Sequence record: MW749001.1
DNA from: Escherichia phage vB_EcoM_Kelasse
Length of the DNA: 64,000 nt
Reading direction: 5' to 3' (one strand)
The notes under the pieces were generated by a model that made no database searches, was not told the origin of the DNA, and worked only from the letters and a program-made list of their open reading frames with translations. How positions within the stretch are numbered: the stretch's first letter is position 1; every line of letters begins with the position of its first letter. Positions 1-64,000 of the stretch are shown here, one piece after another. A program made the translations under genes and the position numbers.

Positions 1-1
1 T

Positions 2-271
2 TTATTTAAAACGAATAGTTGAATCCTTAAAGAACAGCCCAGAACATACTGTTCCTTCTACTTTCTGCCCGGTAGGTCCAATAGCACGAAATCCAGTATG
101 TTGGAAATCATTTTCAGAGCAACCGAACCAGTTATATCCAGTGATTTCAATATTCGTAAAACCACTTGATGATAAAATTTTAGTTGCATTATCAGCATCA
201 GTACATCCTACTAAAGATACTGCTAATACTAATGCTGCGATAGAACGATTAATATATTTCATAATTTTCAC
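2..271 (-). CDS. putative lipoprotein (89 aa)
   Basis: N-terminal signal peptide with lipobox LVGC; complete ORF. Confidence 0.55.
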   Translation of the reverse strand: MKIMKYINRSIAALVLAVSLVGCTDADNATKILSSSGFTNIEITGYNWFGCSENDFQHTGFRAIGPTGQKVEGTVCSGLFFKDSTIRFK

Positions 272-645
272 TTAAATTTAATAGCTTGAAGAAGACTAAT
301 AATTCTCAAGCGACTTCTTTCATCTTTAACTGTAAAGGAAAGAGGGTCGCCAGATTTCATGGTAATAGTGCATTCAAAATCAAAATCTTCTGTGACTTCT
401 TCGAAGAAGTCAAATTCTTCAGCATAAATTAGAACATTACTCTGCATACTGTGAAGAATTTTTCCGTTATTTCCAGACGCTGTACTAATCATCGTAACAT
501 TATGACCTTTCATATCTTCAACGATAAATTCGCTTGTAGATATTACAGCATTAATAGAACCATTCCTATAAATAGCAGACATTAGATATTTCTTTTCTTC
601 GCCTTCGCGAATACGATATTTCTTACCGATTTTAAACATAATCAC
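268..645 (-). CDS. hypothetical protein (about 123 aa)
   Basis: ORF track; track start is GTG, likely true start is ATG near 639 preceded by GGGTG. Confidence 0.5.
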   Translation of the reverse strand: MIMFKIGKKYRIREGEEKKYLMSAIYRNGSINAVISTSEFIVEDMKGHNVTMISTASGNNGKILHSMQSNVLIYAEEFDFFEEVTEDFDFECTITMKSGDPLSFTVKDERSRLRIISLLQAIKFK

Positions 646-818
646 CCTTTAAGTAAATCGTAAAAACCACCATTCACATGCTTAGGAGCAGAAGGCCGAC
701 GAGTAGACAAACGATGACATTTAGGGCAAACATCATTTTCTCGTTCAGAAATCTTTTTAATTTTTTCATATTCATGCCCGCAATCTTTAGATTGGCATTT
801 ATAATCATACATCGGCAT
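642..818 (-). CDS. small zinc-ribbon protein, FmdB-like (58 aa)
   Basis: Hand-translated, below ORF-track cutoff: MPMYDYKCQSKDCGHEYEKI...CPKCH; AAGGA Shine-Dalgarno 7 nt upstream; stop overlaps next start. Confidence 0.55.
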   Translation of the reverse strand: MPMYDYKCQSKDCGHEYEKIKKISERENDVCPKCHRLSTRRPSAPKHVNGGFYDLLKG

Positions 819-820
819 AA

Positions 821-1246
821 TTATTCCTTAAAATGTGCTTTCAACATCTGATACAAGGACCATGCCTGTTCATTATTTTCAATAGTAACTTTCATGACTG
901 GGAATTCTGTGAAATCTTCTATTTGTTCTTGCTCTTGCTCTTCCTGCTCTTGCTCTTCAGCTGCCTGATATGGATTTTCCACTTCATCAAAGAACTCGGC
1001 TTCGTTAGTAGAGAGCCAGATAAAGTTTTCGTCAAGGATATCACCATGTGTTGCATATCCAATTGTGCCAGTAAATGACATAATTTTAGTAGGACGACCA
1101 AGATGGTCAACATCTAAAATTTTAAAAGGATGCATACCTAAACGTCGTGCATAAATTCCGTTATCAGTATGGTCTTTAATAAAAGCTTCTTGAGCTTGTT
1201 TATTTTTAAATTGATACCATTTATTAACTTCAAATTTAATAGCCAT
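821..1246 (-). CDS. hypothetical protein with acidic EQ-repeat (141 aa)
   Basis: ORF track; low-complexity [12 protein letters not shown] segment. Confidence 0.5.
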
Positions 1247-1461
1247 TAATAAATTTCCTTCCAGTAAGTTGTGCCATCTTCAGTAATTTCACGAAATACA
1301 CCGTAAATTGGTTGTTTATCACCAACCTTTTCATACACATAAACCGAAGTCAAGTGAGTAAACTTGATGGTGTGTTCCTTTTGAACCACTACCAAATCTG
1401 GATCGAATAATACATCTTCAAATTCGTCATTAGTGCAATTCTGAACAATTTTACGTTTCAT
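1246..1461 (-). CDS. hypothetical protein (71 aa)
   Basis: ORF track; tightly packed with neighbours. Confidence 0.45.
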
Positions 1462-1474
1462 TACAATTTCCTCA

Positions 1475-1756
1475 TTAATTAAACAGTGGAGCGATACGTT
1501 TCAGAAGAGTAGCAGCACCTTTGGCGAATTTTACATCATGAAAAACAGTTTCTTCTTCCGTTACAACACGAGCTTTAATGTTTTCACAATCCCAATTTTT
1601 GCGAACAATCTTCAAAAGCTGCAGTAAATCTTTACATTCAGCAATATCGATAACACATCCACGAGAATCTTCCATTATAGCACGATAACCGTAAGCCATA
1701 CCATAATCGTTGAAAGATTGCTCGATGATAATTAAGTTTTCCATTTTATTCTCCAA
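1475..1756 (-). CDS. hypothetical protein (true start probably ATG near 1744)
   Basis: Track start is TTG; GGAG then ATG 4 codons downstream; leader shared with genes at 20204 and 62517. Confidence 0.5.
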   Translation of the reverse strand: MENKMENLIIIEQSFNDYGMAYGYRAIMEDSRGCVIDIAECKDLLQLLKIVRKNWDCENIKARVVTEEETVFHDVKFAKGAATLLKRIAPLFN

Positions 1757-1797
1757 GTTGTTTTCTGTATCAGTAGTTGATATTGATATAGTACCAT
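1741..1797 (-). repeat. promoter/leader repeat module, copy A
   Basis: About 55 nt near-identical to 62778..62834; contains 11-bp inverted repeat CAGTAGTTGAT / ATCAACTACTG. Confidence 0.7.
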
Positions 1798-1851
1798 AAT
1801 CAACTACTGATGTATATAGTTTTATGAAAAAATTTTAAACTTTATGCAAAT

Positions 1852-2304
1852 TTATGCTAAAGCTGCTTCGCACCATTTTTTAATTTGGAATTCAGGAACT
1901 ACCATGAACTGGCCTGCAAAAACAATATTGTAGAGCTTGACACCATCTTCTACCCAACGGTCCGAAATAAAACCAGCGACTTGATTCGTTGTCCATGGAG
2001 TTCCATCTGTTGCCGCCGCAATTGTGAATTTATGGTCTTTTACAACTAAAACTGAAGAACAAAGTTTCCATTTAAATGCGCTTTCTTCTGGCTCAATGAA
2101 CTGACTTGAGACATAACCAATGTTACCATCAGCGTCACGAACTTTAACCTCGTTACGACCAAAAACTGGATCACTTACAGAAAGAACTTCAACCAGCTTT
2201 CCTGCAACTTTAGAACGAGATGCAGACGATACACGCTTAATTTCACCGATAGTAATCATAATTTTTCTCTCTTTGTTGTTAAGATTTATACTCCGCAGGA
2301 CCAT
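1852..2304 (-). CDS. hypothetical protein, tandem paralog A (true start probably near 2259)
   Basis: C-terminus RWVEDGVKLYNIVFAGQFMVVP resembles neighbour; early promoter -10 lies inside track N-terminus. Confidence 0.55.
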   Translation of the reverse strand: MVLRSINLNNKERKIMITIGEIKRVSSASRSKVAGKLVEVLSVSDPVFGRNEVKVRDADGNIGYVSSQFIEPEESAFKWKLCSSVLVVKDHKFTIAAATDGTPWTTNQVAGFISDRWVEDGVKLYNIVFAGQFMVVPEFQIKKWCEAALA

Positions 2305-2332
2305 TATACTCTGGTCCCAAGAGTTTGTAAAC
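2303..2332 (-). promoter_or_regulatory. T4 early-type promoter
   Basis: Minus strand GTTTAC, 18-nt spacer, TATAAT. Confidence 0.5.
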
Positions 2333-2769
2333 TAGCTTACACGAACATTAATCACTGCGCTGCGAGGAACTACAGAGTACTCTCCAGCATGAACTACGTT
2401 CAGAAGTTCAACACCATCTTCAATCCACTGATCAGTCACCCATCCACCCACAGGATTCGCGAATGGACGACGAATATAAACTGCCTTACACAGCAGATCA
2501 GTTGGATCTTCAGGTTTTTCAATTTCTGTCAATAGACTAAAATCTTTTTCATAAATAATAAGCGGTGATACCATTCCATAATAGTTTCTAATTTCAATAT
2601 ACATCATACCGATAAGAATTCCGCTATTAACACTAATAACAGTAAAAGGATATCCGCCAGTTAAACCAAGAAGTTCACAAAACTTATTATAAGCTGCATT
2701 AGACAGTACCGAAAAATTCTTAATTTCATCAAATTTTTTCAATTGATAAACAGCATTATTTTTAATCAT
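2332..2769 (-). CDS. hypothetical protein, tandem paralog B (145 aa)
   Basis: C-terminus QWIEDGVELLNVVHAGEYSVVP similar to 1852..2304 product. Confidence 0.55.
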   Translation of the reverse strand: MIKNNAVYQLKKFDEIKNFSVLSNAAYNKFCELLGLTGGYPFTVISVNSGILIGMMYIEIRNYYGMVSPLIIYEKDFSLLTEIEKPEDPTDLLCKAVYIRRPFANPVGGWVTDQWIEDGVELLNVVHAGEYSVVPRSAVINVRVS

Positions 2770-2779
2770 AATTTTCTCT

Positions 2780-3322
2780 TTAATCTAAGGTAATAAAGCC
2801 TTTTAATTCGGCATGGGATTTACGGAACATTACTTGGTGCCCGCCAATGATAACTTGATCATCTGGAACTTCGTATACAGCGAGATAAAATCCTTTAGAA
2901 GCTAATTCTTCACGCTCTTCTCGTGTGAACCATCTCATCATATCATATTCGCTAGCGAAAGCAAAATGATAAAGAGCTATAAACCATCCTGGAATATAGT
3001 GATCTACGCCTACATATTCTTCTTTCTCAAAATTAGTATTAATTGCTATATTAGCATTTTTAACTAATAATTTGTCTTCATGCGGCACAGGAATTCTTTT
3101 ATTATCATTACTATGATGCATAAAATTGGGTCTGTCATAACCTACGCGTAATAACCACTCTTCACTCCATGAATCTATTATACTCCTGTACGGAGTTATT
3201 TGAACACAAAGATCTCGACGTATTGTTATAGCATCTTCATAATTAAGAATACTAAACGATGATTCAACACGATAAATTTTCATTTTATTATCCTCAGTAG
3301 CTATGGTGTTATAGTACCACAA
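2780..3322 (-). CDS. hypothetical protein (180 aa)
   Basis: ORF track. Confidence 0.5.
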   Translation of the reverse strand: MWYYNTIATEDNKMKIYRVESSFSILNYEDAITIRRDLCVQITPYRSIIDSWSEEWLLRVGYDRPNFMHHSNDNKRIPVPHEDKLLVKNANIAINTNFEKEEYVGVDHYIPGWFIALYHFAFASEYDMMRWFTREEREELASKGFYLAVYEVPDDQVIIGGHQVMFRKSHAELKGFITLD

Positions 3323-3346
3323 CTAACCGAGGAAGTAAACAACTTT

Positions 3347-4030
3347 TTATCGTTTTGTTGGAAGAGATAGAGGATCGCACTCTTCCTCTGACGGAGCATC
3401 TTCAAGACCCATAGCATAGCGTAAAGCGTACTTCATCATCAGGATGTCTTTCGCACAGTCATGAATAGAATCATGTGCAACGAATCCATCTAAAGTTCCC
3501 TTTGGAAGAGGACATGTGGTCATATCACGAACAAGCAGAAGTGCTTCAATTCTGGTACGAATATCACGCTGATTCCAGAATTTACATGGTTCTAACTTAA
3601 ATGTGTCAAGCTCATTCTCAGAAACGCCGTTAAGACGTTGAATATCGCGAATGAGATCGACTAAAATTGGAAAATCAAACGACATTCCACGGCACCAACC
3701 TTGAGATTTCCAAGGATCGATATTATGTGCATTGATGTAATCATTAAATTTTGCAATACCGTCAATAGTGCTTACATCTTCATCTGATGGTGCAATATTT
3801 TTTCTAGCTTCAGGAGATTGATTCTTCCACCATTCAATAGTGCTTTTAGTAAAAAGACGATGTCCTTTTTGGCTTTTTAAATCAAATTTGATTTTAATGC
3901 CACGTGAAACTAATTCATCAAATGTTTCAACCACTTCTGGATTAGGGTCAAAAGCAATTACAGCCAAATCAATAACAGCTGCTTTTTCACCGCTTCCCAT
4001 TGTTTCAAAATCTATAATAAAATCAAACAT
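3347..4030 (-). CDS. dexA: exonuclease A (DnaQ-like 3'-5' exonuclease)
   Basis: 227 aa; N-terminal DFETMG exo motif; size and position match T4 DexA. Confidence 0.85.
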   Translation of the reverse strand: MFDFIIDFETMGSGEKAAVIDLAVIAFDPNPEVVETFDELVSRGIKIKFDLKSQKGHRLFTKSTIEWWKNQSPEARKNIAPSDEDVSTIDGIAKFNDYINAHNIDPWKSQGWCRGMSFDFPILVDLIRDIQRLNGVSENELDTFKLEPCKFWNQRDIRTRIEALLLVRDMTTCPLPKGTLDGFVAHDSIHDCAKDILMMKYALRYAMGLEDAPSEEECDPLSLPTKR

Positions 4031-4287
4031 TAAACTTTCCTCGCTAAATCGCGAATTTGGCCTACAGTATAGTCTTGAATATAAACTTTATTAATAGGCT
4101 CATCAATAAATTTTGCCATAGATTCAATATCTTTTTGTATCTCTTTAAGACTGTATACTATCTTTGAAGCTTTTTCGCGAATAGTAATATTTTCAGGACC
4201 TGGATTTTCTTCAATGACAGCTTTAACATTTGTCATAAGAGATTTAAACTGGTACCAACTCAACTCAATCATTAATAATCGCCTCAT
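4030..4287 (-). CDS. hypothetical protein (85 aa)
   Basis: ORF track; one of three similar-sized small ORFs between dexA and dda. Confidence 0.5.
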   Translation of the reverse strand: MRRLLMIELSWYQFKSLMTNVKAVIEENPGPENITIREKASKIVYSLKEIQKDIESMAKFIDEPINKVYIQDYTVGQIRDLARKV

Positions 4288-4525
4288 AAAGATAGCTAAT
4301 TTCGCCTAAAACGTAATCATTGATTGTAACAGTTTTCACTTCACCGCAAAAGAATTCTAACGCAATTAAATCTCGTTCAATTTCTTCTAATTGAAGCATC
4401 AACTTATTAGATTCAATTTTTACAGTTTCACGATTTTTACCATGAGCAATTTCATAAATTTCGCTCACTTTATCTTGAAGCAGATAAAACTGGTCTTTAG
4501 TTATTTCCACGAATAGCTTCCTCAA
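4265..4525 (-). CDS. hypothetical protein (86 aa)
   Basis: ORF track. Confidence 0.5.
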   Translation of the reverse strand: MRKLFVEITKDQFYLLQDKVSEIYEIAHGKNRETVKIESNKLMLQLEEIERDLIALEFFCGEVKTVTINDYVLGEISYLYEAIIND

Positions 4526-4757
4526 ATTTAATTAGTAATTTACAGATACTTTCATCTAGTGTAATTACCGTATCTGTATTACTGTGATATGATTGTTTTT
4601 CAATTCGTTTAATTGCTAATATAGTATCACTTATAAGATAAAGCTTATGAAGGAGCTCAGCTCCTGTTACCATAACATCGAGATTATCTTGCTTATTAGT
4701 ATGCTTCCTTATACCATCTATTAGACGATTTAAATATTTTGAATTGATGTTAATCAT
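4497..4757 (-). CDS. hypothetical protein (86 aa)
   Basis: ORF track. Confidence 0.5.
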   Translation of the reverse strand: MININSKYLNRLIDGIRKHTNKQDNLDVMVTGAELLHKLYLISDTILAIKRIEKQSYHSNTDTVITLDESICKLLIKFEEAIRGNN

Positions 4758-4763
4758 ATAGCC

Positions 4764-6083
4764 TCACACATAAAACACATCATAACGACCACGTGTTACA
4801 CCAACATAAAGAAGTTGTTGAGCTAATTCAGCATCTGCATAATGAATACAAGGCGTATAAATGAAAGCACGGTCTACAGACATACCCTGAGCTTTATGGA
4901 ATGTTGATGCAGGAAGTGCTTTCACTTTACTAAACTGTGATTTAGCATCCCAAAAATCACTCCACGGAGCTTTTCCGCCTTTGTTCCAATTTTTATAAGT
5001 TTCTGCCGTTTTACCTAAAAACAGGTTAAACTTATATAGCTCTTCATCAGATGAAATTATTTTAATCTTTTCACGATAATATTCATCATCGCCATAAGTT
5101 TCTACTGTTAAATCCCAATGACGAATTAAGTATTCTCCAGGAACACCACGAGCTTTAACAAACGTTGATGTATACTCTGCTTCTATAATACGAACTAATT
5201 GTCCGTTATTAAAAATAATTTCTGACACAGGCTTTCCATCAATTTTATATGTTTTAATTAATGGTTCCTGCATTACAATAATTTCACCAACAATAAAATC
5301 TTTATCAGTTTCAAAAATCTTTTTACGAATAATGCTATTTAACTTGTCAACAGATTTATTCGTAAATGCCATTACGCGATTTTCAAACAAATCATCTAAT
5401 GATTTTACGATTGAAAAATAATTTACCATAAAATCGCGTAAAGCGGTATCACCAGTAAATCCACGTACTCCATGCCCGTCAACAACTTTATCATAAATCC
5501 ACTTACCGTTGCGAACATCAGTAGCTACATCAATAATAGGAGCATTACTGCGTTTAACTTCAGTAAGTTCACACTGATAAAAATCTTTGTGTGTAAAGAA
5601 TGGACTGATATAAGCAGTATTTTCTCCTGGATCAACAGGTCTAATTTGCTTATTATCACCTATTCCAATTATAGTACACCAAGGTGGAATAGTTGAAAGC
5701 AGAATTTTAAATAGCTTTCTATCATACATTGACACTTCGTCGCAGATTAATACCCTGCATTTAGCTAAATCTGGTACTTCCTTCTGTTCAAAAAGAACGT
5801 TTTCTTCATACGTAACTGGGTTAATTTTAAGAATACTGTGAATAGTACTCGCTTCTTTCCCCGACAGTTTTGAAAGAATCTTTTTAGCTGCATGTGTAGG
5901 AGCTGCCAAAATGATACCAGTTTCGCCTGTTGATATTAAAGCTTCAATGATGAACTTAGTAAGAGTAGTCTTACCAGTACCAGCAGGTCCATTAATAGTT
6001 ACATGATGTTTCTTTTCTTTAATAGCCCTCATAACGATGTTAAAGGCATTTTTCTGGCCTTCTGTCAAATCATCAAATGTCAT
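4764..6083 (-). CDS. dda: Dda DNA helicase (SF1B)
   Basis: 439 aa; Walker A GPAGTGKT; sequence recognised as T4 Dda. Confidence 0.95.
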   Translation of the reverse strand: MTFDDLTEGQKNAFNIVMRAIKEKKHHVTINGPAGTGKTTLTKFIIEALISTGETGIILAAPTHAAKKILSKLSGKEASTIHSILKINPVTYEENVLFEQKEVPDLAKCRVLICDEVSMYDRKLFKILLSTIPPWCTIIGIGDNKQIRPVDPGENTAYISPFFTHKDFYQCELTEVKRSNAPIIDVATDVRNGKWIYDKVVDGHGVRGFTGDTALRDFMVNYFSIVKSLDDLFENRVMAFTNKSVDKLNSIIRKKIFETDKDFIVGEIIVMQEPLIKTYKIDGKPVSEIIFNNGQLVRIIEAEYTSTFVKARGVPGEYLIRHWDLTVETYGDDEYYREKIKIISSDEELYKFNLFLGKTAETYKNWNKGGKAPWSDFWDAKSQFSKVKALPASTFHKAQGMSVDRAFIYTPCIHYADAELAQQLLYVGVTRGRYDVFYV

Positions 6084-6391
6084 CGGAAAGTCCCTGCAAT
6101 TGGAATACTAACAATACGCCCAGTATCTAGAATTCGTTGATATAATCTTTGTGTATCTACATCAGGCTTAACATGTTTAACTTCTATTTTATTAAACCAA
6201 AACTTGCGTGGAGTCTCAACTAGTCTTGGAATTCCCATATCTAAAGCTAGTTTATATTGGTCTTTGAGAGTAGTAAAAACTCTATCAGCAATCTCTCTTT
6301 CAAAAAACACAGCAGGACGATGTTCATCAAGCGGAACTGGCGCCGTAAATCCGTCTTTGTCTCGGTAAACTATCGCATATACATAAACCAT
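6080..6391 (-). CDS. hypothetical protein (dda.1 position)
   Basis: 103 aa ORF between dda and srd. Confidence 0.55.
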   Translation of the reverse strand: MVYVYAIVYRDKDGFTAPVPLDEHRPAVFFEREIADRVFTTLKDQYKLALDMGIPRLVETPRKFWFNKIEVKHVKPDVDTQRLYQRILDTGRIVSIPIAGTFR

Positions 6392-6392
6392 A

Positions 6393-7139
6393 TTATCCTC
6401 GGATAAGTTTAAAAATTGAACAATTTAGCGGGTATCCTCTTTTCAGTTTAAGTTTATCAATAAAAGACAAGTTTTGATACCGCTCTACACCTTGAATAAT
6501 TTTATCACACATATCATATTGCATTTCTGCTTCTGACAACTTTTTCACAGTTTTCCAATCCGAGCCTTTAAGAAGAACGTTCAATTTAACAACTTCAGCG
6601 CCTTCTGCTATGCGAGAACCATCAATACGAGCTTTAAGTGCTATAATCGTTAGCTTAACGTCAGAAGTTTGTTTTGATTTAGAAAGCTGAGAAATGTGTT
6701 CAATTCGATTTTCACGTTTTTTCTGTATAGCTTTAATTTGATTATAAGTCTTTTTGATTTTAGCCCATTTCTTTTCATCTAAATTTAGTTTATGAACTTT
6801 TTTCGCAGATGAACGACCAATTCGCAAAGCAAATAAATCACGCTTTTCAATCAACTCTTCTAAAGTATAATCAGAACGAAATGTATTATACTTTTTCTTT
6901 ACTGCAATAACATTCCCTTTAATGTATCCAATGTTATTATCAAAACGTTCTAATGATAATTTCTCTCCTTCAATACGATTATCAAAAGGTTCTCCCGAGT
7001 AAGCACAAACTTTCTGATCTAAAATGTTCTTAATGTAATTGAAGTCTAAGTTAAAATCTTTAGAACGTCTTTTTGCAGATGCCTGAGTATGCTCTAGACG
7101 ACGTTTAATTTTACGAATTTGATTATTAGTCAGTTTCAT
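6393..7139 (-). CDS. srd: Srd-position protein (248 aa)
   Basis: Size and position between dda.1 and modA; contains degenerate HNH-like segment CAYSGE...LERFDNNIGYIKGNVIAV. Confidence 0.5.
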   Translation of the reverse strand: MKLTNNQIRKIKRRLEHTQASAKRRSKDFNLDFNYIKNILDQKVCAYSGEPFDNRIEGEKLSLERFDNNIGYIKGNVIAVKKKYNTFRSDYTLEELIEKRDLFALRIGRSSAKKVHKLNLDEKKWAKIKKTYNQIKAIQKKRENRIEHISQLSKSKQTSDVKLTIIALKARIDGSRIAEGAEVVKLNVLLKGSDWKTVKKLSEAEMQYDMCDKIIQGVERYQNLSFIDKLKLKRGYPLNCSIFKLIRG

Positions 7140-7169
7140 ATTTTTCTCACGGACTGGTTAACTACTTAT

Positions 7170-7199
7170 ACTATAACATTTTTACTTTAACTTGTAAAC
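7170..7199 (-). promoter_or_regulatory. T4 early-type promoter upstream of srd
   Basis: Minus strand GTTTAC, 18 nt, TATAGT. Confidence 0.45.
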
Positions 7200-7256
7200 A
7201 ACTTTATGTAAAAATGCTTTAAAAATTTCATGGTATAATGAATCTAAGTCCTTCCA

Positions 7257-7859
7257 TTATAGATTAAATCCTTCAAAATCAAGAGTATAGATAGTGTATG
7301 TTGAATACTTTTTGTACTCATATCTATCTGCAATTCTAAATACACTTCCAGCTGGTATCATTACTTCTTGTTCATCTGAAACTAATTCCATATTACGATA
7401 ACGATGGCTATCCGGAAACTTAAAGTTTGGATTGTATTCTTTACAGCGTAGAGCTTTTATAGCATACTCCTGGAAATTGAATACCATAGGAGCTTTGAAT
7501 TCAAAAATAACTTGTGTGTTATACTCTAAACCAGAAGCAAAATGTAGAGCTATATTTTTATCATATGAAGCTGATACGACTTTATCAAATGTAATAATAT
7601 CAATTCCTTGATTTAACACCTGCTTAGTCTCAGCTGGAACACCTCTCCAAAGAGGTTTATCGTTTGGAACCAAACGAGATTTGATTATTTCATTTAACCA
7701 AGTATGGTCATCTGGTTTGTTGGTAATACAATGAATTAAAAGTTCAATTTCAGATAAATTAAACCCTTCAGAAAGTAATTCTTCACGAATAGAAGCACGC
7801 ACCGATGCATCCATTGATTTTATTTTAAAATCTTTTAGTTGCATTACTGAGTATTTCAT
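7257..7859 (-). CDS. modA: ADP-ribosyltransferase ModA
   Basis: 200 aa; size and position as T4 modA, adjacent paralog modB. Confidence 0.7.
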   Translation of the reverse strand: MKYSVMQLKDFKIKSMDASVRASIREELLSEGFNLSEIELLIHCITNKPDDHTWLNEIIKSRLVPNDKPLWRGVPAETKQVLNQGIDIITFDKVVSASYDKNIALHFASGLEYNTQVIFEFKAPMVFNFQEYAIKALRCKEYNPNFKFPDSHRYRNMELVSDEQEVMIPAGSVFRIADRYEYKKYSTYTIYTLDFEGFNL

Positions 7860-8479
7860 TCAATTACCTCAATATCATAAACTTTAAATGTTCCAAATGA
7901 ATCGTGTAATTTTTCTTTTGAAATAGAAGTTATTTTATACTTTCCAATTGGAATCATCCATTCTTGTTCATGTACAATCATCATTAAGTTATCAGTTCTT
8001 TCTGAATCTAACCCATCAGTATCTTCATACGTGTACTTAAACTCAGTGTTAGGAGAAGAAAGTATAATATCGCTGATATGGTCAGAATAATTAAAAGCTT
8101 TATCAGTTTTTAAACGAAGTATTGTTTCAGTGAAATATTCAGCATAAGAAAAAGAACACGCTGTATGCAAACTAGTAGTAAATGAATCTACCCTGTTCGT
8201 TGAAAACACTTCTCCAACTTGTAAATCTTTAATAAGTTCTTTTGTCGATTTTGATATACCACGATATAATTGATAAGGCGATTTAGTTAAATGCTTTTTA
8301 ATGATTTTATTCAACTGCCTATGAATAGCTTCATTCTTTTTGGCTTCCATACATTGCCAAAGAACAGACTGCTCAAAGTCAGTAAATTTTTCACAGACTT
8401 TTTTATACATATCATATTGAAAATCAACGCTTTCAGCTTTTATAGATAACTGTTCAACATCTGCAGGATTAATAATCAT
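7856..8479 (-). CDS. modB: ADP-ribosyltransferase ModB
   Basis: 207 aa; size and position as T4 modB. Confidence 0.7.
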   Translation of the reverse strand: MIINPADVEQLSIKAESVDFQYDMYKKVCEKFTDFEQSVLWQCMEAKKNEAIHRQLNKIIKKHLTKSPYQLYRGISKSTKELIKDLQVGEVFSTNRVDSFTTSLHTACSFSYAEYFTETILRLKTDKAFNYSDHISDIILSSPNTEFKYTYEDTDGLDSERTDNLMMIVHEQEWMIPIGKYKITSISKEKLHDSFGTFKVYDIEVIE

Positions 8480-8546
8480 GATAGCCTCCGTATACTTCAG
8501 AAGCTATCATATCATCGTTAGAAAGGAAAGTAAACAACTTTTTGAA

Positions 8547-8729
8547 TTATTTTGCCCAGGGAGCCCAAGGCGGAGGGTCAAGATGGTATGAAGCTAGTTC
8601 TTCTAGAAGAGCATCTGGGGCTTCAATTCCATAATTCTGTAATACTATACGGTACTCTTTCTTATAATCACTAGAATCATTCTGGATATTCGTAGAATGA
8701 TTATCTTCTAACATCTCAAATAAATCCAT
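8547..8729 (-). CDS. hypothetical protein (60 aa)
   Basis: ORF track; acidic. Confidence 0.45.
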   Translation of the reverse strand: MDLFEMLEDNHSTNIQNDSSDYKKEYRIVLQNYGIEAPDALLEELASYHLDPPPWAPWAK

Positions 8730-8737
8730 ATTAATTC

Positions 8738-9208
8738 CTAGCGATAAAAACCAAATTTACGATTAGTTTCAATGATCTTTCTTTCTTCTTCGGACATTCT
8801 CCATCGTAGTCCAACATCAAAATGAGCCCAGACCATCTTAACAAATGCATTTATATCTTTAATATCTTCAATAATGAATGTTTTACTTTTAGAAGGTTGA
8901 CTCGCTAATTTAACTTTATCGTCTTCAAACATGTCAAAAAGACCATATTCATGAGCTCTTTTATAGCCTTTAATAGTTAAAGCTTCAGAAGAAGAAAATG
9001 GTGAATCTGTATTCTGCAAAATATCTTCAGTATGCTTTATAATTAGAATAACATTTTCTGGATATTTTCTTTCTTTTATATCTTTAATTAAAATATCCGG
9101 ATTTTCTGCTAAAGGAATAATTAACGAGCATTTTTTATCAAGTGTATTTACTGATTTACCTTCTTTAGACATAAATTCTATTGAATATAATTTTGCTACT
9201 TCAATCAT
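8738..9208 (-). CDS. hypothetical protein (156 aa)
   Basis: ORF track. Confidence 0.5.
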
Positions 9209-9365
9209 GTGATTTCCTTTTGCCTACTAATGGACCGTCAGGAATTTTGTTTTCCTGAATGTATTTCTCATTTTCTTCCATCATTTTACTACCGATTTTA
9301 AGAAGCAAATCCATTGCTTCATTTGCTTTTGCTTTGGCCTCTTCTAACGTCATATCTTTGCTCAT
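9201..9365 (-). CDS. small hypothetical protein (54 aa)
   Basis: Hand-translated [21 protein letters not shown]...; ATG overlaps upstream stop (ATGA). Confidence 0.45.
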
Positions 9366-9565
9366 GATTTATCACCGTAAATATCTCTCATTAATTTAAG
9401 AGCTGAGCGCTCTAATTTCTTTTCTTTCTCAGCACTAATCATTGATTTCATCCATTCTTCCGATTCGTTCTGCATTTCTTTATTTGCCTGTTCAACCCAA
9501 CCATCATCAATATACATTGAGTTTGGTCTATTGAACCATTCAAGCATTTTCTTCAGAACTTTCAT
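9362..9565 (-). CDS. hypothetical protein (67 aa)
   Basis: ORF track. Confidence 0.45.
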
Positions 9566-10037
9566 TTGTTTTACCTAAAACAATAGTAGGAGCATCGTCA
9601 AATTCATGAATTTTTAGCAATTTTGGATTTAAATTATTCCATACATAATAAATAAAGTATGATAAAGCATCTTCACTCGCAATTATAAATTTATTTCCTT
9701 CATTTATTTTCCAGTCATATACTGAATCGTACGAATAAAAAGATAAAGGATTACCATTATATTGTTCTGCGCTAACATTAATGTATTCGGATTTAGTAAA
9801 TGCTTCAATTGCTCTAAACGGACTATTTGGCACAGTTTCAATAATTCCGATCTTTTTAAGTTTTATTTCAACATCTTCTGGAACTGGCATTGAAACGAAA
9901 TTTTCTACGAGATACATAGGGTTACAATAACCCTTATCAATCACTACGGCTACAGTAATTGGAACATCTTTAGCAAACGACATGCTATTACTGCTAATAT
10001 ACATTTCAAACAAAATCGCTTCCATAATTTTCCTCAA
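9540..10037 (-). CDS. hypothetical protein (165 aa)
   Basis: ORF track. Confidence 0.5.
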
Positions 10038-10375
10038 TCACAAGATGTAGATGAACAACTAGAATCACAAGAACTTCCACATGAATCACCTGCCCATACA
10101 TGAACAGGAACATTGGTGTCATATGAATCAGAACTAGACTGTGTATTCTGTGCATTAGATGATGTAGTAGGTGTTGACCAACGCCAAGGATTTTTATAAT
10201 ATTCTTGGGCTTCTTCATAAGTCATAGTAACTGCTTCTACTGTTCCATCTCCCATATAAACATATTCAACTACAGTTAAAGGAAGGTAGTCATTTGAAAT
10301 AGGAACTACACCTTCTCCGGGAGTTGTAGAGAAAAAATCTGTAAAGAAATTTTTAAACCAATTAAAGATAAACAT
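10034..10375 (-). CDS. hypothetical protein with Cys/Ser-rich C-terminal tail
   Basis: 113 aa; tail [18 protein letters not shown]. Confidence 0.5.
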
Positions 10376-10581
10376 TACAAAAAGCCTCTTTTGAATTCGA
10401 CTTGCTTCTCGCCATAATCATATCGAATCTCTGCATTAAATTCGACAGAACCATCTGCGTACATCATAAATGAATGCACAACAACTTCTGTAGACCATGG
10501 CTGCAGTTCATATTTTTTCATTACATGCCGTGAAATGATAATATCTAAATCTTCATTTGGTTTAATCCAGCGATTTAACAT
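10375..10581 (-). CDS. hypothetical protein (68 aa)
   Basis: ORF track. Confidence 0.45.
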   Translation of the reverse strand: MLNRWIKPNEDLDIIISRHVMKKYELQPWSTEVVVHSFMMYADGSVEFNAEIRYDYGEKQVEFKRGFL

Positions 10582-10645
10582 AGTGCTCTCCTCTATAAGA
10601 TAATTCTATTATACCATACTCATTTTGGAAAGTAAACCGGTAAAA

Positions 10646-10673
10646 TGAAAAAAGGACTCCTTCAGGAGTCCTT
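10646..10673 (-). terminator. rho-independent terminator downstream of soc
   Basis: Stem AAGGACUCC / GGAGUCCUU with 4-nt loop followed by U-tract. Confidence 0.65.
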
Positions 10674-10679
10674 GAATTA

Positions 10680-10916
10680 TTAACCACCTATTTCTGTAGG
10701 CGTAAACATTGCAGCATTCTTAGTTTTCCAAGTTGCTGCATCGGAAACTACATCAGAATAAGCTGCTTTTTCTGACGGAAAGATTTGATAATGAGAATCT
10801 GCGATACGGTGTTCATTTGAATATACATCAAATGCTACAGAAACTTCCATACCTTTAACTTCTTTGCCTTCACCCGCTGGATGAGTAAAGGTCTTGATGT
10901 TAACGAAACCACCCAT
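10680..10916 (-). CDS. soc: small outer capsid protein Soc
   Basis: 78 aa; motifs NIKTF, SVAF, HYQxFPSEKAAYS as in T4 Soc; late promoter upstream, hairpin downstream. Confidence 0.8.
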   Translation of the reverse strand: MGGFVNIKTFTHPAGEGKEVKGMEVSVAFDVYSNEHRIADSHYQIFPSEKAAYSDVVSDAATWKTKNAAMFTPTEIGG

Positions 10917-10947
10917 AATAAACTCCTTTATTGTTTAATTACAGGTG

Positions 10948-10955
10948 TATTTATA
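10948..10955 (-). promoter_or_regulatory. T4 late promoter motif TATAAATA upstream of soc
   Basis: Exact TATAAATA on minus strand about 32 nt upstream of soc ATG. Confidence 0.6.
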
Positions 10956-11129
10956 TCAGTCTTCAATGAAAACTTGTGCTAGGAATTCGTGTTCATCATG
11001 AATTTGTTTATATAAAGCCATTACAGCATTTATATTAGAGCTATCTACTTTAAGCTGATAAGCATACCACTCGTGTAAATTAATTAAAGCTTTTTGTCGT
11101 CTAATAAATTCTTCTTTGGATATTTTCAT
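10956..11129 (-). CDS. small hypothetical protein (57 aa)
   Basis: Hand-translated MKISKEEFIRRQKALINLHEWYAYQ...; ATGA overlap with upstream ORF; occupies T4 segF position. Confidence 0.45.
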   Translation of the reverse strand: MKISKEEFIRRQKALINLHEWYAYQLKVDSSNINAVMALYKQIHDEHEFLAQVFIED

Positions 11130-11326
11130 TTTGAATGCTCTATAATTAATTTTAAAGCTTCTTCACTGACAAAAATTTCATCAGGACCTTCTTCTACAAC
11201 CCAATCAACCACACGAAGCTGATTAGATAAGAGCTCACATACGAGCTCCTTGTCATAATTTTTAAATAGCTGGTCAATATGTTTCTTGTGGGCTTTCTTA
11301 AGCTGTCGTTTATTTAAACGAGCCAT
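11126..11326 (-). CDS. hypothetical protein (66 aa)
   Basis: ORF track; between soc and 56. Confidence 0.5.
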   Translation of the reverse strand: MARLNKRQLKKAHKKHIDQLFKNYDKELVCELLSNQLRVVDWVVEEGPDEIFVSEEALKLIIEHSK

Positions 11327-11844
11327 TAGTAACCTCGGTCTTGGCGAGCGAAGTTTTCAGCATTTTTCAGATAATAAAGTTTAAAGATTTCTTCAGCCGT
11401 AAGACCGAGACCTTGGAACATGTTCAGAACGAAATGAAGAATATCAATCATTTCGAATTTAATTTCCAACTGGTCTTGTGGAGACAAATCAGTAATCAGA
11501 GTTTCACGACGTTCACCATGTTGAGCTTTCCATGGCTTCCATACAGCAGATGCATCTTTTTCACCATTGCTCATACCACCAAGAGAAGTCAGAAGTTCGC
11601 GGAATTCATCATCAATATAATCTTTCTGATTGCGCAGCCAATCAACAACTTCACCTGCAGTAGCCAAATCATCAGGATGACGGTTATATTCAGGTTTATC
11701 TTTAGCTAAACGAACCTGCAGAGATTTCTGCATATCAAGCATAACCTGCAGCGGGTCTTTTTCATCACCGAGAATATCCCAGTATTCATTTTGAGCTTTA
11801 TCAGCGCCTTCGATCAGTTGTGAACATTCATTAAAGTAAGCCAT
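11326..11844 (-). CDS. 56: dCTP/dCDP pyrophosphatase gp56
   Basis: 172 aa; recognised as T4 gp56. Confidence 0.9.
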   Translation of the reverse strand: MAYFNECSQLIEGADKAQNEYWDILGDEKDPLQVMLDMQKSLQVRLAKDKPEYNRHPDDLATAGEVVDWLRNQKDYIDDEFRELLTSLGGMSNGEKDASAVWKPWKAQHGERRETLITDLSPQDQLEIKFEMIDILHFVLNMFQGLGLTAEEIFKLYYLKNAENFARQDRGY

Positions 11845-11916
11845 TATTTTTTCCTTTCAATTCATGGGTTAGTAGATTAATTATACAATAAATATATAAA
11901 GCAATAAGGAGGACAT

Positions 11917-12117
11917 ATGGTACAAAAATTAATGGCACTTGTTAATGCCATAAAAGGTAATAAAAAACGTATAGCTTTTACTATTTCTGCTATGGTAGGA
12001 ATTTTACTCTGGAACTTTATTCTATCACCTGTTGCAATTGCACATGGTATTAATATTCCAGTAGTTACTCTTGATACATTCGTAGATTTAGCATTTGCTT
12101 TAGTTGGGTTAATTTAA
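11917..12117 (+). CDS. small hydrophobic membrane protein (66 aa), plus strand
   Basis: Strong AAGGAGG Shine-Dalgarno 5 nt upstream; only plus-strand ORF not shadowed by a minus-strand gene. Confidence 0.5.
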   Translation: MVQKLMALVNAIKGNKKRIAFTISAMVGILLWNFILSPVAIAHGINIPVVTLDTFVDLAFALVGLI

Positions 12118-13142
12118 ATCTTAGCATATTTAGATAACCTCATTTTAGCCATCAACCCCTGGGCAATATTATTTTTCATATATTTCATAATTTGTTCAGG
12201 GGTTGCACCTTCCTTTCTAATCATATCATTGACATCTTTTGATTTCCAGGGAGATTTATCCCAAAACATAACCCTTTCTCCTGCATCAACTAATTTAGTC
12301 ATTCGTTTGATAGTGTCAGGGTGACGAGGTTCATTATCTAAAACCCACACTCGTCTATCTTTAAATGGAACAACTTCTAGGTCTAATTGACCACCCGTAA
12401 TAGCTATACCATTTTCAATAAAAAGTGAATCTATAGGTCCTTCTAGAACATATACATCACCATCTTTAACTCGTTCAACACCGTAAATTTTTGTTGCCTC
12501 AGGATAAGCTTTAATGGTGATATATTTTTGAGGAGCATCTTTCTTTAATGCACGTCCTTGAAAAGACTCAGCTTTTCCATTAGCATTATAAATTGGAATA
12601 ACAAGACGAGGCTCAGGTATTTCCTTTTTATATGTTCCCGGTGCTATGCTATTAACTAATTTAGGCCATTCAGTTGTAAACCAAAGATATTTCCATTTAT
12701 CCTTTGGAATACAACGAGCTTTTACATATTTTATAATTGCATGGTCTTCCGCCAGTTTATCTAATCGAACACATGACGGAAGAGATTTAATTATTTTCTT
12801 CTCAGGTTGTTTAGGAAGTTCTTTAGGTTTTTCTACTGGACGACTTTTACCTTTTTCTTTTCTTATTTCAAAGATATACTCACGATATAAATCAGGTTCA
12901 AACTCCTTTAAATATATTCCGATTGGTGCATGATAGTTACAGTTATAACAATGAATATTTCCTTCATTATTATCACCATAATACCATCCACGAGCTTTAT
13001 TCTGGTCGGTTTTTGAATCTCCACAAACAGGACATCTAAACCGTAATTTAAAAGTTGAACTATTATTTACTTGTGTGAATTTAGGTAAATGAGCTAATGC
13101 ACGGTATGCAAACTCATTATCAATCCAAGGTATTGATGACAT
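12114..13142 (-). CDS. 61: DNA primase gp61
   Basis: 342 aa; N-terminal zinc ribbon CPVCGDS...CYNCNYH; TOPRIM-like core. Confidence 0.9.
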   Translation of the reverse strand: MSSIPWIDNEFAYRALAHLPKFTQVNNSSTFKLRFRCPVCGDSKTDQNKARGWYYGDNNEGNIHCYNCNYHAPIGIYLKEFEPDLYREYIFEIRKEKGKSRPVEKPKELPKQPEKKIIKSLPSCVRLDKLAEDHAIIKYVKARCIPKDKWKYLWFTTEWPKLVNSIAPGTYKKEIPEPRLVIPIYNANGKAESFQGRALKKDAPQKYITIKAYPEATKIYGVERVKDGDVYVLEGPIDSLFIENGIAITGGQLDLEVVPFKDRRVWVLDNEPRHPDTIKRMTKLVDAGERVMFWDKSPWKSKDVNDMIRKEGATPEQIMKYMKNNIAQGLMAKMRLSKYAKI

Positions 13143-13144
13143 TT

Positions 13145-13309
13145 TTACTCTTCTTTTTCTTTAGATTCCTCTTTTTTCTTTTTAGGAATCTGTTCAGGGC
13201 CTTTATTTACTACAGCGCCTGACGTTGTTCCAGTAGAGATATTTTCAGGATTACCACCTGAATCTCCAGCGACCATATCTTCTTTGATAAATTCTTTATA
13301 TGTTTTCAT
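13145..13309 (-). CDS. small protein with capsid-targeting-like N-terminus (54 aa, 61.1 position)
   Basis: Hand-translated MKTYKEFIKEDMVAGDSGG...; GAGG Shine-Dalgarno; Lys/Glu-rich tail. Confidence 0.5.
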   Translation of the reverse strand: MKTYKEFIKEDMVAGDSGGNPENISTGTTSGAVVNKGPEQIPKKKKEESKEKEE

Positions 13310-13310
13310 A

Positions 13311-13937
13311 TTAACCTCTATTCATAAAAGCATTAAAAATTTGGTCATCAATAGAAACATTTACTTTAGACTGTTTTTCAGATGGTAATTCGTATCCACA
13401 TATTACAATTTTATGATCAATATTAAAATACACAGAAGCAATATGATTAATGATGTTTTCAGTAAAGTCTAAATCAACATCAATATCTTTTTGACCACAG
13501 CCCAAAGGATAAATAATGCGAGTAATTCGATTATCTTTAACAAAGATTCCACCGACATACTCTGTACTGCGTTTAAAGTCTACACGCCGACGAAATGAAA
13601 AATATTCAGGCTCTTTATGAGCTCGGCTCATAGGACACAACGAATAACTAGAATAAGAGATGTCAAATCCTACGCCTTCGATATGAGCCAAAGTGTCATG
13701 ATTAAACCAATTATAATCGTACGCCAAATCCATTAGATTATAATATGTAAAAGGCACCGGATTAACATCATTAGTCACAAGCATGTAATTAGCAACTGCT
13801 ATAATTTCATTGTTTTTAACGAATACAAACCGTGATTGATGCGAATGACCTGGACCCGCGTTTTCACGATTAATGATATAACACTGGGCACCTTTATATT
13901 TGTATGTATCTTTGCACTTGTGCATTTGATAGAGCAT
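13311..13937 (-). CDS. hypothetical protein (208 aa, 61.2 position)
   Basis: ORF track; position between 61 and sp. Confidence 0.55.
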   Translation of the reverse strand: MLYQMHKCKDTYKYKGAQCYIINRENAGPGHSHQSRFVFVKNNEIIAVANYMLVTNDVNPVPFTYYNLMDLAYDYNWFNHDTLAHIEGVGFDISYSSYSLCPMSRAHKEPEYFSFRRRVDFKRSTEYVGGIFVKDNRITRIIYPLGCGQKDIDVDLDFTENIINHIASVYFNIDHKIVICGYELPSEKQSKVNVSIDDQIFNAFMNRG

Positions 13938-14230
13938 TATTCACCTACCACTTCAGCGATGATATTTTTGTTATTAAAGTTTTTATCGCAATACAGAACA
14001 TAATTATACTGCATTACACCACCAGACTTAAGTTGTTTTTGCACTTCAGCTTTCATTTCAGGACGATCGCGCTCAACGATATTCATAATATCCGCTTCAA
14101 TTTGAGTTTCAACTTCAGTCTGATCCGCAGTCATAGACCATTCACACAAATCTTTATCATAACCTGCCATAGCAGGCTGAGCAGCACAAGAAGCTAAAGC
14201 AAAAATTGTGGCAAAGATAAATTTTTTCAT
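13937..14230 (-). CDS. sp: spackle periplasmic protein Sp
   Basis: 97 aa with signal peptide; size and position as T4 sp. Confidence 0.75.
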   Translation of the reverse strand: MKKFIFATIFALASCAAQPAMAGYDKDLCEWSMTADQTEVETQIEADIMNIVERDRPEMKAEVQKQLKSGGVMQYNYVLYCDKNFNNKNIIAEVVGE

Positions 14231-14290
14231 GATAATCTCCTCAGTAGTTTATGTTTATATAGTATCTCAATTTCCAACAAAAGTAAACAG

Positions 14291-14590
14291 TTATTTTAAA
14301 ACTTCTGCGTAATCACATGTTACAAACTGTTTCTCTAGCTTGACGATTTTACGAAAGTATCTTTTGCATTGGCGAATCTGTCGCTTCGTAGGACGTACAG
14401 CAAACTTAATAAATTCCACTCGACCAAATGGAGGACTTTCTTCTGCTGGAATATCTAACACCAATTCCCACGTATCTGCAATAAGTGCTTTGAATTGAGT
14501 ATTTTTCCTGATGTTATACGGTGTAGGTTTAAATAAAACAATATGCATATTATCCTCGGCAATCCACTTCACATACTTTCTTGTCATCAA
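14291..14590 (-). CDS. hypothetical protein (99 aa, 61.4 position)
   Basis: ORF track; basic protein. Confidence 0.5.
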   Translation of the reverse strand: MMTRKYVKWIAEDNMHIVLFKPTPYNIRKNTQFKALIADTWELVLDIPAEESPPFGRVEFIKFAVRPTKRQIRQCKRYFRKIVKLEKQFVTCDYAEVLK

Positions 14591-14732
14591 TGAAAGCTTT
14601 AACTAATGCTTTATTAACTTCAGCATATTGAGTAGTAGCCCATTGAACGTCATCTTTCATCATTGTGATTTCTTTAGTAAACATGCTTTCATTCTTAAAC
14701 CACCCCATAAAAACTACCTTTACCAATTCCAT
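14550..14732 (-). CDS. dmd: Dmd, inhibitor of RnlA/LsoA toxins
   Basis: 60 aa; size and position immediately downstream of gene 41. Confidence 0.75.
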   Translation of the reverse strand: MELVKVVFMGWFKNESMFTKEITMMKDDVQWATTQYAEVNKALVKAFIDDKKVCEVDCRG

Positions 14733-14761
14733 AACAATCTCCTCATTTAACCAACAAGACT

Positions 14762-14791
14762 ACTATACCATAGTCTTGTCAGCTTGTAAAC
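14762..14791 (-). promoter_or_regulatory. T4 early-type promoter upstream of dmd
   Basis: Minus strand GTTTAC, 18 nt, TGGTATAGT; -10 flanked by 7-bp inverted repeat. Confidence 0.5.
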
Positions 14792-16218
14792 TAAAATTTT
14801 AATTCATTTGCCAAAGCATCTAACTGAGCTCGAGTGGATTCATTTCTTTGATAGCGATTCTGCTCAGCCTGAATCTGTTGTGAACCTGCTACTTCGTTCA
14901 CTTCAGTTGGAGTAGAATCTTGTTCAATTTCTACCCATTTCTGATTTCCCTTTTGAACACCCATCAAAAACTTATTCCACTTATTCTTATCGCCATATCG
15001 TGATTTGATTTGCTTAATGAGTTGTTGTTCAGCAGCTGCTAGCTCCTCGGTTTCAATGACCGCAAGCATAAAATCAGCTGTTGCTGGAAGACCAGCAGAT
15101 TCTGCAATATCGCTCATGTTAACATCGGAAGAGTCCCAAGCTTGTTTACCGACCTGTGCTGCAGTCCAAAGAACAGTTTCGGTTTCAACAGCCAGAGCAC
15201 GCAATTCCTCTGCAATAGCTTTAACAGTTGTGTAACTATTTTCTGAATAAACTCTGATGCGGCAAGATTTACAAATACCTAGATAGTCGACAATAATGAT
15301 TGTTGGAACAAAATTCTTCTTGAGCTTCAATTCATTCAAGAGAGACCTGAATGTGTTAGCGTCTGCTCCACCAGTAGGATACTGTTTAACGATTAAACGA
15401 CCAAGGGTAGATTTCTCACGCCATTTTTCCATTTTTCCTTTATATTCAGCGTAAGAAATATGCCCATCATCAATGTCATCAAGAGAAACATCAAGCATGT
15501 TAGCGTCAATACGCTTAGCACAGACTTCTTCTGCCATTTCCATGGAAATGTAAAGAACATTATGTCCGAGCTGTAAATAATCTGCTGCTAATGAACACAG
15601 ACCTAATGATTTACCAACGTTAACGCCAGCCATTAAAACGTTCAGTGTTCCAGTCTCAGCTCCGCCTTTAGTAATTTTGTTTAGAATTCTGAGTTTAAAT
15701 GGAACTTTACGAGCTTTATTCATATAAGATAGCCAACGTGCTTCATAGTCATCCATCCAATCATGACCAACGTAACTATCAAATGAAATAGATAATGCTT
15801 GCCGCATGATGTCAGGAATAGCACCAACATCCGGCATTTTCTTATTTCGTTTTTCCGGAGGAAGCTCAGCATTAGTTTGAATTTCGATTATTTTAGACGT
15901 AGCATTAAACATCGCCCTTTGCTGAACATATTTTTCTGTTTCTTTTACTAACCAGCTGTGGTCTTCTGGAGAATCAGCCAGTTTTGAAATAAGTGTTTTT
16001 ACACCAGAATATTCTGTTTCAGTAAATGAACTATTTTCTAATGCAACATTTAACGCATTAATAGATGGAACGCTATGATACTCATTGACATGAGATTTAA
16101 TTAATTTGAATGTATTTTTAGCTGGACCACTTTCAAAATATTCTGAATCCATATATGGCCAAACTTTTGAAAAATAAGCTTGATCAAATATAAGATGAGA
16201 AAGAATAATTTCTACCAC
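14791..16218 (-). CDS. 41: replicative DNA helicase gp41
   Basis: 475 aa; DnaB-like, Walker A GVNVGKS. Confidence 0.92.
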   Translation of the reverse strand: MVEIILSHLIFDQAYFSKVWPYMDSEYFESGPAKNTFKLIKSHVNEYHSVPSINALNVALENSSFTETEYSGVKTLISKLADSPEDHSWLVKETEKYVQQRAMFNATSKIIEIQTNAELPPEKRNKKMPDVGAIPDIMRQALSISFDSYVGHDWMDDYEARWLSYMNKARKVPFKLRILNKITKGGAETGTLNVLMAGVNVGKSLGLCSLAADYLQLGHNVLYISMEMAEEVCAKRIDANMLDVSLDDIDDGHISYAEYKGKMEKWREKSTLGRLIVKQYPTGGADANTFRSLLNELKLKKNFVPTIIIVDYLGICKSCRIRVYSENSYTTVKAIAEELRALAVETETVLWTAAQVGKQAWDSSDVNMSDIAESAGLPATADFMLAVIETEELAAAEQQLIKQIKSRYGDKNKWNKFLMGVQKGNQKWVEIEQDSTPTEVNEVAGSQQIQAEQNRYQRNESTRAQLDALANELKF

Positions 16219-16227
16219 ACTTACTCC

Positions 16228-16587
16228 TTAAAAGAATTTAAACTTTTTCTTTGACCTTTTATTAAATGCATCTTGTAGTTGCATTGTAATACATTTTTCT
16301 ACATGAGGAGCTAACTCAGCTTTTCTTTCTTGGTCAAGAACAGCAAAGTCCATTACAACCTTTCCATCAACCCAATCCAGTTTAGTTACATACACTATAT
16401 GTGTAGAACCATCTTCTAGTTTAATGACAATCTCCTGGATAACATTTTCCATGGCAGATTTAATTATCTTAAGAGACTCGTTAAAAAGACGTTCTTTTCT
16501 TTCTTCCCCCTCCGAAGAGGGGGATTCATCGATAATTTCTAGATCTAAGTCTAAATCATCTTTATTCATTAAATTCTTCCATATCAC
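16228..16587 (-). CDS. 40: gp40 head vertex assembly protein
   Basis: 119 aa; position between 41 and uvsX. Confidence 0.6.
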   Translation of the reverse strand: MIWKNLMNKDDLDLDLEIIDESPSSEGEERKERLFNESLKIIKSAMENVIQEIVIKLEDGSTHIVYVTKLDWVDGKVVMDFAVLDQERKAELAPHVEKCITMQLQDAFNKRSKKKFKFF

Positions 16588-17743
16588 TTAACTGCTCGAG
16601 GTCAGTTTCTAAATCAGCTGCTGATTTACTTTTACTTTCTGGAGATTTAAATTTTTCAACCTTTGAGTTAATCAATTCATCAACTTCAGCTTCAACAATT
16701 TCATTACTATCAATAGCACCTAACTGATAAGCACGTTTAATAGCATCTCGGAATGGTTGATGCTTAAATAAAGGACCCCAGAATGTAGTGCAGTTGGTAT
16801 CTTTTGCACGCCAAGATTTTTCTTCGCGAATCATCTCGCCAGTTTCTTCGTCAAGAAATTCACGAGCATACCAACCATTCTTAGGTTTTACAACAAATCC
16901 TAATTCTAGAGCCATATCTAACAATCCAGAATAAGGATCGATACCACCGTCAAATTTAACATCAATAAAGAATTTACTTTTTTCTTTAACGGTACGAGAT
17001 TTTTCTACATTTAGAACAAATTGATACCCCTGAAGATCAGAACCATCTTTAATCTGGCGTTTACCGATAATGAATACAGTATCAGCCGAATACATTACGC
17101 CTGTACCACCTGTCATCACGGTTTTACTAAACATTTCAATTGTTTCAATTGTATGGTTAACCGCAACACATGGAATATTTTTAATGCTAAAATAAGGAGT
17201 AACAATACGGAATAATGACTTCAGTGATTTAGCACGAGTCATATCTGCCACAGATTTTTCATTCAAGGCATCTTCCGTTTCTTTCTTAGAAGCCATATTA
17301 CCGATTGAGTCGATGAATACAATAACCTTTTCACCACGCTCAATAGCTTCAAGCTGGTTCACCATATCAATTTTCAGCTGTTCAACTGACTGAATTGGCG
17401 TATGAATTACTCGTTCCGGGTCAACTCCCATGGATCGTAAATAAGCTGGAGTAATACCAAATTCGCTATCATAGAATAGACAAACCGCGTCAGGATATTT
17501 GTTCAAATATGCCGCAACCATAGTCAAAGACATATTTGATTTAAAGTGTTTAGAAGGCCCTGCGAAAATAGTTAAACCAGACTGCATGCCGCCATCAATC
17601 GCACCAGAAATAGCAATATTAAGCATTGGGATTTTTGTACGGATTACATCCTTTTCATTAAAGAATTTAGATGTAGTCAGTTCAGCAGTCATTTTAGAAG
17701 TGGAAGCTTTAATCAAACGGGATTTTAAATCTGCAATAGACAT
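16562..17743 (-). CDS. uvsX: UvsX recombinase (RecA-like)
   Basis: 393 aa; RecA fold with Walker A-like GPSKHFKS. Confidence 0.9.
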   Translation of the reverse strand: MSIADLKSRLIKASTSKMTAELTTSKFFNEKDVIRTKIPMLNIAISGAIDGGMQSGLTIFAGPSKHFKSNMSLTMVAAYLNKYPDAVCLFYDSEFGITPAYLRSMGVDPERVIHTPIQSVEQLKIDMVNQLEAIERGEKVIVFIDSIGNMASKKETEDALNEKSVADMTRAKSLKSLFRIVTPYFSIKNIPCVAVNHTIETIEMFSKTVMTGGTGVMYSADTVFIIGKRQIKDGSDLQGYQFVLNVEKSRTVKEKSKFFIDVKFDGGIDPYSGLLDMALELGFVVKPKNGWYAREFLDEETGEMIREEKSWRAKDTNCTTFWGPLFKHQPFRDAIKRAYQLGAIDSNEIVEAEVDELINSKVEKFKSPESKSKSAADLETDLEQLSDMEEFNE

Positions 17744-17820
17744 TCATTTTTTCCATAGGCATCATTATATTTTCCTCACTGGTTAAAGATAGAGTAATTA
17801 TAACACAATAAATTTAGGCA

Positions 17821-18669
17821 TTAATCAACTGCTATTGGATGAATAGCATTAAACTTATGAAATGCTTCTGATTTTTCTTTACGCGAAACACACATGCGAA
17901 GAACCTTTAATGGCTCGTCTTCTTCACCCAACGATTTTCGTTTTTCAATATTCGATGTTTTCCAACGAGCTTGCTCTGGAAACTCTCTATTGATTTGCTC
18001 AAGCGCTCTATTATGTTTAGAATTACTGCGAATTGAACTACACCCGCCAGGAGCTTGTGCTTTTCCAGATACAACCAGATATTTGAACAGGGCTAAATGC
18101 GGATAACCTTGATTAATTAAATTGAGAAATGCATACATATCTTCGCATAAATCAATTTTTCCATACCCAATTTGTTCTGTCGTAAGTTTTCCGAGGTCAT
18201 ACCATGTATTCGTGAATCCATATGAATTTTCACGATAATTACCCCAAGATGAAGTAATTTTAAAAATAGGTAGACGAGCATGGCCATGATAATACCCGCA
18301 ATCCATGGCATCCTCAACATATTGAATCAATTCATAGAACTGTTCACGAGTCAATTGATTGACTTTATCTACGCAACGACGATCATCTCTTTTTCGCATT
18401 GAACTCATACGAATAGTAGTATCATCGTCAATCATCCAGATTCGTTGACCTGCATACATATCGGTAATTGCTTTACGAGTACCGGCAATTCCGTTTACAT
18501 CATCAGGAATAGTTATAATTTTAGCTCTAGACCCATAAGCGTCATGATAAGCTTTTTCTTCATGTTCACGCACTACAATATGGGGTTCATAATCAGTCGG
18601 AAACATATCAAGGGCAGAAACTGCCCCGACACGCTGATAACTTGGAATTACGAATTGAATCATTTCCAC
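17821..18669 (-). CDS. DxD glycosyltransferase (GT-A like), probable beta-alpha-glucosyltransferase
   Basis: 282 aa; WMIDDD motif; sits at T4 segA/beta-gt position but is not T4 beta-gt. Confidence 0.55.
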   Translation of the reverse strand: MEMIQFVIPSYQRVGAVSALDMFPTDYEPHIVVREHEEKAYHDAYGSRAKIITIPDDVNGIAGTRKAITDMYAGQRIWMIDDDTTIRMSSMRKRDDRRCVDKVNQLTREQFYELIQYVEDAMDCGYYHGHARLPIFKITSSWGNYRENSYGFTNTWYDLGKLTTEQIGYGKIDLCEDMYAFLNLINQGYPHLALFKYLVVSGKAQAPGGCSSIRSNSKHNRALEQINREFPEQARWKTSNIEKRKSLGEEDEPLKVLRMCVSRKEKSEAFHKFNAIHPIAVD

Positions 18670-19400
18670 TCACCTTTATAGTCTTTTTTCACAATATGAG
18701 TTTCGCCAGTATTCCACCAATGATCAACCAAGTAAAAATGACGAGAATATACATGAAGACTTCCGACATTCCATATAATAGAACCCGCTTTATACTGACG
18801 AGTTGAATCGCCTGCATTCAAATCAGATACTAATTTATCTAATACGTATTTTTGCCATGCATAATCATTACGGAATCCGAAGACCACGTCATTTGAGCGC
18901 ATGCTTACTACTGCATTGACTTTCTTATCACGAATCAGGTACTGTACTGTATTAGTACACATGAAATCTGACATACCATCTTTATTGTAGTCAAATTGCA
19001 TGGATGGACGAGTATAAATCATGATACCACGTCGAGAATCAGGATTTTGACCAAGTTCAGCTAAACACATATCATACTGGGCATAGTTATCTTCTGACCA
19101 AATAGCCCAACCATAATTCGAGTTAATTTCGCCTTTAGAAGATGCTACCTGCTGCCAAATCTTTGGTGTTTCGCCTGGAATATCTTTAACAAACAAGCTC
19201 TTAGATTTATACCATTCAAGTTCACGCTGAATGTATTCATCATTAAGAGCGCCAAAAATAAAGGGTTCATCTGCTACAAATGATGCGCCAATAATTTCAA
19301 TAGTTTTAACGCCAGTTTTATCAACTACGAAATCTTTTTCCTTTAATGCAGTTCCCAAATAAAAACGGATTTCTTCAACTGTCATAGAGTCATTAATCAT
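18660..19400 (-). CDS. 42: dCMP hydroxymethylase gp42
   Basis: 246 aa; recognised as T4 gp42. Confidence 0.92.
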   Translation of the reverse strand: MINDSMTVEEIRFYLGTALKEKDFVVDKTGVKTIEIIGASFVADEPFIFGALNDEYIQRELEWYKSKSLFVKDIPGETPKIWQQVASSKGEINSNYGWAIWSEDNYAQYDMCLAELGQNPDSRRGIMIYTRPSMQFDYNKDGMSDFMCTNTVQYLIRDKKVNAVVSMRSNDVVFGFRNDYAWQKYVLDKLVSDLNAGDSTRQYKAGSIIWNVGSLHVYSRHFYLVDHWWNTGETHIVKKDYKGEWK

Positions 19401-19407
19401 TTAAACC

Positions 19408-19557
19408 TCAATTGATACATTCATATTTAACTTGTAACAGTAATAAACCCCAACCTAAAATAATAGTCGGAATCATAAGAGGAACCGTTACACTATAGTA
19501 TATACTTATTATAATCATCAAGATTAAAAGCAACACTTCTATAATTTTGCTTTTCAT
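19408..19557 (-). CDS. small hydrophobic peptide (49 aa)
   Basis: Hand-translated MKSKIIEVLLLILMIIISIYYSV...; ATGA overlap with imm stop. Confidence 0.4.
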   Translation of the reverse strand: MKSKIIEVLLLILMIIISIYYSVTVPLMIPTIILGWGLLLLQVKYECIN

Positions 19558-19805
19558 TCCTTCTCTCTGATGATAATTACTTGATTTGGCTGTGCAGACT
19601 TTTTAGTTTCACCCGCAATTGACCAAATAAATGTAATAAACCAACCAATAATTGACCAGTTAAACAGCAAAGACGTGAAAAAGATTCCTACTGTCGATTT
19701 TGACCCACGCATCAAGGCGATAAACCATGGAAGCATGTATATAATAATAGCCAACACACCTGAAACTAAAACCATAAAAATTGAACCTGCTACTAAAGTT
19801 TCCAT
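19554..19805 (-). CDS. imm: immunity (superinfection exclusion) membrane protein Imm
   Basis: 83 aa; two transmembrane segments; size and position as T4 imm. Confidence 0.75.
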   Translation of the reverse strand: METLVAGSIFMVLVSGVLAIIIYMLPWFIALMRGSKSTVGIFFTSLLFNWSIIGWFITFIWSIAGETKKSAQPNQVIIIREKE

Positions 19806-19812
19806 GTTTTCC

Positions 19813-20193
19813 TCACTTAGTCAAATTTTTTACGCATGAATTATAAGAATTCACTACATACTCCATCGGAGCATTTTTACCGGTACGCCATTGGTAATTA
19901 TTAGCCCAATTTGCCCAAAGCTCGGCGCAGTAGTTTTCAATTTTTTCTTCGCGTGTAATTACATCCGAATTACGATATGCTTGAGCAGATTCATCTGGAC
20001 GAATAGCTTCGTCAAAATTTGCCTGCATTTGTTCTACTGTTTGCTTTGGAGCTTCTTTATAACACTTGACATTAGGATTATAAAACTTGCTTGAACAGTT
20101 TACAATTTTTCCTACATCAGACTGATTTACTACCGGTCCTTGAGCTACACAACCAGTAAGACCTAATGCAATAACCAAAATAGCGATTTTCAT
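19813..20193 (-). CDS. putative lipoprotein (126 aa)
   Basis: Signal peptide with lipobox LTGC. Confidence 0.55.
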   Translation of the reverse strand: MKIAILVIALGLTGCVAQGPVVNQSDVGKIVNCSSKFYNPNVKCYKEAPKQTVEQMQANFDEAIRPDESAQAYRNSDVITREEKIENYCAELWANWANNYQWRTGKNAPMEYVVNSYNSCVKNLTK

Positions 20194-20203
20194 AATAATT
20201 TCC

Positions 20204-20452
20204 TCAAATGCAAGTAGTAATTACTCCAGTAGTGCTTATGCAGGTATTACCCATTTGCACACCTAAAGATCCATTTGTATTCACATGAAGATTATCATCA
20301 ATTTTAACTGATATTTTACCATTAGTGTGAATAACGGTGCTAGATTCAATCACAGGTTGAGTATCATTTTCAACACTAACAAATGGAACTGCTGCTAATG
20401 CAACTAAACAAACTGCTAAGCATCCCATAACAATTTTCATTTTATTCTCCAA
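20204..20452 (-). CDS. small secreted protein (true start probably ATG near 20440)
   Basis: Signal peptide MKIVMGCLAVCLVALAA; leader TTGGAGAATAAAATG shared with two other genes. Confidence 0.5.
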   Translation of the reverse strand: MENKMKIVMGCLAVCLVALAAVPFVSVENDTQPVIESSTVIHTNGKISVKIDDNLHVNTNGSLGVQMGNTCISTTGVITTCI

Positions 20453-20460
20453 ATCCGTAT

Positions 20461-20530
20461 TAGTTGATAGTTGTATAGTACCATGGAAGAACAGTCTTGT
20501 AAACAGTTTTGTGAAAATTTTTTAGGGAAT
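20461..20530 (-). repeat. promoter repeat module, copy C
   Basis: AGTTGATAGTTGTATAGTACCATGGAAGAACAG identical to 62811..62843. Confidence 0.7.
20475..20504 (-). promoter_or_regulatory. T4 early-type promoter downstream of gene 43
   Basis: Minus strand GTTTAC, 18 nt, TGGTACTAT; part of repeated module. Confidence 0.5.
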
Positions 20531-20586
20531 TCTAAAGGTCCAGAATCATCTGTTTTTCATAAGTATAGATTTATATTACTTGTATG

Positions 20587-20607
20587 AAAAAGGGACCCGG
20601 AGGTCCC
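20587..20607 (-). terminator. tetraloop hairpin/terminator downstream of gene 43
   Basis: GGGACC-UCCG-GGUCCC followed by U-tract. Confidence 0.55.
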
Positions 20608-20620
20608 TAGATTTATTCTA

Positions 20621-23317
20621 TCAGCCAAACAGGAAGTCTAACGAAGCTTTTTCTTCATAGTCCATACCAGCCGATTCACACATGCCTGCAAGCGGTTTAA
20701 CAAACGATTTTTGGAACAAAGTTGAGTAGTCAATCCAAGATAGTACATCAGAACGAATTTCTTTTGGAAGTTCTGTACCCGACGGCCAAGCAATGCACTT
20801 GTCGCCAAATGGATTTCCTTCACGTAATGGAAGAACCATTACCTTATTTCCATCCAAAATTGGAGCTACACCCAGACCACTAACAGCTCGACGATAAGTT
20901 AGCACACCACGAATATGGAACGGGCATTTAAATCCTGGCCAACCTTTATCATCATATTTCGCTATATCGTTCGCAGTTTTTACTTCAGCAATAACTTTAT
21001 AGTCAAGTTGACGATATTCTTTCTCGAAGTTCTTGTAATATTCTTGGACAGACTCTTCACCTTCCTGAAGAATACGACGAATACTTTCTTCAAGAGCTTC
21101 TTGAACTGCTTTAGGCGTTGAACTTTGCTGAGTTTCCATACCCATGATTTTTAGATGCGGTTCAGCAAAACGCTTATCTTCCATATCATATACGTTCAGA
21201 GCATAACGCTTTTTCGCTTTCCAAAATCCACCAACGCCCTTTGAACCAAGTGGAGGGCAAGAAATAGCTTCACGGTCCATATGCATCAGATGCTCGCGGT
21301 TATTCATATAATCACATAACTCACGATATGCAACATCAATCATAGGTTCCATCTTTTTCTTACCGAACTGATTCATGAATTCAACTAAATCGTTCTGCTC
21401 TTTGAATCGGTCAAGACCAACTTTTTCAATAACTTTATCTACACAAACATATACCGAATCAGTATCACCTGCTGCAATGAAATCTTCGCCATTAGTTCCG
21501 CACACTTTATTCAGATACTCATTAATTTTACGAGCAATCCACTGAATACCAACTTGGCCGAAAATTGTGATAGCAGTAGCATTTCGCAAATCATAGTAAC
21601 GGAAATGAATATTACCAAGAGCACCGTAAAGGCTGTTAATAAGAATTTTACGGTTCAGCTGATTTGTATTAGCAAGTGTAGCCGCTTTTTCACATTCTTC
21701 AATCAAACTATTGAGAACAGATTCAGTATAATTCGATAGTTCATTTAAGAAATCATCACTGAACTTAACATATCGTTCAACTTCAGGTTTAGTTGAACAA
21801 GACCCTGCGCCTTTCATAATAATCTTTTTAATAGCTTCGGCATTCATTTCTTCAGCGAACATTTTCTTTTTCCAATCTTTACGCTGGAAAAATACTTTAG
21901 CGATTTCCTTTGGAATGATACCTTCTTGATGCTTATCATACATCCATCCATTCGGAGAACAAGAATATTCATCACTCGGTTTAGGAGCTGTTCCTGCGAT
22001 ATATTCATGAATTGGATGAACTTTAAACTGCCCACGAATAGTCTCAGGACTAATGTTAACCTGACGAATAATGCTCGGATACAGAGACGTCAAGTCAAAA
22101 CTCATAATATATCGACGAGCAATTGGTTTAGGTTCAAACACAAATGCACCCGGAAAACTCTGTTTAACATGCGAACCTTGTTGAGGAATAACCTTATGTT
22201 CACCTTTCAATGAGTTAAAAATAATAGCATCCCAGGTTTTAATAGGACTCATTACACCGGAAAAAGGCATTTTAGCGTAATAAGACATACTTAAAACTAG
22301 ATCGATAAACCCGCGAATTTTATCAATTGCTTGAACTGATTCTACGTCAATGATGTTATAACTAATGTATCGTTGATGATTAGTCTCACGAAGTTTATTA
22401 ATAGGACCGTCGTATGGTAATTTACCTTTTTTGGTTTCATGTTGAGCAACTGATTCCAAAGAGAATGACGGCAAATTAGTAAAAGCGAATTTCTTGTACA
22501 AATCTAAATAATCAAGAATAGATACGCCATCAATAGAATAAATTTCTTTGCTACCGTACATATTTTGAATTAATTTAGATTTTACTCGACCGATTGGAGA
22601 GAAGCGTTTCATACTACGTTCACCGAGAACCATTTTAACGCGATTCATGATATACGGAACGTCAAATCCCTCAATATTCCAACCGGTAAAAATAGCAGGT
22701 CGTTTCTGTTCCCAAAGATTAATATATTCCATGAGCATATCACGCTCATTATCGAATGGCATATAAATTACTCGGTCAAGAATTTCTTGAGGAACTTCAT
22801 CACCACCTTCACAGTCAAGCTTAGCAGCTAACTTTGCATCCCATTTTGATACTGAACCATACATTGAATTCAAAAGGTCGAAAACATAAAAACGATCATC
22901 AATTGAATCGTAATGAGTGATAGCATCAATTTCATATTCAGCTTTCATTGGGTCAGGAAATTTATCACCAGTAACCTCAATGTCACAGTTAGCTACACGA
23001 ACAAATTTTCGGTCATAAACAATTTCTGAACCGTATGTATCACTGATATAAGCGAGTTTAAAATCGTTCATACCGAGAGCTTCGAGACCGATGTCTTCCA
23101 TTCGTTTCATCCAATCTCGAGCATCTTTCATTGATGGAAATTTTTGAGGAGCGCAATTTTTACCATAGATGTCTTTGTACTTTGACTCTTCCTTACAATG
23201 CCTAAACATAGTCGGAAGATATTCTACTTCACGAGTACGTTCCTTTCCGTTTTCATCAATATAACGTTCAACAATGTTATTTCCGACTGTTTCGATAGAG
23301 ATATAAAATTCTTTCAT
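20621..23317 (-). CDS. 43: DNA polymerase gp43 (family B)
   Basis: 898 aa; recognised as T4 gp43. Confidence 0.95.
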   Translation of the reverse strand: MKEFYISIETVGNNIVERYIDENGKERTREVEYLPTMFRHCKEESKYKDIYGKNCAPQKFPSMKDARDWMKRMEDIGLEALGMNDFKLAYISDTYGSEIVYDRKFVRVANCDIEVTGDKFPDPMKAEYEIDAITHYDSIDDRFYVFDLLNSMYGSVSKWDAKLAAKLDCEGGDEVPQEILDRVIYMPFDNERDMLMEYINLWEQKRPAIFTGWNIEGFDVPYIMNRVKMVLGERSMKRFSPIGRVKSKLIQNMYGSKEIYSIDGVSILDYLDLYKKFAFTNLPSFSLESVAQHETKKGKLPYDGPINKLRETNHQRYISYNIIDVESVQAIDKIRGFIDLVLSMSYYAKMPFSGVMSPIKTWDAIIFNSLKGEHKVIPQQGSHVKQSFPGAFVFEPKPIARRYIMSFDLTSLYPSIIRQVNISPETIRGQFKVHPIHEYIAGTAPKPSDEYSCSPNGWMYDKHQEGIIPKEIAKVFFQRKDWKKKMFAEEMNAEAIKKIIMKGAGSCSTKPEVERYVKFSDDFLNELSNYTESVLNSLIEECEKAATLANTNQLNRKILINSLYGALGNIHFRYYDLRNATAITIFGQVGIQWIARKINEYLNKVCGTNGEDFIAAGDTDSVYVCVDKVIEKVGLDRFKEQNDLVEFMNQFGKKKMEPMIDVAYRELCDYMNNREHLMHMDREAISCPPLGSKGVGGFWKAKKRYALNVYDMEDKRFAEPHLKIMGMETQQSSTPKAVQEALEESIRRILQEGEESVQEYYKNFEKEYRQLDYKVIAEVKTANDIAKYDDKGWPGFKCPFHIRGVLTYRRAVSGLGVAPILDGNKVMVLPLREGNPFGDKCIAWPSGTELPKEIRSDVLSWIDYSTLFQKSFVKPLAGMCESAGMDYEEKASLDFLFG

Positions 23318-23371
23318 AGATATTCCTTAGTTTATAGCCCGAGTTATTAGGCTCTTGATATATTATACTCC

Positions 23372-23393
23372 AAATAAGGGGCCGAAGCCCCTT
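23372..23393 (-). terminator. C(UUCG)G tetraloop hairpin downstream of regA
   Basis: AAGGGGC-UUCG-GCCCCUU. Confidence 0.5.
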
Positions 23394-23395
23394 GC

Positions 23396-23764
23396 TTAAT
23401 TACCAATCGTATATTTAGGAACGAGTTTCCATTCATGTTTTTGTTTAAAAGAAATAACTCGGAAGTTATTAGTTAAATCTTTCATAAAAGTTCTTTGACC
23501 AGGAACGATTTCAATCAGTCCCCAATCTTCTAACAACCATGCAATCGAATCACGACGAACTTCATCTTCTTCTGTCATTTCAACTTGACGGCCATCCATA
23601 CGAAGCATTTCTTTAAAATGAACGATATAGTATAGTCCTTTTTTCTGAAGAATATGACAGGACTGATACAGAACTTTATCTTTATTATTAGCAATTCCCA
23701 TACGAGTCAAAGTTTCTTTTACTTTCAGAAAATCTTCAGGTTTTTTAAGAGTAATTTCAATCAT
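23396..23764 (-). CDS. regA: translational repressor RegA
   Basis: 122 aa; size and position as T4 regA. Confidence 0.8.
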   Translation of the reverse strand: MIEITLKKPEDFLKVKETLTRMGIANNKDKVLYQSCHILQKKGLYYIVHFKEMLRMDGRQVEMTEEDEVRRDSIAWLLEDWGLIEIVPGQRTFMKDLTNNFRVISFKQKHEWKLVPKYTIGN

Positions 23765-23765
23765 T

Positions 23766-24350
23766 TTACCATTCCAATGCTAGTTTTTTGAGTTGTTTCT
23801 GTTCTTTTACGTTCTTAGTCACTTCTTTCAAAAAATCATCCGTGACTAATCCTTTAAGTTCTTTTAATACTAAAGGTAGTTTTCCATTTTTAGTAAGAAT
23901 TGATTTATAGTTAATTGCATCATTTGTATTAACTTGATAACGCTTAGCAAGTAACTTAATAATCAATACTTCGGTGGAATCTTCAACTAGTTTTGCCCAT
24001 TTACCATATCTTTTACCACGAGGAACTGCAGCCATTAGATAATTAAAATGAGCTTCATCACTTAATCCAGAACCGATTAAATTCATAGCATATACAGCTG
24101 GCATGCACTCTGGAAATTGTGATAATGCATTTTCAACCATGAATTTTGAATAATCTTTTTGAGCAATAGAGCATTTAGTTTTATTATTAATAGCTCCAAT
24201 TATTTCAAAAAACTCATTTTCAGCTTTTTCTTTAAAAGAATCAGCAGCGGATTGGACAGCTGTCCAATCTTTTGAATACCAAGCAACTTGATGCTCGTTT
24301 AATTGAATATCATCTTCAAATAAGCTCATATCACTTCCACTGCATTTCAC
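23766..24350 (-). CDS. 62: clamp loader subunit gp62
   Basis: 194 aa; immediately downstream of gene 44. Confidence 0.8.
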
Positions 24351-25305
24351 ATGCTAACTGAATGAAAAGATAAGCTAAATGCAATTCAGTATTAGCTGCA
24401 ATACCATGATACTGATTATTTTCGCCGACAATTTCGTACATACGAATAATACTCTGTGGAGTTACACGTGAATAGATTTCTTCGGCAAGTTTACCCACGA
24501 ACCACGAATAATCGGCTGCATATTTTGGTGCTAAAGCTCTGAGTTGTTTAACATCTTTATTTTTGAGAGACTCAAGAACATCATCAATAGCACCACGATC
24601 GTTAGTAACCAGTGATAAAATACCAGCATCCAAAACACCTTTAGATGAATAACTATCGAGCTCGCCAATAGTTTTACGAAAATCAGGAAAATTCTTTTTA
24701 ACCAAAGCTGCTACAACTTTCATATCAGCTATAGCAATTCCTTCATGTTTACAGATTTCAGTCAATCGACGAATCATCTGCTTCATCATTTCAATTTTAT
24801 CTTCATCGGTCGGTTGACCGAACGTAATAACTCGGCAGCGTGACTGAAGCGGTTTAATAATACCATCAATATTGTTAGCAGTAATAATAATACTACAGTT
24901 TGAACTATAAGCTTCCATAAAGGAACGAAGATGTCGCTGAGACTCTGCTAATCCTGAGCGGTCAAATTCATCAATAACGATTACTTTTTGACGACCATCA
25001 AATGAAGCGGCGCTGGCAAAATTAGTCAAAGGACCACGAACGAAATCAATTTTACAATCTGATCCATTCACAAACATCATATCAGCATTTACATCATGAC
25101 ACAATGCTTTTGCTACAGTTGTTTTACCTGTTCCTGGAGAAGGAGAATGAAGAATAATATGTGGAATCTTACCTTTACTTGTAATAGATTTAAAGGTTTC
25201 TTTATCAAAGGCGGGAAGAATACATTCATCGATAGTAGATGGACGATATTTCTGTTCAAGAATGTGTTCTTTTTCATTTACGGTAATCATAATTTCCTCA
25301 TTCAA
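24331..25305 (-). CDS. 44: clamp loader ATPase gp44
   Basis: 324 aa; AAA+ Walker [10 protein letters not shown]. Confidence 0.9.
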
Positions 25306-25320
25306 GTTTTAGTGTAAATT

Positions 25321-25340
25321 ATAAAGGGCCGAAGCCCTCT
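25321..25340 (-). terminator. C(UUCG)G tetraloop hairpin downstream of gene 45
   Basis: GGGC-UUCG-GCCC. Confidence 0.5.
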
Positions 25341-25341
25341 A

Positions 25342-26028
25342 TTAAAAATCGTGGGTAGAATCAGCTTCAAGAGCTACTACATAATTCGCGTGTTCACCTT
25401 CAAATTTAGCAGCACCTTGTTTACCTTTTGCCCAGAGCAGAAGTTTATAATTTCCTGGTTGCATTTTCATATTTGTCATATTGATAATGAAATTAAATGT
25501 ATTTTCACCATCATAATCACCAAGAGTCAAAGAATATTTAACACGGGTAAGAGCAGAATCTTCTACTTTATTAAAACCGTTAATTACGATTTTACCTTCT
25601 TTTACTGTGATAGCAATTGTATCAATCTGCAGACCACGAGATACACGCAACAGTTGTTGAAGGTCTTCAGCTTTAATTTCAGTAACAACAGATGCTACCG
25701 GGAATGGAATTGGTTTATTAGGAGCAACTACTGTACTCGGATCGGCTGCTGGCCAAAAAATTGTTGAACGGGCATCAGCAATTTTAATATTACCATCTTC
25801 TGACTGGGAAATTTCTGCATCGTCATTAACTAGAGACAGAATACCGAGAAAACCGTTCAAATCGTAAATCGCTACATCAAAATCAATAGTGTCAGAAATA
25901 TTTGCTTCCGCATAAGTTGTACCATTAACTGCGCGAGTCATAATAAATTGACCGGATTTAAGCATAATACCAGAGTTAATAGTAGCGAAATTTTTAAGCA
26001 GAGCAGTAGTATCTTTAGACAGTTTCAT
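25342..26028 (-). CDS. 45: sliding clamp gp45
   Basis: 228 aa; size and position as T4 gp45. Confidence 0.9.
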   Translation of the reverse strand: MKLSKDTTALLKNFATINSGIMLKSGQFIMTRAVNGTTYAEANISDTIDFDVAIYDLNGFLGILSLVNDDAEISQSEDGNIKIADARSTIFWPAADPSTVVAPNKPIPFPVASVVTEIKAEDLQQLLRVSRGLQIDTIAITVKEGKIVINGFNKVEDSALTRVKYSLTLGDYDGENTFNFIINMTNMKMQPGNYKLLLWAKGKQGAAKFEGEHANYVVALEADSTHDF

Positions 26029-26083
26029 GTAATTTCCTTCAATTCAAATGAGATTTAATTTTATAACTAATTTAATAAAGCAA

Positions 26084-26473
26084 TTAACGATTAAAATCAG
26101 CCGCAATTGTTTCCGCAACAATTTGTGCAGCAACAATTAGGCGTTCATCTGCATTACCGCAATAATCATCTTCAAGGCGTTCACCACATGAAGTCATAAT
26201 AAATTTAGCACCGGCGTTTAGAGATTCTGTAGTATGTTTGCGCATTAGTTCAATCCATTTATTACTTACTTCACGATCGATAGCTTCATAATACGCATGA
26301 CGAGCAGGTGCAGATTTAATTTTGTTCTGAATAACTTCCATTGCGTTATCAGAAAGAGACAAAACCCATGCTCGACGGATTTTATTTTGGTTTTGTGGAT
26401 TTGATTCAGAACGCACGTGTTTTGGCTGAATATCTTTTACATCAACAGTATAATTCACAGTAATTTTAGTCAT
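26084..26473 (-). CDS. rpbA: RNA polymerase binding protein RpbA
   Basis: 129 aa; size and position as T4 rpbA. Confidence 0.65.
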
Positions 26474-26482
26474 AATACACCT

Positions 26483-26671
26483 TTAGTCATAATAATCAGT
26501 AACAGTCCAAGCTTCATTTCTATTGGACATTATTTTTGTATATTCTGCTTTAAATGCATTCCTAAGCATATATTCAGTAACTATATGCTCTTCATTAGAA
26601 AAATTATTTCTCAGAATATATCGTTTTATTTCAGGAATAGTTAATAGATGCTGTCCAGTTGAATATTCCAT
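26483..26671 (-). CDS. hypothetical protein (62 aa, 45.2 position)
   Basis: ORF track. Confidence 0.5.
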   Translation of the reverse strand: MEYSTGQHLLTIPEIKRYILRNNFSNEEHIVTEYMLRNAFKAEYTKIMSNRNEAWTVTDYYD

Positions 26672-26726
26672 GTTTTTCCTCCATAGAGATTATACTCTAA
26701 TAAATTAAAGCATAATCTCTTATAAA

Positions 26727-28409
26727 TTAAACCATTACAGTAAATCGACCAACTTTCTTCATTTGAAGATGCTGACCATATTCTTGTGGGTCATGGTCTT
26801 TATGTGAAATTATAAAGACATTAGTGTTTTTCATTGAATTTATAATATTAGCTACACCTTTAATACCTTCGGCATCAAATGACCCGTCAAACACTTCATC
26901 GAGTATTAATGTACTAATACTAACACCAGATACAATAGAAGCAATATCACGCCAAGTAAATAAAAGAGCAATATCAATTCGCGCTTTTTCACCTTCACTA
27001 AATGAAGCATAACTAAAATCTTCACGACCACGGGATTTAATTGTCTCATTAAATTCTTCATCTAATGTAAACACATAATCCGCTTCCATTATTTTAAGAT
27101 AATGGTTAATCTGTTTATTAAATAATGGAATGTACTTTTTAATAATAGCACCTTTAATACCAGAATCTTTGAGCATGTCAGTCAAAATTCCTCTGTGGTA
27201 TTTTTCCATTACTAAATTAGTTTTTGTCTTAACAATTTTATCAAGTTCTTCTTGAAGCAGTGCTATTTCATCAGCATGGTCAATAAACTCAGAAGATGCT
27301 TTTTCTATAGCTGCTTTAACTTTTTTAGCTTTATCTACCGTCGTGATTAGAGATTGCTTTTTATTGCGAATATCATTTGCCAACGACTGCTGAGTTTTAA
27401 TATTATCTCGGTATTCATCAACAAGAACTTTTAAATTATCACGGTGTGTTGAAAGCTGTTCAAACGAATGCGTACATTCAGAAACTTTATCTTTAATTTT
27501 AGAAACAACTTTATCACCGGAACTTAATTGTGACAAGCAGGTTGGACATAATCCACCTTCGTGATACATATTAATGACTTTATTATACGAGTCAATTTTT
27601 GATTTAATTAAAAATGCTTCTTGACCGATTTTATTAAATGCATCAGTCGGGTCTTCATCTAAAACAATATTAACTAATCTTTCATTAGCTTCTTCTATTT
27701 CCGATTTTAGCGTTCTAGCTTCTTTTGCCAAATCATCATACATATTTTGTAGACGAGTAAGGTTGTCACCCGTTAATTTTTTCTGGCGTTCAACGTTATC
27801 ATTATATATTTTAATTTGTTGGATAATACTATCTTTTTTAACATCAAGCACTTGGTTTTGTGAATTTAATTCACGTATTAGTGCTTTATTAAGCTTATCC
27901 ATTTCAGCTAATGTTCCTACCTCAAGCAGGTCTTCCACAAGCTTTCTTCGCGCAGGGGTCGACAAACCCATGAAAGGGGTATACCCTGCTGTACCAAGGA
28001 CAACAATCTGCTTGAAACTGGCATATGACATTCCGATAAGCTGTTCAAATTCTGCTTGGAAATCTTTACTGCTGGCAGATTCATTAAGACGTGTACCGTT
28101 AACGGTGATTTCGAAAACGTTTGGTTTTTGTCCTCTTTTGATATAGTACTTTTTCTCATCATATTCCATCCACAGTTCAACTAAAAGTTCTTTCTTATTT
28201 GTGCTGTTTATTAATTGACCTTTCTTTACATCACGAAATGGCTTGCCAAAAAGCCCAAACGTGATGGCTTCTAACATAGTAGACTTACCACCGCCATTTC
28301 GTCCAGTAATAAGAGTTTTTTGAACCTTATCTAATTGAATGTCAATAGGATTTCCACCTACTGACATTATATTTTGATACCTAACTCGGTTTAGTTTAAA
28401 ATTCTTCAC
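26727..28409 (-). CDS. 46: recombination nuclease subunit gp46 (Rad50/SbcC-like)
   Basis: 560 aa; Walker A GRNGGGKST, central coiled coil with CPTC zinc hook, C-terminal ABC signature. Confidence 0.92.
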   Translation of the reverse strand: MKNFKLNRVRYQNIMSVGGNPIDIQLDKVQKTLITGRNGGGKSTMLEAITFGLFGKPFRDVKKGQLINSTNKKELLVELWMEYDEKKYYIKRGQKPNVFEITVNGTRLNESASSKDFQAEFEQLIGMSYASFKQIVVLGTAGYTPFMGLSTPARRKLVEDLLEVGTLAEMDKLNKALIRELNSQNQVLDVKKDSIIQQIKIYNDNVERQKKLTGDNLTRLQNMYDDLAKEARTLKSEIEEANERLVNIVLDEDPTDAFNKIGQEAFLIKSKIDSYNKVINMYHEGGLCPTCLSQLSSGDKVVSKIKDKVSECTHSFEQLSTHRDNLKVLVDEYRDNIKTQQSLANDIRNKKQSLITTVDKAKKVKAAIEKASSEFIDHADEIALLQEELDKIVKTKTNLVMEKYHRGILTDMLKDSGIKGAIIKKYIPLFNKQINHYLKIMEADYVFTLDEEFNETIKSRGREDFSYASFSEGEKARIDIALLFTWRDIASIVSGVSISTLILDEVFDGSFDAEGIKGVANIINSMKNTNVFIISHKDHDPQEYGQHLQMKKVGRFTVMV

Positions 28410-28669
28410 AAAAGATTCCTTTTAATGTATCTTTTAGACCATTCTATCATATCATCATAATCTAAAAAGTATTCATCAAATTCAGCCACGCAAACAACAC
28501 CTTGTGTTGTTTTTGATGTAATATAAATTATTCCAACATATCTAGAATCTTCTTCGGTATAATCAATATTTGCTATGAATTCATCATTAATGTCAAATGT
28601 CGAAAACTTCACAGTATGCATCCTTAATACAAGATACAGCCATATCTCGCAATGATTTAGGTGTGTCAT
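28406..28669 (-). CDS. hypothetical protein (87 aa)
   Basis: ORF track. Confidence 0.5.
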   Translation of the reverse strand: MTHLNHCEIWLYLVLRMHTVKFSTFDINDEFIANIDYTEEDSRYVGIIYITSKTTQGVVCVAEFDEYFLDYDDMIEWSKRYIKRNLL

Positions 28670-28856
28670 TATCTAAAATGTTGAAGTTAAAAGATACAGC
28701 CCAGTCAGTGCAGACTGTAACCTTTTTAATACAATTATCTTCAACCTCTAGCGGTTCAAACCAATATTCAATAATTTCTTTATGACCAATATCATCTTTT
28801 ACTTCGCATTCAAAATGCTGACTCATCATAACATTTTTAAATTCATCAAAAGTCAT
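28593..28856 (-). CDS. hypothetical protein (87 aa)
   Basis: ORF track. Confidence 0.5.
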   Translation of the reverse strand: MTFDEFKNVMMSQHFECEVKDDIGHKEIIEYWFEPLEVEDNCIKKVTVCTDWAVSFNFNILDNDTPKSLRDMAVSCIKDAYCEVFDI

Positions 28857-29872
28857 TGTGTTGCCTCTACATATAACTGATTTGCATATTGAATAAGTGC
28901 TTCACGATCAGAATCAGTGATGTCTGGAATTGCATTAATGTATTCTTCCATCAACGTCTGAAGAGATTGAACTTCAACTTCTTCACTGTCATCTGACTCG
29001 ACAGAGTTATCAATCTTTGACACAACTCGTAATGAATGCACAACTTTTTCTAGTTCAGATTCGAACTTCGTCAGATTTTTGTCTACTTCAGTTACTATAA
29101 CACGTACTGATAGATTTGTAAAATCTTTATAGTCAATTTTTCCTTTAAATGGATAATGAATTCTACGGTGCCAGGTAGTATTGTTTGGAATAAATTCCAT
29201 TCGTTCTGTTTCTGTATCAAACATCCAGAACCCACGAGGGTCATTCTCGTCACCTGCAGTTAGTGTCCATGGTGTCCCAATATATCTGACGTTAGCAGCC
29301 TCAGAGATAGTATGGAAGTGACCAGACCACACCTCTTTATAAGTCTTAAGGAAATCAGGTTCAAGACCGTGAGATTTCATTCCTTTATAAAAATAAAATC
29401 CATTCAGCTCCCAGTGACCAACACAAAAAGAAGCAGATGAAGTTTTGATGTGTTCAAGAATTTCACCAGTATTTTCTTCGCACATCCAAGGAATTAAATC
29501 AATCAAACACCCGTCAAAATCTACTGTAGTAGGCTTATCATATACTTTAACATTAGGATATTTAGCCAAAAGCTCAGTAGAGGCATTTGGATGCATTACA
29601 TTTTTGTAGTGGAGATCGTGATTTCCTACAATAGTATGTAATGTGATTCCAGCGTCATCAAGCATTTGAACTATTTCGCGAGCGAACTCCATAGTTTTAT
29701 GCGTGATTGCTTTTCGCACATCAAAAATATCGCCGTATTGAATCCATGTAGTAATTCCATTTTTCTTAGAATATTCTATTGCTTGTTTAATTCCATCAAT
29801 TTGAATACCGCGAATCCACTCATCATCAGCTTTAACGCCTAAATGCCAATCACCTAAATTTAAAATTTTCAT
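28853..29872 (-). CDS. 47: recombination nuclease subunit gp47 (Mre11/SbcD-like)
   Basis: 339 aa; calcineurin-like phosphoesterase motifs GDWH, GNHD. Confidence 0.9.
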   Translation of the reverse strand: MKILNLGDWHLGVKADDEWIRGIQIDGIKQAIEYSKKNGITTWIQYGDIFDVRKAITHKTMEFAREIVQMLDDAGITLHTIVGNHDLHYKNVMHPNASTELLAKYPNVKVYDKPTTVDFDGCLIDLIPWMCEENTGEILEHIKTSSASFCVGHWELNGFYFYKGMKSHGLEPDFLKTYKEVWSGHFHTISEAANVRYIGTPWTLTAGDENDPRGFWMFDTETERMEFIPNNTTWHRRIHYPFKGKIDYKDFTNLSVRVIVTEVDKNLTKFESELEKVVHSLRVVSKIDNSVESDDSEEVEVQSLQTLMEEYINAIPDITDSDREALIQYANQLYVEATQ

Positions 29873-30009
29873 ATATCAAGAACCGTCATTGAAATGCAAA
29901 ATAAAATTATTGAAATAAATCCATCTGGAGTGCTAAAGAACCCAATCCAACATGCTCTAGTGAATAGATAAAATGCAAGAAAAAGTATCACATATCCAAG
30001 AAATATCAT
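29869..30009 (-). CDS. small hydrophobic peptide (46 aa)
   Basis: Hand-translated MIFLGYVILFLAFYLF...; stop overlaps gp47 ATG. Confidence 0.4.
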   Translation of the reverse strand: MIFLGYVILFLAFYLFTRACWIGFFSTPDGFISIILFCISMTVLDI

Positions 30010-30029
30010 TATATCAAACTCCGTATAAA

Positions 30030-30050
30030 GCTAAAGGGCCGAAGCCCTTT
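30030..30050 (-). terminator. C(UUCG)G tetraloop hairpin downstream of alpha-gt
   Basis: AAGGGC-UUCG-GCCCUU. Confidence 0.5.
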
Positions 30051-31251
30051 ATTTTGTAATAATGTCAAATTGCTCTTTAAAGCAGAAGCTTGAATCTTGA
30101 TGCTGATACAAAAATTCATACGCTTTTTCTCGCTCACGGTCATAAAGAGCTCGGTCAGATGACAGTTCTTTAATACGCTCGAATGTTGATTCCATATCAT
30201 TTTCATCAAACCAAATGATACCGCTATCATGCGAAATTAGCGGAGTATTATCAACACGGAATTTTAAATTTTCGCCAGTAGATTTCCAAAATACCGGAAT
30301 TGTTCCACATGCACCAAGCTCGAGATGAGTATATTCTAAAGAACGTTGTAGATATTTTTTATCCAACTTACTCAACTGATAACCAAAACCGGATTTACTC
30401 ATACGTTCAAGCATTTCGCTATTTACATAACGGTCAAGAATTTGCGTTGGCAAATTAGGAGCAATTTTAATTTGGTCTACTTGATGAAGACGATAATACT
30501 CGTATGGAATTCCTTTTTCTTTAATAGGAATGAACGCTGGAGAACGTTCCAGACCTTCCATAATAGTACTTAGTCCTGCAGGTTTAAGATGTTTTTCATG
30601 AAAATCAAACATCTGATAAAAACCTTTCCATGTAGTCGTACGACCAATCCAACGGTTGATATTCATGTTAATTTCAGAAACATCTTTCCAGTAAGTTGAC
30701 CGAACCTTCGCAATATCCATAGGAGGCTGAAAGTTATATACTGTCGGTGCTTCTTCAATATCATCAAACAGAGAAACAGTTTCTGGATACCATTCTTTCA
30801 TCAGAACTTTATTAAAATCACCATTATCAGAATGGCTAAAAATAACATCAGCTCGACGAACAGTTTCTTCTAATCCCAAATTTCGACGCAAAGAAAGAGA
30901 AGAATGGTCATGCTGATAAACTACAACACGAACCGAAGGTTTAATGTTATCAATAATTTTTTTATAGTTATTAATAGTGTCTTCTTCAACCGAAGTAGCA
31001 GGAACTGAATTGATAATTAGAATATCACAATCATTTACCAGCTTAAGTGTTTTATCATATTCTTTTGCCAATAAAACCGGAATTGAAAATGATTTATAAT
31101 CATGCGCGCAATTACGAGTAAATGATTTATCTTTAGCATAAACCAAAGTTACTTCATGACCATTTTTAATAAACCAATCACGTTGCTCGAGTGAGAATTT
31201 TGTTACACCACAACCTTCAAGACCTCGAGCCATAAAAATACATACTTTCAT
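30049..31251 (-). CDS. a-gt: alpha-glucosyltransferase (hydroxymethylcytosine)
   Basis: 400 aa; recognised as close to T4 alpha-gt. Confidence 0.9.
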   Translation of the reverse strand: MKVCIFMARGLEGCGVTKFSLEQRDWFIKNGHEVTLVYAKDKSFTRNCAHDYKSFSIPVLLAKEYDKTLKLVNDCDILIINSVPATSVEEDTINNYKKIIDNIKPSVRVVVYQHDHSSLSLRRNLGLEETVRRADVIFSHSDNGDFNKVLMKEWYPETVSLFDDIEEAPTVYNFQPPMDIAKVRSTYWKDVSEINMNINRWIGRTTTWKGFYQMFDFHEKHLKPAGLSTIMEGLERSPAFIPIKEKGIPYEYYRLHQVDQIKIAPNLPTQILDRYVNSEMLERMSKSGFGYQLSKLDKKYLQRSLEYTHLELGACGTIPVFWKSTGENLKFRVDNTPLISHDSGIIWFDENDMESTFERIKELSSDRALYDREREKAYEFLYQHQDSSFCFKEQFDIITK

Positions 31252-31494
31252 TTAATATCCTCTTTGTTTTGGTTTATTTTACCAAAAATTTATAAAGCAA
31301 TATAGGAGCCGAAGCTCCTATCCACATAATACGCCATACAGAGGCTCATTAGAACTTTTAAATTTTATGCGCTTATATGTTATAGTTCCTTCTGCTTTAG
31401 CTTTATCATGAGACTCTTTAAAGCGTCTCATCATTTCCTCTTTAGAGGAACGAATTTTATTATAATCTATTTCAGAAGTCTGGGTGTTCATCTT

Positions 31495-31701
31495 TCATAA
31501 TTGCCACCATTTTTTGACTTGATAAGAATCAACCCACACTTTCATATTAGGGTCTGCTCTTACAATAGGAGGATTAACTTCTTTAATTGAACTATCATGG
31601 TATTCTTTTTCAGAAATTTTCACACAAAGATGACCATTCAAAGATTCAGTAAATCCTGCATTAATTTTAAGACGCTTGAATTTTACGTGTGTAAGCATCA
31701 A
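31495..31701 (-). CDS. hypothetical protein (68 aa)
   Basis: ORF track. Confidence 0.45.
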   Translation of the reverse strand: MMLTHVKFKRLKINAGFTESLNGHLCVKISEKEYHDSSIKEVNPPIVRADPNMKVWVDSYQVKKWWQL

Positions 31702-31984
31702 TCATATCCTCAATCTGCGATCTAGTAGTCTTCCAAAGAATACTGATGAGTTCATCGTTATATGGCTGTTTTAGAATATCCCGACTTTTCTTGATAGCAT
31801 ATTCGTATTGAGCAAAATTATTATTTTCAGCTGCAATCTGAGCGTGCTTATAAAGACGATTCAGTTCGCGTTTGTTTTTAGACAATAACTTATTTGCTTT
31901 TCTTTCTGCTTCAAGACGGTTCTTTTCTTCAATAGAAGAAATAAGCTTTTCCACTTCATCATTAATTTCGGGTTTATCAGTCAT
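31667..31984 (-). CDS. hypothetical protein (105 aa)
   Basis: ORF track. Confidence 0.5.
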   Translation of the reverse strand: MTDKPEINDEVEKLISSIEEKNRLEAERKANKLLSKNKRELNRLYKHAQIAAENNNFAQYEYAIKKSRDILKQPYNDELISILWKTTRSQIEDMIDAYTRKIQAS

Positions 31985-31985
31985 A

Positions 31986-32204
31986 TTATTTCTCTAATAT
32001 AAAATAAAAATCATCATCTGTTAAATGATACCGATAGTTTAATTCTACACCATTAGATTTAAAAGCGGTATCATACGGATTTTCTGGATCAATATCAATG
32101 TCAAGAGCTAAAACTTCCCTGAGATACATTTTAAGTAAATAGGGAATAGCTTCAACTTCAGGTATTTCTTCCAAGAATCCGGAGAGGTTAATCGTTAGCC
32201 TCAT
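31986..32204 (-). CDS. hypothetical protein (72 aa)
   Basis: ORF track. Confidence 0.5.
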
Positions 32205-32751
32205 ATAAAAAATCCAAACTAGGAGAATCGTCTACAACACTTTTCTTTTCAGCCCCCGGTGTTCTATAGGTTGATTCTTCGTAATGCGTCATTTTATCGT
32301 AGATGTCTTGAATAAAAGTTTCATCCACTAACGCAACCATATCGTCGTCACGACTGTCATAGACATTGTGAACGAAGTAACTATATTTCTTTGCAACTTC
32401 CTTACGTTCTTTTTTAATACGCTGGACAAATGCATTAAAACAAGCTTGAGTTATATACGCATGTGGGTTTTTATATTTCGTTTCATCAAAATTATGAAGC
32501 CCCTTAATAGAAGCTTCTATACCATCTGCAATCATTTCTTGTTTCCAAGACTGGGTGTATCCTGAAAAGTTGAAACGTTTAGATAAGCCTTCTGCAATAA
32601 GCATAATGGCTAATCCGATAGTATCATTCTGACGAACTACTTTATTTGGGTCTTTATTATTTGCTAATTCTGTTTTCCAATCAATAATAGCTTGTAAAAG
32701 CTCTTTATTGTTTACGTAATTATATTTAGGCTTAGTTTCTGACATTTTCAC
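32188..32751 (-). CDS. 55: late sigma factor gp55
   Basis: 187 aa; recognised as T4 gp55. Confidence 0.9.
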
Positions 32752-32823
32752 CTCTTAGCTCAATTCATAGATCTATTATATCATAATATTTGAAGATCTA
32801 TCTTAAAGCATAGAGGATATCAG

Positions 32824-33093
32824 TTATCTAAGTAAACAGTATGCTTGGAATACTTTTTCCATCATCTTTTTAAATTCATGAATATCTATATAATGACTAG
32901 TTAGATCAGCATGATATAAAAAGTCTAAAAACTTTTCATGTGTACTAACATATTCACTTTCATTTAATTCAGAAACATGGCTTTCCCAATATCCAACACC
33001 AGTCTTATTTGGGAAAAATGAAATTTTCATGTATTGGTCAACATAGAAAATGCCATAATTTTCAATAGTAATAGAAATATTAATAAATTTCAT
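32824..33093 (-). CDS. hypothetical protein (89 aa)
   Basis: ORF track. Confidence 0.45.
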   Translation of the reverse strand: MKFINISITIENYGIFYVDQYMKISFFPNKTGVGYWESHVSELNESEYVSTHEKFLDFLYHADLTSHYIDIHEFKKMMEKVFQAYCLLR

Positions 33094-33305
33094 ACATTCA
33101 TCAACTTAGCCGCTTCAAGAGCTGCATCTAGTGAATCAAATTGGTCAACGTATTCAATCAATTCGCCATAATTGGCATATAACCACCATTGGCTAAATTC
33201 ATACTCAAGGATGAATCCGTTTCCTTCAATTTGAGTTAAACCAATGCCATTTGTATTTACTTCATATCCAGCAAGACGCAAATCGTTAATAAGAGCTTCG
33301 TTCAT
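33090..33305 (-). CDS. hypothetical protein (71 aa)
   Basis: ORF track. Confidence 0.45.
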   Translation of the reverse strand: MNEALINDLRLAGYEVNTNGIGLTQIEGNGFILEYEFSQWWLYANYGELIEYVDQFDSLDAALEAAKLMNV

Positions 33306-33307
33306 AA

Positions 33308-33634
33308 TTATACCTTAGTAATTTTCAGGTCTGCAAATTTTTTCTTGCGTTGATTTTTCATGCGACGAATAGTTTTATCGGAAATTTCATGCTTTTGATA
33401 AGCTTTAGATTCTACACCAAAAGCTTTAACATCAAATTCTGACAAGATATATTGAACCAACAATTCACGGACAGTATTGCGTCCAATCTTCTGATCATTC
33501 TGTTTCATCGTTTGATGAAGCTCTTTTTCCCATTTATCCAAACTTTGAGGAGTTACAATATCGCCTTTTTCTAGCAAAGAAACTACTTTATCATATGCGT
33601 AAGAATTAATGACGTTTTTAATTTGAATAGTCAT
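33308..33634 (-). CDS. hypothetical protein (108 aa)
   Basis: ORF track. Confidence 0.5.
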   Translation of the reverse strand: MTIQIKNVINSYAYDKVVSLLEKGDIVTPQSLDKWEKELHQTMKQNDQKIGRNTVRELLVQYILSEFDVKAFGVESKAYQKHEISDKTIRRMKNQRKKKFADLKITKV

Positions 33635-33668
33635 ACATTATCCTCAATTACGTTAAAATTTTATTATC

Positions 33669-33688
33669 CAAAAAGGGCCGAAGCCCTT
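33669..33688 (-). terminator. C(UUCG)G tetraloop hairpin
   Basis: AAGGGC-UUCG-GCCCUU followed by U-tract. Confidence 0.5.
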
Positions 33689-33887
33689 AGCTAAACTTTT
33701 TGGCACCCTTCCAGCCTTCGTACATCATTGCGGCTGATATTAATATTGCTCCTGAGCAACTTGAATATTTGTGATTCCAAAACCAGTTTAGAAAAACTTC
33801 ATCATCAATACCTTGTGCTATCATATTTTCAAAGAACTGACGACGAGCTTCGGCAATTCGTTGCGATAATTTAGATTCAGGATTCAT
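33687..33887 (-). CDS. hypothetical protein (66 aa)
   Basis: ORF track. Confidence 0.45.
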   Translation of the reverse strand: MNPESKLSQRIAEARRQFFENMIAQGIDDEVFLNWFWNHKYSSCSGAILISAAMMYEGWKGAKKFS

Positions 33888-34103
33888 TTAAATTTCCCAA
33901 TTACCATTTTCATCAATGAATTTAATCCAGTCATTTACTGACCACTTAGTTGTATCGCCTTTTGGAGTAACATTTAAAGTGTATAACCCCTGCTTAAAAA
34001 GCATTCGTTTGATATTCATATTTTCCTCAGCTGTAACGATAACACTCGTTTGATTTACGTTTAGCAACTCGTTGAGAAGTATTATAATCAAAATCATCGT
34101 CAA
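33888..34103 (-). CDS. hypothetical protein (71 aa)
   Basis: ORF track; overlaps next ORF by about 77 nt. Confidence 0.4.
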   Translation of the reverse strand: MTMILIIILLNELLNVNQTSVIVTAEENMNIKRMLFKQGLYTLNVTPKGDTTKWSVNDWIKFIDENGNWEI

Positions 34104-34359
34104 TGTAAACTGATTTTTTCAACTTTCTTACTTCACCACGTAATTGGCGATTTAGCTCATCTTTAACTTCTGAATCAATACCTTTCATTCTACGCCATTT
34201 ATCTGAGCGAAAAATGTTTTCAACCATATCTTTATGACTTACCCCATCAGGAGCTTTACGCTTTCCGAAATAGTCATAATCACGCACTTTTAAGTCTTTA
34301 CGACGATACGTTTTACCCATGGAGTTTAATTTCCTTAGCAACTGAACTAAATGCAGCAC
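34027..34359 (-). CDS. hypothetical basic protein (110 aa)
   Basis: ORF track. Confidence 0.45.
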   Translation of the reverse strand: MLHLVQLLRKLNSMGKTYRRKDLKVRDYDYFGKRKAPDGVSHKDMVENIFRSDKWRRMKGIDSEVKDELNRQLRGEVRKLKKSVYIDDDFDYNTSQRVAKRKSNECYRYS

Positions 34360-34495
34360 GATCGCAAATCATGCGTTTATGTAACTTGAGTATAATATAG
34401 CAAACTTCAAAACTATTTACATGAGTAACACGAACAGCATTACCATTAATGAGATAATACTGTCCCTTTTTAATTTCTTTATCAACCATAACCAT
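34313..34495 (-). CDS. hypothetical protein (60 aa)
   Basis: ORF track. Confidence 0.45.
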   Translation of the reverse strand: MVMVDKEIKKGQYYLINGNAVRVTHVNSFEVCYIILKLHKRMICDRAAFSSVAKEIKLHG

Positions 34496-34652
34496 ATCAA
34501 TTCCTCAAAGGTAATTCATATGTTAATAATACCACAGTTTGAACTTCTTGTAAACAACTTTGTGAAATTATTTTAGGGAACGATAAGAAGGGAACGATAG
34601 CTTAGAATGGTAATATACAGAATGCGAGAAAGAAAGGCCCAGAGGGCCCGTC

Positions 34653-34976
34653 TTAGTCTTCTATGATATCTCTATCATATCCAAGTGAAATGAGAGTTTC
34701 TTTGAAGTGTTTAATGTTCTTTTGTCTAGAATCATTGATGAAAATGACTGGATAACGAATATTAAGAGATGTGAATCCAGCGCGTTTAGCAAGAGATACA
34801 ATCAGTGGACGATCATACTCAATCTTACCATTATTTGTAAGAACTTTATAAAAAGTAAAAGGAGCATTGAGCTCCTTTAGAAGTTTTGTAACTGATTGAC
34901 ATCCAGGACAACGACCTACTTCATCTGGAATTCCATAGACTTCAATCTTATTCTTTAAGTTCGAGTTTTGTTCCAC
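34653..34976 (-). CDS. nrdH: glutaredoxin-like protein NrdH (probable GTG start)
   Basis: CPGC redox motif after KIEVYG strand; track N-terminal extension overlaps another gene and is probably not translated. Confidence 0.6.
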   Translation of the reverse strand: MEQNSNLKNKIEVYGIPDEVGRCPGCQSVTKLLKELNAPFTFYKVLTNNGKIEYDRPLIVSLAKRAGFTSLNIRYPVIFINDSRQKNIKHFKETLISLGYDRDIIED

Positions 34977-35259
34977 GAGAAATAATTCCTTGGTAAGCCC
35001 AATAAGGAGGATTAACAGAATCCTCACCAGAGTTTTCTTCAGGAAAATAAACCTGGATAACGAAGCCGGATTCATCAAAGGTGAAATAAGTAGTAGGCAG
35101 TTCACCTAACAAATCGGCACGAGCGTTGATTTCTTCGAGGTCTTGTTCACGTCCAGCCCAGAAGCTTGGGTTCAGACTACATTCATAGAAATAATAGTCA
35201 TTACCGAACATATCAAAACCATTCCAACTCTCTACTACATACCGCTCAAAACTAATCAT
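34948..35259 (-). CDS. hypothetical acidic protein (103 aa)
   Basis: ORF track. Confidence 0.5.
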   Translation of the reverse strand: MISFERYVVESWNGFDMFGNDYYFYECSLNPSFWAGREQDLEEINARADLLGELPTTYFTFDESGFVIQVYFPEENSGEDSVNPPYWAYQGIISRGTKLELKE

Positions 35260-35261
35260 AA

Positions 35262-35477
35262 TTAAGCCTTTTTATCAAGAACCGCATTCAGCTTGTTAGT
35301 AATTTTATCCAGACGCTCATTGAACTCACTAGAAGATAAGCCCTTTTCTGGAGAAATTAAACTAATCACGAAAAATATAGCAATAAAAGGAATAAGAAAA
35401 ATAGCTCCAACTGCCATAAACAGAAAGAACGTTACAGTTGTAAGAAAATCAGCTAAACCTTTACGAAATTTATACAT
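35262..35477 (-). CDS. small membrane protein (71 aa)
   Basis: One long hydrophobic segment FLTTVTFFLFMAVGAIFLIPFIAIFFVISLI. Confidence 0.5.
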   Translation of the reverse strand: MYKFRKGLADFLTTVTFFLFMAVGAIFLIPFIAIFFVISLISPEKGLSSSEFNERLDKITNKLNAVLDKKA

Positions 35478-35592
35478 ATTTTACCCTTAATTGATTAACC
35501 AAGCATTGATAAGCACTAAACTATATTGCGAATAAAATTCTGGACCAAAATGAAAAATCATATCATTTATAGTATCCATAATGTAATTCAAT

Positions 35593-36063
35593 TTAATCAT
35601 GTGTCCACACCCCATCGGTATTTGACCAAAGTCGCTGATTATCTGATCCTCGCCACAGCTTTTTAGTCGGAAGATTTTTCTCATACTTCCCATCAATAAT
35701 AACATCAACATATTTAAGCATTTCTAGTTGTTTAATATCTTCAAACTTATATCCTGTCCACAACCAAATGCTTTTATTGGGATAAAGATTTTTAATAGTT
35801 TGAACCACAGAGTGAATCACGTCTCTGTTATCAGGATAAAGAGGGTCACCTCCGGTTATAGTTAATCCTTCTATATAATCATTATTCAAACATTCAATCA
35901 ATTGTTCTAGTGTTTCACCAGTGAATGGAATACCATTTCTAGCATTCCATGTTGATTTATTATAACACCCTTCGCATTTATGCAAACAACCTGTAACGAA
36001 AAGAACGACCCTGCAACCAGGGCCATTAACAAAATCGCAAGGATAAAATCTATCATAATTCAT
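35593..36063 (-). CDS. nrdG: anaerobic ribonucleotide reductase activating protein NrdG (radical SAM)
   Basis: 156 aa; CLHKCEGC radical-SAM cysteine motif. Confidence 0.9.
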   Translation of the reverse strand: MNYDRFYPCDFVNGPGCRVVLFVTGCLHKCEGCYNKSTWNARNGIPFTGETLEQLIECLNNDYIEGLTITGGDPLYPDNRDVIHSVVQTIKNLYPNKSIWLWTGYKFEDIKQLEMLKYVDVIIDGKYEKNLPTKKLWRGSDNQRLWSNTDGVWTHD

Positions 36064-37877
36064 TGGTGTTTAACCCTATGCATGATTTCTTTATTTTTGC
36101 CAAGATTAAATCCGCGTTCGTTCGGATTTCCCAAATAACCACATGTTCTTCTTATGGTATTCATCTTTTTAGGATCAGTTTCTCCACAAATAGAACAAAC
36201 AAATCCGTTTTCAGTAGGAGTCATTTCATGGGTACTTCCACATGTAAAACATTTATCTACTGGCATATTAACACCAAAATAATCTAAATGTTGTGCAGCA
36301 TAATCCCATACGGCCTCAAGACCTTTTAAGTTATTTTTCATATCAGGAAGTTCAACATAAGAAATGTGACCACCTGTCGCAATGAAATGATATGGCGCTT
36401 CACGAGAAATCTTTTCAAACGGAGTAATATTTTCTTCTACTGAAACATGGAAACTGTTAGTGTACCAGCCTTTATCAGTGACATCCTTTACACTTCCATA
36501 TTTTTCTGTATCAAGTTTACAGAAGCGATAACAAAGGTTTTCAGCAGGAGTCGAATATAAACTAAAAGCAAATCCAGTTCTTTCAGTCCACTGTTTAAGA
36601 TGAGCATTCATTTTAGTTAAAATTTCTCGTCCAATATCACGACCGACAAGAATATTCAATTCGTGAATACCAATGTATCCTAAAGACACTGAACTTCTAC
36701 CGTTTTTAAATAACTCAATTATGTCGTCATCAGGTTTAAGACGAACCCCGAATGCACCTTCTTGGTAAAGAATAGGAGCAACAGTTGCTTTAACTCCTTT
36801 TAAGGAACTAATTCTACACATCAAAGCTTCAAAACATAAATCCATTCGTTCATTGAACAATTCAACAAATTTCTGTTCATTGAACTGTGTTCCAATATAA
36901 GAATCTAACGCGATGCGAGGAAGATTCAATGTTACAACACCAAGATTATTACGTCCATCAAGAATTTCATTGCCAGTCGAATCTTTCCATACGCTCAAGA
37001 AACTACGGCATCCCATCGGAGAAACAGGAACAGATGAACCAGTGATAGCTTTATTGTTCTTAGCTGAAATAATATCAGGATACATCCTTTTGCTTGCACA
37101 CTCTAGAGCAAGCTGCTTAATATCATAGTTCGGATCGTCTTTATAAAGATTAACACCTTCTTCAACGAACATAACAAGCTTAGGAAAAATAGGAGTTATC
37201 CCATCACGACCGAGACCTTTAATACGATTTTTCAGAATTGCTTTCTGAATCATTCGTTCAGTCCAGTCAGTTCCCGTACCAAATGTAATTGTTACAAAAG
37301 GTGTTTGCCCGTTTGAACTAAAGAGAGTATTTACTTCATATTCATAAGCTTGGAATGCATCGTATACGTCTTTTTCTGTTTTAGATTGAGCATAATTTAA
37401 CGCATCGGCGATTTGCCATTTTTCTGCATCCTCAATATGTTTTGCATAGGTGCGTTTAACATAAGGAGAAAGTACTTTATCTACATTCGCAAAAGTCGTT
37501 CCGCCGTATTGGTGAGAAGCAACCTGTGCAGTAATTTGTGCCATAATTGCAGTAGCAACACCGATTGATTTAGGAGTTTCAATCTGCGCATTACCAAGCT
37601 TAAATCCGTTCTCAAGCATTCCTTTTAAATCTACTAAACAACAATTAGTAAATGGAAGAGCAGGGGAATAATCAATATCGTGGAAATGGATAATTCCGCT
37701 TTCATGTGCTTTCATAATAAAAGACGGGACCATATTTTTGGCAATGTGTTTAGACACAATACCAGCCATAAGGTCCCGTTGAGTTGGAAAAACACGAGAA
37801 TCTTTATTAGCATTCTCGTTTAAAAGGTCTTTATTAGTTTTATGAATCAATCCTTCAATTTCTTTTTCAATTGTCAT
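36060..37877 (-). CDS. nrdD: anaerobic ribonucleoside-triphosphate reductase NrdD, intron-less
   Basis: 605 aa continuous ORF; C-terminal glycyl-radical motif RRTCGYLG and CxxC zinc site. Confidence 0.92.
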   Translation of the reverse strand: MTIEKEIEGLIHKTNKDLLNENANKDSRVFPTQRDLMAGIVSKHIAKNMVPSFIMKAHESGIIHFHDIDYSPALPFTNCCLVDLKGMLENGFKLGNAQIETPKSIGVATAIMAQITAQVASHQYGGTTFANVDKVLSPYVKRTYAKHIEDAEKWQIADALNYAQSKTEKDVYDAFQAYEYEVNTLFSSNGQTPFVTITFGTGTDWTERMIQKAILKNRIKGLGRDGITPIFPKLVMFVEEGVNLYKDDPNYDIKQLALECASKRMYPDIISAKNNKAITGSSVPVSPMGCRSFLSVWKDSTGNEILDGRNNLGVVTLNLPRIALDSYIGTQFNEQKFVELFNERMDLCFEALMCRISSLKGVKATVAPILYQEGAFGVRLKPDDDIIELFKNGRSSVSLGYIGIHELNILVGRDIGREILTKMNAHLKQWTERTGFAFSLYSTPAENLCYRFCKLDTEKYGSVKDVTDKGWYTNSFHVSVEENITPFEKISREAPYHFIATGGHISYVELPDMKNNLKGLEAVWDYAAQHLDYFGVNMPVDKCFTCGSTHEMTPTENGFVCSICGETDPKKMNTIRRTCGYLGNPNERGFNLGKNKEIMHRVKHQ

Positions 37878-38347
37878 TTTAAACTCTTTCTAAGCTGCTT
37901 CTTAAATGAAGCTATTAATTGTGTTTTAGTGTCAGATTCATTATATTCAAATCCTCTTTGAAGCATCTCAGCCATCATTTCCTCTTTTCCTAAACGAGAA
38001 AATTCCTTTGATTTATCTCCAACAAAGTTAGGGTGAATATTATTTTGGGTGTAATCGGATTTTAAATAAGTAAGTAAATTTTCTAACCATTCAAGATAAT
38101 CAACACCTTGCCCCTTTAAGCCAGAACGATTAAATTTATGTTTCATTTGACCTTCTGCGGCATTGCAGAGATTACAAAGCAATCCACGTACCTTTCCTGC
38201 TTTTGGTCCATTTAATTCATGGTCATGGTCGAGGTGATTAGCTTGAACGTCAGGATTTAGTTCTCGTTGGCAAATTAAGCATTTACCATTTTGTGCATCA
38301 TAAAATTTCTGTTTTTCTTCTTTATATAATTTGCCAGTCAATAACAT
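37874..38347 (-). CDS. 49: endonuclease VII gp49 (Holliday junction resolvase)
   Basis: 157 aa; recognised as T4 endo VII, CxxC zinc motifs. Confidence 0.9.
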   Translation of the reverse strand: MLLTGKLYKEEKQKFYDAQNGKCLICQRELNPDVQANHLDHDHELNGPKAGKVRGLLCNLCNAAEGQMKHKFNRSGLKGQGVDYLEWLENLLTYLKSDYTQNNIHPNFVGDKSKEFSRLGKEEMMAEMLQRGFEYNESDTKTQLIASFKKQLRKSLK

Positions 38348-38389
38348 AATAAAACCCTTACCTTAAATAGATAAGGGTATTTATTATTT

Positions 38390-38893
38390 TCAAGTATTGT
38401 AAAACATTTGATTCAATCGCTTATATTGCCGAATCTTTTGGTCAGAAAAAGAAATTTGGGTTTCAAGCCATTCAATATATTCTGCCGCAGCTTGCATCAA
38501 ATTTCCTTCATAGCCATCGTTATTTTCTTGTGCAGCTAATTTAGCTAATGCGTATGAAATACGTTCACCTTGAAAATCGGCTTTAGGCTTCTGAACAACT
38601 TGATTAGTTCTATCTACAACTTCTTCAATTTCGCCATTTTCTACTGATTCAGTATTCCACAAGCACCAATACGTAATTGGCTTATCGTAGATGTTAATAA
38701 TCTTTCCATCAGAAAGTTCAATTTCAATAATTCCAGTATCAGGCTCTATATCATCTTCACATTCTTTTGCAAGTTCACGAACTTTAAAGACAGTACCTGC
38801 ACTAAGTTCCGGCCAGTAATTACACAGCCCTGTATCAGCACGATTAATTCTAAACCACTTATCTACTGTAATCATGTCCCATCTCCATATCAA
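38390..38893 (-). CDS. pin: Pin-position protein (inhibitor of host Lon protease)
   Basis: 167 aa; position downstream of 49; called by position and size only. Confidence 0.5.
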   Translation of the reverse strand: MIWRWDMITVDKWFRINRADTGLCNYWPELSAGTVFKVRELAKECEDDIEPDTGIIEIELSDGKIINIYDKPITYWCLWNTESVENGEIEEVVDRTNQVVQKPKADFQGERISYALAKLAAQENNDGYEGNLMQAAAEYIEWLETQISFSDQKIRQYKRLNQMFYNT

Positions 38894-38998
38894 TTAAGTC
38901 ATTTATCGTTGGTTCATTATATACTGTTTCTTCATCAGTGTAAACCGGTTCTTCCGGCTCTGGCTCTACAGTTTCCCATCTAGCCGCCCACCAAGGTT

Positions 38999-39319
38999 TT
39001 ATAGCGTAATCCATTCTCGTACTGTCTGAGTTACTACACGTTCATGGGGCTCGACTAGTTCAACAGTCGGAACTGCATAATACCAGTCAGAATGATAAGA
39101 ACCTGACCGAGATTCATTTACAGCCACATGTACATTATGTTTTGGACTAAAGTAAACACACTGACGATATTGACATTTACCATCTTGCACCCAGTCTTCT
39201 ATTTCGACAGGTTTAAGATAATCGGAAAAATCGAAATCATAGTTTTCCGAAAATGCATCATGGTCTTCAATGATTTCGCTCAGAACTGCATCAACATCTA
39301 ATTTATTTTCAATAGTCAT
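38999..39319 (-). CDS. hypothetical protein (106 aa)
   Basis: ORF track. Confidence 0.5.
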   Translation of the reverse strand: MTIENKLDVDAVLSEIIEDHDAFSENYDFDFSDYLKPVEIEDWVQDGKCQYRQCVYFSPKHNVHVAVNESRSGSYHSDWYYAVPTVELVEPHERVVTQTVREWITL

Positions 39320-39329
39320 TTTTCACCAA

Positions 39330-39500
39330 TTAATTTCGCAATTTATTAAGTTCTTCATCATCAATCCAGGATTCTAGTCCTGATGGCAGGTCACATTCAA
39401 TTTCCCAAAGAAGTTCTTCAATTTTCTGAAGACGATCTAGTTCTTCGGCTGGAATAGTAACCATTGACGGAGCTCGTGATACATTAATATCGTAAATCAT
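39330..39500 (-). CDS. small acidic hypothetical protein (56 aa)
   Basis: Hand-translated MIYDINVSRAPSMVTIPAEELDRLQK... Confidence 0.45.
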   Translation of the reverse strand: MIYDINVSRAPSMVTIPAEELDRLQKIEELLWEIECDLPSGLESWIDDEELNKLRN

Positions 39501-39502
39501 AT

Positions 39503-39718
39503 TTACCCCAATTTAACCATACAATCGCCGTATTTCCACTTAGAAATAGACTTTTCACCATTAGAATAATAAACTTCGAGTTTAGCACGATTATTTTTAA
39601 TTTGAATAACCTTGGCTGTCATCAAAGTTCCATACCCATAATAAACTGCAACTTCATCACCTACATATACCGCGCTTCCGCGGTAATCATGAATATAGTC
39701 ATTTCCTTCGAGCATCAT
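39503..39718 (-). CDS. hypothetical protein (71 aa)
   Basis: ORF track. Confidence 0.5.
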   Translation of the reverse strand: MMLEGNDYIHDYRGSAVYVGDEVAVYYGYGTLMTAKVIQIKNNRAKLEVYYSNGEKSISKWKYGDCMVKLG

Positions 39719-39978
39719 TTAAAATATTCTCGCAGCTGGTCAAATCCACCAATATGACTTCCATCAGGAGCAAATACCTGGGGCATTGTCAAGCCGATTT
39801 GAGTATCACGACCTAGTTTAGTCAGAAGCTCAGCGATTTTCTCATCATCAAAAACACCTTTTTCCGGCATAATGTTGATAAATTCAAACGGCTGTTTCTT
39901 CACGGTCAAAAGACGTTTTGCATTATCGCAATACACACATTTATGAATGTTGCTATCATAACCATATACTTTAAACAT
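39715..39978 (-). CDS. nrdC: thioredoxin/glutaredoxin NrdC
   Basis: 87 aa; recognised as T4 thioredoxin, active site CVYC. Confidence 0.92.
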   Translation of the reverse strand: MFKVYGYDSNIHKCVYCDNAKRLLTVKKQPFEFINIMPEKGVFDDEKIAELLTKLGRDTQIGLTMPQVFAPDGSHIGGFDQLREYFK

Positions 39979-39979
39979 A

Positions 39980-40222
39980 TTATTCCTTAATTCCTAATAC
40001 TTGTTTAAAAGTCTCGTCGTAATCAAGACTTTGGCCCGTTTGTTCTTTATGTTTGTATATAATATCACTTACTTCTGATAGCATATTTTTATATGAACGA
40101 GTTAAAGCAGATTTAAGCACGCTGTATCTATCAGGAAATTTACCATGTTCATTATAATAAGCTATTGCTAATTCACGGACTGCCTTTTCAGCAGCCTCCA
40201 TATATTCTTTACGCTTGGTCAT
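39980..40222 (-). CDS. hypothetical protein (80 aa)
   Basis: ORF track. Confidence 0.5.
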
Positions 40223-40224
40223 TT

Positions 40225-40614
40225 TTAATCCAAAATATTATTAGGCATTGGTTGAACACTCACAAGTTCTTTAAAGAACTCAGTAGAGTCAGGCAATTTA
40301 ACCATTTCCGGAGCATGCTTACTGAATTTATGTTTACATTGACGGCATTTATATTCAAGCTCTGGTTTACGCCAGTTAATCAATTGAACTTGTTCAGTAC
40401 CGCATTCAGGGCAATTAGGAACGTTTTTAGAAGCTCTTTCACGTCGTTCAACCATAGCCATAATAGCATCCCATGCTGGAGGTTTAAAATCTAAATCGTC
40501 GCAGCCGTGAATCTTTCCACGCATTTCCATATCATCTTCCTCACCAGCCATAATAATTTTAATTAAACTGGAATTACTTGAAGCTGCAATGTCTTCTAAT
40601 AAACGCTTTTTCAT
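40225..40614 (-). CDS. zinc-ribbon protein (129 aa)
   Basis: CPECG...CRQCKHKF four-cysteine motif. Confidence 0.5.
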
Positions 40615-41540
40615 TTCAATACCTCAATAGCATTACGTAAACCATTTGCTTTTGCATTAAGAGCTTTTAACAATTTGGTGTGTTCTGCAATTTGGGCTTC
40701 AACTTCAATCAAACGGGCATTGAGATATTCACGTTCTTCACTCAGATTATCAACCTTTTCTACTTTAGGCTCTTTTACAACTGTCTTATATGTATTAGGG
40801 TTCTTCAGTTTAATTAGAATGCGTGAACTGTATAACATTGAACCATTATCTTCGGTTTCGTCATACATTTCCACTACGTCCATAATTTTTAACATCATGC
40901 GGAGTTTATAAGACAACGAACGAATAGTTTTGTTGTGCTTATTAATTTCTTTAGCTGTCATGGTGCCAAGATTACGTGAGTAATAATAAGGAACCTGGAT
41001 ATTAATTAATACTGATGAACCACCTGGCTTGTGTGTTACTTCATCAGCAATAACCCAGTCCTTAACATGAACTGTATTTGTACGGTCATCGCCCGCGGTA
41101 AATAGTTTGCGAGCATGCTTAAAAAGCATATTCACTTGGTCATTGAATTGACAAGCAAATTTATCAGCAAATTTAGTTTCAGGAATGGTAGAAAACCAAT
41201 CAGCCAAATGAGTCTTTTTAACATCATTAACAATAGTAAATTCAACCAAATCGGTTATAGATGTCTCAGATTTAATGAAGCTCGGCTTCATAAAGTTTTT
41301 AATGTTCTCATGAGCTACAGTAGAAGATAACATACGAGAACGTTTAAACCATTCAAGCAAATTGCCTAACGAATGAGAATAAGCGTTTTGAGTATCTTTA
41401 CAGATATGATTTTCCTGACCAACATATTGAAGGAAATCACGAAGAATATTATTGATTACTGCTCTGTGCCCGATCTGATAATTACGGTGTTTAGTAATAA
41501 GACTGTCAAAATAATCAATATAATGTTTACGAGTTTTCAT
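40611..41540 (-). CDS. hypothetical protein with C-terminal coiled coil (309 aa)
   Basis: N-terminus MKTRKHYIDYFDSLI resembles next gene; C-terminal heptad-rich 45 aa. Confidence 0.55.
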   Translation of the reverse strand: MKTRKHYIDYFDSLITKHRNYQIGHRAVINNILRDFLQYVGQENHICKDTQNAYSHSLGNLLEWFKRSRMLSSTVAHENIKNFMKPSFIKSETSITDLVEFTIVNDVKKTHLADWFSTIPETKFADKFACQFNDQVNMLFKHARKLFTAGDDRTNTVHVKDWVIADEVTHKPGGSSVLINIQVPYYYSRNLGTMTAKEINKHNKTIRSLSYKLRMMLKIMDVVEMYDETEDNGSMLYSSRILIKLKNPNTYKTVVKEPKVEKVDNLSEEREYLNARLIEVEAQIAEHTKLLKALNAKANGLRNAIEVLK

Positions 41541-41592
41541 ATTCTTCTCACTTGGTTAATGGTTTATACTCCGAGCCATCCTTGGCTTTAAA

Positions 41593-42645
41593 TTACTTAA
41601 TTAACTGTAAAGCTTGTTCAAGACGATCAAGACGATTAACGGATTCTTCCCAAATCTTTTTAGCCTGCTCATATTCTTTCTGCGCTTTATTAGAAATTTC
41701 TAGAACTTCTTTATAAGCTTTTTCTAATGCAATAACTTCTGGACGAATTTCTACCGGTTCAGGTGAATCATCAAGACATTCCATTAGTTCCTCAAGGGTA
41801 GTTTCTTCTTTAGGAGTATTCACAATTTCATCACATTTTTGTTGGTAAATTTCTTTACTAGTAGGTGAATAAGCACATTTCACTTCACGAAGACTAATTA
41901 CAATTTTATATCCTTCCCATCCGCATATATTCTTAAAAGGATATGTATGAATATTTTCTACTGTTTCCATACAAAGTAATGCAGTCTCTAACTGACGAGT
42001 TATAGTGCTAGCAATTGAGAAAAATTTATTAATGTTCTTTTGGTTAGTTTCTGGTGTAAAAAATCCATAATTCACAAAAATAGCTACTTTATTTTTATCA
42101 AGCTCATATTCTTTTATGATAATCATATCAGAAGCCAAAGGATGAATTTGACGATAATCGCCATAGCATAATTTAGAAGCTGATTTTAAAATTTGCTTTT
42201 TGAAAAGTCTGAAATTACTAATCCAACGACGAGTAAAAATATTCTCAGGGTCTTCTTTATTATTAAGATGATAAGAATTAACATCACCGAACCAATTATA
42301 TCCTACTACATCTTTAGTTCGTTTAATTTCTTTCCCAAAATTACCAAGAATATCCCGATTAACCAAATATGAAAGAAGACGAGACTCTTTAAAGGTTTTC
42401 TTGATAACATCTTTATCTACACGGCTAGAAATTTTACGAATTTCATGAATAAATTTAGTAGAAGAAACAATACTTGCATCAACACTATTGAGCCATTGAT
42501 TGATAATAGAAAGAACGATATTTTGACCAAACATCGGTATAGCTTTATCATCAATAACGCTATTGAATGATTTGATATATTCGTTACGAGTCATATTAAT
42601 CTCCTCAGTAGAAAGTAAGAACATTATACCACATCCTTGTGGCAA
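41593..42645 (-). CDS. hypothetical protein with C-terminal coiled coil (true start probably near 42594)
   Basis: Early promoter -10 lies inside track N-terminus; GAGGAG Shine-Dalgarno before internal MTRNEYIKSF. Confidence 0.55.
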   Translation of the reverse strand: MPQGCGIMFLLSTEEINMTRNEYIKSFNSVIDDKAIPMFGQNIVLSIINQWLNSVDASIVSSTKFIHEIRKISSRVDKDVIKKTFKESRLLSYLVNRDILGNFGKEIKRTKDVVGYNWFGDVNSYHLNNKEDPENIFTRRWISNFRLFKKQILKSASKLCYGDYRQIHPLASDMIIIKEYELDKNKVAIFVNYGFFTPETNQKNINKFFSIASTITRQLETALLCMETVENIHTYPFKNICGWEGYKIVISLREVKCAYSPTSKEIYQQKCDEIVNTPKEETTLEELMECLDDSPEPVEIRPEVIALEKAYKEVLEISNKAQKEYEQAKKIWEESVNRLDRLEQALQLIK

Positions 42646-42652
42646 AGTAAAC
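42624..42652 (-). promoter_or_regulatory. T4 early-type promoter
   Basis: Minus strand GTTTAC, 17 nt, TGGTATAAT. Confidence 0.55.
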
Positions 42653-43536
42653 TAGTTCAGTGCATTTAGTGCATTGTTCAGTTTAGAACGTTGCTTCGTG
42701 AGATTTTTGACTTTTTCTTGTGCTTTTTCTAGCATCTTTTCAGCTTCTAACACTTCATTGGTCGCTTTAACGAGTTCATCATCTACTGCCTTAAGGGACT
42801 TCTCAATCGCATCCGCGTGCCATTTTTCAACAGGTTTAAGACTCGGATTTTCAATAGGAAGAAAATTCACTTTATTGAATTTCCATGCATCTTTATTACC
42901 TGAACTATACATCCAAAATTTAGGATCATTTGACGAGTAATTAGATAAATTTAAGTTATCTTGCACTTCCTGCTTTTTCTCTTGCGGGACTTCGTCCTTT
43001 CTCAAAAAATCGTATTTAAATGAAACGATCATATCAAGTTCATATGTTGTCGTATCTAATTTAAATCGTTCGAAATGCTGCGAAATCTTAGATTGAACAG
43101 CAGCAACAACATCCATATACTTAAATGCTTCTGTCAGCTGTGATTTAAGACATTCACAAATTGAAAGAGAATTTTTTGTATTAGGTTTAAAGCTAATTCG
43201 TGCAGTTCTATTATTTTCTTTTAATGGTCTTACTTCCATCTGAAGAGTATAACCATCAAATTTCAGGTTCTTTAAGTTAATATCAGAACCTTTTAATCGA
43301 CTAGCCGTCGACAAAATTTGCTTTAATTGTTTACGGAATAGAGCAATAAATCTCCATTCAATACGATAATGATTTGGATTGAAAAATCCAGATGATAAAT
43401 CGACCTTACTCTGACCAACACCTTGAACAAATAGAGGATTTTTATAATCAATAGTTTTACAGAAATCGGTGAGCTGCTCACGAGCAGTCCATTTGAGTAA
43501 TATACCCTGCTTCATTAAAATGACGTAACCATTCAC
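42652..43536 (-). CDS. hypothetical protein with C-terminal coiled coil (294 aa)
   Basis: ORF track; 5' end overlaps 43478..43672 in another frame. Confidence 0.5.
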   Translation of the reverse strand: MNGYVILMKQGILLKWTAREQLTDFCKTIDYKNPLFVQGVGQSKVDLSSGFFNPNHYRIEWRFIALFRKQLKQILSTASRLKGSDINLKNLKFDGYTLQMEVRPLKENNRTARISFKPNTKNSLSICECLKSQLTEAFKYMDVVAAVQSKISQHFERFKLDTTTYELDMIVSFKYDFLRKDEVPQEKKQEVQDNLNLSNYSSNDPKFWMYSSGNKDAWKFNKVNFLPIENPSLKPVEKWHADAIEKSLKAVDDELVKATNEVLEAEKMLEKAQEKVKNLTKQRSKLNNALNALN

Positions 43537-43672
43537 TGCTATTCATATATTTAAAGTGAATATCACGATTAACTTTATCAGGGTCTAAATTATTTTGACA
43601 CAAAAATGTCATAACATCACGAGTATAGCTGGCATTACGAACCATATCTTCAATTTGAGAACGAGTTTTCAT
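43478..43672 (-). CDS. short ORF (64 aa), possible N-terminal fragment of the downstream gene
   Basis: Begins MKTRSQIEDMV like neighbouring paralogs; overlaps 42652..43536 by 59 nt. Confidence 0.4.
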   Translation of the reverse strand: MKTRSQIEDMVRNASYTRDVMTFLCQNNLDPDKVNRDIHFKYMNSSEWLRHFNEAGYITQMDCS

Positions 43673-43680
43673 GGTGTTCC

Positions 43681-44589
43681 TTAAGATTTAAGTAAATCGA
43701 CAATTTTAATTAACTTTTCACGCTCAGATTTAGCTTTACTACTCAATCCAGATAGTCTGAAAATTTCATCGTCATAATGTTGAATAGAAATATTCAGCTC
43801 TTCAATTTGCTTATTAAAATAATCAATTTGTTCAGAATGTTTTTCGTTACTACGAACTGGTACAGGTTTTGTAGGCAATTTAGTTAAACTGGATTCATCC
43901 GGGCGATAAATTAAAATGCAATTTGAACCAATCGGGCATTTAGCACCAGATGAATATTCTAACGTTCCAGCTTCTTTTAAAACTTCAAAAGCTAAACAGA
44001 GATGATGCCCCATATTAACATAATCTGTAGAGCGAGCTCTGACGTAATAATCATCGCCGCGAATACTAAATTTAAAGCATTTAAGGTCTTCTGTATTATT
44101 GGTCTTAAAAATCATTTGTTTATCTAGACCTTTAGCTAATCGAGCGCCTAATGCTAATAATCGTCGTTGATTTTCCCACAAATCTGCGATCATTTGGTCA
44201 AATGATAATTTCGGCATTAGTCGACCGTAAAGATCATAGCCTTTATTATAATTGCGAAGAATTTCACTTGCATTAATACGAGACAATGCTCCAATTTTAT
44301 TAAGGGCTTTCATAATGCGATTAGATAAACCCATTCCAGACCCGTTTGTTCGCTGTAAATGTTTTTCTAATCCAAATCCAATATCAACTTTAAACTTATC
44401 TAAAATTTCTGCATGAACATCTCTGTCAATAACATTCAAATCCAAAGTTGGGTTAAATCTATGAAAAAATTTATCTGGCTCTCCACGACGAAGTACAGTC
44501 CATTCATTCAATTTTTTATTAACTAAAGATTTAATTACTGCATTGACATTATTAATTACTACTGACATATTTTCCTCACTCAATTTCAA
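43681..44589 (-). CDS. hypothetical protein with C-terminal coiled coil (302 aa)
   Basis: ORF track; C-terminal heptad-rich region. Confidence 0.55.
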   Translation of the reverse strand: MKLSEENMSVVINNVNAVIKSLVNKKLNEWTVLRRGEPDKFFHRFNPTLDLNVIDRDVHAEILDKFKVDIGFGLEKHLQRTNGSGMGLSNRIMKALNKIGALSRINASEILRNYNKGYDLYGRLMPKLSFDQMIADLWENQRRLLALGARLAKGLDKQMIFKTNNTEDLKCFKFSIRGDDYYVRARSTDYVNMGHHLCLAFEVLKEAGTLEYSSGAKCPIGSNCILIYRPDESSLTKLPTKPVPVRSNEKHSEQIDYFNKQIEELNISIQHYDDEIFRLSGLSSKAKSEREKLIKIVDLLKS

Positions 44590-44983
44590 TTTTACTAAAT
44601 ATACAGAATATGATGGAAAAGACTATATAAGCACCGCATACAGATTGAACTAATACCATTCCAAAGAACCAAACAATATTATCAAACAATGTCTGTTTTA
44701 CGTCGAAAGGACGTAAACTTACAGTAATATTATCGCCTTTTTCTATTGATGAATACATCTCTGGGGAAATATATTCGCTAAATCTATAACCGTCTTTGAG
44801 TTCATATACGGCAATAAACGATAAACTAGACCCCTTTCCTTGAGTTCCTGTAAGGGTATTAACTACAGTAACATCATAATCTTTATAATGCATATAATCA
44901 TTAATTGCGTAATAACCATATGCAATTACTATACATAAACAACATATCAATAAATTCAATCTTTTAATTATCAACTGTTTCAT
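44576..44983 (-). CDS. membrane protein (135 aa)
   Basis: N- and C-terminal hydrophobic segments. Confidence 0.55.
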   Translation of the reverse strand: MKQLIIKRLNLLICCLCIVIAYGYYAINDYMHYKDYDVTVVNTLTGTQGKGSSLSFIAVYELKDGYRFSEYISPEMYSSIEKGDNITVSLRPFDVKQTLFDNIVWFFGMVLVQSVCGAYIVFSIIFCIFSKIEIE

Positions 44984-45038
44984 AATAATCTCAATTAAAA
45001 GGGCTTAGAACCATTATACCATCCTTGGTATAAAGCGG

Positions 45039-45626
45039 TTATGCGAGTACCGTCTTTAACCGTTCTTCAAACTTCCGAAGAGTATTCTGGCGTTCAGCTC
45101 TTTGCTTTTTGTAAGTTTCAATACGCTCTGAAATGAGAGTGTATCGTTCATTTACTGATTCTTTCATAAAATCAGGAATTTCACGAGAAGCTTTAATCTC
45201 GTCAAATTTATCAATAACAGCTTGCTCTTCAGCAATTAAGTTATCATACATCAAAATATCTTTCTTGATGAACTCAATATCTTCTTGAGTTACACGAGAT
45301 AATTTAGATGCTTTATCCTTTTTGTACTGTTCGTTAGTATCACGAGACCAGTGTAATGTACGATTTTTATTCGTATTTTTGTAAATTTCTACAATACCAA
45401 TCTCATCGATAATAACGATCCAATTCCAACGAGATTTGTAAATTTGTCCTCCATCAACCGTGATTTCACCTCCAATTGAGATGTCATTAAAGAACTTGCT
45501 TTGAGCTTCAGATTTAAATTTACCATCATTGTAGTTTACCAAGTTGAAAATATCTTTAGCATTCATTTTCTGTTCCTCCGTAGTTGATAGTTGTATAGTA
45601 CCACAGAGGAACGGTCTTGTAAACAA
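45039..45626 (-). CDS. hypothetical protein (true start probably near 45566, about 175 aa)
   Basis: Early promoter inside track N-terminus; GGAGGAA Shine-Dalgarno before internal MNAKDIF. Confidence 0.55.
   Translation of the reverse strand: MFTRPFLCGTIQLSTTEEQKMNAKDIFNLVNYNDGKFKSEAQSKFFNDISIGGEITVDGGQIYKSRWNWIVIIDEIGIVEIYKNTNKNRTLHWSRDTNEQYKKDKASKLSRVTQEDIEFIKKDILMYDNLIAEEQAVIDKFDEIKASREIPDFMKESVNERYTLISERIETYKKQRAERQNTLRKFEERLKTVLA
45595..45624 (-). promoter_or_regulatory. T4 early-type promoter
   Basis: Minus strand GTTTAC, 18 nt, TGGTACTAT. Confidence 0.5.
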
Positions 45627-45941
45627 CTAAAAGAAACTTCTTTCACAATTTTTTCCACTGAACCACGCGCTCACTGCTTTCTTAGTCTCAGGAGCAGTGT
45701 TATCCATAAACCATTCAAAGGCAGCCTTTTTATGATTCTGGAGGGCTTCTCGGGCTTTAATCTGCTCACGGTCTATTAACACTAACATATGAGCCTTTCT
45801 TGTCACCAAGGGCTTCTTATGATTTTTTGAATACTCCCAATCATTTGTCCATCGCATCGTTGTTGCGAACTGAAATACTGCTTCTTTAATTTTAGTTTCA
45901 TAAATTTCACGAGCCTTTGAGTATAACATCATTACCTCCAT
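45627..45941 (-). CDS. hypothetical protein (104 aa)
   Basis: ORF track. Confidence 0.5.
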   Translation of the reverse strand: MEVMMLYSKAREIYETKIKEAVFQFATTMRWTNDWEYSKNHKKPLVTRKAHMLVLIDREQIKAREALQNHKKAAFEWFMDNTAPETKKAVSAWFSGKNCERSFF

Positions 45942-46030
45942 TTACCAGTTTAATTCTAGTCATCTTTTTGATGGCAGTCCATATAATCTATTTCTGAACT
46001 GCCTTTTTGTCATAGAAGGCCTCTTATGAA

Positions 46031-46999
46031 TTATTTCAGAAGAGTAACCTCAGCGATTTCTTCCCAACCGTTTTTGTCGGTCATAATAAAGTCAGCAAGA
46101 TAAAGCGCAGTACGCAGTGAAACATTGCGTAAACGATTAACATTGACTTTCATCCATGATAATGCTTTATAAGTTTCTTCATCAGAAAGACCGCGCTTTT
46201 GCATCATGTCAGTTGAAAGAATAACATCTTCAACCCTAACCATAATTTCTTCATTAGTGTGAACACCCAAATCCAAATAAACTGAGCGGGACACTAATGC
46301 TTGTAAATGTGGAGCAAGTTTAGTACCACGATCTAATTCGCGGTCAATGTCAACGTTTGTGATAAAAACAATCGTTCCTTTAAATTCAAACTCACGCTCA
46401 ATGCCTTTTTCTTCTAAGTAAGAAGATGCGGTGCTCCAGCAGACTTTACGGGTCTCTCCGGTGTCCAGAGCAGCTTTCAGAAGATTAAGAATGTCCATAT
46501 CAGAGAAAACATCCACATCATCAATCAAAAGGACAGAATTCTCTTCACGATTATTCCAAAGCTGCTCATAAAGACCAATACCAGAGATTTTACCATTAAT
46601 GCTTTTATACTCAATGTATCCAATATCATTTGCTTTATTTAAAGCTTTATCTAAAGAATACGTTTTACCAATACCTGCTGCTCCCGAGATAATTAATGAA
46701 CGAATGTTTCCGTTAATAATACCATTCGTCATCATTCCCATAACATTAAATCTTTTATTAATGCGGGTTTTCATATCTTCATACGATTCTTTAACTTCTT
46801 CAACTTTTACACCATCATATGAAATGTCTGATTTGTAAACCCAAACACCGCGACGCTTACCGTCAATTTCAACAAAAACTTTACCATCTCCTTGTGCATC
46901 TACCGGAGCATTATCTGGGAACCATTCACCTAAGAGCTCAAAAGTTCCAGAGATTTCTTTGCCAAAGTAGATACCCTTATTGATAGTTACAGTTTTCAT
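46031..46999 (-). CDS. AAA+ ATPase with about 90-aa N-terminal domain
   Basis: Walker A GAAGIGKT, Walker B LLIDDVD, sensor-1-like FITN. Confidence 0.65.
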   Translation of the reverse strand: MKTVTINKGIYFGKEISGTFELLGEWFPDNAPVDAQGDGKVFVEIDGKRRGVWVYKSDISYDGVKVEEVKESYEDMKTRINKRFNVMGMMTNGIINGNIRSLIISGAAGIGKTYSLDKALNKANDIGYIEYKSINGKISGIGLYEQLWNNREENSVLLIDDVDVFSDMDILNLLKAALDTGETRKVCWSTASSYLEEKGIEREFEFKGTIVFITNVDIDRELDRGTKLAPHLQALVSRSVYLDLGVHTNEEIMVRVEDVILSTDMMQKRGLSDEETYKALSWMKVNVNRLRNVSLRTALYLADFIMTDKNGWEEIAEVTLLK

Positions 47000-47056
47000 T
47001 TTATTCTCCTTTGATTTGATAGGACTACTATAACATAATCCTATCAGTTTGTATAC

Positions 47057-47257
47057 TTATTTTGACATTTCTTCGATGTCACGACGATACCCGTCACGAA
47101 CTTCACGAAGAGCTTCAAGGCCACACATAGGCTCGATACCAGTAATGTGAACTTGATTAATCTGATACTCTACATCTTCTAACTGAGCGAAAACATAACG
47201 ACGTTCAGCTGCACAACCAGATTTAGCTTTACCGAAACGTTTATTCAAAGTAGTCAT
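47057..47257 (-). CDS. hypothetical protein (66 aa)
   Basis: ORF track. Confidence 0.45.
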   Translation of the reverse strand: MTTLNKRFGKAKSGCAAERRYVFAQLEDVEYQINQVHITGIEPMCGLEALREVRDGYRRDIEEMSK

Positions 47258-47344
47258 TTTGTATCTCCAATTTACTCATTTGTTTTGATAGTTGTATAGT
47301 ATACCATAAAGCTTTATGCTTGTAAACAACTTTGTGAAAAATTT

Positions 47345-47375
47345 TTGAAATAAAAAAGGGAGCCCGAAGGCCCCC
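47345..47375 (-). terminator. hairpin/terminator downstream of nucleotidyltransferase gene
   Basis: GGGGGCC-UUCG-GGCUCCC followed by U-tract. Confidence 0.55.
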
Positions 47376-47377
47376 TA

Positions 47378-48391
47378 TCATTTATAATAACTTCGGTGGT
47401 TTTCAAGATAAACCTGTTCGAGGAAATTATTCCAAAAGCTCATATCTACTGTTTTAGGCATACCATTCTTAGAAGCGTCAGTAGATGCTGCTTCTACTTG
47501 ATCGACCACATCTTCCAAAAACTCTTGAACTGTTTTAAATGGATGTTTACCCAACTTCACGTCGAGAATAAATGGAGCATCTTGGAGTGGATAAACCAAG
47601 TCACCAGTTTTGTAAATTTCCAATAGTTGAAGTCCACCACGACAAGCATGACTCAGAGCTTTCCAGTCAATACCTTCATTGGCTTCGGCCTTACGAGCAC
47701 GTTCACCATATTCAGCATCTAATTTGTTCAGTGACTGCTTAAGCTCAATAAGAGAAAGCGTTGTCTGATATTTACGACCCAATACAGTATAGAACGTTTG
47801 TGGACCTGTTTTCTCATGATTATGGAACACCCATTCACAGAATTCGTTTTCTGGAAGACGATGCTTAATATCTTCAACTTTAGTGCGACGCTGCTTAATA
47901 GAACCATCTTCTTGGTAATCAACCCATTGCTCGGGGATTTGATTAACTACTTTTAATACATCGCGTAATGCAGCCAAACGAGAACCCTTGACACCGTATT
48001 TAGAAGCTTGCTTGCGGACATATCCTAAATAGGATTTCATGTTAGTCGTATAAAAACGAGAACGGTTGTCTTGAATAAACTTCCACACGTCAGGCAAATC
48101 AGATTTAACCACTAGTTCAGGTGGAGTGTGAAGCATATCCAATGCTACAGTTTCACCATCTGCTGCTAATTTAAAGAAATATTTAAGACTGTATAGTTCA
48201 TGGTCAATATCATCTTTAGTGTTTTTAGATGATGTGTTGTTAGTGTTTTTACTCATGTGCTCTTTGACATTTCCGATAAGAATATCACGAGCAGGAGGAA
48301 CAAAAATTTCTTTAAAATCTACATCAGATTCTGGGGTAGAAGTTCCATAAAGATGACTACCAAAATAGCTTTTCATTACTGTTTTCATCAT
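47378..48391 (-). CDS. nucleotidyltransferase-fold protein (Pol-beta superfamily), 337 aa
   Basis: N-terminal FGSHLYGTSTPESDVDF matches the GS-x(9-13)-DxD nucleotidyltransferase signature; hairpin directly downstream. Confidence 0.6.
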   Translation of the reverse strand: MMKTVMKSYFGSHLYGTSTPESDVDFKEIFVPPARDILIGNVKEHMSKNTNNTSSKNTKDDIDHELYSLKYFFKLAADGETVALDMLHTPPELVVKSDLPDVWKFIQDNRSRFYTTNMKSYLGYVRKQASKYGVKGSRLAALRDVLKVVNQIPEQWVDYQEDGSIKQRRTKVEDIKHRLPENEFCEWVFHNHEKTGPQTFYTVLGRKYQTTLSLIELKQSLNKLDAEYGERARKAEANEGIDWKALSHACRGGLQLLEIYKTGDLVYPLQDAPFILDVKLGKHPFKTVQEFLEDVVDQVEAASTDASKNGMPKTVDMSFWNNFLEQVYLENHRSYYK

Positions 48392-48849
48392 TCAGCCTTA
48401 TATTCAATAACAGGACATACTTTAGCTTTACGAGCTTTTAAAAATTCAACGATAACCGATTTCTTGGGTTGAATAGGAGGTAAACCTTTATACGCCCTAT
48501 CAATATTTTCTACGTGTAAAGCATAATCCTTTTTCCATTTATAATCTTTATATTTTTCACGCAAATGTGCAGGAATAACAAATGAACCGATAATAAGTAA
48601 AACAACCAAAAGTGCAAGTATAAATGCCGATGGAAGAAGAGTCCATAAACTACCGAAAATAAGCCAACGTTGTAGGCTTTCTGCACAAATAATTGTTAGC
48701 CCTACGAGTATAGCACATCCAAAAATAGAAACGAAAAATGTAGGAATGGCAATAGACCAAAAATATGCGCATAGTGTCTTAGGTCGTTGCCATTCATCGT
48801 TAAACAATTTGAATAATTTATAGTGCCAAGAGTTTTCATTAATAATCAT
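48388..48849 (-). CDS. multi-pass membrane protein (153 aa)
   Basis: Three to four hydrophobic segments. Confidence 0.55.
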   Translation of the reverse strand: MIINENSWHYKLFKLFNDEWQRPKTLCAYFWSIAIPTFFVSIFGCAILVGLTIICAESLQRWLIFGSLWTLLPSAFILALLVVLLIIGSFVIPAHLREKYKDYKWKKDYALHVENIDRAYKGLPPIQPKKSVIVEFLKARKAKVCPVIEYKAE

Positions 48850-48851
48850 AA

Positions 48852-49373
48852 TTATCCTTTCATTGAAGGCGTAACAGTTGTTAAATACTTAATCATAGCT
48901 TCAGCTTCTGATTTTGATAATGAAATTTCTCCATTGTTTTGACGAATAGAAATAAAATCCGGATGACGGTCACCACCAGCTTTTAAAACACACATATAAG
49001 TATCAACTTCGCCTTCAATATTTGAAATGATTGAAGCAGTTCCACATGAATGCGGTTTTTGATAAATCAATACAGCTTTTCTTCCGCCATTTGACTGTTC
49101 ATAAACTTTTAATACATCAAACAAATCAGTTCTTTTATCAATAGCTAAAATGTTATTTTCATCTTCAATGTTAAATCCTTCGGATACTTCATAAAGTGTC
49201 ACCCATAAATCGCCAATATCAATAACAGCGTTCACTTTTCCATGACTTTCAAGAGCATGACAAATTTTCTTGATTTCGTCATAACTCATTTTAATAATAT
49301 CATCTCCTTGAATAAGAAAGATGTCATTTTTAAATTCAACACGAATTAAACCACTTCCACTTGAAATAAACAT
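48852..49373 (-). CDS. hypothetical protein, tandem paralog (173 aa)
   Basis: C-terminus SKSEAEAMIKYLTTVTPSM resembles neighbour. Confidence 0.55.
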   Translation of the reverse strand: MFISSGSGLIRVEFKNDIFLIQGDDIIKMSYDEIKKICHALESHGKVNAVIDIGDLWVTLYEVSEGFNIEDENNILAIDKRTDLFDVLKVYEQSNGGRKAVLIYQKPHSCGTASIISNIEGEVDTYMCVLKAGGDRHPDFISIRQNNGEISLSKSEAEAMIKYLTTVTPSMKG

Positions 49374-49379
49374 ATTTCC

Positions 49380-49934
49380 TCACTTTGAAATCATAGTTGG
49401 AATGACAGAATCAAGATAAGTCTTTAGTGCAATAGCTTCGTCTTTGGTAAATGTGACAATATGTGCTCGAGAATCATCAATTTGGCGAACAAGTACGACA
49501 TCGCCATCTTCATAAGAAGTCTTGACATCCAAAGTCGTAGTATAATTTGCAGCTACTGGATTAATAATGCTAGCACCGCGATCTTTAGCCCATTGAAGTT
49601 TAGCCTTTTCGGGTGTTTCGACTGTTTCAGATTCCAAGAATTCTTTCACCTTGGCAACGAATGTTGCCCAATTGTTGATAGAAAGACACATAAATTCAGT
49701 TTCAATATTACCGCCGTAAAGGCCACGATAAAAACGAACTTGGAGGTCGCCTGTAATATTAGTTACACCGGTAACTCCTGAGGGAGCATAAGATAAAATC
49801 GCAGCCAGTTCCATAGGAAGAATAGTAATACTATCGTCTTCCTGCGTCAGAACGTATACATTACCGCGTTTTTCGATAACTAGGTCACCGAACAAATCAG
49901 TTGTTTCAATTACAGCTTTCATATTATTTACCAA
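49380..49934 (-). CDS. hypothetical protein, tandem paralog (184 aa)
   Basis: C-terminus TKDEAIALKTYLDSVIPTM resembles neighbour. Confidence 0.55.
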   Translation of the reverse strand: MVNNMKAVIETTDLFGDLVIEKRGNVYVLTQEDDSITILPMELAAILSYAPSGVTGVTNITGDLQVRFYRGLYGGNIETEFMCLSINNWATFVAKVKEFLESETVETPEKAKLQWAKDRGASIINPVAANYTTTLDVKTSYEDGDVVLVRQIDDSRAHIVTFTKDEAIALKTYLDSVIPTMISK

Positions 49935-50109
49935 TTAAAGTTTCAATATAAGAATCAAGATTTACTTTAGCTTCTTCCATAAGAGTTTTGTATTTAATCT
50001 TGTTAGCATGTCCGGAGAAAGCTGATTCATCAATAATTGTTGATGTATGAACAGCTTTACTATACGTCTCAATTAATTCTCTTAATTTAAAAGCCTGCTC
50101 ACTTGTCAT
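49924..50109 (-). CDS. hypothetical protein (61 aa)
   Basis: ORF track. Confidence 0.45.
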   Translation of the reverse strand: MTSEQAFKLRELIETYSKAVHTSTIIDESAFSGHANKIKYKTLMEEAKVNLDSYIETLIGK

Positions 50110-50213
50110 TACATACTCCTCTGAATCATATCAATAATGTTGTTTACCAAATTATAAGTAAACATTGGGTAATTATATTGAATCATCACATACACAACAA
50201 ACAAAACTTTCAT
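50109..50213 (-). CDS. small hydrophobic peptide (34 aa)
   Basis: Hand-translated MKVLFVVYVMIQYNYPMF...; strong AAGGAG Shine-Dalgarno 7 nt upstream. Confidence 0.4.
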   Translation of the reverse strand: MKVLFVVYVMIQYNYPMFTYNLVNNIIDMIQRSM

Positions 50214-50241
50214 TCTCTTCTCCTTGGCAGTTGACAAGATT

Positions 50242-50271
50242 ACTATACCATAACCTTGCCAACTTGTAAAC
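50242..50271 (-). promoter_or_regulatory. T4 early-type promoter
   Basis: Minus strand GTTTAC, 18 nt, TGGTATAGT. Confidence 0.45.
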
Positions 50272-50273
50272 CA

Positions 50274-50447
50274 TTAAATGACGTTTTCAATAAAATTCTG
50301 AAGCTTTGTGTGAGCATCAACCATGATTTTCATTTCTTCTTTTGCGAAAGCTGTACCTCTTTCCCGAGCAGAATACTCATAGTCAGAAACTGCATTAGCA
50401 TATTCTTCAATTAGCTTCATTAAAAACATCTGCTTTTCAGTTTTCAT
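50274..50447 (-). CDS. small hypothetical protein (57 aa)
   Basis: Hand-translated MKTEKQMFLMKLIEEYANAVSDYEY... Confidence 0.4.
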   Translation of the reverse strand: MKTEKQMFLMKLIEEYANAVSDYEYSARERGTAFAKEEMKIMVDAHTKLQNFIENVI

Positions 50448-50631
50448 TATTCCACCTAATCATTTCAAGATATTGAACTAACTTAGCTTTGGATTTATCC
50501 AAATCTCTTTTAGCTGCTTCTATACCGTCGTATGAATATCCTTCACAATGCTCAACTGCTAATTGATATGAATCTATTTCAATATCACGTGCTAATTTAA
50601 TGATTTTTTCAAACTGTTCGCGTGTTAGCAT
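50437..50631 (-). CDS. hypothetical protein (64 aa)
   Basis: ORF track. Confidence 0.45.
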   Translation of the reverse strand: MLTREQFEKIIKLARDIEIDSYQLAVEHCEGYSYDGIEAAKRDLDKSKAKLVQYLEMIRWNNEN

Positions 50632-50633
50632 AC

Positions 50634-50873
50634 TTAAACTCTCGTATTATGATCGATAATTTCATCAAGAAACATATCTAACGCTTCTAAAGCATTATCC
50701 ACTTTAGTTTCAAAGTCTTTAATGCCTTTATTCGAAATACCCGATGAATACCAAGCAAAGTTAATGCGTTCCTCATCTGCTTTACGAATTAAAGCTACCA
50801 ATTCCTTAATTTTATCAGCTTGTTCGATACTAATCATTATTCCACCACATATGAAAGAGAGAATATTGCACAC
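50634..50873 (-). CDS. hypothetical protein (79 aa)
   Basis: ORF track. Confidence 0.45.
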
Positions 50874-51025
50874 GCCATGTGAGTTGCAACTTCATCACAC
50901 ATATTATAACGTTTCTTAAGAAATTCTACAAGTTCTTCACTAGTAACTTCATCCATGTCGACGAAAAAATCACCATTAATGATGACGTAGATATTTCCTT
51001 CTTGATTGAGTGCTTCAATTTTCAT
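50837..51025 (-). CDS. hypothetical protein (62 aa)
   Basis: ORF track. Confidence 0.45.
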
Positions 51026-51093
51026 GATGTTCTCCTCTTTATCCGATAGTTATATAGTACCACAGCTCAAACGGAAAGTAAACCGGTAAAATG

Positions 51094-51115
51094 AAAAAAG
51101 TCTCCCGAAGGAGAC
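51094..51115 (-). terminator. rho-independent terminator
   Basis: GUCUCC-UUCG-GGAGAC followed by U6. Confidence 0.6.
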
Positions 51116-51120
51116 TAATG

Positions 51121-51507
51121 TTATTCGAGGGAAAGAAGATACTTACTCTGGTAAAACATCCCAGTAATATCATCTATCGTGCTTTGAATGGCTGGAGGCA
51201 TTTCTTTATAAATGCTGTTAGATTGGTCTAGTATGCGATCAATCATTTTAATTGTGTCGGTAGGAAGTTTACTAGCATCTGGAATTGAAGGTGTGTATTT
51301 TCTACCAGAATACCCCAAATATTGCTCACCAAATTTATCAATCAAATCTGGCAACTCGGAGAAAATAAAATCGTATGCTTTGTGTCTAGCATAACTTTTA
51401 GTTTCAAAATGTGCAGAATGAAAATAAGCTTGTGCAGCCATTAATAAACCTAAGTATTCATCTGCCTTTGAAGGTTTTCCACTTTGTGAAAAGTCGCTGA
51501 ATTTCAT
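51121..51507 (-). CDS. hypothetical protein (128 aa, rI.-1 position)
   Basis: ORF track; hairpin downstream. Confidence 0.55.
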   Translation of the reverse strand: MKFSDFSQSGKPSKADEYLGLLMAAQAYFHSAHFETKSYARHKAYDFIFSELPDLIDKFGEQYLGYSGRKYTPSIPDASKLPTDTIKMIDRILDQSNSIYKEMPPAIQSTIDDITGMFYQSKYLLSLE

Positions 51508-51797
51508 TCAGTCTCCAATTTAATGTTCATAATTCTAGCGTATGATTGTGCCATCTCCGCGCCTCGTTCTATACATTCAAAATCAGAAGAGCACGGGTCA
51601 TTTTTATAGGTCGTTCTCATAAAACTATAGAATTGTTCAGACGATTCTACGCTTTTATTTTCAAAAAGCATATAAACGTGCCTAATACCAGATTCCATAA
51701 ATTTATCAAAATGAGGATCGACATTCGCTTCAATCGATGGAGATAAAACAAATGACAATCCTAGCATGGCAAATAGTGCCGTTGCTTTTAAGGCCAT
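51504..51797 (-). CDS. rI: lysis inhibition regulator RI
   Basis: 97 aa; signal-anchor N-terminus; recognised as T4 RI. Confidence 0.85.
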   Translation of the reverse strand: MALKATALFAMLGLSFVLSPSIEANVDPHFDKFMESGIRHVYMLFENKSVESSEQFYSFMRTTYKNDPCSSDFECIERGAEMAQSYARIMNIKLETE

Positions 51798-51809
51798 AAA
51801 GGCCTCCTA

Positions 51810-52022
51810 TCATTTTTGTCCTGTATTTACTTTATGCCGATGTACGGCCTTAACTTTATCAAGGTATTTTTCAAAATTTCGCAATCTAGTATAGTCTGCC
51901 GGAGATTGGTTGAGTGATACTTCTCGACGCAAAGCTGAAATAACATTTCCAACTTCCCTACGAATTTCATCTAATTGAAGAACAGTAAGATTGCGAAGTT
52001 GCTTTTCAGTTAATTGTAGCAT
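51810..52022 (-). CDS. hypothetical protein (70 aa, rI.1 position)
   Basis: ORF track. Confidence 0.5.
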
Positions 52023-52064
52023 ATATACCCCTTTAGTTAGATAAACCTATTTATAACTTTTGCA

Positions 52065-52646
52065 CTAACCGAGCTTTTTAGTTAATTCATTCCAATGTTT
52101 TCTACACAAAGAAACATAAATTTCATCACCAATACAGATTTGATTACCTTCTTTAACTGGTGTTCCATCTTCCATTAATCGAGCTGTCATAATCGCTTTT
52201 TTGCCACAATGACAAACTGCTTTTAGTTCAATAAGTTTATCAGCAATCGCTAAAAGTTCTTTAGAACCTTCAAATAATTTTCCGGCGAAATCAGTCCTTA
52301 ATCCATAAGCCATAACAGGAACATTATATGTATCAACAATTCGACTCAATTGATGCACTTGTTCAGTTTTTAAAAACTGAGCTTCATCTACAAATACACA
52401 ATGAATATCTTTTTGTGCTTCAGCCCATTTATAGAACTCGAAAATATCCATATCATCTGTAATAATATTCGCTTCCTGTTTAATTCCAATGCGAGAAACG
52501 ACTTCACAGACAGAATCGCGAGTATCAATAGCAGGCTTAAGAACTAATACACCCATTCCGCGTTCTTTATAATTATGCGCAGCAGTCAAAAGAGAAGCAG
52601 ATTTTCCAGCATTCATTGCTGCATAAGTAAAAATTAAACTCGCCAT
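52065..52646 (-). CDS. tk: thymidine kinase
   Basis: 193 aa; P-loop AAMNAGKS and C-terminal zinc site CHCG...C. Confidence 0.92.
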   Translation of the reverse strand: MASLIFTYAAMNAGKSASLLTAAHNYKERGMGVLVLKPAIDTRDSVCEVVSRIGIKQEANIITDDMDIFEFYKWAEAQKDIHCVFVDEAQFLKTEQVHQLSRIVDTYNVPVMAYGLRTDFAGKLFEGSKELLAIADKLIELKAVCHCGKKAIMTARLMEDGTPVKEGNQICIGDEIYVSLCRKHWNELTKKLG

Positions 52647-52655
52647 ATCACCTTC

Positions 52656-52841
52656 TTAAAGCGTATTCACATAAGCTATTAATTCATTTTCTTTCTTATC
52701 AAACCGATCAGCAAATTCTTCCTGCTGTTCAGGAGATAGCGGGCCGTATTCATCATAAAAGGTGTTTGCTTCTGTATGCTCATCTAGAAGTTCATGGATA
52801 AGCTCAAACAATTTATCTTTTTGTTCTTTGCTTAGGCTCAC
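52656..52841 (-). CDS. hypothetical acidic protein (61 aa, GTG start)
   Basis: ORF track. Confidence 0.45.
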   Translation of the reverse strand: MSLSKEQKDKLFELIHELLDEHTEANTFYDEYGPLSPEQQEEFADRFDKKENELIAYVNTL

Positions 52842-53014
52842 AGTATGTCAATCCCCAAAAGTTTTAAAATGACTCGTTTCTGATTCATAACCGCTACGAT
52901 TGAATGACCGTTGGGGTCTTTTTGACCTGATCCAATTATAAATCCTTTTTGCGTAGAAAGTTTAATCAAAACATCAAGTTCACGTAATAATTGATATTTT
53001 AAATCATCATTCAT
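52838..53014 (-). CDS. small hypothetical protein (58 aa)
   Basis: Hand-translated MNDDLKYQLLRELDVLIKLSTQKGF...; ATGA/GTGA overlaps at both ends. Confidence 0.4.
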   Translation of the reverse strand: MNDDLKYQLLRELDVLIKLSTQKGFIIGSGQKDPNGHSIVAVMNQKRVILKLLGIDIL

Positions 53015-53238
53015 TTTGGTTTACCTTCTTTAACGAAATCAGGATAAGGATAAAATCCTGAATAAAATCCTTCACCTTTATGATTGATGCATCCTTTATT
53101 AGAACAATAGCACCAATAATCGAAATCACAAGCCATTTCATCGTTGCATAAAGCAAAAACAACCGGCCACTTACACTTTTCACAGTGGGCATTTTTAAGA
53201 ATACTAGTTTGGCTCATAACCATGTAACCTTTAAGCAA
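53011..53238 (-). CDS. cysteine-rich small protein (75 aa)
   Basis: Nine Cys including CEKC and CxC pairs; probable zinc binding. Confidence 0.5.
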   Translation of the reverse strand: MLKGYMVMSQTSILKNAHCEKCKWPVVFALCNDEMACDFDYWCYCSNKGCINHKGEGFYSGFYPYPDFVKEGKPK

Positions 53239-53426
53239 TATTCTTCTACATGTTGTTTACGACCTTTCTTATCAATAAAGGTATATTCAACGAATGTCCC
53301 AATGTAGTCTTTATCTACATCATGTGGACTATTAATTGGACATTTAGTACGGCAAATGCGTTCCCATTGACGAATAATTACTGCTTTGTTTTTAGGATCA
53401 AACGGATGTGGGTAATGCACTTTCAT
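53214..53426 (-). CDS. hypothetical protein (70 aa)
   Basis: ORF track. Confidence 0.45.
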   Translation of the reverse strand: MKVHYPHPFDPKNKAVIIRQWERICRTKCPINSPHDVDKDYIGTFVEYTFIDKKGRKQHVEEYCLKVTWL

Positions 53427-53877
53427 AATCCACCACTATTAAATCAATATCAGGAGTAAACATGTCGATTAATTTAGAAACCTTATCCCAATCGCCGCCA
53501 GCAATACCACAACCTATGCGTGGAATGTAAATTACCGGTTTAAACAAAAGGGTTTCTGCCTGTAGATTTAATTCTATCATGCAGTTTACTAAAGCACCAT
53601 AATCAAGATTAGGACCTGGTTCGTATTGCGTATACAGGTTATAGCATATACCAAATCCCGTAGGACTATGTTTAAAAACAATAGACATATCGCCTAATTT
53701 ATCGCGAGAACCGTACTCAGTAGTGGTTTTATCTATTTCTAAAATTTTGGGATAGGCTCTGGCTAATTGACCCGCTACACCTGAACCCATAGTATGAAAA
53801 CAATTGCACCCGTGCGCAATAATATTACCTTGAAGAAATAGGGCGACAATATCGCCCTTGATATATTTTACAATCAT
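53398..53877 (-). CDS. macro-domain protein, TARG1/OARD1-like (159 aa)
   Basis: Pattern KGDI...AHGCNCFHTMGSGVAGQL...PRIGCGIAGGDW parallels the TARG1-type macro domain. Confidence 0.6.
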   Translation of the reverse strand: MIVKYIKGDIVALFLQGNIIAHGCNCFHTMGSGVAGQLARAYPKILEIDKTTTEYGSRDKLGDMSIVFKHSPTGFGICYNLYTQYEPGPNLDYGALVNCMIELNLQAETLLFKPVIYIPRIGCGIAGGDWDKVSKLIDMFTPDIDLIVVDYESALPTSV

Positions 53878-54215
53878 CTAGTACTCAATCCTCGATTATA
53901 AGAATCTACCAAACGGTCAACCATTGAATGACAAGCGGCTTTATCTTTTTCCTCCGCAACTGAACATTCTAAGGTATTCCACTTTTTAGCATATCGTTTT
54001 AACAATGTATCATTTTTGTATCTGCTTGATTTATCTCTTTCTCCGTCTTTATATGCATATATTAATTTCTGTGCAAATTCAGCTTGGCATGCTTTATTTT
54101 TCCCGCAATAATCCGCTGCAGTACGGTTTACATACTCTCTAATTTCAGTATATGATGTATCTGCTAACGCAGAAAATGAAATTAATCCTATACATAAAAC
54201 CAAAATTTTAGTCAT
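53874..54215 (-). CDS. secreted protein (113 aa, vs position)
   Basis: Signal peptide MTKILVLCIGLISFSALA. Confidence 0.5.
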   Translation of the reverse strand: MTKILVLCIGLISFSALADTSYTEIREYVNRTAADYCGKNKACQAEFAQKLIYAYKDGERDKSSRYKNDTLLKRYAKKWNTLECSVAEEKDKAACHSMVDRLVDSYNRGLSTR

Positions 54216-54753
54216 TTACTATTTCCAAAAGTTTATTATTTTTAAGGTAATTAGCCTTTTCTAGGACTTCAGAAGCATATTTAGAACCTGCTTTAACATT
54301 CCATCCCGAATTATAAGAGGATATTGCTTTTCTTATATCGCCCTTATGTATATTTAACCAATAAGAAAGTTCAATGTACGCCCAGGAAGCTGAATTGGAC
54401 CGTTTATTCAACATTCTTTTTATTTCAGCATCGGTCATATTATAACCAAGTTCCTTAACTCTTGCTCGCATAGTAGGCAAATAATTTTGGAACATTCCGT
54501 AGGCGTGATGCTTTGGTTTAGATTTTAAATTAACTCCGCCAGAGCTTTCTTGCCATAAAATAGCAGCCATTATATGACCTAATCCGCTCTTGTGGATATT
54601 TTTGTGTGTTTTATATTTTCCATCCTTAGAAAATTGTTCCCCGAATTGATACGCGTAACGCATGTTATCGAGTTGGACATTACTGAAAGTATGCTCGGAG
54701 CTATGCGCCATCATTGAAATGGCCAATAGACCAGCGAGTAGTGCTTTTCTCAT
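54208..54753 (-). CDS. periplasmic lytic transglycosylase-like protein (SLT domain)
   Basis: Signal peptide; WQESSGG and YGMFQ motifs typical of SLT domains. Confidence 0.6.
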   Translation of the reverse strand: MRKALLAGLLAISMMAHSSEHTFSNVQLDNMRYAYQFGEQFSKDGKYKTHKNIHKSGLGHIMAAILWQESSGGVNLKSKPKHHAYGMFQNYLPTMRARVKELGYNMTDAEIKRMLNKRSNSASWAYIELSYWLNIHKGDIRKAISSYNSGWNVKAGSKYASEVLEKANYLKNNKLLEIVND

Positions 54754-54760
54754 GCTTACC

Positions 54761-55222
54761 TCATTGAGTTTTAATTACTGCTTTAGAAGCCTTTCCTGGT
54801 AAACGACGACTGTTAATAATTGCCATCCTACATTGAAGTGACGGGTCTTTGAACTTCGCATTAGGTTTACAAACTGTAAATCCAAGCCAAAGATTTCCAT
54901 CTGTGATTTCTAAACGTCCAGGACGGTATTCAACCCCATCAATAAAATCCTCGTCAATGTCAGGACGCGGAGGCATACTCAGGAATTCATTAACTTCTAA
55001 AACATGGTCTTTTATTTTGTGGAATAATTCAAAAACATATGTCTCATCAATCTCCCGTTGAATTGCACGATCAAGAAGATGCTGAGAATATTTTAGATGA
55101 AACGATGAGACCCCTGCTGCTTTTGATGCCTCACGAATCTCATTGTTAATTTGACGAAACTCCGACTCAAAGTGACGACGAAGCTTATTTCGACGGATAA
55201 AAACTTCTGTGTTGATAGTCAT
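54761..55222 (-). CDS. regB: endoribonuclease RegB
   Basis: 153 aa; recognised as T4 RegB. Confidence 0.88.
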   Translation of the reverse strand: MTINTEVFIRRNKLRRHFESEFRQINNEIREASKAAGVSSFHLKYSQHLLDRAIQREIDETYVFELFHKIKDHVLEVNEFLSMPPRPDIDEDFIDGVEYRPGRLEITDGNLWLGFTVCKPNAKFKDPSLQCRMAIINSRRLPGKASKAVIKTQ

Positions 55223-55281
55223 GTTATTCTCCTCTTAACTGATAGAAAAATTATACCACAGTCAAGAGGAAAAGTAAACAG

Positions 55282-55602
55282 TTATTCTTTAAATCTAATC
55301 AATTTATTCATAGACTTTGAAACTTCTGCACGAACCTCATGTAGGTTTTTAAGCTGTTCAAGACGCTGCTCATAGTAAGCAATTTCATCTTCTTCGAGAC
55401 AGTCCTGCGAATCTTCTTTAAGATAACGTGCATAGTCCTGGAAAGCTTTACGGACTACTTCCTGGAAGTCATCAAGACTTTGAATTTTCTTAGGAGCAAC
55501 AGATACACGACGAGGGGCAGTATAATACTCATAACCAAACCCTGCGCTTAATTGAGCCATTAATATTTTTCCTCTGGTTGGAACACAGCACGACAAGCCC
55601 AC
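55282..55602 (-). CDS. hypothetical protein (106 aa)
   Basis: ORF track. Confidence 0.5.
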
Positions 55603-55862
55603 ATACTGGCTTCTTTGAGTTTCGTTTTAGCAATAGTTAACTGATCGAGGCTTTCAGCATAATTCTTCGCGAATTCACAGTCTTCACAATTATCTAGTGC
55701 TTCCCAGAATTCATCGTATAAAGCGTCAAAGATAAGTCCTAAACGAACTTCAGCGTCTTTAATAGCATTCACTTTACCTATTTTCTCTTCAGTATGTGGT
55801 TTATAACCCTTAATATCTTCAATCATATTTGACTTCCTCACCAGTACATAAATCATATTCAA
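55560..55862 (-). CDS. hypothetical protein (100 aa); candidate positional counterpart of T4 vs.4
   Basis: ORF track; position in the block after regB; no sequence confirmation. Confidence 0.4.
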
Positions 55863-56040
55863 CTAAACGAATAGGTTCATGAATGCCATATCCCTGAACA
55901 GAAATTTCTGTCGTAGGATAAATTCCACTAATATCACCCATGTTCCACGCTTCATTAAATTGCTGTTCGCCTGAATTACTAAACCATTTGGCGAAAGCAT
56001 TTAGCACATCTTTAGAACCTTCAATAATTATCTTTGCCAT
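55819..56040 (-). CDS. hypothetical protein (73 aa)
   Basis: ORF track. Confidence 0.5.
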   Translation of the reverse strand: MAKIIIEGSKDVLNAFAKWFSNSGEQQFNEAWNMGDISGIYPTTEISVQGYGIHEPIRLVEYDLCTGEEVKYD

Positions 56041-56402
56041 TACAAACTCTCAGTAAAGGTACGAGCGATAACGTCGCGCTGCTGTTCCGGAGTCAGAGAG
56101 TTAAAGCGAACTGCATAACCGGATACACGGATGGTCAGCTGCGGATATTTTTCCGGATGCTTAACTGCATCTTCCAGAGTTTCACGACGCAGAACGTTAA
56201 CGTTCAGGTGCTGACCACCTTCAATTTTAACTGTAGGCTGTGGTTCAATTTCAATTTCACGGGCATGCAAACCGTAGAAAATTTCTGGGTCTACAAAAGA
56301 GTCCTCTTTAAAGGTTTTAGAGACAATAATTCGTGCTTGAATACCATCTTCAAAATAAATAGTACCTTTATGTGTGCCTTCAAGAATTTGATATGCTTTC
56401 AT
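56040..56402 (-). CDS. autonomous glycyl radical cofactor GrcA/YfiD-like protein
   Basis: C-terminal [29 protein letters not shown] glycyl-radical domain; that half is visibly GC-richer than its surroundings. Confidence 0.85.
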
Positions 56403-56408
56403 ATAACC

Positions 56409-56789
56409 TCAATTAGAAAATAAATTTATCCAAGATTGTTCTTTAATTAAAAATGGCTCAGAATCATATGCCATTAAACTTTGGGTAATTAGTCCTTTAA
56501 AAGGCCCATCAATAAATTCCATGGTAAAATATGGAATTTTATTCATTAATCTTGCATTAGGAGCAGTACACAAAACTCTGCATCCTTTGAATACGCCTTT
56601 TTGTAATTTGTATTGCTTAGGATAAAATTCGCTCAAGACGTTGTTATTTGCCAAAATTTCAAAATGATTCACCAATTTATTTTTAATAGTTTTTGGCGAA
56701 AAATAAAGATATTCGAAAAGTTGCGTGTCTGTCATCATTGCATTCCGATTATGAAAAACTGTGGACGAGTAATACCACCAATGCAACAC
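56409..56789 (-). CDS. hypothetical protein (126 aa)
   Basis: ORF track. Confidence 0.5.
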   Translation of the reverse strand: MLHWWYYSSTVFHNRNAMMTDTQLFEYLYFSPKTIKNKLVNHFEILANNNVLSEFYPKQYKLQKGVFKGCRVLCTAPNARLMNKIPYFTMEFIDGPFKGLITQSLMAYDSEPFLIKEQSWINLFSN

Positions 56790-57322
56790 TTGCTATTACA
56801 ACAGTAATGTACAGTTTCAATATGAATATTGTAAATTTTATCCATATCAGGAGATTTAACAGGCTCATCAATTATATACAAAATCCGCGAAAGCGATAAA
56901 CCTCTGAACTTGCTTCCTTTATTACCGATAAAACTACGGACAGAATCGGTAAATAAGCGGAATCGAATATCATCGCTAGAATAACGAGAAAATTCTTTTT
57001 TAATGTGGCCCGCAGAAATTTTAGCGTAAGCTGAAGTATTAGAAAGAACAATAACTGTTCCACCATCATACAGCCAATTAGCAGCAAAGTTAGTCACAGC
57101 AGTTGATTTACCGGATTGTCTGCCACCATCTAATCGAAGTGTGCAATACTGCTTGAGTAAGTCTTCAAATGGTGGGATATAATCGTTTTTACAAATTTCT
57201 TCTACTCTAGCATCAGAATGGTGTGTAAAAGCATTCATCAGGGATAGATAAGGACCAGTTAAAAATGTTCTCATTTTATTCTCTCTAAATTTGGGCCATT
57301 CCATGGCGCATGAATTGTCCAT
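56735..57322 (-). CDS. P-loop NTPase (195 aa)
   Basis: Walker A GGRQSGKST, Walker B ILYIIDEP. Confidence 0.55.
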   Translation of the reverse strand: MDNSCAMEWPKFRENKMRTFLTGPYLSLMNAFTHHSDARVEEICKNDYIPPFEDLLKQYCTLRLDGGRQSGKSTAVTNFAANWLYDGGTVIVLSNTSAYAKISAGHIKKEFSRYSSDDIRFRLFTDSVRSFIGNKGSKFRGLSLSRILYIIDEPVKSPDMDKIYNIHIETVHYCCNSKCCIGGITRPQFFIIGMQ

Positions 57323-57427
57323 TTCTGTATTTACCCATTACCGCACTTGGGCTCGACCTTATTACAGGTTGGCGGGAATCCCTCATAGAATCATGAGGTC
57401 CAGCTTGTTCCCATATTTCTTATTTGC

Positions 57428-57901
57428 TTATTTGAATGATTTGACGTACTGAATAGAACCTTTACTATTCACGAAAGCGATTTTACCATTTTTATTATAC
57501 ATGGTAGCAGTACGCTGATAGCCATAAGTTTGTTTACCAGATTGATAACCAACTAATGCGAAATTATCTTCACCCATTTTATTCTGTTTAGCGCGAATAC
57601 GTTCATGACCGTGTGCCATAAGAACCTTAGCATCACCAGTTGAAATTGATCTACGAGTTTTTTCATCTTCAACTGTATTAACAAAGTCGTCAAATGAATC
57701 AAATTTAGCATGGGATTTATTATACAGTTTTCCATCTACTGCATAATTATATCCCTGTACATCCATCTCAACTTCTGTACCATCATCCAATACAGCAGTG
57801 ATTTTTTGACCTTTTTTAAATTTCAAAAGATCAGTAAAAGATTCAGCAATAATTTGAGAATTAATAGCTGCTTCAGTGATAAATTCTTGATATGTTTTCA
57901 T
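57428..57901 (-). CDS. internal-protein-like protein with capsid targeting sequence (157 aa)
   Basis: N-terminus MKTYQEFITEA matches the T4 internal-protein targeting motif. Confidence 0.6.
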   Translation of the reverse strand: MKTYQEFITEAAINSQIIAESFTDLLKFKKGQKITAVLDDGTEVEMDVQGYNYAVDGKLYNKSHAKFDSFDDFVNTVEDEKTRRSISTGDAKVLMAHGHERIRAKQNKMGEDNFALVGYQSGKQTYGYQRTATMYNKNGKIAFVNSKGSIQYVKSFK

Positions 57902-57910
57902 ATGTTTCCT

Positions 57911-58339
57911 TTAAATGTAAATATTTTTGCCGTAATACTTGTACCAGTGTGGCTTCATTAAAATTTTTTCATCGAGTCGTTGTTGACTCAATTTAATAGC
58001 TGATTTGCATGGATTATAATCATTTTTCCATTCTGCTGGAATATCGCTGATGTCAGGAACTTCAGTATCTTTTATACTAAACCCACGTTTTAAGCATTCC
58101 GTTATAATGTCTGATTGACGCTTTCGCAAAAATTCTAACTTATCGTAAAAGAACGTAACATGACCAGAGCCTAAAATAAACTCGGAAGATATTTTAAAAT
58201 CTTTAACCCGCTTACCATTTGCCACATGTTTACGAACTATACCAAAAACACGCGGCAATTCACGATACTCAGCCATAAGATGTTGGTCGGTCAGTTCAGA
58301 AACAAGTGTTAAATTGATACGAGTCATAATTTCCTCCAA
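57911..58339 (-). CDS. denV: endonuclease V (pyrimidine dimer DNA glycosylase) DenV
   Basis: Recognised as T4 DenV; true start probably internal MTRINLTLV. Confidence 0.88.
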
Positions 58340-58385
58340 GTAGTTGATGAATGTATAGTATCAAAGTCCTTGGAGGAAGTAAACA

Positions 58386-59188
<803 letters not shown>

Positions 59189-59644
59189 TTAAAAGAGGCT
59201 GTTCATTATTCGGTAAAGTGAAGGACCCATCACATATTGCCACTGAGTACGAGGAATAAGAGCAAAAGCATCCATCTCTGGAATCATAACACCATCTTTA
59301 TTTTCAAAATAAGACTCGCAATGGCAATTTCTAAACATCTCATGCTCTACTGGAATCGTATAATAAAACAGCTGTAAGTCTTTATTACTAGAATATTTAA
59401 ATACACCTAGGTCTTCTAGAAGGTCTGGATTATAATTGCTAAAACCGGTCTCTTCTAAGCATTCTCTTCGTGCTGCATCTAGTGCGCTCAAATCAGAATT
59501 TTCTACACGGCCTTTTGGAATATCCCAGCGATGTGCCATCATTCCAGGCTTACGAGAACCAGTAACCCGTCCCATGAATAAATCTTTATCTTCTGTCATA
59601 AAGATAATACCAGCTGATAATGTTTTCATTTTAATTTCCTGCAT
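59189..59644 (-). CDS. nudE: Nudix hydrolase NudE
   Basis: 151 aa; Nudix box region RRECLEETGF. Confidence 0.8.
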   Translation of the reverse strand: MQEIKMKTLSAGIIFMTEDKDLFMGRVTGSRKPGMMAHRWDIPKGRVENSDLSALDAARRECLEETGFSNYNPDLLEDLGVFKYSSNKDLQLFYYTIPVEHEMFRNCHCESYFENKDGVMIPEMDAFALIPRTQWQYVMGPSLYRIMNSLF

Positions 59645-60114
59645 TCGGTGATAAAATTATTTAAATTTTGAGTATATTTCTTTTCATCAAAAATCTTTTG
59701 CTGCCTACGTAAACGCCATGGCATTTCAATGAACGTGTACCATATCCCAGATAATATTGCTGCTGTAAAAATATTAACAAGTATGGTTAAAATAATCCAA
59801 TCTCCCGTTCTGTCTACTGGACTTTCTCCAAAGAAGCAAAATACAAATGATGTCACAGGAAAACTAATAATATACCACAGAATCATAATCTTATCTGTGA
59901 ACCAATCAGTGTTCGTTAATTTAGCGCGACCATTATGAATACACACGAATTTATCATCTGTTGCAGTAGATGGCTTAACTGGTTGATATCCCATTCTAAA
60001 CTCCCTAATCAGCAAATTTTTCATATCTTCGGAACAGCCATTCCAGTCAACTCTATCAACTGAAATGCCATCATCCCCATCATCTAAATCATACCAGCGA
60101 GTTTTTAAAATCAT
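59626..60114 (-). CDS. membrane protein, tandem paralog 1 (162 aa)
   Basis: Two hydrophobic segments; C-terminus NFITECRKLK. Confidence 0.55.
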   Translation of the reverse strand: MILKTRWYDLDDGDDGISVDRVDWNGCSEDMKNLLIREFRMGYQPVKPSTATDDKFVCIHNGRAKLTNTDWFTDKIMILWYIISFPVTSFVFCFFGESPVDRTGDWIILTILVNIFTAAILSGIWYTFIEMPWRLRRQQKIFDEKKYTQNLNNFITECRKLK

Positions 60115-60485
60115 TTGATTTTCCTACAATCATTCACGAATTCTTTCATTGATTCATTTTCAATATAAGACATGTAGTTATTATATTCTTTTAATTGTAT
60201 TTTGTAATCCTTTTTTCTTTGCCAATTTATTTTAAAATTATCATAATGAAAATATAAAATAATACCAAAGAATGAAAATAATGAAATCGCTATAGTATAA
60301 TGAAGTTCACTCCAAACTTCTATTATATCTACTATACCGCTGACATTACTGCGGATGTTTAAAATAATACAGTCAATCATTAATCCAATAAGACTACCAG
60401 CAAGAGCTGCAGCCAACGCCACAGCAAAAATTAAAAATGACTCAGAAAAAGAATATTTGACTTTATTTAGTTTTGGCTTTTGCAT
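60111..60485 (-). CDS. membrane protein, tandem paralog 2 (124 aa)
   Basis: Hydrophobic segments; C-terminus EFVNDCRKIK. Confidence 0.55.
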   Translation of the reverse strand: MQKPKLNKVKYSFSESFLIFAVALAAALAGSLIGLMIDCIILNIRSNVSGIVDIIEVWSELHYTIAISLFSFFGIILYFHYDNFKINWQRKKDYKIQLKEYNNYMSYIENESMKEFVNDCRKIK

Positions 60486-60880
60486 CGTGATTCCTTAACA
60501 AATTTCATAATTTCGTTAAATTCATGCATATCTAATTTAAGCTGGTGTTCCTTTTTAATCTTTTTACACTGAGCTTTCCATTCACGTACACGTTTACGAT
60601 AATGCCTTCCTTGATACCAATATCCTACCCAATTTACAGGTACCAATAAAAATGGAACTACTAATGGAAGAATTAATACTAACAAAAATATTACGCCAGA
60701 TTCAATATCAGTCATAAAGTCTATAACCATTCCAACAACCAATAGAATTACAAATGATATAGCTGTCACAGGACCTATTAATACATCAGTAGGAATTAGC
60801 TGACGCTTTAGTTCATACTTCACAGGTTTACTTGGAAGGTATAGTGATGGCTTTGACATATTCTCTACATTCCTTAACAA
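60467..60880 (-). CDS. membrane protein, tandem paralog 3 (137 aa)
   Basis: Hydrophobic segments; C-terminus KFVKESRCKSQN. Confidence 0.55.
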   Translation of the reverse strand: MLRNVENMSKPSLYLPSKPVKYELKRQLIPTDVLIGPVTAISFVILLVVGMVIDFMTDIESGVIFLLVLILPLVVPFLLVPVNWVGYWYQGRHYRKRVREWKAQCKKIKKEHQLKLDMHEFNEIMKFVKESRCKSQN

Positions 60881-61433
60881 ATTTTTCTAATAATAAATCG
60901 CTTTCAAAATTAGGATTTTCCACGAATTTATCAAAAAGATCATCAACGATAGTTAAGATATTCTTTTTATTAAGAATACGCTTATTTTCATATTTTGTTT
61001 CAGAGTCAACTATAAGAGTAAAGAAATATTTCTTTCCCTGAAATTTTACCGTAGTATCAATATATAACAAATTTGACTTTTGTAAATTACGTTTAAACCA
61101 TGCGTCACTTAAACTGTAAACGCCAAGATAATCATAATCGTCATTTAAATAACAAACTGTCCATTCAGGAGAAATGAAATCAGTAAATTCAACATCAAAA
61201 TCACACGTCAATGAATGAATTGATTCAATACTTTTAATGAGTATTCCAGGACGTATTAAAGACTTTTTACCTTTATAAAATCCAGAAAGACTTTCATCAG
61301 TTTCGTATGAAGACCCCCAATAGTAATTACGTCCTTCTGCCATACGTTTAAGAGCATTTAGTAATTGATCTGGAACATCAACCTGTCTTTGGAACTCTTC
61401 AAACATTGAATTGAAATCACTTTGCATTTTCAT
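60828..61433 (-). CDS. hypothetical protein (201 aa)
   Basis: ORF track. Confidence 0.5.
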   Translation of the reverse strand: MKMQSDFNSMFEEFQRQVDVPDQLLNALKRMAEGRNYYWGSSYETDESLSGFYKGKKSLIRPGILIKSIESIHSLTCDFDVEFTDFISPEWTVCYLNDDYDYLGVYSLSDAWFKRNLQKSNLLYIDTTVKFQGKKYFFTLIVDSETKYENKRILNKKNILTIVDDLFDKFVENPNFESDLLLEKFVKECREYVKAITIPSK

Positions 61434-61450
61434 TCCTATTTACTCCAAGT

Positions 61451-61470
61451 AATAGGGGCCGAAGCCCCTT
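61451..61470 (-). terminator. C(UUCG)G tetraloop hairpin without clear U-tract
   Basis: AGGGGC-UUCG-GCCCCU. Confidence 0.4.
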
Positions 61471-61474
61471 ATCA

Positions 61475-62068
61475 TTATTTCAGAGAATTAATATATTCCT
61501 GGACATCGGCAGAGGTAGTTTCAACCCCAGAAATATTGCCGTTAAAAGTTTCAACTCGAGCAAGGGTATCTTCAATATCAACCTTAGTCAGTGCTGCAAT
61601 TTCAACTACATCATCGGCAGTACTAATTCCAAGGGCATTTGCCGCACGAGTTTCACGAATATATTCCAATTTAACTGCAAGTTCTTGGCGAGCATCATCT
61701 AACTCAACTACTTTCTTGGCGATTTCAATTCGCATTTCAGCATAACCGTCAGCTTTAGTAGTCAACTGCTCAGCTGTTCGGCGATATAGTAAACCGAGTT
61801 TAGCATGCATTGTTACATCTTGACCTTCGGAAAGAAGTTTTCGAATTTCACGCTCTTTTGATTCGGCCTGTCGATTCTTTTCGATAACAAGTTCACGAAT
61901 ACGTTTTTCTTCATTAATAGATTTAATAGAAGCAGTTTTTAGATCTTTAATTTTATCAAGTAGTTTTGCTGCTGCAGCAGTATACTGTTCTTCAACAGAT
62001 AGATTTTTAGCCATAGCAGAACCAAGTTTAGTGCGAATAAACTCAACAATTTTCTTCAGTGTGTTCAT
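61475..62068 (-). CDS. coiled-coil protein (197 aa)
   Basis: Heptad-rich throughout; loosely PspA-like layout, unverified. Confidence 0.5.
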
Positions 62069-62125
62069 AGTATTTCCTTAGATTGATACAATTAGATAAT
62101 ATCACGTTTTTAATAGATTGTAAAC

Positions 62126-62461
62126 TTATTCTTCGTCTATCTCATCGATAAAGACGTCAATGGCCTCGATAACGGCATCATTGATAGCCAATAAAGTAAA
62201 ATCATCGTCAGTACCTTTATAAGATTCTGAAGCATTGATATATGCTTGATTGACGAGTTCCCAAGCCTTTTTAAAATAAGGAGTTTCATCATCAGGACAA
62301 ATATCCCGCACACCTTCAAAGATACGATTGGCATAATCTAACACCCATTGTACAGGCATGTTTTGAGAACGTTCGTTAAACTCTTTAAATTCCTTAGATT
62401 CAAAAAGCTCTTCAGGATAATAATTTCGATTACAAAAAGCTTTACTAAAGTTACGTTTCAT
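62126..62461 (-). CDS. hypothetical acidic protein (111 aa)
   Basis: ORF track. Confidence 0.5.
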   Translation of the reverse strand: MKRNFSKAFCNRNYYPEELFESKEFKEFNERSQNMPVQWVLDYANRIFEGVRDICPDDETPYFKKAWELVNQAYINASESYKGTDDDFTLLAINDAVIEAIDVFIDEIDEE

Positions 62462-62516
62462 AATGTTCTCCTCAAGCTACAGGCTCATAATATCTCAATC
62501 ATGAGCCTGTGTAAAC

Positions 62517-62792
62517 TTATTTCATATTATTGAAATATTCTTCTGCGATTTCGTCGTTATCATGGTAAACTTTAGAAGACAGTTTAACATAACCTTCAGC
62601 AGTGAACATGTTAATCACAACTTTTACAGTATACCACTGACCGTCTTCATTACCCATTACTGCGTAAGTTTCAAACATCGGATGGTCAGGACCGATAACT
62701 TTAATATCATTCACTGTACGACCGAAATCTTCTGAAACGCATTTCATAAAGAAGTTGAACAGTTCGCCGTAATTATCCATTTCATTCTCCAA
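62517..62792 (-). CDS. hypothetical protein (true start probably ATG near 62780)
   Basis: Track start is TTG; GGAG then ATG downstream; promoter and leader module shared with genes at 1475 and 20204. Confidence 0.5.
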   Translation of the reverse strand: MENEMDNYGELFNFFMKCVSEDFGRTVNDIKVIGPDHPMFETYAVMGNEDGQWYTVKVVINMFTAEGYVKLSSKVYHDNDEIAEEYFNNMK

Positions 62793-62880
62793 GTTGTTTT
62801 CTGTATCAGTAGTTGATAGTTGTATAGTACCATGGAAGAACAGGGATGTAAACCGTTTTGTGAAAAATTTTTTAAAAAGT
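62778..62880 (-). repeat. promoter/leader repeat module, copy B
   Basis: 5' part matches 1741..1797; 3' part matches 20461..20530; partial copies near 45581 and 47285. Confidence 0.7.
62825..62853 (-). promoter_or_regulatory. T4 early-type promoter
   Basis: Minus strand GTTTAC, 17 nt, TGGTACTAT; part of repeated module. Confidence 0.5.
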
Positions 62881-63019
62881 TTTAGAGAATTCTAGGGAGG
62901 GAAGGGGCAATTAAAGGATAGGATAATATATTATAAAGGGTAGAAACTAAATGATGCCTAGAGAGGTCCAGAAAGGCCTAGATGCCAAAAAGCCCTATCA
63001 TTTAGATAGGGATTTAAAA

Positions 63020-63583
63020 TTATTTATCTAGTTTAGTTATTATAGCTTCTGCGGCAGCTTTTAGCTTAGATGCGGTGTTAATACGATTTTTAATTTCAGT
63101 ATACGCATCGCCAAGAACATCAAGGCTATCAGAATAAACACTTACACTATTGCGTTCGCTATTTGAAATAGAACCTTTAGTTTTACGTTCAAAATCGGTG
63201 TACACGTCTTGAAGATCACGGGCTGCCTTCTTTGCATCATCCAATGCATCAAGAGCTTTATTCAAAGCATTAACATATTTTTTAGTGTCGAACATATTCT
63301 TAGAAATTTTAACAGGTGCACGTTCAGGAGTAGCTAAGGCAGATTTAGGAACCTGAGCGCCAGATGCCAATTTCTTAGAAATTTTGAAAAATGCTTTATT
63401 GAAACTATTTTCTTGACTCATCGTAAAAGAACTATTATCAATGTTATACATTTCAATAGCTTTAGCTTTCCACTTAAGAAAATCGCCACGGTCTTTTGGG
63501 TCCAAGTGGAAGAATACTTTAGTAAGATCTGCTTCAGATGGTAATTTTGCTGCTTCGGTTAAAAATTCGGCGTAGGTTTTCAT
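63020..63583 (-). CDS. internal-protein-like protein with capsid targeting sequence (187 aa)
   Basis: N-terminus MKTYAEFLTEA; hairpin downstream. Confidence 0.6.
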   Translation of the reverse strand: MKTYAEFLTEAAKLPSEADLTKVFFHLDPKDRGDFLKWKAKAIEMYNIDNSSFTMSQENSFNKAFFKISKKLASGAQVPKSALATPERAPVKISKNMFDTKKYVNALNKALDALDDAKKAARDLQDVYTDFERKTKGSISNSERNSVSVYSDSLDVLGDAYTEIKNRINTASKLKAAAEAIITKLDK

Positions 63584-63660
63584 TTAAAATCCTTGAAATA
63601 ATTTATTGGTTATTAATTATTTATCACGTTGTTATATGTAACAGCATTCTCCGAGCGATT

Positions 63661-63700
63661 CAAACTAAAAAGCCCCAACCTTTCTGTCGGGGCTAAGAAT
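63661..63700 (-). terminator. rho-independent terminator downstream of 63702 ORF
   Basis: AGCCCC / GGGGCU stem with 12-nt loop followed by U5. Confidence 0.5.
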
Positions 63701-63701
63701 G

Positions 63702-63989
63702 TTATTTAATTTGCTTAGCAGACCAAATGCGGTCTTTGATAATTTTTTGGATGTCTTCAACATACTCAAGAGAGTGAACATGTGGGTTATCTTTGAAACT
63801 ATAAGCACGAGCTAGCTTTTGGCCTTCAGTTTTGATTACTAAAAGCTCTTTAAGGATAGCTTCATATTTGGAGATAATTCCTTTAACAATATTTTTCTCT
63901 TGTGCGACTTTAGGATCTGCTTTAGGAGCAGGTTTACCAGAAGCCTTTGCAAAAGCAGCGCCAGTAGCAACTAAACTTTTCCAGGCCAT
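63702..63989 (-). CDS. hypothetical basic protein (95 aa)
   Basis: ORF track; hairpin downstream. Confidence 0.5.
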   Translation of the reverse strand: MAWKSLVATGAAFAKASGKPAPKADPKVAQEKNIVKGIISKYEAILKELLVIKTEGQKLARAYSFKDNPHVHSLEYVEDIQKIIKDRIWSAKQIK

Positions 63990-64000
63990 ACTAACTGCAT

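Follow-up and report, generated by a model that had tools for sequence, protein, structure and literature searches.

In Escherichia phage vB_EcoM_Kelasse (MW749001.1), the five small genes that separate primase gene 61 from helicase gene 41 most likely form the orthologue of the T4 61-41 accessory block, arranged as two early minus-strand transcription units, a reading to which we assign a probability of about 93%. The phage is a Tequatrovirus whose closest record is Shigella phage KRT47, and the window analyzed here is a stretch of 64,000 nucleotides (64 kb) of its DNA. The correspondence with T4 was observed directly in the identity and order of the genes, their junctions, the conserved promoters, and key residues. 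We infer the biochemical activities of the block by analogy, from experiments on T4 proteins that are 96-100% identical to those of this phage and on RB69 proteins.

Organization of the 61-41 interval

Five tightly packed small ORFs occupy positions 13145-14732 of the minus strand (Table 1), in an order collinear with T4 61.1, 61.2, sp, 61.4, and dmd. The alignment of the interval to T4 was gapless over 1648 bp, with 1598 identical bases, and protein identity was 96-100%; this collinearity and these identities bear out the initial annotation, which had placed sp, dmd, and three other ORFs between genes 61 and 41. Full-length Pfam family matches were obtained for four of the five genes and PHROG matches for all five. 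Codon changes relative to T4 were mostly synonymous, with 19 synonymous and 7 non-synonymous changes in 61.2, 7 and 1 in sp, and 7 and 2 in 61.4, and the region is common to 542 phage records. Taken together, the family matches, the mostly synonymous differences, and the 542 records indicate that the five ORFs are genuine genes and did not arise by chance. Mechanically called plus-strand ORFs (e.g., 13904-14197) were present in no annotated relative, and coding sequence takes up the whole minus strand. An Rfam search of positions 12900-15000 on both strands returned zero matches, and a terminator scan detected none within the 61-41 interval.

Table 1. Features of the 61-41 interval and its flanking genes, with positions in the window.
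Feature	Position	Strand	Details
gene 61, DNA primase (flank)	12114..13142	-	337/342 identical to T4 gp61
gene 61.1	13145..13309	-	54 aa; 52/54 identical to T4; phrog_1823
adfA (gene 61.2)	13311..13937	-	208 aa; 201/208 identical to T4 gp61.2; Pfam PF23813
sp (gene 61.3, Spackle)	13937..14230	-	97-aa precursor; 96/97 identical to T4; Pfam PF25676
spacer with second promoter-like element (GTTTAC...TACTAT) and sp ribosome-binding site	14231..14290	-	60/60 identical to T4
tifA (gene 61.4)	14291..14548	-	85 aa; 83/85 identical to T4; Pfam DUF7279
dmd (gene 61.5)	14550..14732	-	60 aa; 60/60 identical to T4; Pfam PF17587
early promoter (sigma-70 type) of the dmd-tifA operon	14762..14790	-	TTTACA, 17 nt, TATAGT; TG before -10
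gene 41, replicative helicase (flank), GTG start	14791..16218	-	475/475 identical to T4 gp41

The first gene downstream of helicase gene 41 is dmd, which lies behind an early promoter and is co-operonic with 61.4. This promoter was the top promoter-like site of our scan, with 10/12 consensus matches; its -10 hexamer sits in the loop of a strong hairpin, and the 58-bp spacer between gene 41 and dmd is identical to T4 at 57 positions. In T4, dmd-61.4 is under the control of an early promoter, and a promoter downstream of tifA is also mentioned (PMC9391042). The element in the spacer ahead of sp scored under the threshold of the consensus scan, so the sp promoter is putative. Transcription from it would continue through sp, adfA, and 61.1 into primase gene 61, across junctions at which the sp stop and the adfA start codon share one base and the 61.1 stop lies 2 nt ahead of the gene 61 start. 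T4 61.2, sp, 61.4, and dmd are early both by RNA and by protein (PMC9697503 supplement).

Predicted toxin inhibitors and superinfection exclusion

The initial annotation described Dmd as an inhibitor of the RnlA and LsoA toxins, and our data agree. Pfam PF17587 covers residues 1-60 of Dmd with 156.9 bits, and a PDB sequence search matched the same residues to 5hy3_B, "Antitoxin Dmd" (E 1.8e-37). Since the protein is identical to T4 Dmd, an inhibitor of RnlA (PMC9391042), it is inferred to inhibit the endoribonuclease toxins RnlA and LsoA directly, and growth of the phage on rnlAB and lsoAB hosts is predicted by analogy. Entry 5HY3 is a solved structure of Dmd; the T4 protein has been crystallized with RnlA.

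A ToxN inhibitor reported from T4 for this interval can be identified as 61.4, since tifA is 61.4 and encodes a ToxN inhibitor of 85 aa (PMC9391042). TifA of this phage differs from T4 gp61.4 only by V13I and I83V and matched DUF7279 with 72 bits (Pfam) as well as phrog_2375. The ORF had been listed at 99 aa, a length that reflects a mechanical extension to a TTG codon; the annotated and published gene starts at the ATG at 14548, and with this start corrected the proposed alignment to T4 61.4 confirmed homology. It is highly improbable that the real product is instead the TTG-initiated frame 14291-14590, an N-terminally extended TifA overlapping dmd, which has in its favor that it is the longest mechanical ORF. 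The 85-aa ATG start is annotated in T4, KRT47, and RB18, the functionally studied TifA has 85 aa (PMC9391042), and the aligned Met is the start of RB69 TifA. In addition, the TTG extension falls within the dmd coding sequence in another frame, while the ATG follows one base after the dmd stop (TAA-T-ATG) and is preceded by GAGGA. We therefore rejected the TTG start on the grounds of annotation, the RB69 Met, and the GAGGA and ATG after the dmd stop.

Starting from the ATG, TifA retains K55, R56, and R59, which are invariant in an alignment of the TifA proteins of the window, T4, and RB69; the K55A R56A R59A mutant is RNA-binding-deficient (PMC10853763). How strongly TifA inhibits ToxN depends on residue 41, with Ser or His giving strong and Phe weak inhibition (F41S and F41H make T4 TifA stronger; PMC10853763); the residue is Phe here, as in T4. 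By this allele, TifA of this phage belongs to the weak, T4-type class. From experiments in T4 and RB69, it is predicted to bind RNA and to inhibit ToxN, a type III toxin, and a single-copy F41 tifA is predicted to fail against plasmid-borne toxIN. No solved relative of TifA or of AdfA was found in the PDB sequence search, and neither protein had an NCBIfam match.

Aligning the 208-aa ORF to T4 61.2, as had been suggested, established it as the orthologue: PF23813, "Anti-DarT factor A", matched residues 1-208 over model positions 1-211 of 211, with 451.6 bits against a cutoff of 27. The anti-DarT factor reported for this interval is accordingly 61.2, the gene named adfA in T4 (PMC9391042). His165 of AdfA aligns with Arg164 of RB69 AdfA, at which an R-to-H change confers DarT1 binding (PMC11257639). 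AdfA of this phage is thus predicted to be of the DarT1-binding (His) type, possibly redundantly. Deletion of adfA from T4 gave no phenotype on DarTG1 hosts, although the allele was active when expressed ectopically, because AdfN (gp30.3) covers that job (PMC11257639). Given the lack of a DarTG1 phenotype in T4 without adfA, the label of anti-DarT defence may overstate the role of AdfA here. AdfA and TifA stand 7 and 2 positions off T4, respectively, and both families have been reported to be specificity-tuned.

Spackle differs from its T4 counterpart only by K53E. PF25676 (Pfam) extends over residues 1-96, and PDB matches were obtained to 6x6o (over 1-97), 6xc0, 6xc1, 7cn6, and 7cn7. The 7cn6 chain begins at residue 23, indicating a 22-aa signal peptide and a mature protein of 75 aa. 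Cys29 and Cys81, both present in the translated sequence, form a disulfide in Spackle, which acts in the periplasm, where it binds and inhibits gp5, the tail lysozyme of the superinfecting phage (PMC7677548). By analogy, Spackle of this phage would act in the same way. Because this function is superinfection exclusion and its target is phage gp5, sp has no anti-host role.

Collectively, these assignments suggest how the block may operate. From the first unit (promoter, dmd, tifA), two small cytoplasmic substitute antitoxins would be produced: Dmd would bind and block the HEPN RNases RnlA and LsoA, and TifA would bind ToxN together with RNA, holding the toxin in an inactive ribonucleoprotein. 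From the second unit (promoter-like spacer, sp, adfA, 61.1, gene 61), Spackle would be exported to the periplasm and inhibit the gp5 lysozyme of later-arriving phage, AdfA would bind the DNA ADP-ribosyltransferase DarT1, and gp61.1 would be the third product, a small peptide. Srikant, Guegler and Laub (eLife 2022, PMC9391042) have already suggested that the region may be an "anti-TA island". The initial description of the interval as a cluster of anti-host genes held for the published toxin-antitoxin inhibitors dmd, tifA, and adfA, but not for sp, which targets phage gp5, or for 61.1, with its capsid-maturation-like sequence. The functions of dmd, tifA, and adfA and the island idea are already known, and the observation is correct but ordinary. 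It means that the phage has the counter-defences against toxin-antitoxin systems that are standard for T4. It may also aid annotation, as adfA and tifA are still "hypothetical protein" in many records, and host-range prediction, with Phe41 of TifA pointing to sensitivity to plasmid-borne toxIN and His165 of AdfA marking the DarT1-binding type.

Capsid-maturation-like features of gp61.1

The first ten residues of gp61.1 (MKTYKEFIKE) are identical at 8/10 positions to the leader of the T4 internal proteins IPII and IPIII (MKTYQEFIAE), including an I/L-x-E ending. In this capsid targeting sequence, residues 4 and 7 have been reported to serve targeting and residues 8 and 10 processing, and gp61.1 keeps all four. 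Just four ORFs of the window begin with the leader motif (0/200 shuffles); two of the other three belong to internal-virion or internal-head protein PHROGs.

Similarity to the major capsid protein gp23 was also detected. BLASTP aligned gp61.1 with gp23 residues 57-93 (E 2e-9), hhalign aligned residues 1-47 with gp23 residues 55-102 (probability 97.4%), and tblastn in a phage collection linked gp61.1 to gene 23 of phage 133 (E 3e-4). The alignment sets the gp23 bond Glu65|Ala66 opposite Glu10|Asp11 of gp61.1. A word-indexed homologue search yielded only 17 close relatives of gp61.1, and an exhaustive profile search yielded 51 representative clusters; the gp23 N-terminus matched 46 of these 51 family representatives. 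Full-length gp23 was not among the matches of a library-wide search with the gp61.1 profile at E<=0.001, and the gp23 link thus rests on the BLASTP, tblastn, and hhalign results and on the matches of the gp23 N-terminus. Pfam gave nothing meaningful for long-form 61.1 homologues, and NCBIfam had no match to gp61.1.

Across the family, a hydrophobic-x-Glu motif directly precedes the core in approximately 49 of the 51 representatives, regardless of N-terminal length, and the tail, Lys-rich in gp61.1 of this phage, is basic, with a mean of 5.9 Lys/Arg per 16 residues. As judged from sequence, the family combines an apparent copy of the gp23 cleavage site and N-arm, a putative hydrophobic-x-Glu prohead-protease motif, and a basic tail, and a capsid targeting sequence of internal-protein type appears to be an addition in T-even members. 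The protein is probably disordered. No gene of the interval is conserved more widely than gp61.1, with 1396 records compared to 486 for AdfA; its family is found across Straboviridae, and the homologue is fixed beside the primase gene in distant phages.

Some databases carry gp61.1 as a "major capsid domain-containing protein". We rejected membership in the gp23 family, since gp61.1 has 54 aa compared to an HK97-fold body of ~520 aa and gave no Pfam capsid match; the alignments identify it as an apparent mimic of a gp23 segment, not a capsid protein. An overlap with the Gol/Lit-activating segment of gp23 was also rejected, on the position of that segment, which we take to lie just downstream of residue 93, where gp61.1 turns into its basic tail.

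These features suggest a role for gp61.1 tied to the prohead or the prohead protease. One possibility, to which we give somewhat less than even odds, is that gp61.1 is taken by its CTS-like or gp23-like segment to the prohead core or to gp21 and cut after Glu10, with the resulting basic peptide of ~44 aa either staying with the DNA and being injected or leaving the head. The near-intact leader with its targeting and processing residues, the rarity of the leader motif in the window, the alignment of the gp23 cleavage site with Glu10|Asp11, and the basic tail are all consistent with such processing, as is the retention of hydrophobic-x-Glu, given that gp21 cuts after Glu in I/L-x-E. However, T4 61.1 RNA was classed as early and the protein was undetected (PMC9697503 supplement), and a mass-spectrometry study of the T4 head reported nine processed head proteins with 61.1 unmentioned. 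Many members have an acidic residue at P1', and the absence of full-length gp23 from the profile search at the threshold used argues in the same direction.

Early transcription of 61.1 alongside known counter-defence genes (PMC9697503 supplement) is in line with a decoy or regulator, an explanation that we nonetheless consider unlikely. Here, gp61.1 would be made early, mimic the cleavage region of gp23, and compete for free gp21 protease or for host sensors of capsid or protease activity, or it would tune head assembly by competing with gp23 for the scaffold. In the decoy version, host sensors such as CBASS CD-NTases would be activated by gp21 cleavage, and gp61.1 would be a fourth counter-defence gene. 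The gp23-like mimicry in its sequence is compatible with this idea, a host system has been described that detects gp21 cleavage at an LPE loop (PMC12991175), and the other genes of the interval were flagged as anti-toxin candidates (PMC9391042). However, the idea derives from sequence, and gp61.1 is spread far more widely than dmd, tifA, and adfA. Because of this spread and its fixed position beside the primase gene in distant phages, 61.1 looks like a housekeeping rather than an arms-race gene.

We tentatively propose, as a doubtful possibility, that gp61.1 is either an unrecognized gp21 substrate, yielding a packaged or injected basic peptide or acting as an assembly regulator, or an early pseudo-substrate that blunts immunity keyed to the capsid or the protease. 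No paper on gp61.1 as a gp21 substrate or pseudo-substrate was found in the searchable literature, and this side result may be new. If true, T4 head maturation, or immunity that senses the capsid and the protease, would gain a small, conserved participant, and there would be an explanation for why 61.1, unlike its neighbors, is fixed beside the primase gene across distant T4-like phages.

Comparison with T4, KRT47, RB69, and the internal proteins

The interval studied here matches the T4 61-41 interval in its five genes, their order and strand, the abutting or overlapping stop/start junctions, and both promoter spacers, with no indels. The two differ by point differences only, at 7 positions in AdfA, 2 in TifA, 2 in gp61.1, 1 in Spackle, and 0 in Dmd. 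Just downstream of gene 61, T4 carries dam and segF, which have no homologue in the 64-kb window. KRT47 has the same gene content and is 99.5% identical across 2.1 kb.

Other relatives vary in what the interval contains. In RB18, the slur phages, Sf22, and others, an extra 357-bp gene, absent here and in T4, lies between 61.1 and 61.2 and encodes a 118-aa paralogue of the AdfA C-terminal half. RB69 (Mosigvirus) keeps the 61.1, adfA, sp, tifA, and dmd homologues in order, and its AdfA and TifA are 70% and 57% identical to the window proteins. Unlike the phage studied here, RB69 carries within the interval imm, imm.1, and five further ORFs, and it has a 92-aa form of gp61.1, the non-neutralizing AdfA allele Arg164 (His here), and the stronger TifA allele His41 (Phe41 here).

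This variation bears on a further interpretation, in which the interval is not a coherent anti-host island but a hyperplastic slot, flanked by core replication genes, in which unrelated small accessory genes accumulate. The additional genes of RB69 and of many Tequatroviruses are as this would expect, the 61.1 homologue is the sole gene between 41 and 61 in Aeromonas phage 31.2, and the contents here are mixed, with three anti-toxin factors, one superinfection-exclusion protein directed at phage gp5 and not at the host, and one capsid-related peptide. However, three of the five genes inhibit toxins of toxin-antitoxin systems, which is above chance expectation and is the basis of the island proposal (PMC9391042). 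We regard the slot as a credible minority view. It overlaps with, and does not exclude, orthology to the T4 accessory block, which we retain as the main explanation.

With T4 IPI, IPII, and IPIII, gp61.1 shares the N-terminal decapeptide, at 8/10 positions of the IPII/IPIII leader. It differs from these internal proteins in being much smaller, in being encoded in the replication gene cluster and having no virion report, and in carrying after the leader a gp23-like segment that is missing from them.

Gene content and transcription of the interval between genes 61 and 41

The interval between the primase gene 61 (12114-13142) and the helicase gene 41 (14791-16218) is coding throughout on the minus strand (13145-14732), and the five-ORF cluster that the initial annotation had placed there holds up against T4. 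All five genes and their order (61.1, 61.2, sp, 61.4, and dmd) agree with the T4 reference annotation, and a gap-free alignment of the 1648-bp interval to T4 has 1598 identical bases. Identities to the T4 proteins are 52/54 for 61.1, 201/208 for 61.2, 96/97 for Spackle (sp), 83/85 for 61.4, and 60/60 for Dmd, with the flanking gp61 and gp41 identical at 337/342 and 475/475 positions. Since codon differences from T4 are chiefly synonymous, the genes are under purifying selection. Positions 12900-15000 matched 542 phage records by megablast, almost all Tequatrovirus from Escherichia, Shigella, and Yersinia hosts, with Shigella phage KRT47 as the top match (99.5%).

ORFs of the interval and ORFs starting with a motif like the capsid targeting sequence (CTS)
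Feature	Coordinates	Strand	Remarks
61.1 ORF	13145-13309	-	54 aa
61.2 (adfA) ORF	13311-13937	-	208 aa
sp ORF	13937-14230	-	97 aa
61.4 (tifA) ORF	14291-14590	-	99 aa from TTG (mechanical longest frame)
dmd ORF	14550-14732	-	60 aa
CTS-motif ORF	57428-57901	-	MKTY-x-EF-[IL]-x-E start; internal virion/head protein PHROG
CTS-motif ORF	58386-58667	-	MKTY-x-EF-[IL]-x-E start; internal virion/head protein PHROG
CTS-motif ORF	63020-63583	-	MKTY-x-EF-[IL]-x-E start; 187 aa, phrog_2280, unknown function

Genes dmd/61.4 and 61.2/61.1 are joined by TAA-T-ATG and 61.1/61 by TAA-AA-ATG, while one base is shared by the sp stop and the 61.2 ATG. The block has only two spacers, one upstream of dmd (58 bp, 14733-14790, minus strand; 57/58 identical to T4) and one upstream of sp (60 bp; 60/60 identical). 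The promoter scan placed the region's top sigma-70-like site in the former (TTTACA, 17 nt, TATAGT, with TG); the latter carries GTTTAC...TACTAT and a ribosome-binding site. Although a promoter downstream of tifA has been mentioned (PMC9391042), the sp-spacer site scores under the scan threshold, and we therefore count this promoter as inferred. Together, the tight junctions and two promoter-type spacers indicate two early units, dmd-tifA and sp-adfA-61.1, with gene 61 as the continuation of the second. T4 data class 61.2, sp, 61.4, and dmd as early by both RNA and protein, and 61.1 as early by RNA, with its protein undetected (PMC9697503 supplement).

The 41/dmd spacer (14733-14790, minus strand) also folds into a strong hairpin (stem of ~14 bp, -20.2 kcal/mol, z -4.2) that 0 of 200 shuffles matched and that T4 keeps save for one base. 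Because the loop contains the dmd promoter's -10 hexamer, the complete hairpin would be present only in gene 41 read-through transcripts. A 19-nt direct repeat (84% identical; 14225-14243 and 14727-14745, 502 bp apart) spans the ribosome-binding site and start of both sp and dmd, with exactly one dmd-tifA unit between the copies. Microhomology of this kind is reportedly used by T4 for segmental amplification of this locus.

Toxin inhibitors and Spackle

Dmd had been described as a toxin inhibitor, in agreement with its full-length match to PF17587 and its identity to the T4 protein of PDB 5hy3, titled 'Antitoxin Dmd'. T4 Dmd inhibits RnlA directly, and rnlAB protects only against dmd-less phage (PMC9391042). 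T4 genes of this interval had also been described as a ToxN inhibitor and an anti-DarT factor, and alignment to T4 identifies them as 61.4 (PMC9391042) and 61.2, respectively.

The Pfam family of 61.4 (TifA) is still DUF7279. The 99-aa TTG frame initially taken as this gene has the wrong start and was rejected, as T4, KRT47, and RB18 annotate an ATG at 14548, one base past the dmd stop, giving 85 aa; RB69 TifA begins at a Met aligned with this start. The 85-aa form is the one shown to be functional and is alone sufficient to neutralise ToxN (PMC9391042). TifA binds both ToxN and RNA, holding ToxN in a ribonucleoprotein; the K55A R56A R59A variant served as an RNA-binding-deficient control, and F41S or F41H makes T4 TifA stronger (PMC10853763). 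The window TifA differs from that of T4 by V13I and I83V only, keeping K55, R56, R59, and Phe at residue 41. T4 evades toxIN through dmd-tifA amplification (PMC9391042); by inference from T4, the window TifA would likewise be active, with a single copy too weak against plasmid-borne toxIN.

For the 61.2 product, PF23813 ('Anti-DarT factor A') gave a full-length match of 451.6 bits. RB69 AdfA has Arg164 and does not bind DarT1, R164H confers binding, and His is natural at this site in most T-even relatives (PMC11257639); Arg164 aligns to His165 of the window protein. T4 without adfA is still DarTG1-resistant because gp30.3 (AdfN) strips ADP-ribose, and T4 AdfA may, as the study's authors suggest, act on a different DarT (PMC11257639). 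Gene 30.3 probably sits outside the window. In many Tequatroviruses, 61.1 and 61.2 are separated by an extra 118-aa gene (in RB18, 912-1268 of sequence L003, inserted at window position ~13310), which is missing from the window, as from T4. Its product, assigned to phrog_4122, is a paralogue of the AdfA C-terminal half (36% identity, E 3e-9), and the final 14 residues, SIDDQIFNAFMNRG, are identical in both. This paralogue could serve as a second specificity module aimed at DarT.

Spackle matches PF25676 and PDB entries 6x6o, 6xc0, 6xc1, 7cn6, and 7cn7, with a 22-residue signal peptide and a Cys29/Cys81 pair. In the periplasm, its mature 75-aa form makes a 1:1 complex with the gp5 lysozyme domain and inhibits the enzyme, leading to superinfection exclusion (PMC7677548). 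By analogy, its target is a competing phage rather than host defences; the proposed anti-host label fits dmd, 61.2, and 61.4 as anti-toxin genes but not sp or 61.1.

Resemblance of gp61.1 to gp23 and internal head proteins

In RB69, the interval holds additional imm, imm.1, and further ORFs, while in Aeromonas phage 31.2 the sole gene between 41 and 61 is a 61.1 homologue. With the 118-aa gene, these differences indicate a plastic slot in which 61.1 alone is constant. A tblastn search located gp61.1 in 1396 phage records, compared to only 486 for AdfA; phages of Klebsiella, Acinetobacter, Aeromonas, Enterobacter, and Erwinia are among the 1396. Acinetobacter, Aeromonas, Klebsiella, and Cronobacter phages have the gene immediately upstream of the primase gene or with one small ORF in between. 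We found no paper characterising gp61.1 in the searchable literature.

Some databases label gp61.1 'major capsid domain-containing protein'. Residues 2-38 align without gaps to residues 57-93 of gp23, T4's major capsid protein (16/37 identical, E 2e-9), using a gp23 N-terminal query identical at 132/132 positions to deposited T6 and AR1 gene 23. A 13-sequence profile placed gp61.1 1-47 onto gp23 55-102 (probability 97.4%, E 1.4e-11), and the gp23 N-terminus matched 46 of 51 family representatives in a constant region. Because only 48 residues align, we rejected a major capsid identity. The gp23 maturation site LTE65/A66 faces IKE10/D11 of gp61.1; gp23 66-105 is a flexible N-terminal region, thought to touch the scaffolding core, that subsequently turns into the N-arm and N-fist (PMC9546572).

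The gp61.1 start, MKTYKEFIKE, equals the CTS of T4 internal proteins IPII and IPIII, MKTYQEFIAE, at 8/10 positions; the residues for targeting (4 and 7) and for processing (8 and 10) are all kept. This leader motif begins four ORFs in the 64-kb window (0/200 shuffles), and two of the three others belong to internal-virion or internal-head protein PHROGs, with sequence likeness to IPII or IPIII that stops at the leader. The third is a candidate additional internal protein.

Across 51 representative clusters (mutual identity <=50%, 50-251 aa), the gp61.1 family has a conserved module at or near the C-terminus. Where its core was located, 41 of 49 representatives have Glu two residues before it and Leu/Ile/Phe/Met/Val two further upstream; in the other eight, the motif is shifted by one residue, as judged by eye. 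A basic tail follows the core (mean 5.9 Lys/Arg per 16 residues), and both features are kept across Straboviridae. The prohead protease gp21 cleaves after the Glu of I/L-x-E motifs (PMC12991175).

Our best, tentative reading of these sequence features (probability about 0.35) is that gp61.1 is a prohead protease substrate, with gp23-like and CTS-like mimicry directing it to gp21 or the core. We consider it unlikely that gp61.1 acts as a decoy for immunity that senses the protease or the capsid, or as an assembly regulator. Host CBASS enzymes activated by gp21 cleavage were recently described (PMC12991175). Any head role must contend with the early RNA and undetected protein of T4 61.1 (PMC9697503 supplement), its absence from the T4 head-processing list, and the failure of the gp61.1-family profile to retrieve full-length gp23 at library-wide significance. 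The gp23 resemblance is a modest, testable lead on the one unexplained gene of the interval.

Comparison with T4 and published systems

Searching the whole 64-kb window by tblastn gave 0 matches to T4 Dam methyltransferase and SegF homologues. Between genes 56 and 61 (11845-12117) lies a 66-aa ORF (11917-12117, plus strand, phrog_2024), annotated in KRT47 as a predicted membrane protein; KRT47 and RB69 share this arrangement. Judged from sequence, dmd, tifA, adfA, and sp differ from T4 by a few substitutions and nothing more. An anti-TA island, with the remaining interval genes as candidates, has already been proposed (PMC9391042), and the anti-toxin gene block described here is an instance of that known, published system, the phage itself being nearly identical to T4.

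Follow-up and report, generated by a model that had tools for sequence, protein, structure and literature searches.

Which enzyme occupies the place between gene 42 and uvsX in Escherichia phage vB_EcoM_Kelasse (MW749001.1), where T4 carries segA and its beta-glucosyltransferase gene (beta-gt), and what would it do to the phage DNA? We analysed a stretch of 64,000 nucleotides of this record (the window). A sequence-only reading had placed a DxD glycosyltransferase there instead of beta-gt, had compared it with the T2/T6 enzyme that adds a second glucose, and had drawn from this that the virion DNA contains gentiobiosyl-hydroxymethylcytosine. We conclude with high confidence that the gene is the Tequatrovirus beta-glucosyl-HMC-alpha-glucosyltransferase (ba-gt, also called ggt or TAGT), which adds a second glucose to alpha-glucosyl-hydroxymethylcytosine (alpha-glucosyl-hmC). 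Earlier publications already describe the enzyme, the place of its gene between gene 42 and uvsX, its fold class and how widespread it is. For the window gene, orthology, family, fold, motif conservation, synteny and pathway completeness were established here; the reaction and the genetics are taken from the literature, and we infer the roles of the catalytic residues, the coupling to gene 42 and the expected amount of the modification.

The locus between gene 42 and uvsX

The window comes from a Tequatrovirus, a T4-like coliphage (T2/T6-like), and the 20 kb around ba-gt share 98% identity with many Tequatrovirus phages, e.g. Shigella phage KRT47 and the BASEL phages. The order on the minus strand is gene 43 (20621-23317), small membrane-protein ORFs including imm, gene 42 (18660-19400), ba-gt, a spacer, uvsX (16562-17743), gene 40 and gene 41. 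Gene 42 encodes dCMP hydroxymethylase and matches the Pfam domain Thymidylat_synt (thymidylate-synthase family); RefSeq names gp42 ‘thymidylate synthase’. Two small hydrophobic ORFs are also found on this strand. The first (49 aa, 19408-19557), found between gene 42 and imm, has an annotation in JY01, CP and EL, whereas the T4, T2 and T6 records show an unannotated gap of 153 nt in its place. The second (82 aa, 20204-20452), with a signal-peptide-like N-terminus, lies between imm.1 and gene 43; it is RB51ORF048 in the T2 annotation and is left out of the T6 record MH550421.

Concerning the gene itself, the ORF list of the window contains a minus-strand ORF at 17821-18669, which encodes 282 aa when begun at GTG 18669. 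This is the length that had been reported before, and the ORF exists at that length, but a start at the in-frame ATG at 18663, two codons downstream, is more likely; the CDS then covers 17821-18663 (minus strand) and encodes 280 aa plus the stop. This ATG overlaps the stop codon of gene 42 as ATGA, is preceded by a Shine-Dalgarno-like stretch (AAAGGTGAG), and is equivalent to the start of the 843-nt CDS (280 aa) annotated in relatives. The reading frame between gene 42 and uvsX is intact. Transcription runs from gene 42 through ba-gt to uvsX, and ba-gt is thus downstream of gene 42 and upstream of uvsX. The description of uvsX as followed by this ORF is correct as to adjacency (the two are 77 bp apart), but as to order it is true in plus-strand coordinates only, the gene being on the minus strand; similarly, the span 17744-18669 assigned to the feature is coding from 17821 onward, but its first part, 17744-17820, is intergenic. 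A G+C-rich hairpin (GGGGCAG-TTT-CTGCCCT, 18611-18627, minus strand) falls within codons 13-18 of ba-gt, some 40 nt past the presumably coupled start; it is terminator-like by scan and is conserved in T2 and T6.

The spacer between ba-gt and uvsX (77 bp, 17744-17820, minus strand) is non-coding. Reading the minus strand at 17797-17823 gives an extended -10 (TGTTATAAT, with TATAAT at 17802-17797) and, 11 nt upstream of it, a TGCCTAA element (17820-17814; TAATGCCTAA), with no -35 hexamer. Judged by their letters, these elements resemble a T4 MotA-type middle promoter for uvsX. A sigma-70 scan of the minus strand of the spacer returned no -35/-10 pair, and the count from the sigma-70 promoter and terminator scan was not above that in shuffled sequence and is uninformative as to regulation.

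The window and T4 are homologous without a break through uvsX to 17731, and again from 18678 in gene 42; the segment with segA and beta-gt measures 1942 bp in T4 versus 946 bp for the ba-gt segment in the window. When the T4 proteins were compared with the whole 64-kb window by tblastn, beta-gt had no match and SegA gave noise only (E >= 1.6). T4 has segA beside beta-gt, whereas no GIY-YIG ORF adjoins uvsX in the window, where the gap between ba-gt and uvsX is only 77 bp; the absence of a GIY-YIG segA had been read correctly.

The word ‘instead’ in the earlier description needs a qualification: the slot does hold ba-gt, but most of the genus has this arrangement and T4 belongs to a rare minority. 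A megablast search with the ba-gt span found 478 phage records at >90% DNA identity, of which 474 cover most of the query; nearly all have 95-99% identity and many are annotated as this enzyme. The T4 beta-gt is found in 29 phage records. These counts (478 versus 29) agree with the published rarity of the T4 pair: in a survey of 753 phage genomes, alpha-gt or beta-gt together with a TAGT was the common arrangement, and the T4 alpha+beta pair was present in only 6 genomes (PMC13216743). The names given to these genes in the databases vary. The T4-type beta-gt of RB55 and RB59 is mislabelled ‘beta-glucosyl-HMC-alpha-glucosyl-transferase’, while true ba-gt is often labelled ‘b-gt’, ‘putative beta-glucosyltransferase’ or ‘hypothetical protein’. 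In the T2 record AP018813 the product names are clearly shifted, e.g. ‘major capsid protein’ stands on the gene 41 helicase.

Identity, family and fold of the protein

The alignment to the T2/T6 enzyme that had been proposed as a check is full-length with 99% identity. Directly aligned, the window protein and the T2 protein are identical at 277 of 280 residues (T2 differs by R11H, H40Y and P251S), and the identity to both deposited T6 records is 99% over the aligned residues (H40N, D55G and R106H, with an additional lesion particular to the stock behind each deposited genome). The His40 of the window copy is unusual, most relatives having Tyr and T6 having Asn; residue 40 is a variable position on a surface helix in the model. 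The protein matches PHROG 842, ‘beta-glucosyl-HMC-alpha-glucosyltransferase’, over its whole length (3e-89), and its residues 5-209 match positions 2-205 of the 205-position Pfam TAGT profile (PF20691; 41.3 bits versus a gathering cut-off of 27.5). Together with the T2 and T6 alignments, these matches uphold the assignment to the T2/T6 type of beta-alpha-glucosyltransferase. The window gene shares with the T2/T6 genes the length of 280 aa, the position between gene 42 and uvsX, the ATGA overlap and the alpha-gt partner, with only point differences. Concerning T4 beta-gt, the best BLASTP hit to ba-gt has E = 2.2 and there is no match to Pfam PF09198, as the dissimilarity noted from the sequence had suggested; on the BLASTP result a T4-type beta-gt identity was rejected.

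A HMMER search through 1.8 billion representative proteins yielded 332 homologues (E <= 0.001), and a family alignment was built from 74 full-length relatives with identity down to 19%. In this alignment R11, D80, D175 and G207 are invariant, and I6, P7, R63, D79, D81, G186, G206, R212 and P229 are conserved in at least 90% of the sequences. The window protein and the Pfam TAGT profile have R11, R63, DDD79-81, D175 and G206-G207 in common. The WMIDDD motif singled out before is real: this DxD-type acidic motif occupies residues 76-81 (18421-18438, minus strand) after a predicted strand (74-78), and it holds the invariant D80 and the highly conserved D79 and D81. Three other motifs, all on the minus strand, are IPSYQR (residues 6-11, 18631-18648), which contains Arg11 and forms the loop after strand beta-1 in the GT-A nucleotide-binding half; CEDM (residues 173-176, 18136-18147), which contains Asp175 at the start of a helix (174-184) in the model; and PGGCSSIR (residues 205-212, 18028-18051), a conserved glycine-rich loop.

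Evidence for the fold comes from the model only, because no member of the family has a solved structure. AlphaFold2, run on the 74-sequence alignment, gave a single alpha/beta domain (pLDDT 93.2, pTM 0.91). Searched against the PDB with Foldseek, the model resembles TarS, TarP, K4CP, WrtF and AvpGT (E about 1e-6, probability 1.00), and most of its nearest structural neighbours are inverting GT-A glycosyltransferases, including several GT2 enzymes; the predicted Rossmann-like domain is in line with the GT-A class first read from the motif. A published AlphaFold3 model of the T6 TAGT is also GT-A, sister to GT2 (PMC13216743). By sequence, a PDB search with ba-gt alone found no meaningful match, and a PDB search with the 74-sequence profile found de novo TIM barrels and polycystin as its best hits (E > 0.001). 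By analogy with GT-A enzymes and from its place in the model, the DDD of residues 79-81 would bind the metal and the UDP diphosphate, and the invariant Asp175 is probably the catalytic base of an inverting enzyme, acting on the 6-OH of the acceptor. An inverting mechanism would fit the step from UDP-alpha-glucose to a beta-1,6 linkage.

The same fold matches raise the idea that ba-gt acts on a substrate other than DNA, e.g. a host envelope polymer, as the nearest solved folds (TarS, TarP, K4CP and WrtF) are GT2 enzymes of wall teichoic acid or polysaccharide. However, TarS, TarP, K4CP, RmlT and WrtF, which are inverting GT-A enzymes (several GT2) with teichoic acid or polysaccharide substrates, share only 8-15% identity with ba-gt, which speaks for the fold and says nothing of the substrate; ba-gt is 99% identical to the T6 DNA enzyme, whose role was established genetically, and the gene, probably coupled to gene 42, lies within a DNA-metabolism cluster. 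We regard an envelope substrate as extremely improbable.

The proposed route and the acceptor

The partner required for a second glucose had been reported as present, and alpha-gt is indeed found at 30049-31251 (minus strand, 400 aa, Pfam AGT E = 1e-236). At the position of gene 56 (dCTPase/dUTPase) there is an ORF (11326-11844, minus strand) in which Pfam dUTPase_2 matches the C-terminal 33 residues only; the syntenic CDS of phage CP is annotated as dCTP pyrophosphatase, and by synteny we assign the ORF as the dCTPase. Gene 56 keeps unmodified dC out of phage DNA.

In the proposed route, gp42 would make hm-dCMP and the replisome would incorporate hmC. The alpha-gt product would then add an alpha-linked glucose to hmC in duplex DNA, creating the acceptor for ba-gt, and ba-gt would add a second glucose from host UDP-glucose, beta-1,6 onto the first, to give alpha-gentiobiosyl-hmC as in the related phages. 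Its gene is probably transcribed together with gene 42 and coupled to it in translation. This is the published route of T2 and T6, which have no beta-gt and in which ba-gt adds a beta-1,6 glucose to alpha-glucosyl-hmC, giving gentiobiosyl-hmC (PMC6024577, PMC11078745); T6 without ba-gt has only alpha-glucosyl-hmC (PMC11078745; bioRxiv 10.64898/2026.02.25.707755).

T4 beta-gt and the window enzyme stand at one genomic position, and both modify DNA by forming a beta linkage with UDP-glucose as donor. They differ in fold, T4 beta-gt being GT-B (PF09198) and ba-gt GT-A (PMC13216743), with no sequence similarity, and in acceptor, which is bare hmC for T4 beta-gt versus alpha-glucosyl-hmC for ba-gt. 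For many TAGTs, which go with TET/JBP oxygenases, the presumed substrate is 5hmC formed within the DNA (PMC13216743, PMC13390438); in the window phage, by contrast, gp42 supplies hmC as a nucleotide, and the acceptor would be a sugar that the base already carries.

The acceptor is the point on which another reading turns, namely that ba-gt glycosylates bare hmC directly, as a functional substitute for T4 beta-gt, and that no second sugar is added. The protein is a Pfam TAGT member in the beta-gt slot, and in many phages a TAGT occurs with neither alpha-gt nor beta-gt (PMC13216743). However, in a T6 delta-ba-gt mutant about 75% alpha-glucosyl-hmC is still present and the gentiobiosyl form alone is lost (PMC11078745), and about 25-33% of the hmC carries no sugar in T2, in T6 and in the Durham phages although they have the enzyme, with beta-glucosyl-hmC undetected (PMC13390438). 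Direct glycosylation of bare hmC is accordingly very unlikely in our view, if not quite as improbable as an envelope substrate. The readings as a non-DNA glycosyltransferase and as a primary hmC glycosyltransferase were both rejected, and addition of a second glucose to alpha-glucosyl-hmC is the preferred reading.

Arg11, alleles and the expected gentiobiosyl fraction

The amount of gentiobiosyl-hmC is not set by the presence of the gene, because T2 has a 99%-identical ba-gt and only ~5% of the gentiobiosyl form. The published fraction is ~5% for T2 as against ~72% for T6 (PMC6024577, PMC11078745). In ten Durham Tequatroviruses that have alpha-gt and, in the syntenic place of T4 beta-gt, a TAGT, LC-MS detected hmC, alpha-glucosyl-hmC and alpha-gentiobiosyl-hmC (PMC13390438), and Tequatroviruses with this pair had 40-67% gentiobiosyl-hmC by LC-MS, with beta-glucosyl-hmC not found (PMC13390438).

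The alpha-gt of the window differs from that of T2 by 3 residues, from that of phage CP by 2, from that of T6 by 34 and from that of EL by 33. The genus has two alpha-gt alleles, the T2/CP/window type and the T6/EL type, which are ~33 residues apart, with differences clustered at residues 47-118 and 221-298. The gentiobiosyl fraction does not track the allele type. Among phages with the T2 type, CP (OZ034683; ba-gt V30A and H40Y relative to the window) has about two-thirds gentiobiosyl-hmC and T2 (ba-gt R11H, H40Y and P251S) about 5%; among those with the T6 type, T6 (Arg11 retained in ba-gt) has about 72% and EL (OZ034682; 8 substitutions in ba-gt) about 40%. T2 and CP thus have near-identical alpha-gt, and their ba-gt differs at residues 11 and 251, plus V30A in CP.

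These comparisons bear on a less favourable expectation for the window phage, in which ba-gt is present but weak as in T2, so that the virion DNA would contain mono-alpha-glucosyl-hmC and free hmC with a few percent of the gentiobiosyl form at most. T2 itself, with its 99%-identical gene and about 5% gentiobiosyl-hmC (PMC6024577, PMC11078745), shows that such a state occurs, and the window alpha-gt is of the T2 type with 3 differences. Nevertheless, the window ba-gt has neither of the T2-specific substitutions, P251S and R11H, of which R11H alters a family-invariant residue, and CP, which combines a T2-type alpha-gt with an Arg11 ba-gt, reaches about two-thirds gentiobiosyl-hmC (PMC13390438). 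We consider a T2-like weak enzyme unlikely, though the least improbable of the three alternatives to the preferred reading.

The window retains Arg11. As the IMG/VR scan returned 5 loci only, too few for allele frequencies, a 30-nt megablast probe across codon 11 was used; it samples the 130 records, out of 478, that share the downstream 28-mer. A His codon is found in 8 of the 130 probed records, all of them T2 records or the T2-identical SV76. In the T2 genomes the His11 alleles are those of AP018813 (4283-5125 in our extracted locus L003) and MH751506 (3286-4128 in L006), and the equivalent codon of the window is at 18631-18633. Reading the alleles side by side, it is plausible, as a hypothesis, that R11H is a hypomorphic lesion causing the low gentiobiose of T2. 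The difference in gentiobiose between T2 and T6 is 60 years old, and R11H as its basis was not found stated in the publications consulted. The stronger proposal, that this single ba-gt substitution accounts for the T2/T6 gap and that the window allele is fully active, with mostly gentiobiosylated DNA, is one that we put forward tentatively, giving it slightly less than an even chance.

Both deposited T6 genomes carry ba-gt lesions, and these are different in each. In MH550421 (locus L002, ~4951-4953, minus strand) codon 10 is an amber TAG, where the window (CAG) and T2 (CAA) both encode Gln, and the CDS is annotated only from Met20. In AP018814 (locus L005, 3135-3974) one Asp of WMIDDD is lost in frame (WMI-DD), leaving 279 aa. 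Two independent lesions suggest that ba-gt is dispensable, or even counter-selected, in routine laboratory propagation.

By analogy with its characterised relatives, the window phage is expected to contain hmC, alpha-glucosyl-hmC and alpha-gentiobiosyl-hmC, and no beta-glucosyl-hmC. A high gentiobiosyl fraction, like that of T6 and CP, would be expected because Arg11 is kept and both transferases are near-identical to those of CP. A mildly useful by-product of the comparison is R11H as a testable candidate cause of the low gentiobiose of T2. For the phage, the second sugar would shift which host defences can act, e.g. by masking alpha-glucosyl-hmC from the Brig1 glycosylase. Publications on related phages indicate that the alpha-glucosyl intermediate is the target of Brig1, that DNA with the gentiobiosyl form withstands both Brig1 and the BapA glucosidase in vitro, and that GmrSD-type enzymes can still cut such DNA; T6 without ba-gt is more Brig1-sensitive and its DNA becomes a substrate of BapA (PMC11078745; bioRxiv 10.64898/2026.02.25.707755). 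The modification profile expected for the window phage would in this way predict its response to modification-dependent defences.

Follow-up and report, generated by a model that had tools for sequence, protein, structure and literature searches.

A T4-like nrdC.3-nrdC.6 block of apparent diverged paralogues with a frameshifted nrdC.5 in Escherichia phage vB_EcoM_Kelasse

Four adjacent genes of Escherichia phage vB_EcoM_Kelasse form a T4-like nrdC.3-nrdC.6 block. We consider it likely that the block consists of diverged paralogues serving as counter-defence or host-range factors, one of which, nrdC.5, is broken. Here, we report the analysis of a 64,000-nucleotide window of the phage (sequence record MW749001.1), a Tequatrovirus (T4-like) early region (megablast, 656 Tequatrovirus-type records; top match, 98.5% identity).

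Sequence matches identify the four genes as orthologues of T4 nrdC.3, nrdC.4, nrdC.5, and nrdC.6; the order in the T4 annotation is nrdC, nrdC.1 ... nrdC.8. All described ORFs were present on the minus strand, where every feature given below lies, and the genes and their families are already catalogued. The nrdC.3 orthologue (40611..41540; 309 aa, starting MKTRKHYIDYF) matched phrog_1435 (E = 8e-116) and has a C-terminal helix at about residues 265-309. The nrdC.4 orthologue (41593..42594; 333 aa, MTRNEY) matched the same family (E = 2e-168) and starts at a conserved ATG at 42594 preceded by a GAGGAG Shine-Dalgarno sequence; its mechanical ORF (41593-42645) reaches back to a TTG at 42645. Upstream of nrdC.4 is a candidate T4-early-type promoter (42623..42651; GTTTACT, 17-nt spacer, TG-extended TATAAT), found by promoter scan and direct reading as a consensus match only. 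The nrdC.6 orthologue (43681..44568; 295 aa, MSVVINN) matched phrog_2257 (E = 5e-152) and starts at a conserved ATG at 44568 behind a GAGGA Shine-Dalgarno sequence; PF26899 (Phage_T4_Y05B) is assigned to homologues with 95-98% identity to it. Its mechanical ORF (43681-44589) reaches back to a TTG at 44589. Two genes upstream, as context, is the nrdC.8 orthologue (45039..45566; 175 aa), which has a C-terminal heptad helix.

The nrdC.5 orthologue (Pfam DUF7235; 42652..43672) is frameshifted and 1021 nt long, against 1020 nt in its closest relatives. Alignment to Solly and T4 placed one extra G at 43489..43490, where the coding strand has GG and that of relatives just one G (CAAATGGACTGC in this genome, CAAATGACTGC in relatives), and this base cuts the gene into two ORFs. 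The N-terminal fragment (43478..43672; 64 aa, starting MKTRSQ) holds native residues 1-62, then DCS and a stop, and retains the native start signals, an AAGGA Shine-Dalgarno sequence and the ATG. The remainder (42652..43536; 294 aa; GTG start, internal ATG at 43515) runs out of frame from residue 63 to the end, and no convincing separate ribosome-binding site is visible for it. An earlier note on this DNA had described the 64-aa ORF as beginning MKTR and overlapping the next ORF by 59 nt in another frame, which is correct (overlap, 43478-43536). It had suggested a frameshifted or programmed-frameshift gene; the former is supported, by the one extra base compared with Solly and T4, and the latter is not, since the insertion is in no relative searched and no recognisable shift site is present. 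The 64-aa ORF is not conserved as an independent gene but is the N-terminus of nrdC.5, a single protein of 334-342 aa in relatives. An ORF of 70-71 aa immediately ahead of nrdC.5 in more distant phages appears, judging by its hydrophobic sequence, to encode an unrelated small membrane protein.

Database matches to nrdC.5 were found in 495 phage records; in the best 12 of those listed, the matching segment measures 1020 nt, one nucleotide less than in this genome. The insertion occurred in none of the 281 phage records matching a 71-nt stretch across the site, and the exact 35-nt pattern with the insertion had no match in IMG/VR. Because no searched record carries it and relatives have one protein, the insertion is either a frameshift specific to this strain or an isolated sequencing error. 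Provided that the base is real, translation beginning at the native start would stop after 64 residues, owing to the extra G after codon 62, and the remaining 277 codons would be out of frame without an evident start signal, making nrdC.5 a pseudogene.

It is quite possible, though we lean against it, that the split reflects an error of sequencing or assembly, with one G called too many, and that the phage encodes an intact 339-aa NrdC.5. The change is one base in a GG dinucleotide, unique among the 281 records at this site, and apart from it the gene shares 99.3% identity with its best DNA match, the intact allele of Sf22 (annotated as one gene, gp259). Removal of one G gave a translation of 339 aa, with no further disruption seen and an end-to-end DUF7235 match (E = 5e-122). 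However, GG is no long homopolymer, and the insertion is the only unpaired indel within conserved coding sequence in ~45 kb aligned to Solly, so the sequence is not generally error-prone. Public data also repeatedly show nrdC.4, nrdC.5, and nrdC.6 alleles that are truncated and apparently frameshifted, and even the nrdC.6 of the T4 reference is divergent close to its C-terminus, so that real inactivation is plausible in this dispensable block.

The N-terminal pattern that the earlier note saw in the first two genes reflects homology: nrdC.3 and nrdC.4 aligned by BLASTP (24% identity, 226 aa, E = 6e-6), and both matched phrog_1435 end to end. Its broader proposal of a diverging paralog family is supported by pairwise and profile alignments, with nrdC.4 as the hub. 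With the coiled coil removed (last 65 residues left out), hhalign linked nrdC.4 to nrdC.3 (98% probability, E = 2e-13) and to nrdC.5 (77.5%, E = 2e-5; overall range, 77-87%, E = 2e-5 to 4e-6). The profile link between nrdC.4 and nrdC.6 appears unstable (85%, E = 7e-6 without the coiled coil; 24% with it), and nrdC.6 against a merged nrdC.3+4 profile gave 2-19%. A merged nrdC.3+4+6 profile matched nrdC.5 at 87-94% (E = 4e-6 to 9e-8), and reversed-sequence controls gave E = 0.35-0.76. These E-values are perhaps optimistic, because the profile Neff values are low. Direct comparisons of nrdC.3-nrdC.5, nrdC.3-nrdC.6, and nrdC.5-nrdC.6 were not significant, so four-way homology hangs on nrdC.4. On these alignments, nrdC.3 and nrdC.4 are clear paralogues, which nrdC.5 and nrdC.6 would join only at the profile level, via nrdC.4.

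Searched against BFVD with Foldseek, the nrdC.4 model matched an nrdC.3-like protein of fPS-65 (E = 1e-8) and uncharacterised proteins of ~300-370 aa from many Straboviridae, two of them encoded by adjacent genes of Acinetobacter phage Acj61 between nrdC and nrdC.10. For nrdC.6, an additional fold match came from the predicted structure of its JS10 homologue (E = 1.9e-5). The nrdC.5 model has its secondary-structure elements in the same order as nrdC.4, at low confidence (pLDDT 47.5). In each of the four proteins, the N-terminal part would be a helical bundle, which begins M(K)TRxEYIxxF in nrdC.3, nrdC.4, and nrdC.5. Each would further have a conserved helix with the approximate motif F-K-x-S/A-R/G-x-L/I-S/T-x(3)-A/N-x(3)-L-x(2)-F-x-K, a hairpin-helix-hairpin alpha/beta module at the centre, a linker of low complexity, and, at the C-terminus, an amphipathic helix 45-60 residues long.

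That four adjacent genes of ~300 aa end in heptad-rich segments, as had been noticed, was confirmed by heptad scoring and by AlphaFold2 helices in nrdC.4 and nrdC.5. Among the 95 minus-strand ORFs of 80 aa or more, each scored with an ad hoc 28-residue heptad score, nrdC.3-nrdC.6 and nrdC.8 all fell within the ~11 best (17.1-22.7), with z-scores of 2.1-5.1 against whole-protein shuffles. In each of the five, the best window was the extreme C-terminus (residues 271-298 in nrdC.3 and 145-172 in nrdC.8), a clustering far above chance. The weakest case was nrdC.6 (z = 2.1), with a Gly/Ser break inside the segment. The models ended in one long helix, at residues 285-332 in nrdC.4 (pLDDT 79.9) and, at the low confidence given above, 283-341 in nrdC.5. 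Heptad periodicity and the monomer model suggest that the terminal helix of nrdC.3-nrdC.6 most likely forms an oligomerising coiled coil.

Alternatively, only nrdC.3 and nrdC.4 are paralogous, nrdC.5 and nrdC.6 are unrelated proteins with independently acquired C-terminal coiled coils, and the block is a mixture of early host-takeover factors. Pfam and PHROGs do hold three separate families for these proteins, three of the pairwise profile comparisons were not significant, and the nrdC.5 model is too poor for a fold test. The neighbouring nrdC.8 has such a helix with no detectable relation to the four families (hhalign E ≥ 0.04 against all four). Nevertheless, we think this unlikely: the nrdC.4-nrdC.5 and nrdC.4-nrdC.6 profile alignments are collinear over 138-204 columns without the coiled coil and far above the reversed-sequence controls, the best local match in the non-significant pairs is always on the same motif helix, and the nrdC.4 model matches an nrdC.6 model. 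All four proteins, moreover, are similar in length and secondary-structure order and share an extreme C-terminal signature, L-x-x-A/I-L/I/V-x-x-L/I-K/N.

A programmed (+1) ribosomal frameshift in nrdC.5, giving the 64-aa product and full-length NrdC.5, is highly improbable: the 59-nt overlap of the 64-aa and 294-aa ORFs and a 5-bp hairpin (GTGAG-CAG-CTCAC) across the short-ORF stop codon would suit it, but no relative has the two frames, so there is nothing conserved to programme, the +1 shift would have to fall within the 12 nt from insertion to stop (GAC UGC UCG UGA), where neither a prfB-like slippery codon nor a Shine-Dalgarno stimulator upstream can be recognised, and the hairpin is weak, its stem broken in T4 (GTGAA...).

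Compared with T4, the repaired NrdC.5 is 93% identical to the T4 protein (Pfam DUF7235, PF23882) and holds the same gene-order position, but here a 1-nt insertion, absent from the other records searched, breaks its frame after codon 62. Within PF26897 (Phage_T4_Y04OP; phrog_1435), nrdC.4 is 98.8% identical to its T4 counterpart, whereas nrdC.3 belongs to a different allele class, with 61% identity to T4 nrdC.3 and 100% identity to the copies in Sf22 and BW-1; its centre is 36-56% identical to T4, against at least 98.8% for flanking genes. The nrdC.6 copy is 93-100% identical to T4 nrdC.6 (PF26899; phrog_2257) over the first ~260 residues but keeps the C-terminal coiled-coil helix that the T4 reference copy (275 aa) lacks; after ...QIEEL, the latter continues into an unrelated tail of the kind that a frameshift would produce. 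For the nrdC.3-nrdC.6 array, public data contain naturally occurring deletions as well as a chimera, truncated alleles, and an internal duplication. Such plasticity (deletions, chimeras, duplications, further frameshifts, and a highly variable nrdC.3 centre) is in keeping with accessory host-range genes.

The SIR2 defence protein DSR2 is inhibited by DSAD1, which is encoded by SPbeta-like phages. Like T4 NrdC.5, DSAD1 is a phage protein against a defence-associated sirtuin, a likeness of role; it differs in targeting DSR2 rather than Dsr1 and in phage lineage. T4 nrdC.5 has been reported to counteract the SIR2-domain defence protein Dsr1, and its expression from a plasmid restores plaquing of a T4 deletion mutant on Dsr1 cells (Srikant, Guegler and Laub 2022, eLife e79549). 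The block resembles T-even anti-defence islands (dmd-tifA-adfA; anti-OLD gp49.2 next to nrdC), which are early, dispensable, fast-varying gene clusters with some anti-immunity members; gp49.2, a neighbouring gene product, inhibits OLD defence (PMC13096335). Unlike those unrelated small inhibitors, the four members here seem to be diverged versions of a single architecture and are large (~300 aa) with a coiled-coil tail. We infer that the nrdC.3-nrdC.6 family may be early accessory counter-defence or host-range factors, a role that for nrdC.3, nrdC.4, and nrdC.6 we propose by extension. Their globular part would engage a host target, chiefly through the variable central module, and the coiled coil would provide avidity or assembly. 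The broken member, nrdC.5, is the one for which a role has been published; should the insertion be real, the phage has probably lost Dsr1 counter-defence, and sensitivity to Dsr1-type defence would be expected.

The nrdC.3-nrdC.6 block of the window lies on the minus strand, surrounded by early genes. Upstream of the nrdC.4 ATG, which is preceded by the Shine-Dalgarno sequence GAGGAG, there is a T4-early-type promoter-like site of textbook form (GTTTACT, 17-nt spacer, TG-TATAAT). The 4.8 kb around the block matched 656 phage records, nearly all of Tequatrovirus (hosts Escherichia, Shigella, and Yersinia), with vB_Eco_Solly as the best match (98.5% identity). On the same strand, the T4 reference carries, in order, nrdC, nrdC.1, nrdC.2, nrdC.3 (308 aa), nrdC.4 (333 aa), nrdC.5 (340 aa), nrdC.6 (275 aa), nrdC.7 (membrane protein), and nrdC.8; from this shared order and strand, the four window genes were identified as orthologues of T4 nrdC.3 to nrdC.6. 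The ORFs described in the earlier note were present at its coordinates, with two starts revised: conserved start codons shorten the mechanically called ORFs of nrdC.4 (ATG 42594, minus strand, 333 aa) and nrdC.6 (ATG 44568, minus strand, 295 aa).

The gene nrdC.2 (40225-40614) encodes 129 aa versus 104 aa in T4 (60% identity), with a conserved zinc-ribbon-like motif (CPECG...CRQCKHKF) also found in the copies of phages NC-G, MN01, and ESCO47. Homologues of nrdC.1 to nrdC.11 are labelled “thioredoxin, phage-associated” in many public records (e.g., OY720021, Solly_090-101). None of the nrdC.3-nrdC.6 proteins gave a thioredoxin-family match, and the labels appear to derive from the names of the genes.

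The run of genes had been proposed as a diverging paralogue family, and the first two, nrdC.3 and nrdC.4, proved to be clear paralogues. They aligned by BLASTP (24% identity over 226 aa, E = 6e-6), both matched phrog_1435 end to end (E = 8e-116 and 2e-168, respectively), and Pfam places them together in PF26897 (Phage_T4_Y04OP), a precomputed hit on all nrdC.4 homologues. For more distant comparisons, family alignments were built from database homologues and neighbouring genes from the fetched loci, and profiles were compared without the last 65 residues, because coiled-coil composition might otherwise drive the result. Under these settings, nrdC.4 matched nrdC.3 (98% probability, E = 2e-13, 210 columns), nrdC.6 (85%, E = 7e-6, 204 columns), and nrdC.5 (77.5%, E = 2e-5, 138 columns). 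The pairs nrdC.3-nrdC.5, nrdC.3-nrdC.6, and nrdC.5-nrdC.6 were not significant with the coiled coil removed (at most 1.5%, E = 0.03-0.15), so that the family found direct support for nrdC.3 with nrdC.4 and support through nrdC.4 for nrdC.5 and nrdC.6. The best local match of each non-significant pair nevertheless fell on one common helix motif (FKRSRMLSSTVAHENIKNFMK in nrdC.3, FKESRLLSYLVNRDILGNFGK in nrdC.4, FNEAGYITQMTAREQLTDFCK in nrdC.5, and LNKIGALSRINASEILRNYNK in nrdC.6).

A merged nrdC.3+4+6 profile matched nrdC.5 with 87-94% probability (E = 4e-6 to 9e-8) against E = 0.35-0.76 for reversed-sequence controls. The nrdC.4-nrdC.6 link was unstable, falling to 24% once the coiled coil was kept in and to 2-19% against a merged nrdC.3+4 profile. 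The N-terminal opening M(K)TRxEYIxxF was common to nrdC.3, nrdC.4, and nrdC.5 (MITREEFIASM or MKIKTRAEYASSY in more distant nrdC.5 homologues), and all four proteins end in the signature L-x-x-A/I-L/I/V-x-x-L/I-K/N. We consider it likely that nrdC.3-nrdC.6 form a single diverged family, with nrdC.4 at the centre of the evidence and nrdC.6 less stably linked.

The databases file the four genes in three families. Besides PF26897, nrdC.5 (DUF7235, phrog_2351) and nrdC.6 (PF26899, phrog_2257) are catalogued as separate families. Read with the extra G removed, nrdC.5 (339 aa) was 93% identical to T4 NrdC.5 and covered positions 1-307 of the 307 in DUF7235 (PF23882; 407.6 bits against a cut-off of 30, E = 5e-122). 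Residues 1-295 of nrdC.6 matched phrog_2257 (E = 5e-152), and homologues 95-98% identical to it carry PF26899 (Phage_T4_Y05B). Other NCBIfam and Pfam matches for the block proteins were sub-threshold only, and an exhaustive HMMER search with nrdC.3 returned four cluster representatives, all nrdC.3 itself, and nothing more distant. Sub-threshold matches linked residues 30-86 of nrdC.3 to tyrosine recombinases, specifically to their N-terminal SAM-like (core-binding) domain (Pfam PF02899, E = 0.12; NCBIfam NF001399, E = 0.003); this lead may tell something about the N-terminal helical bundle or may be noise. The three separately filed families (PF26897, PF23882, and PF26899) probably have one architecture in common and probably one origin.

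Part of that architecture is the C-terminus. An ad hoc 28-residue heptad score was run on every minus-strand ORF of 80 aa or more (95 in total), and nrdC.3, nrdC.4, nrdC.5, nrdC.6, and nrdC.8 all fell within roughly the 11 top scores, each with its best window at the extreme C-terminus (z-scores against whole-protein shuffles of 4.7, 3.1, 5.1, 2.1, and 3.6, respectively). AlphaFold2 placed a single unbroken terminal helix at residues 285-332 of nrdC.4 and another at 283-341 of nrdC.5 (pLDDT 74-89), the sole part of the latter model above about 75. The heptad-rich C-termini reported for the four genes were thus borne out by scoring and by the two modelled helices, most weakly in nrdC.6. All four proteins have the long C-terminal heptad helix of a coiled coil and may self-associate through it; the structure predictions covered monomers. 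The 175-aa product of nrdC.8 (45039-45566; PF26901) also has a strong terminal heptad helix; it was rejected as a fifth family member (hhalign E of at least 0.04 against all four families).

In the nrdC.4 model (pLDDT 79.9, pTM 0.65), a bundle of helices at the N-terminus is followed by an alpha/beta centre (hairpin, helix, hairpin), then by a poorly ordered linker, and finally by the terminal helix. Searched against BFVD, the model matched, at E = 1e-8, a nrdC.3-like protein encoded by Yersinia phage fPS-65 and, at E = 1.9e-5, the nrdC.6 protein of JS10, with TM scores of 0.3-0.46 to the nrdC.3-like and nrdC.6 models. It also matched uncharacterised proteins of about 300-370 aa (TM up to 0.49) from T4-like phages of Pectobacterium, Acinetobacter, Enterobacter, Erwinia, Serratia, and Klebsiella. 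Structure prediction, which the earlier note had proposed for the globular N-terminal parts, thus gave fold matches of nrdC.4 to nrdC.3-like and nrdC.6 models; the nrdC.5 model, built from a shallow alignment, was too poor for a fold test (pLDDT 47.5), with secondary-structure elements in the same order as in nrdC.4. This poor model gave one significant BFVD match, and its list overlapped weakly with that of nrdC.4 via Erwinia phage Cronus. PDB sequence searches with three family profiles found no solved structure, and no informative fold relative emerged.

Acinetobacter phage Acj61 carries two adjacent uncharacterised genes, p120 and p121 (330 and 304 aa; locus L010, 40452-42472), positioned between nrdC and nrdC.10, and each product ends in a C-terminal heptad helix. 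In Foldseek comparisons, both matched the model of nrdC.4 (E = 7.5e-7 and 5.4e-6, respectively), and the p121 linker motif PLQDLIDKL resembles the TLEDLID consensus of nrdC.4. Sequence-level links of p120 and p121 to the block proteins were not significant; fold, synteny, and architecture are what point to a relation with nrdC.4. The present analysis thereby adds evidence, in part from predicted models, that structurally similar tandem genes occupy the same slot in distant Straboviridae.

An intact DUF7235 gene would be expected as a single ORF of about 300-342 aa (full-length nrdC.5 homologues have 318-342 aa in databases, the Mosigvirus and NC-G copies 299-300 aa, and a few alleles are truncated); in the window, nrdC.5 is split into 64 and 294 aa. 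The two ORFs (43478-43672 and 42652-43536) share 59 nt, read in different frames, as the earlier note had described, and alignment with Solly and T4 traced the split to one extra G (CAAATGGACTGC in the window versus CAAATGACTGC in relatives) at 43489-43490, read as CC on the plus strand. A 71-nt query spanning the site matched 281 phage records, none of which carries the insertion (best match 70/71 with one gap), and in IMG/VR an exact 35-nt pattern containing it was absent while the insertion-free pattern was present. The gene itself matched 495 phage records, the match spanning 1020 nt in the best 12 of these 495; Sf22, the closest among the matches listed (99.3%), has nrdC.5 annotated as one gene. 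The frameshift falls at residue 62, at the start of the helix bearing the most conserved family motif, so that the 64-aa product would comprise four helices, the first ones of the N-terminal bundle, and then DCS. No convincing ribosome-binding site was found in the sequence for the 294-aa downstream ORF.

On balance, we lean towards a real inactivating mutation. Over about 45 kb aligned to Solly, the insertion is the only unpaired indel within conserved coding sequence, which argues that the window sequence is not generally error-prone; an isolated base-calling error at this one site is a less probable explanation that keeps appreciable weight. The earlier note was right in taking the pair as a frameshifted gene, and its suggestion of programmed ribosomal frameshifting is very unlikely, given that the two-frame arrangement is not conserved (the closest alleles are single ORFs), that a +1 shift would be needed inside GAC UGC UCG UGA, where neither a slippery codon nor an upstream Shine-Dalgarno sequence can be seen, and that the only structure close by, a 5-bp hairpin, has an interrupted stem in T4. 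The pair is best annotated as one disrupted nrdC.5 rather than as two genes.

We also considered the 64-aa ORF as a conserved independent gene and rejected it. Between nrdC.6 and nrdC.5, more distant phages, Mosigvirus-like ones among them, carry a conserved 70-71-aa ORF that is absent from the window and T4; it was seen in NC-G, MN01, and a Logan contig (L004, 5777-5992; L005, 4838-5050; L006, 4826-5041). Its two long hydrophobic stretches make it look like a small membrane protein unrelated to the 64-aa ORF, and the nrdC.5 homologues of the same three sources have their own M(K)TR N-terminus.

The block varies in content and sequence among relatives. Between the window and T4, identity is 98.8% or more for nrdC, nrdC.1, nrdC.4, and nrdC.8. 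For nrdC.3 (40611-41540) it is 61% over the whole protein, being highest at the N-terminus (about 90%), lower in the coiled coil (76%), and lowest in the centre (36-56%). The centre of nrdC.3 is a hypervariable module. Among close phages, tblastn sorted the nrdC.3 alleles into three classes, with identities above 92%, of about 75%, and of about 60%. The window and T4 have the four large genes nrdC.3, nrdC.4, nrdC.5, and nrdC.6; NC-G and MN01 have three, with the 70-71-aa ORF and no nrdC.3; Mosigvirus ESCO47 has only a nrdC.6-like (325 aa) and a nrdC.3-like (317 aa) gene (L007, 3965-5954); and Tequatrovirus N2, an Escherichia phage, mostly lacks the nrdC.4-nrdC.6 stretch (L009, 3781-6605).

Rearranged and truncated alleles also occur. 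The public protein P0120 (three contigs of up to 167 kb) is a deletion chimera joining nrdC.5 residues about 144 to 275 to nrdC.3 from residue 137 to its end at a short FN..VN microhomology, so that nrdC.5 has lost its end and nrdC.3 its start, while nrdC.4 is gone entirely. In the nrdC.6 of Shigella phage Sf25 (P0122, 378 aa), an internal stretch of about 83 residues, IRAHSTDYVN...QIEEL, is duplicated in tandem. Truncated alleles of nrdC.4, nrdC.5, and nrdC.6 are found in public data (P0039, P0117, P0118, and P0136), and several bear unrelated C-terminal tails of frameshift type. Two independent truncated nrdC.5 alleles, P0117 and P0118, both diverge right after NLSNY (window about 42850-42900), in an Asn/Leu-rich low-complexity linker that reads DNLNLSNY or DNLNLNLSNY in intact alleles; this linker may be a slippage hotspot. 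The T4 reference nrdC.6 (NC_000866; L001, 10067-10894; 275 aa) diverges after ...QIEEL into an unrelated tail, IFLFNNMMMKFSDYLD, and is without the C-terminal coiled-coil helix kept by the window copy (43681-44568) and other family members. The reference genome itself seems to carry a frameshifted allele here. Loss of nrdC.5 in the window by a point frameshift fits a variable accessory host-range block.

A role in counter-defence is established for one member. A T4 mutant that had lost a genome segment formed no plaques on E. coli ECOR17, plaquing returned when the host SIR2-domain gene dsr1 was deleted, cloned dsr1 protected MG1655 from the mutant, and T4 nrdC.5 supplied from a plasmid restored infection of dsr1 cells (Srikant, Guegler and Laub 2022, eLife 11:e79549). 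Dsr1 is still called poorly characterised (PMC13464706), and gp49.2, the product of a nearby gene, inhibits OLD defence (PMC13096335). Within the block, the experimental evidence concerns only nrdC.5, as the T4 copy on a plasmid, and the window allele is frameshifted. The block proteins would be made early in infection and may oligomerise through the C-terminal coiled coil, with the globular part binding a host immune protein and the central alpha/beta module setting specificity.

A broader and rather doubtful extension is that nrdC.3-nrdC.6 and the Acj61-type tandem genes belong to one old, Straboviridae-wide superfamily of early coiled-coil immune antagonists with paralogue-specific targets. 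Here too the coiled coil would serve oligomerisation, each paralogue would have its own target among the defence proteins of the host, and the central module, which evolves fast, would determine which.

The T4 ORFs were already catalogued, their families are in Pfam and PHROGs, and the function of nrdC.5 is published; the frameshifted allele is new solely as a strain variant. To these the analysis modestly adds evidence for a common architecture and probable common origin of the families, the distant tandem genes, and a prediction of Dsr1 sensitivity, extending an existing observation and overturning nothing. If the extra base is real, Dsr1-carrying hosts are predicted to restrict the phage, a point relevant to the choice of T4-like phages for therapy or typing. 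Because a common architecture is probable and one family has a proven counter-defence role, nrdC.3, nrdC.4, nrdC.6, and their counterparts across T4-like phages are good candidates for defence-inhibitor screens. If the superfamily exists, nrdC.5 against Dsr1 would be only the first of its cases to be solved, and host range would be reshaped when a strain loses a single copy, as in the window.

Follow-up and report, generated by a model that had tools for sequence, protein, structure and literature searches.

NrdC.11 of a T4-like Escherichia phage, a long-form RlaP-family nucleotidyltransferase with a putative role in RNA 3'-end repair, neighbours the AAA+ ATPase NrdC.10 by synteny

The 337-aa nucleotidyltransferase (NTase) of Escherichia phage vB_EcoM_Kelasse is an orthologue of T4 NrdC.11 and a long form of the RlaP family. 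With a probability of roughly 60%, we read it as an early counter-defence enzyme that repairs RNA 3' ends and that has the nearby AAA+ ATPase, the NrdC.10 orthologue, as a neighbour by synteny only. The RNA substrate, the addition of one or two nucleotides and a role against RloC are suggested by published work on bacterial RlaPs and by the gene neighbourhoods of the NrdC.11 clade. A sequence-only reading of the window (the whole 64,000-nt stretch analyzed, from record MW749001.1) had offered RNA tailing, protein modification and a nucleotide signal as functions for the NTase. Our analysis favours RNA 3'-end tailing, while the other two were rated lower. The repair hypothesis itself has been put forward before (Burroughs & Aravind 2016; Iyer et al. 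2021; Carruthers et al. 2025), so the window adds a confirmed orthologue and supporting context rather than a new idea.

By megablast the window is 98% identical in DNA sequence to Tequatrovirus genomes and thus belongs to a T4-like phage, and comparison with the T4 map showed that the region corresponds to the nrdC-to-rI block of T4, where the sequence-only reading had placed it. Both previously noted open reading frames are present (Table 1). In tblastn searches the 337-aa protein was 96.7% identical to T4 NrdC.11 (NP_049709) over its full length, and the 322-aa protein was 99.4% identical to T4 NrdC.10. The two proteins are orthologues of these T4 proteins and not a new two-gene system. The novelty implied earlier did not hold, as both orthologues and their assignments are already known: COG3541 nucleotidyltransferase for NrdC.11 and AAA ATPase for NrdC.10 were published in 2006 (PMC1524935), the RefSeq label of T4 NrdC.11 is ‘nucleotidyltransferase’, and this protein was named as a member of RlaP cluster 5 in 2025 (PMC12776372, Carruthers et al. 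2025 preprint). The possibility had been raised that the gene is an already characterised T4 gene with a different function; it is indeed a known T4 gene, yet its assignment there agrees with an NTase. The T4 gene holds the same nrdC-rI map position and is followed by the same terminator and promoter. However, in T4 a mobD homing endonuclease lies upstream of NrdC.11 where the Kelasse phage carries the 153-aa membrane protein, and the 66-aa ORF that precedes nrdC.10 in the Kelasse phage is lacking.

Table 1. Predicted genes and transcription signals between positions 46,031 and 48,849 of the window
Feature	Coordinates	Strand	Details	Basis
NrdC.10 orthologue, AAA+ ATPase	46031..46999	-	322 aa	ORF, homology
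Hairpin between 66-aa ORF and nrdC.10	47017..47046	-	12 bp; -15.4 kcal/mol, z -5.6	
66-aa ORF	47057..47257	-	phrog_6200; between promoter and nrdC.10; absent from T4	ORF
T4-early-type sigma-70 promoter	47298..47326	-	TTTACA, 17 nt, TG-n-TATACT	Scan, 10/12 matches with TG
Intrinsic terminator	47347..47376	-	GGGGGCC-UUCG-GGCUCCC then U-run; -15.3 kcal/mol	Scan, folding
NrdC.11 orthologue, RlaP-family (PF10127) Pol-beta-fold nucleotidyltransferase	47378..48391	-	337 aa	ORF, homology
Predicted membrane protein	48388..48849	-	153 aa; phrog_944	ORF, phrog match

The NTase motif FGSHLYGTSTPESDVDF consists of G11-S12, ten residues and then D23-V-D25, in keeping with the GS-x(9-13)-DxD pattern recognized from the sequence. 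A match to PF10127 (RlaP), invariant residues and the predicted fold all argue against a chance occurrence. At 43.9 bits (E 3.2e-11) the Pfam match exceeds the gathering score of 23; it covers residues 7-135 of the protein, corresponding to only positions 23-142 of the 249 in the model. All listed homologues carry a precomputed PF10127 assignment. Residues G11, S12, D23, D25 and D63 are invariant among 82 relatives, down to 34% identity. An AF2 model with a pLDDT of 93.3 comprises an NTase core at approximately residues 1-113 and helices at 119-151, then a beta insert (155-209), and ends in a helical bundle (214-336). Within the core the GS follows strand 3-10 and the DxD opens strand 24-31, which is the placement, at a strand-helix-strand junction, of the Pol-beta superfamily motif hG[GS]-x(9-13)-Dh[DE]h, and Foldseek searches found the predicted fold to resemble solved Pol-beta NTases. 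The profile and structure predictions that had been proposed as a check therefore confirmed an NTase fold for the GS/DxD segment. Also upheld was the view that the protein has the size of a two-domain enzyme: the evidence supports a multi-domain Pol-beta-superfamily nucleotidyltransferase and not a minimal antitoxin of the MNT/MntA-HEPN type, which would have around 100–150 aa and an adjacent HEPN toxin gene, neither of which applies here. Direct sequence searches of PDB chains gave no useful solved relative of either protein, and a profile of the 82 relatives found none for NrdC.11 in the PDB.

The third acidic residue had earlier been sought in ALDMLH (D85), which sits in helix 81-87, is conserved only to about 90% and was rejected. 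D63 is the better candidate, as it is invariant, lies on strand 62-68 in the AF2 model, i.e. on a neighbouring beta strand as a third carboxylate should, and in hhalign aligns with the invariant third Asp (D72) of canonical RlaPs. In the same alignment D85 pairs with a conserved Glu (E94) of the RlaP helix motif. The predicted catalytic residues are thus likely to be G11-S12, D23, D25 and D63.

Within the window, a canonical RlaP profile matched only the NTase ORF (E 3e-6). Comparison with canonical RlaP in hhalign gave 95.6% (E 1.2e-8) with GS and DxD aligned, over a span of only 83 N-terminal columns. NrdC.11 shares with RlaP the GS, the DxD, the third Asp, the helix motif [N/E]xxxx[E/D] further downstream and, probably, an architecture of NTase plus helical domain; a C-terminal helical domain is present in the AF2 model. 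In canonical RlaP a C-terminal helix also packs back on the NTase domain. The Pfam match lies above threshold, and cellular members of the NrdC.11 clade are found in RtcB, Pnkp/Hen1 and Ro60 operons. However, NrdC.11 is about 80 aa longer and contains the beta insert, and its C-terminal region does not align to the short form. Alignment to canonical RlaP is limited to the N-terminal 83-130 residues and the C-terminal two-thirds, including the beta insert, are specific to the clade, so that the substrate of NrdC.11 could differ. NrdC.11 also belongs to a sequence cluster other than that of the assayed short-form PfRlaP and PaRlaP from Pseudomonas, and its gene in phages does not lie next to a ligase gene. 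Those two enzymes add 1-2 NMP onto an RNA 3'-OH, prefer nicked-tRNA mimics, and labelled RNA but not DNA or E. coli proteins (PMC12776372); the preprint also describes a crystal structure of PfRlaP. The published RlaP repair model has difficulties of its own, for instance that the product carries a 3'-OH whereas RtcB requires a 3'-phosphate.

The gene neighbourhoods of full-length NrdC.11 relatives (33-53% identity) were analyzed at 80 cellular loci, counting RtcB, Pnkp-type kinase-phosphatase-ligase, Hen1, TROVE/Ro60 and canonical (short) RlaP as RNA-repair genes. Such a gene, confirmed by Pfam, was located within 6 kb in 24 of the 80 loci, and in 16 of the 48 with at least 3 kb of sequence on both sides. 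The long form of RlaP is frequently found next to short RlaP in bacteria, suggesting that the long form is non-redundant and possibly has a different activity. Among 79 viral loci, the only RNA ligase or repair gene within 10 kb of the NTase was RtcB, in two loci, and no RNA repair gene was found within the window.

When the NTase model was searched with Foldseek against a PDB set without PfRlaP, the closest solved fold was HalB of Hailong, followed by aminoglycoside and protein nucleotidyltransferases. HalB is described in a 2026 review as a protein-primed poly-dA synthase, and NrdC.11 could by analogy synthesise oligo- or poly-dA, or another free oligonucleotide, with no template and possibly from a protein primer, perhaps mimicking or replenishing a host immune signal. 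We regard this as highly improbable. Identity to HalB (PDB 9dbh/9dbj) is 15% at a Foldseek E of about 0.01, the NrdC.11-clade profile has no sequence match to HalB, PADLOC returned no match, and Pfam, hhalign and the RNA-repair neighbourhoods point to RlaP instead; furthermore, the assayed RlaPs need an RNA 3'-OH primer and add only 1-2 nt. The first rank of HalB may only reflect that PfRlaP is missing from the PDB set. HalB measures 217 aa, against 337 aa for NrdC.11, and has the HalA channel as its partner; no HalA-like partner was seen at the NrdC.11 locus. A more specific version, in which NrdC.11 is a HalB analogue whose free or protein-primed oligo-dA, made during infection, replaces an inhibitory DNA signal destroyed by phage exonucleases and thereby keeps a HalA-type channel shut, would mean counter-defence through immune-signal mimicry and not RNA repair, and strikes us as scarcely credible.

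That NrdC.11 nucleotidylylates a protein or a small molecule, either by AMPylation as in MntA, DrrA and GlnE or by adenylylation of the antibiotic type as in KNTase/ANT, is unlikely. The fold matches to these groups are those of generic Pol-beta proteins at 8-13% identity, the NCBIfam MntA match reaches 13.2 bits where the cut-off is 60, no HEPN gene is adjacent, and the assayed RlaPs labelled RNA rather than E. coli proteins, with the clade residing in RNA-repair operons. Kanamycin and aminoglycoside NTases (1kny, 6nlt) and the NTase-like 3c18 are 9-10% identical to NrdC.11, show no family-level sequence match and occur in other gene contexts. Signalling enzymes resembling cGAS/CD-NTases or OAS, CCA-adding enzymes and poly(A)/poly(U) polymerases share with NrdC.11 the superfamily motif GS...DxD only. 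Pfam did not link NrdC.11 to the CD-NTase, OAS, PolyA_pol or PAP families, and PADLOC gave no match; neither a cGAS/DncV-like CD-NTase/OAS model or fold with linkage to a CBASS-type effector, nor in Pfam the head-neck domains of the CCA/PolyA_pol/PAP type, were found; and Cid1 and TUT7 were retrieved by Foldseek at E 0.1-0.4 with a probability of at most 0.1. We give such an activity next to no credence.

As an RNA 3'-end repair enzyme, NrdC.11 would be metal-dependent and template-independent, extending the 3'-OH of broken RNA, and especially of tRNA halves, by one or two nucleotides. D23, D25 and D63 would hold two metals, with the cleft for RNA and NTP provided by the helical C-terminal part. 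In infection by T4-like phages the enzyme may supplement the phage tRNA repair pathway of Pnk and RNA ligase, replacing, ahead of religation, the nucleotides that RloC or similar host anticodon nucleases have trimmed away; phage RlaPs have been predicted to restore nucleotides lost through RloC-type nucleases (PMC7824862). The gene would be an early-expressed, accessory counter-defence gene, the accessory status being suggested by the fact that the nrdC.11-mobD.3 block of T4 can be deleted (PMC9825161). If wobble nucleotides are indeed restored in this manner, NrdC.11 would complete the classic T4 Pnk/Rnl1 tRNA-repair pathway and would explain how T4-like phages could escape nucleases thought to be ‘repair-proof’, for example the wobble-excising RloC.

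The transcription signals around the two genes were also analyzed. The TGA stop of the 153-aa gene overlaps the ATG of the NTase gene (ATGA), owing to which the NTase is probably translationally coupled to, as well as co-transcribed with, this upstream gene. The terminator hairpin, at 47357..47376, begins one base past the NTase stop and is predicted to close the NTase transcription unit. It is annotated as a terminator in KAW1E185, and the Kelasse version differs from those of T4 and KAW1E185 by one base in the 5' arm of the stem. The early promoter is the best site in the region and is kept in T4, where it stands directly ahead of nrdC.10; in the Kelasse phage it is predicted to start the next unit, comprising the 66-aa ORF and nrdC.10. 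The sequence-only reading had given the pair its own promoter-like and hairpin signals, but both of these sit between the two genes, and a terminator followed by an early promoter splits them into separate transcription units. From these signals, the NTase would be the last gene of one unit and the ATPase would lie in the next, behind its own early promoter. The ATPase had been placed two genes downstream; it is downstream, but with one credible intervening gene, the 66-aa ORF, and none in T4. A 46-aa ORF (47241..47381) was rejected as a gene, being composed of the terminator hairpin and the promoter and unannotated in every relative. The hairpin ahead of nrdC.10 was equalled in folding by none of 200 shuffled sequences and is kept in KAW1E185, yet it is not a canonical terminator because a U-run is absent. 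In PADLOC and NCBIfam, the NTase, the ATPase, the 66-aa ORF and the 153-aa ORF were all without a meaningful match.

Could the two proteins nonetheless form a dedicated two-component system, in which the ATPase, for example, remodels or delivers the NTase substrate? T4 has the two genes next to each other, in the same orientation and order, as do all 9 close T4-like viral loci found through the ATPase and 24 loci found through the NTase; across Straboviridae both genes are common, with 1504 and 1311 phage records. However, the terminator and early promoter that part them are conserved, also in T4, and the spacing ranges from approximately 0.01 to 2.3 kb, unrelated genes having entered the gap. 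Fewer than a third of the viral NTase loci (24 of 79) contain the ATPase. It is missing from five loci where the NTase is still 82% or 69% identical, from all but one of the 40 loci at or below 50% identity, and from every one of the 80 cellular loci. Conversely, 34 of the 43 viral ATPase loci have no NTase within 10 kb and 9 do, and on one phage contig the two genes lie about 39 kb from each other. Neighbour clustering across the 43 viral loci revealed no conserved partner of NrdC.10 beyond close T4-like synteny. A dedicated system is accordingly very unlikely in our judgement. Neither linkage across divergent lineages nor a single operon was observed, and because co-localisation is confined almost entirely to close T4-like relatives the genes are not a module; they are neighbours by lineage-specific synteny only, and the functional pairing suggested earlier is not sustained.

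The assignment of the neighbour as an AAA+ ATPase was corroborated by motifs, AF2 model and Foldseek. Walker A reads GAAGIGKT at residues 106-113 and Walker B reads LLIDDVD at 156-162, as described, and the protein is laid out as a beta domain at the N-terminus (1-61), Walker A with K112, Walker B with D160-D161 and a C-terminal helical lid. G106-T113, D160-D161, the sensor-1 residue N215, R238 and R296 are invariant among 23 relatives. Every match to the Pfam AAA families fell under its gathering score. The AF2 model (pLDDT 89.8) has an alpha-beta-alpha core plus helical lid and retrieved AAA+ structures in Foldseek, including RuvB, NSF/Sec18, PspF, dynein, ORC/Cdc6, RFC and Hda (E around 1e-5, TM around 0.4), with probabilities of 0.98-1.0 for the leading matches (RuvB, NSF/Sec18, PspF, dynein, ORC and RFC). 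The model and motifs thus mark the 322-aa protein as a genuine, very highly conserved AAA+ ATPase. It shares the canonical core and lid, Walker A and B, sensor 1 and conserved arginines with generic AAA+ proteins (RuvB, NSF/Sec18 D domains, PspF/NtrC1, dynein modules, ORC/Cdc6, RFC and Hda), among which no clade stands out at 12-19% identity, but differs from them in possessing a private N-terminal beta domain.

The two ORFs singled out in the sequence-only reading were recovered in the ORF list with their quoted motifs, within a long run of co-oriented genes on the minus strand. The 337-aa nucleotidyltransferase (NTase) begins with MMKTVMKSYFGSHLYGTSTPESDVDF, and the 322-aa ATPase contains GAAGIGKT and LLIDDVD. 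Many Tequatrovirus genomes match this 3-kb stretch at 97–98% identity, vB_EcoM_KAW1E185 being the top match. In the T4 reference map, nrdC.11 and nrdC.10 lie in identical order in the nrdC-to-rI block, and identity to the T4 products is 96.7% for NrdC.11, annotated there as "nucleotidyltransferase", and 99.4% for NrdC.10. Both are T4 genes already known, with published family assignments: an AAA ATPase match was reported for nrdC.10, kept in only 3 of 6 T4-like genomes, and a COG3541 nucleotidyltransferase match for nrdC.11 (Nolan et al. 2006, PMC1524935). The original proposal was to be withdrawn if the gene proved an already characterised T4 gene; since the gene is known, its family assigned and its function in T4 predicted, this reservation applies in part. 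A T4 deletion of nrdC.11-mobD.3 is viable (PMC9825161).

Coordinates of the two genes and of neighbouring or related features (window positions, except for the two distant phage loci)
Feature	Coordinates	Strand	Basis or remark
337-aa ORF (NTase, NrdC.11)	47378..48391	-	ORF list
322-aa ORF (ATPase, NrdC.10)	46031..46999	-	ORF list
66-aa ORF (phrog_6200) and hairpin	47017..47257		Inserted between early promoter and nrdC.10
Tandem paralogues, T4 y05I/MobD.1-type 'putative transcription factor'	48852..49373, 49380..49934		Pfam T4_y05I_N, T4_y05I_C
NrdC.9 orthologue	45627..45941		Pfam DUF7203, E 2.8e-15
ORFs downstream of NrdC.9	45039..45626, 43681..44589		PHROG families only, no Pfam match
NAD-salvage context, distant phage locus L095	6445..7584
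NAD-salvage context, distant phage locus L103	11745..13313

The NTase-fold interpretation of the 337-aa protein was correct, as judged from its Pfam RlaP match (43.9 bits against a cut-off of 23, residues 7–135), the invariance of the motif residues and the predicted fold. PHROGs likewise assigned it to phrog_388, "nucleotidyltransferase" (E 2.7e-138). Searched exhaustively, 1.84 billion cluster representatives yielded 3496 relatives, including 828 at E ≤ 1e-30, with full-length matches in most of the best 150. When 82 relatives, the most distant at 34% identity, were aligned, the invariant positions were G11, S12, S22, D23, D25, N57, D63, Y132, R231, K244, H248, R251, P268 and K279. The AlphaFold model built from this alignment is confident (pLDDT 93.3, pTM 0.81) and comprises a beta-alpha-beta NTase core, helices at 119–151, a beta insert at 155–209 and a helical C-terminal domain at 214–336, which in a fold search was also matched by HEPN-like four-helix bundles. 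Foldseek returned the same families as the other fold search, but with weak E-values (0.01–0.1), Cid1 and TUT7 being marginal matches. The suggestion of a signalling enzyme was not supported: cGAS/CD-NTase, OAS and CCA-adding enzymes were all missing from the fold-match lists, and a PADLOC scan of the NTase gave no match.

Eight canonical short RlaPs were aligned for comparison, one representative of which matched Pfam RlaP at E 5.9e-81. Profile-profile comparison with the NrdC.11 clade (95.6% probability, E 1.2e-8, 83 columns) lined up the GS and DxD motifs and paired D63 with the invariant D72 of the canonical proteins. D85, which the sequence-only reading had put forward as the third acidic residue, was rejected in that role: it pairs with E94, an invariant residue in the "N....E" helix motif of RlaPs, lies in a helix in the model and is nearly, not fully, invariant among the 82 relatives. 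From alignment and model, D63 is the more likely third catalytic carboxylate, because it aligns with D72, is placed on a strand, and three strictly conserved aspartates are reported for the RlaP family (PMC12776372). Past about residue 95 the two groups do not align, and on this comparison NrdC.11 is thus placed in a sub-clade of long-form proteins, with a substrate-binding part predicted to be peculiar to it.

Two Pseudomonas RlaPs were characterised in a December 2025 preprint, which explicitly counts T4 NrdC.11 in the family (similarity-network cluster 5). They extend RNA 3'-OH ends, not DNA or protein, by one or two nucleotides (NMP or dNMP), prefer Mn2+, act preferentially at the nicked-anticodon end when given a tRNA mimic, and can partly rescue the aminoacylation of a tRNA lacking one nucleotide (PMC12776372). 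Phage RlaPs have been predicted to replace nucleotides cut by RloC-like nucleases before ligation (Iyer et al. 2021, PMC7824862), and the Pnk/Rnl1 tRNA-repair system of T4 is established (restated in PMC12776372). When one genome per prokaryotic species was scanned, 80 cellular loci with full-length NrdC.11 relatives (33–53% identity) were found, mainly in Desulfobacterales, Nitrospirota and Alphaproteobacteria. Clustering of neighbours, followed by Pfam confirmation, gave five recurrent types. One is a canonical short RlaP encoded immediately downstream; the others are RtcB, Hen1, a TROVE/Ro60 protein and a Pnkp-type kinase-phosphatase-Rnl1-like ligase. At least one of the five lies within 6 kb in 24 of the 80 loci (BLAST, single seeds), and in 16 of the 48 loci flanked on both sides by 3 kb or more of sequence. 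We infer from the rarity of these genes that this frequency is far above chance. The cellular neighbourhoods tie the NrdC.11 sub-clade itself, beyond PF10127 generally, to RNA repair, and of the functions listed at the outset RNA 3'-end tailing is the best supported, as a predicted repair activity. In phages the linkage to repair genes is not by adjacency: only 2 of the 79 viral NTase loci have RtcB inside 10 kb, and the 64-kb window contains no RNA-repair genes. The T4 Pnk/Rnl1 genes map elsewhere in the genome.

In bacterial RNA-repair operons the long-form NTase adjoins a short (~250 aa) RlaP, often 3–50 bp away; both occur within 6 kb in 12 cellular loci (L143, L155, L160, L180, L191 and L195 among them), an arrangement suggesting that one repair pathway employs two NTases that are not redundant. 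NAD-salvage genes, namely a Nudix-domain protein with a possible NMN-adenylyltransferase N-terminus and a NAMPT/NAPRTase-family enzyme, lie near the NrdC.11-type gene in about 9–11 distant viral loci; this proximity may be synteny only.

The NTase and ATPase had been proposed as a pair with its own promoter-like and hairpin signals. Such signals exist, but they lie between the two genes and separate them. One base past the NTase stop is a hairpin whose GC-rich stem of 8 bp carries a UUCG loop and is followed by a U-run (-15.3 kcal/mol); ~30 nt further comes the region's best promoter match (TTTACA, 17 nt, TG-n-TATACT, T4 early type). T4 keeps both the terminator, its stem differing by one base, and the promoter. 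The ATPase, said to lie two genes downstream, is separated by a single gene, the 66-aa ORF, which follows the promoter and precedes nrdC.10. KAW1E185 shares this ORF and the strong 12-bp hairpin after it (no U-run, -15.4 kcal/mol, z -5.6); T4 has neither, and its promoter directly abuts the 5' side of nrdC.10. The NTase start codon and the stop of an upstream 153-aa membrane-protein gene overlap (ATGA), so the NTase is predicted to belong to the upstream unit. An NrdC.11-type gene was found by HMM search within 10 kb in only 9 of 43 viral NrdC.10 loci, the nine closest, and the ATPase lies downstream of the NTase, at variable distance, in 24 of 79 viral NrdC.11 loci. Of these 79, certain loci whose NTase is 82% or 69% identical lack the ATPase, as do 39 of the 40 at ≤50%; in one contig the genes are ~39 kb apart, and none of the 80 cellular loci carries the ATPase. 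GenBank phage records number 1504 for the NTase and 1311 for the ATPase, with differing genus profiles. The adjacency is therefore within-lineage synteny, not a conserved module, and the proposed pair is not supported.

NrdC.10 relatives are strongly conserved: the 23 sequences aligned (55–89% identity) share without exception the Walker A motif, Walker B (DD), N215, R238, R296 and many positions of the lid. The model (pLDDT 89.8) has an N-terminal beta domain, linker helix, AAA+ core and helical lid. Foldseek scored RuvB, NSF/Sec18, PspF/NtrC1, dynein modules, ORC/Cdc6, RFC and Hda near-equally (E ~1e-5, TM ~0.4), and every match to Pfam AAA families fell under the gathering score; on the model the AAA+ fold is certain, with no clade singled out by the near-equal scores. 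No conserved neighbour of NrdC.10 was found across lineages. At ≥99% amino-acid identity there are 482 phage records for the ATPase versus 19 for the NTase, and this far higher conservation suggests strong constraint on NrdC.10.

In many GenBank phage records, orthologues of NrdC.10 and NrdC.11 carry the name 'thioredoxin', which seems to have spread from the nrdC.x locus names, and some mobD.x genes are called 'molybdopterin-guanine dinucleotide biosynthesis protein MobD'; Pfam and annotation comparison gave no sequence support here for either label. In the region 48388..49934, which also contains the two tandem paralogues, the 153-aa membrane protein sits where T4 carries the mobD HNH homing endonuclease.
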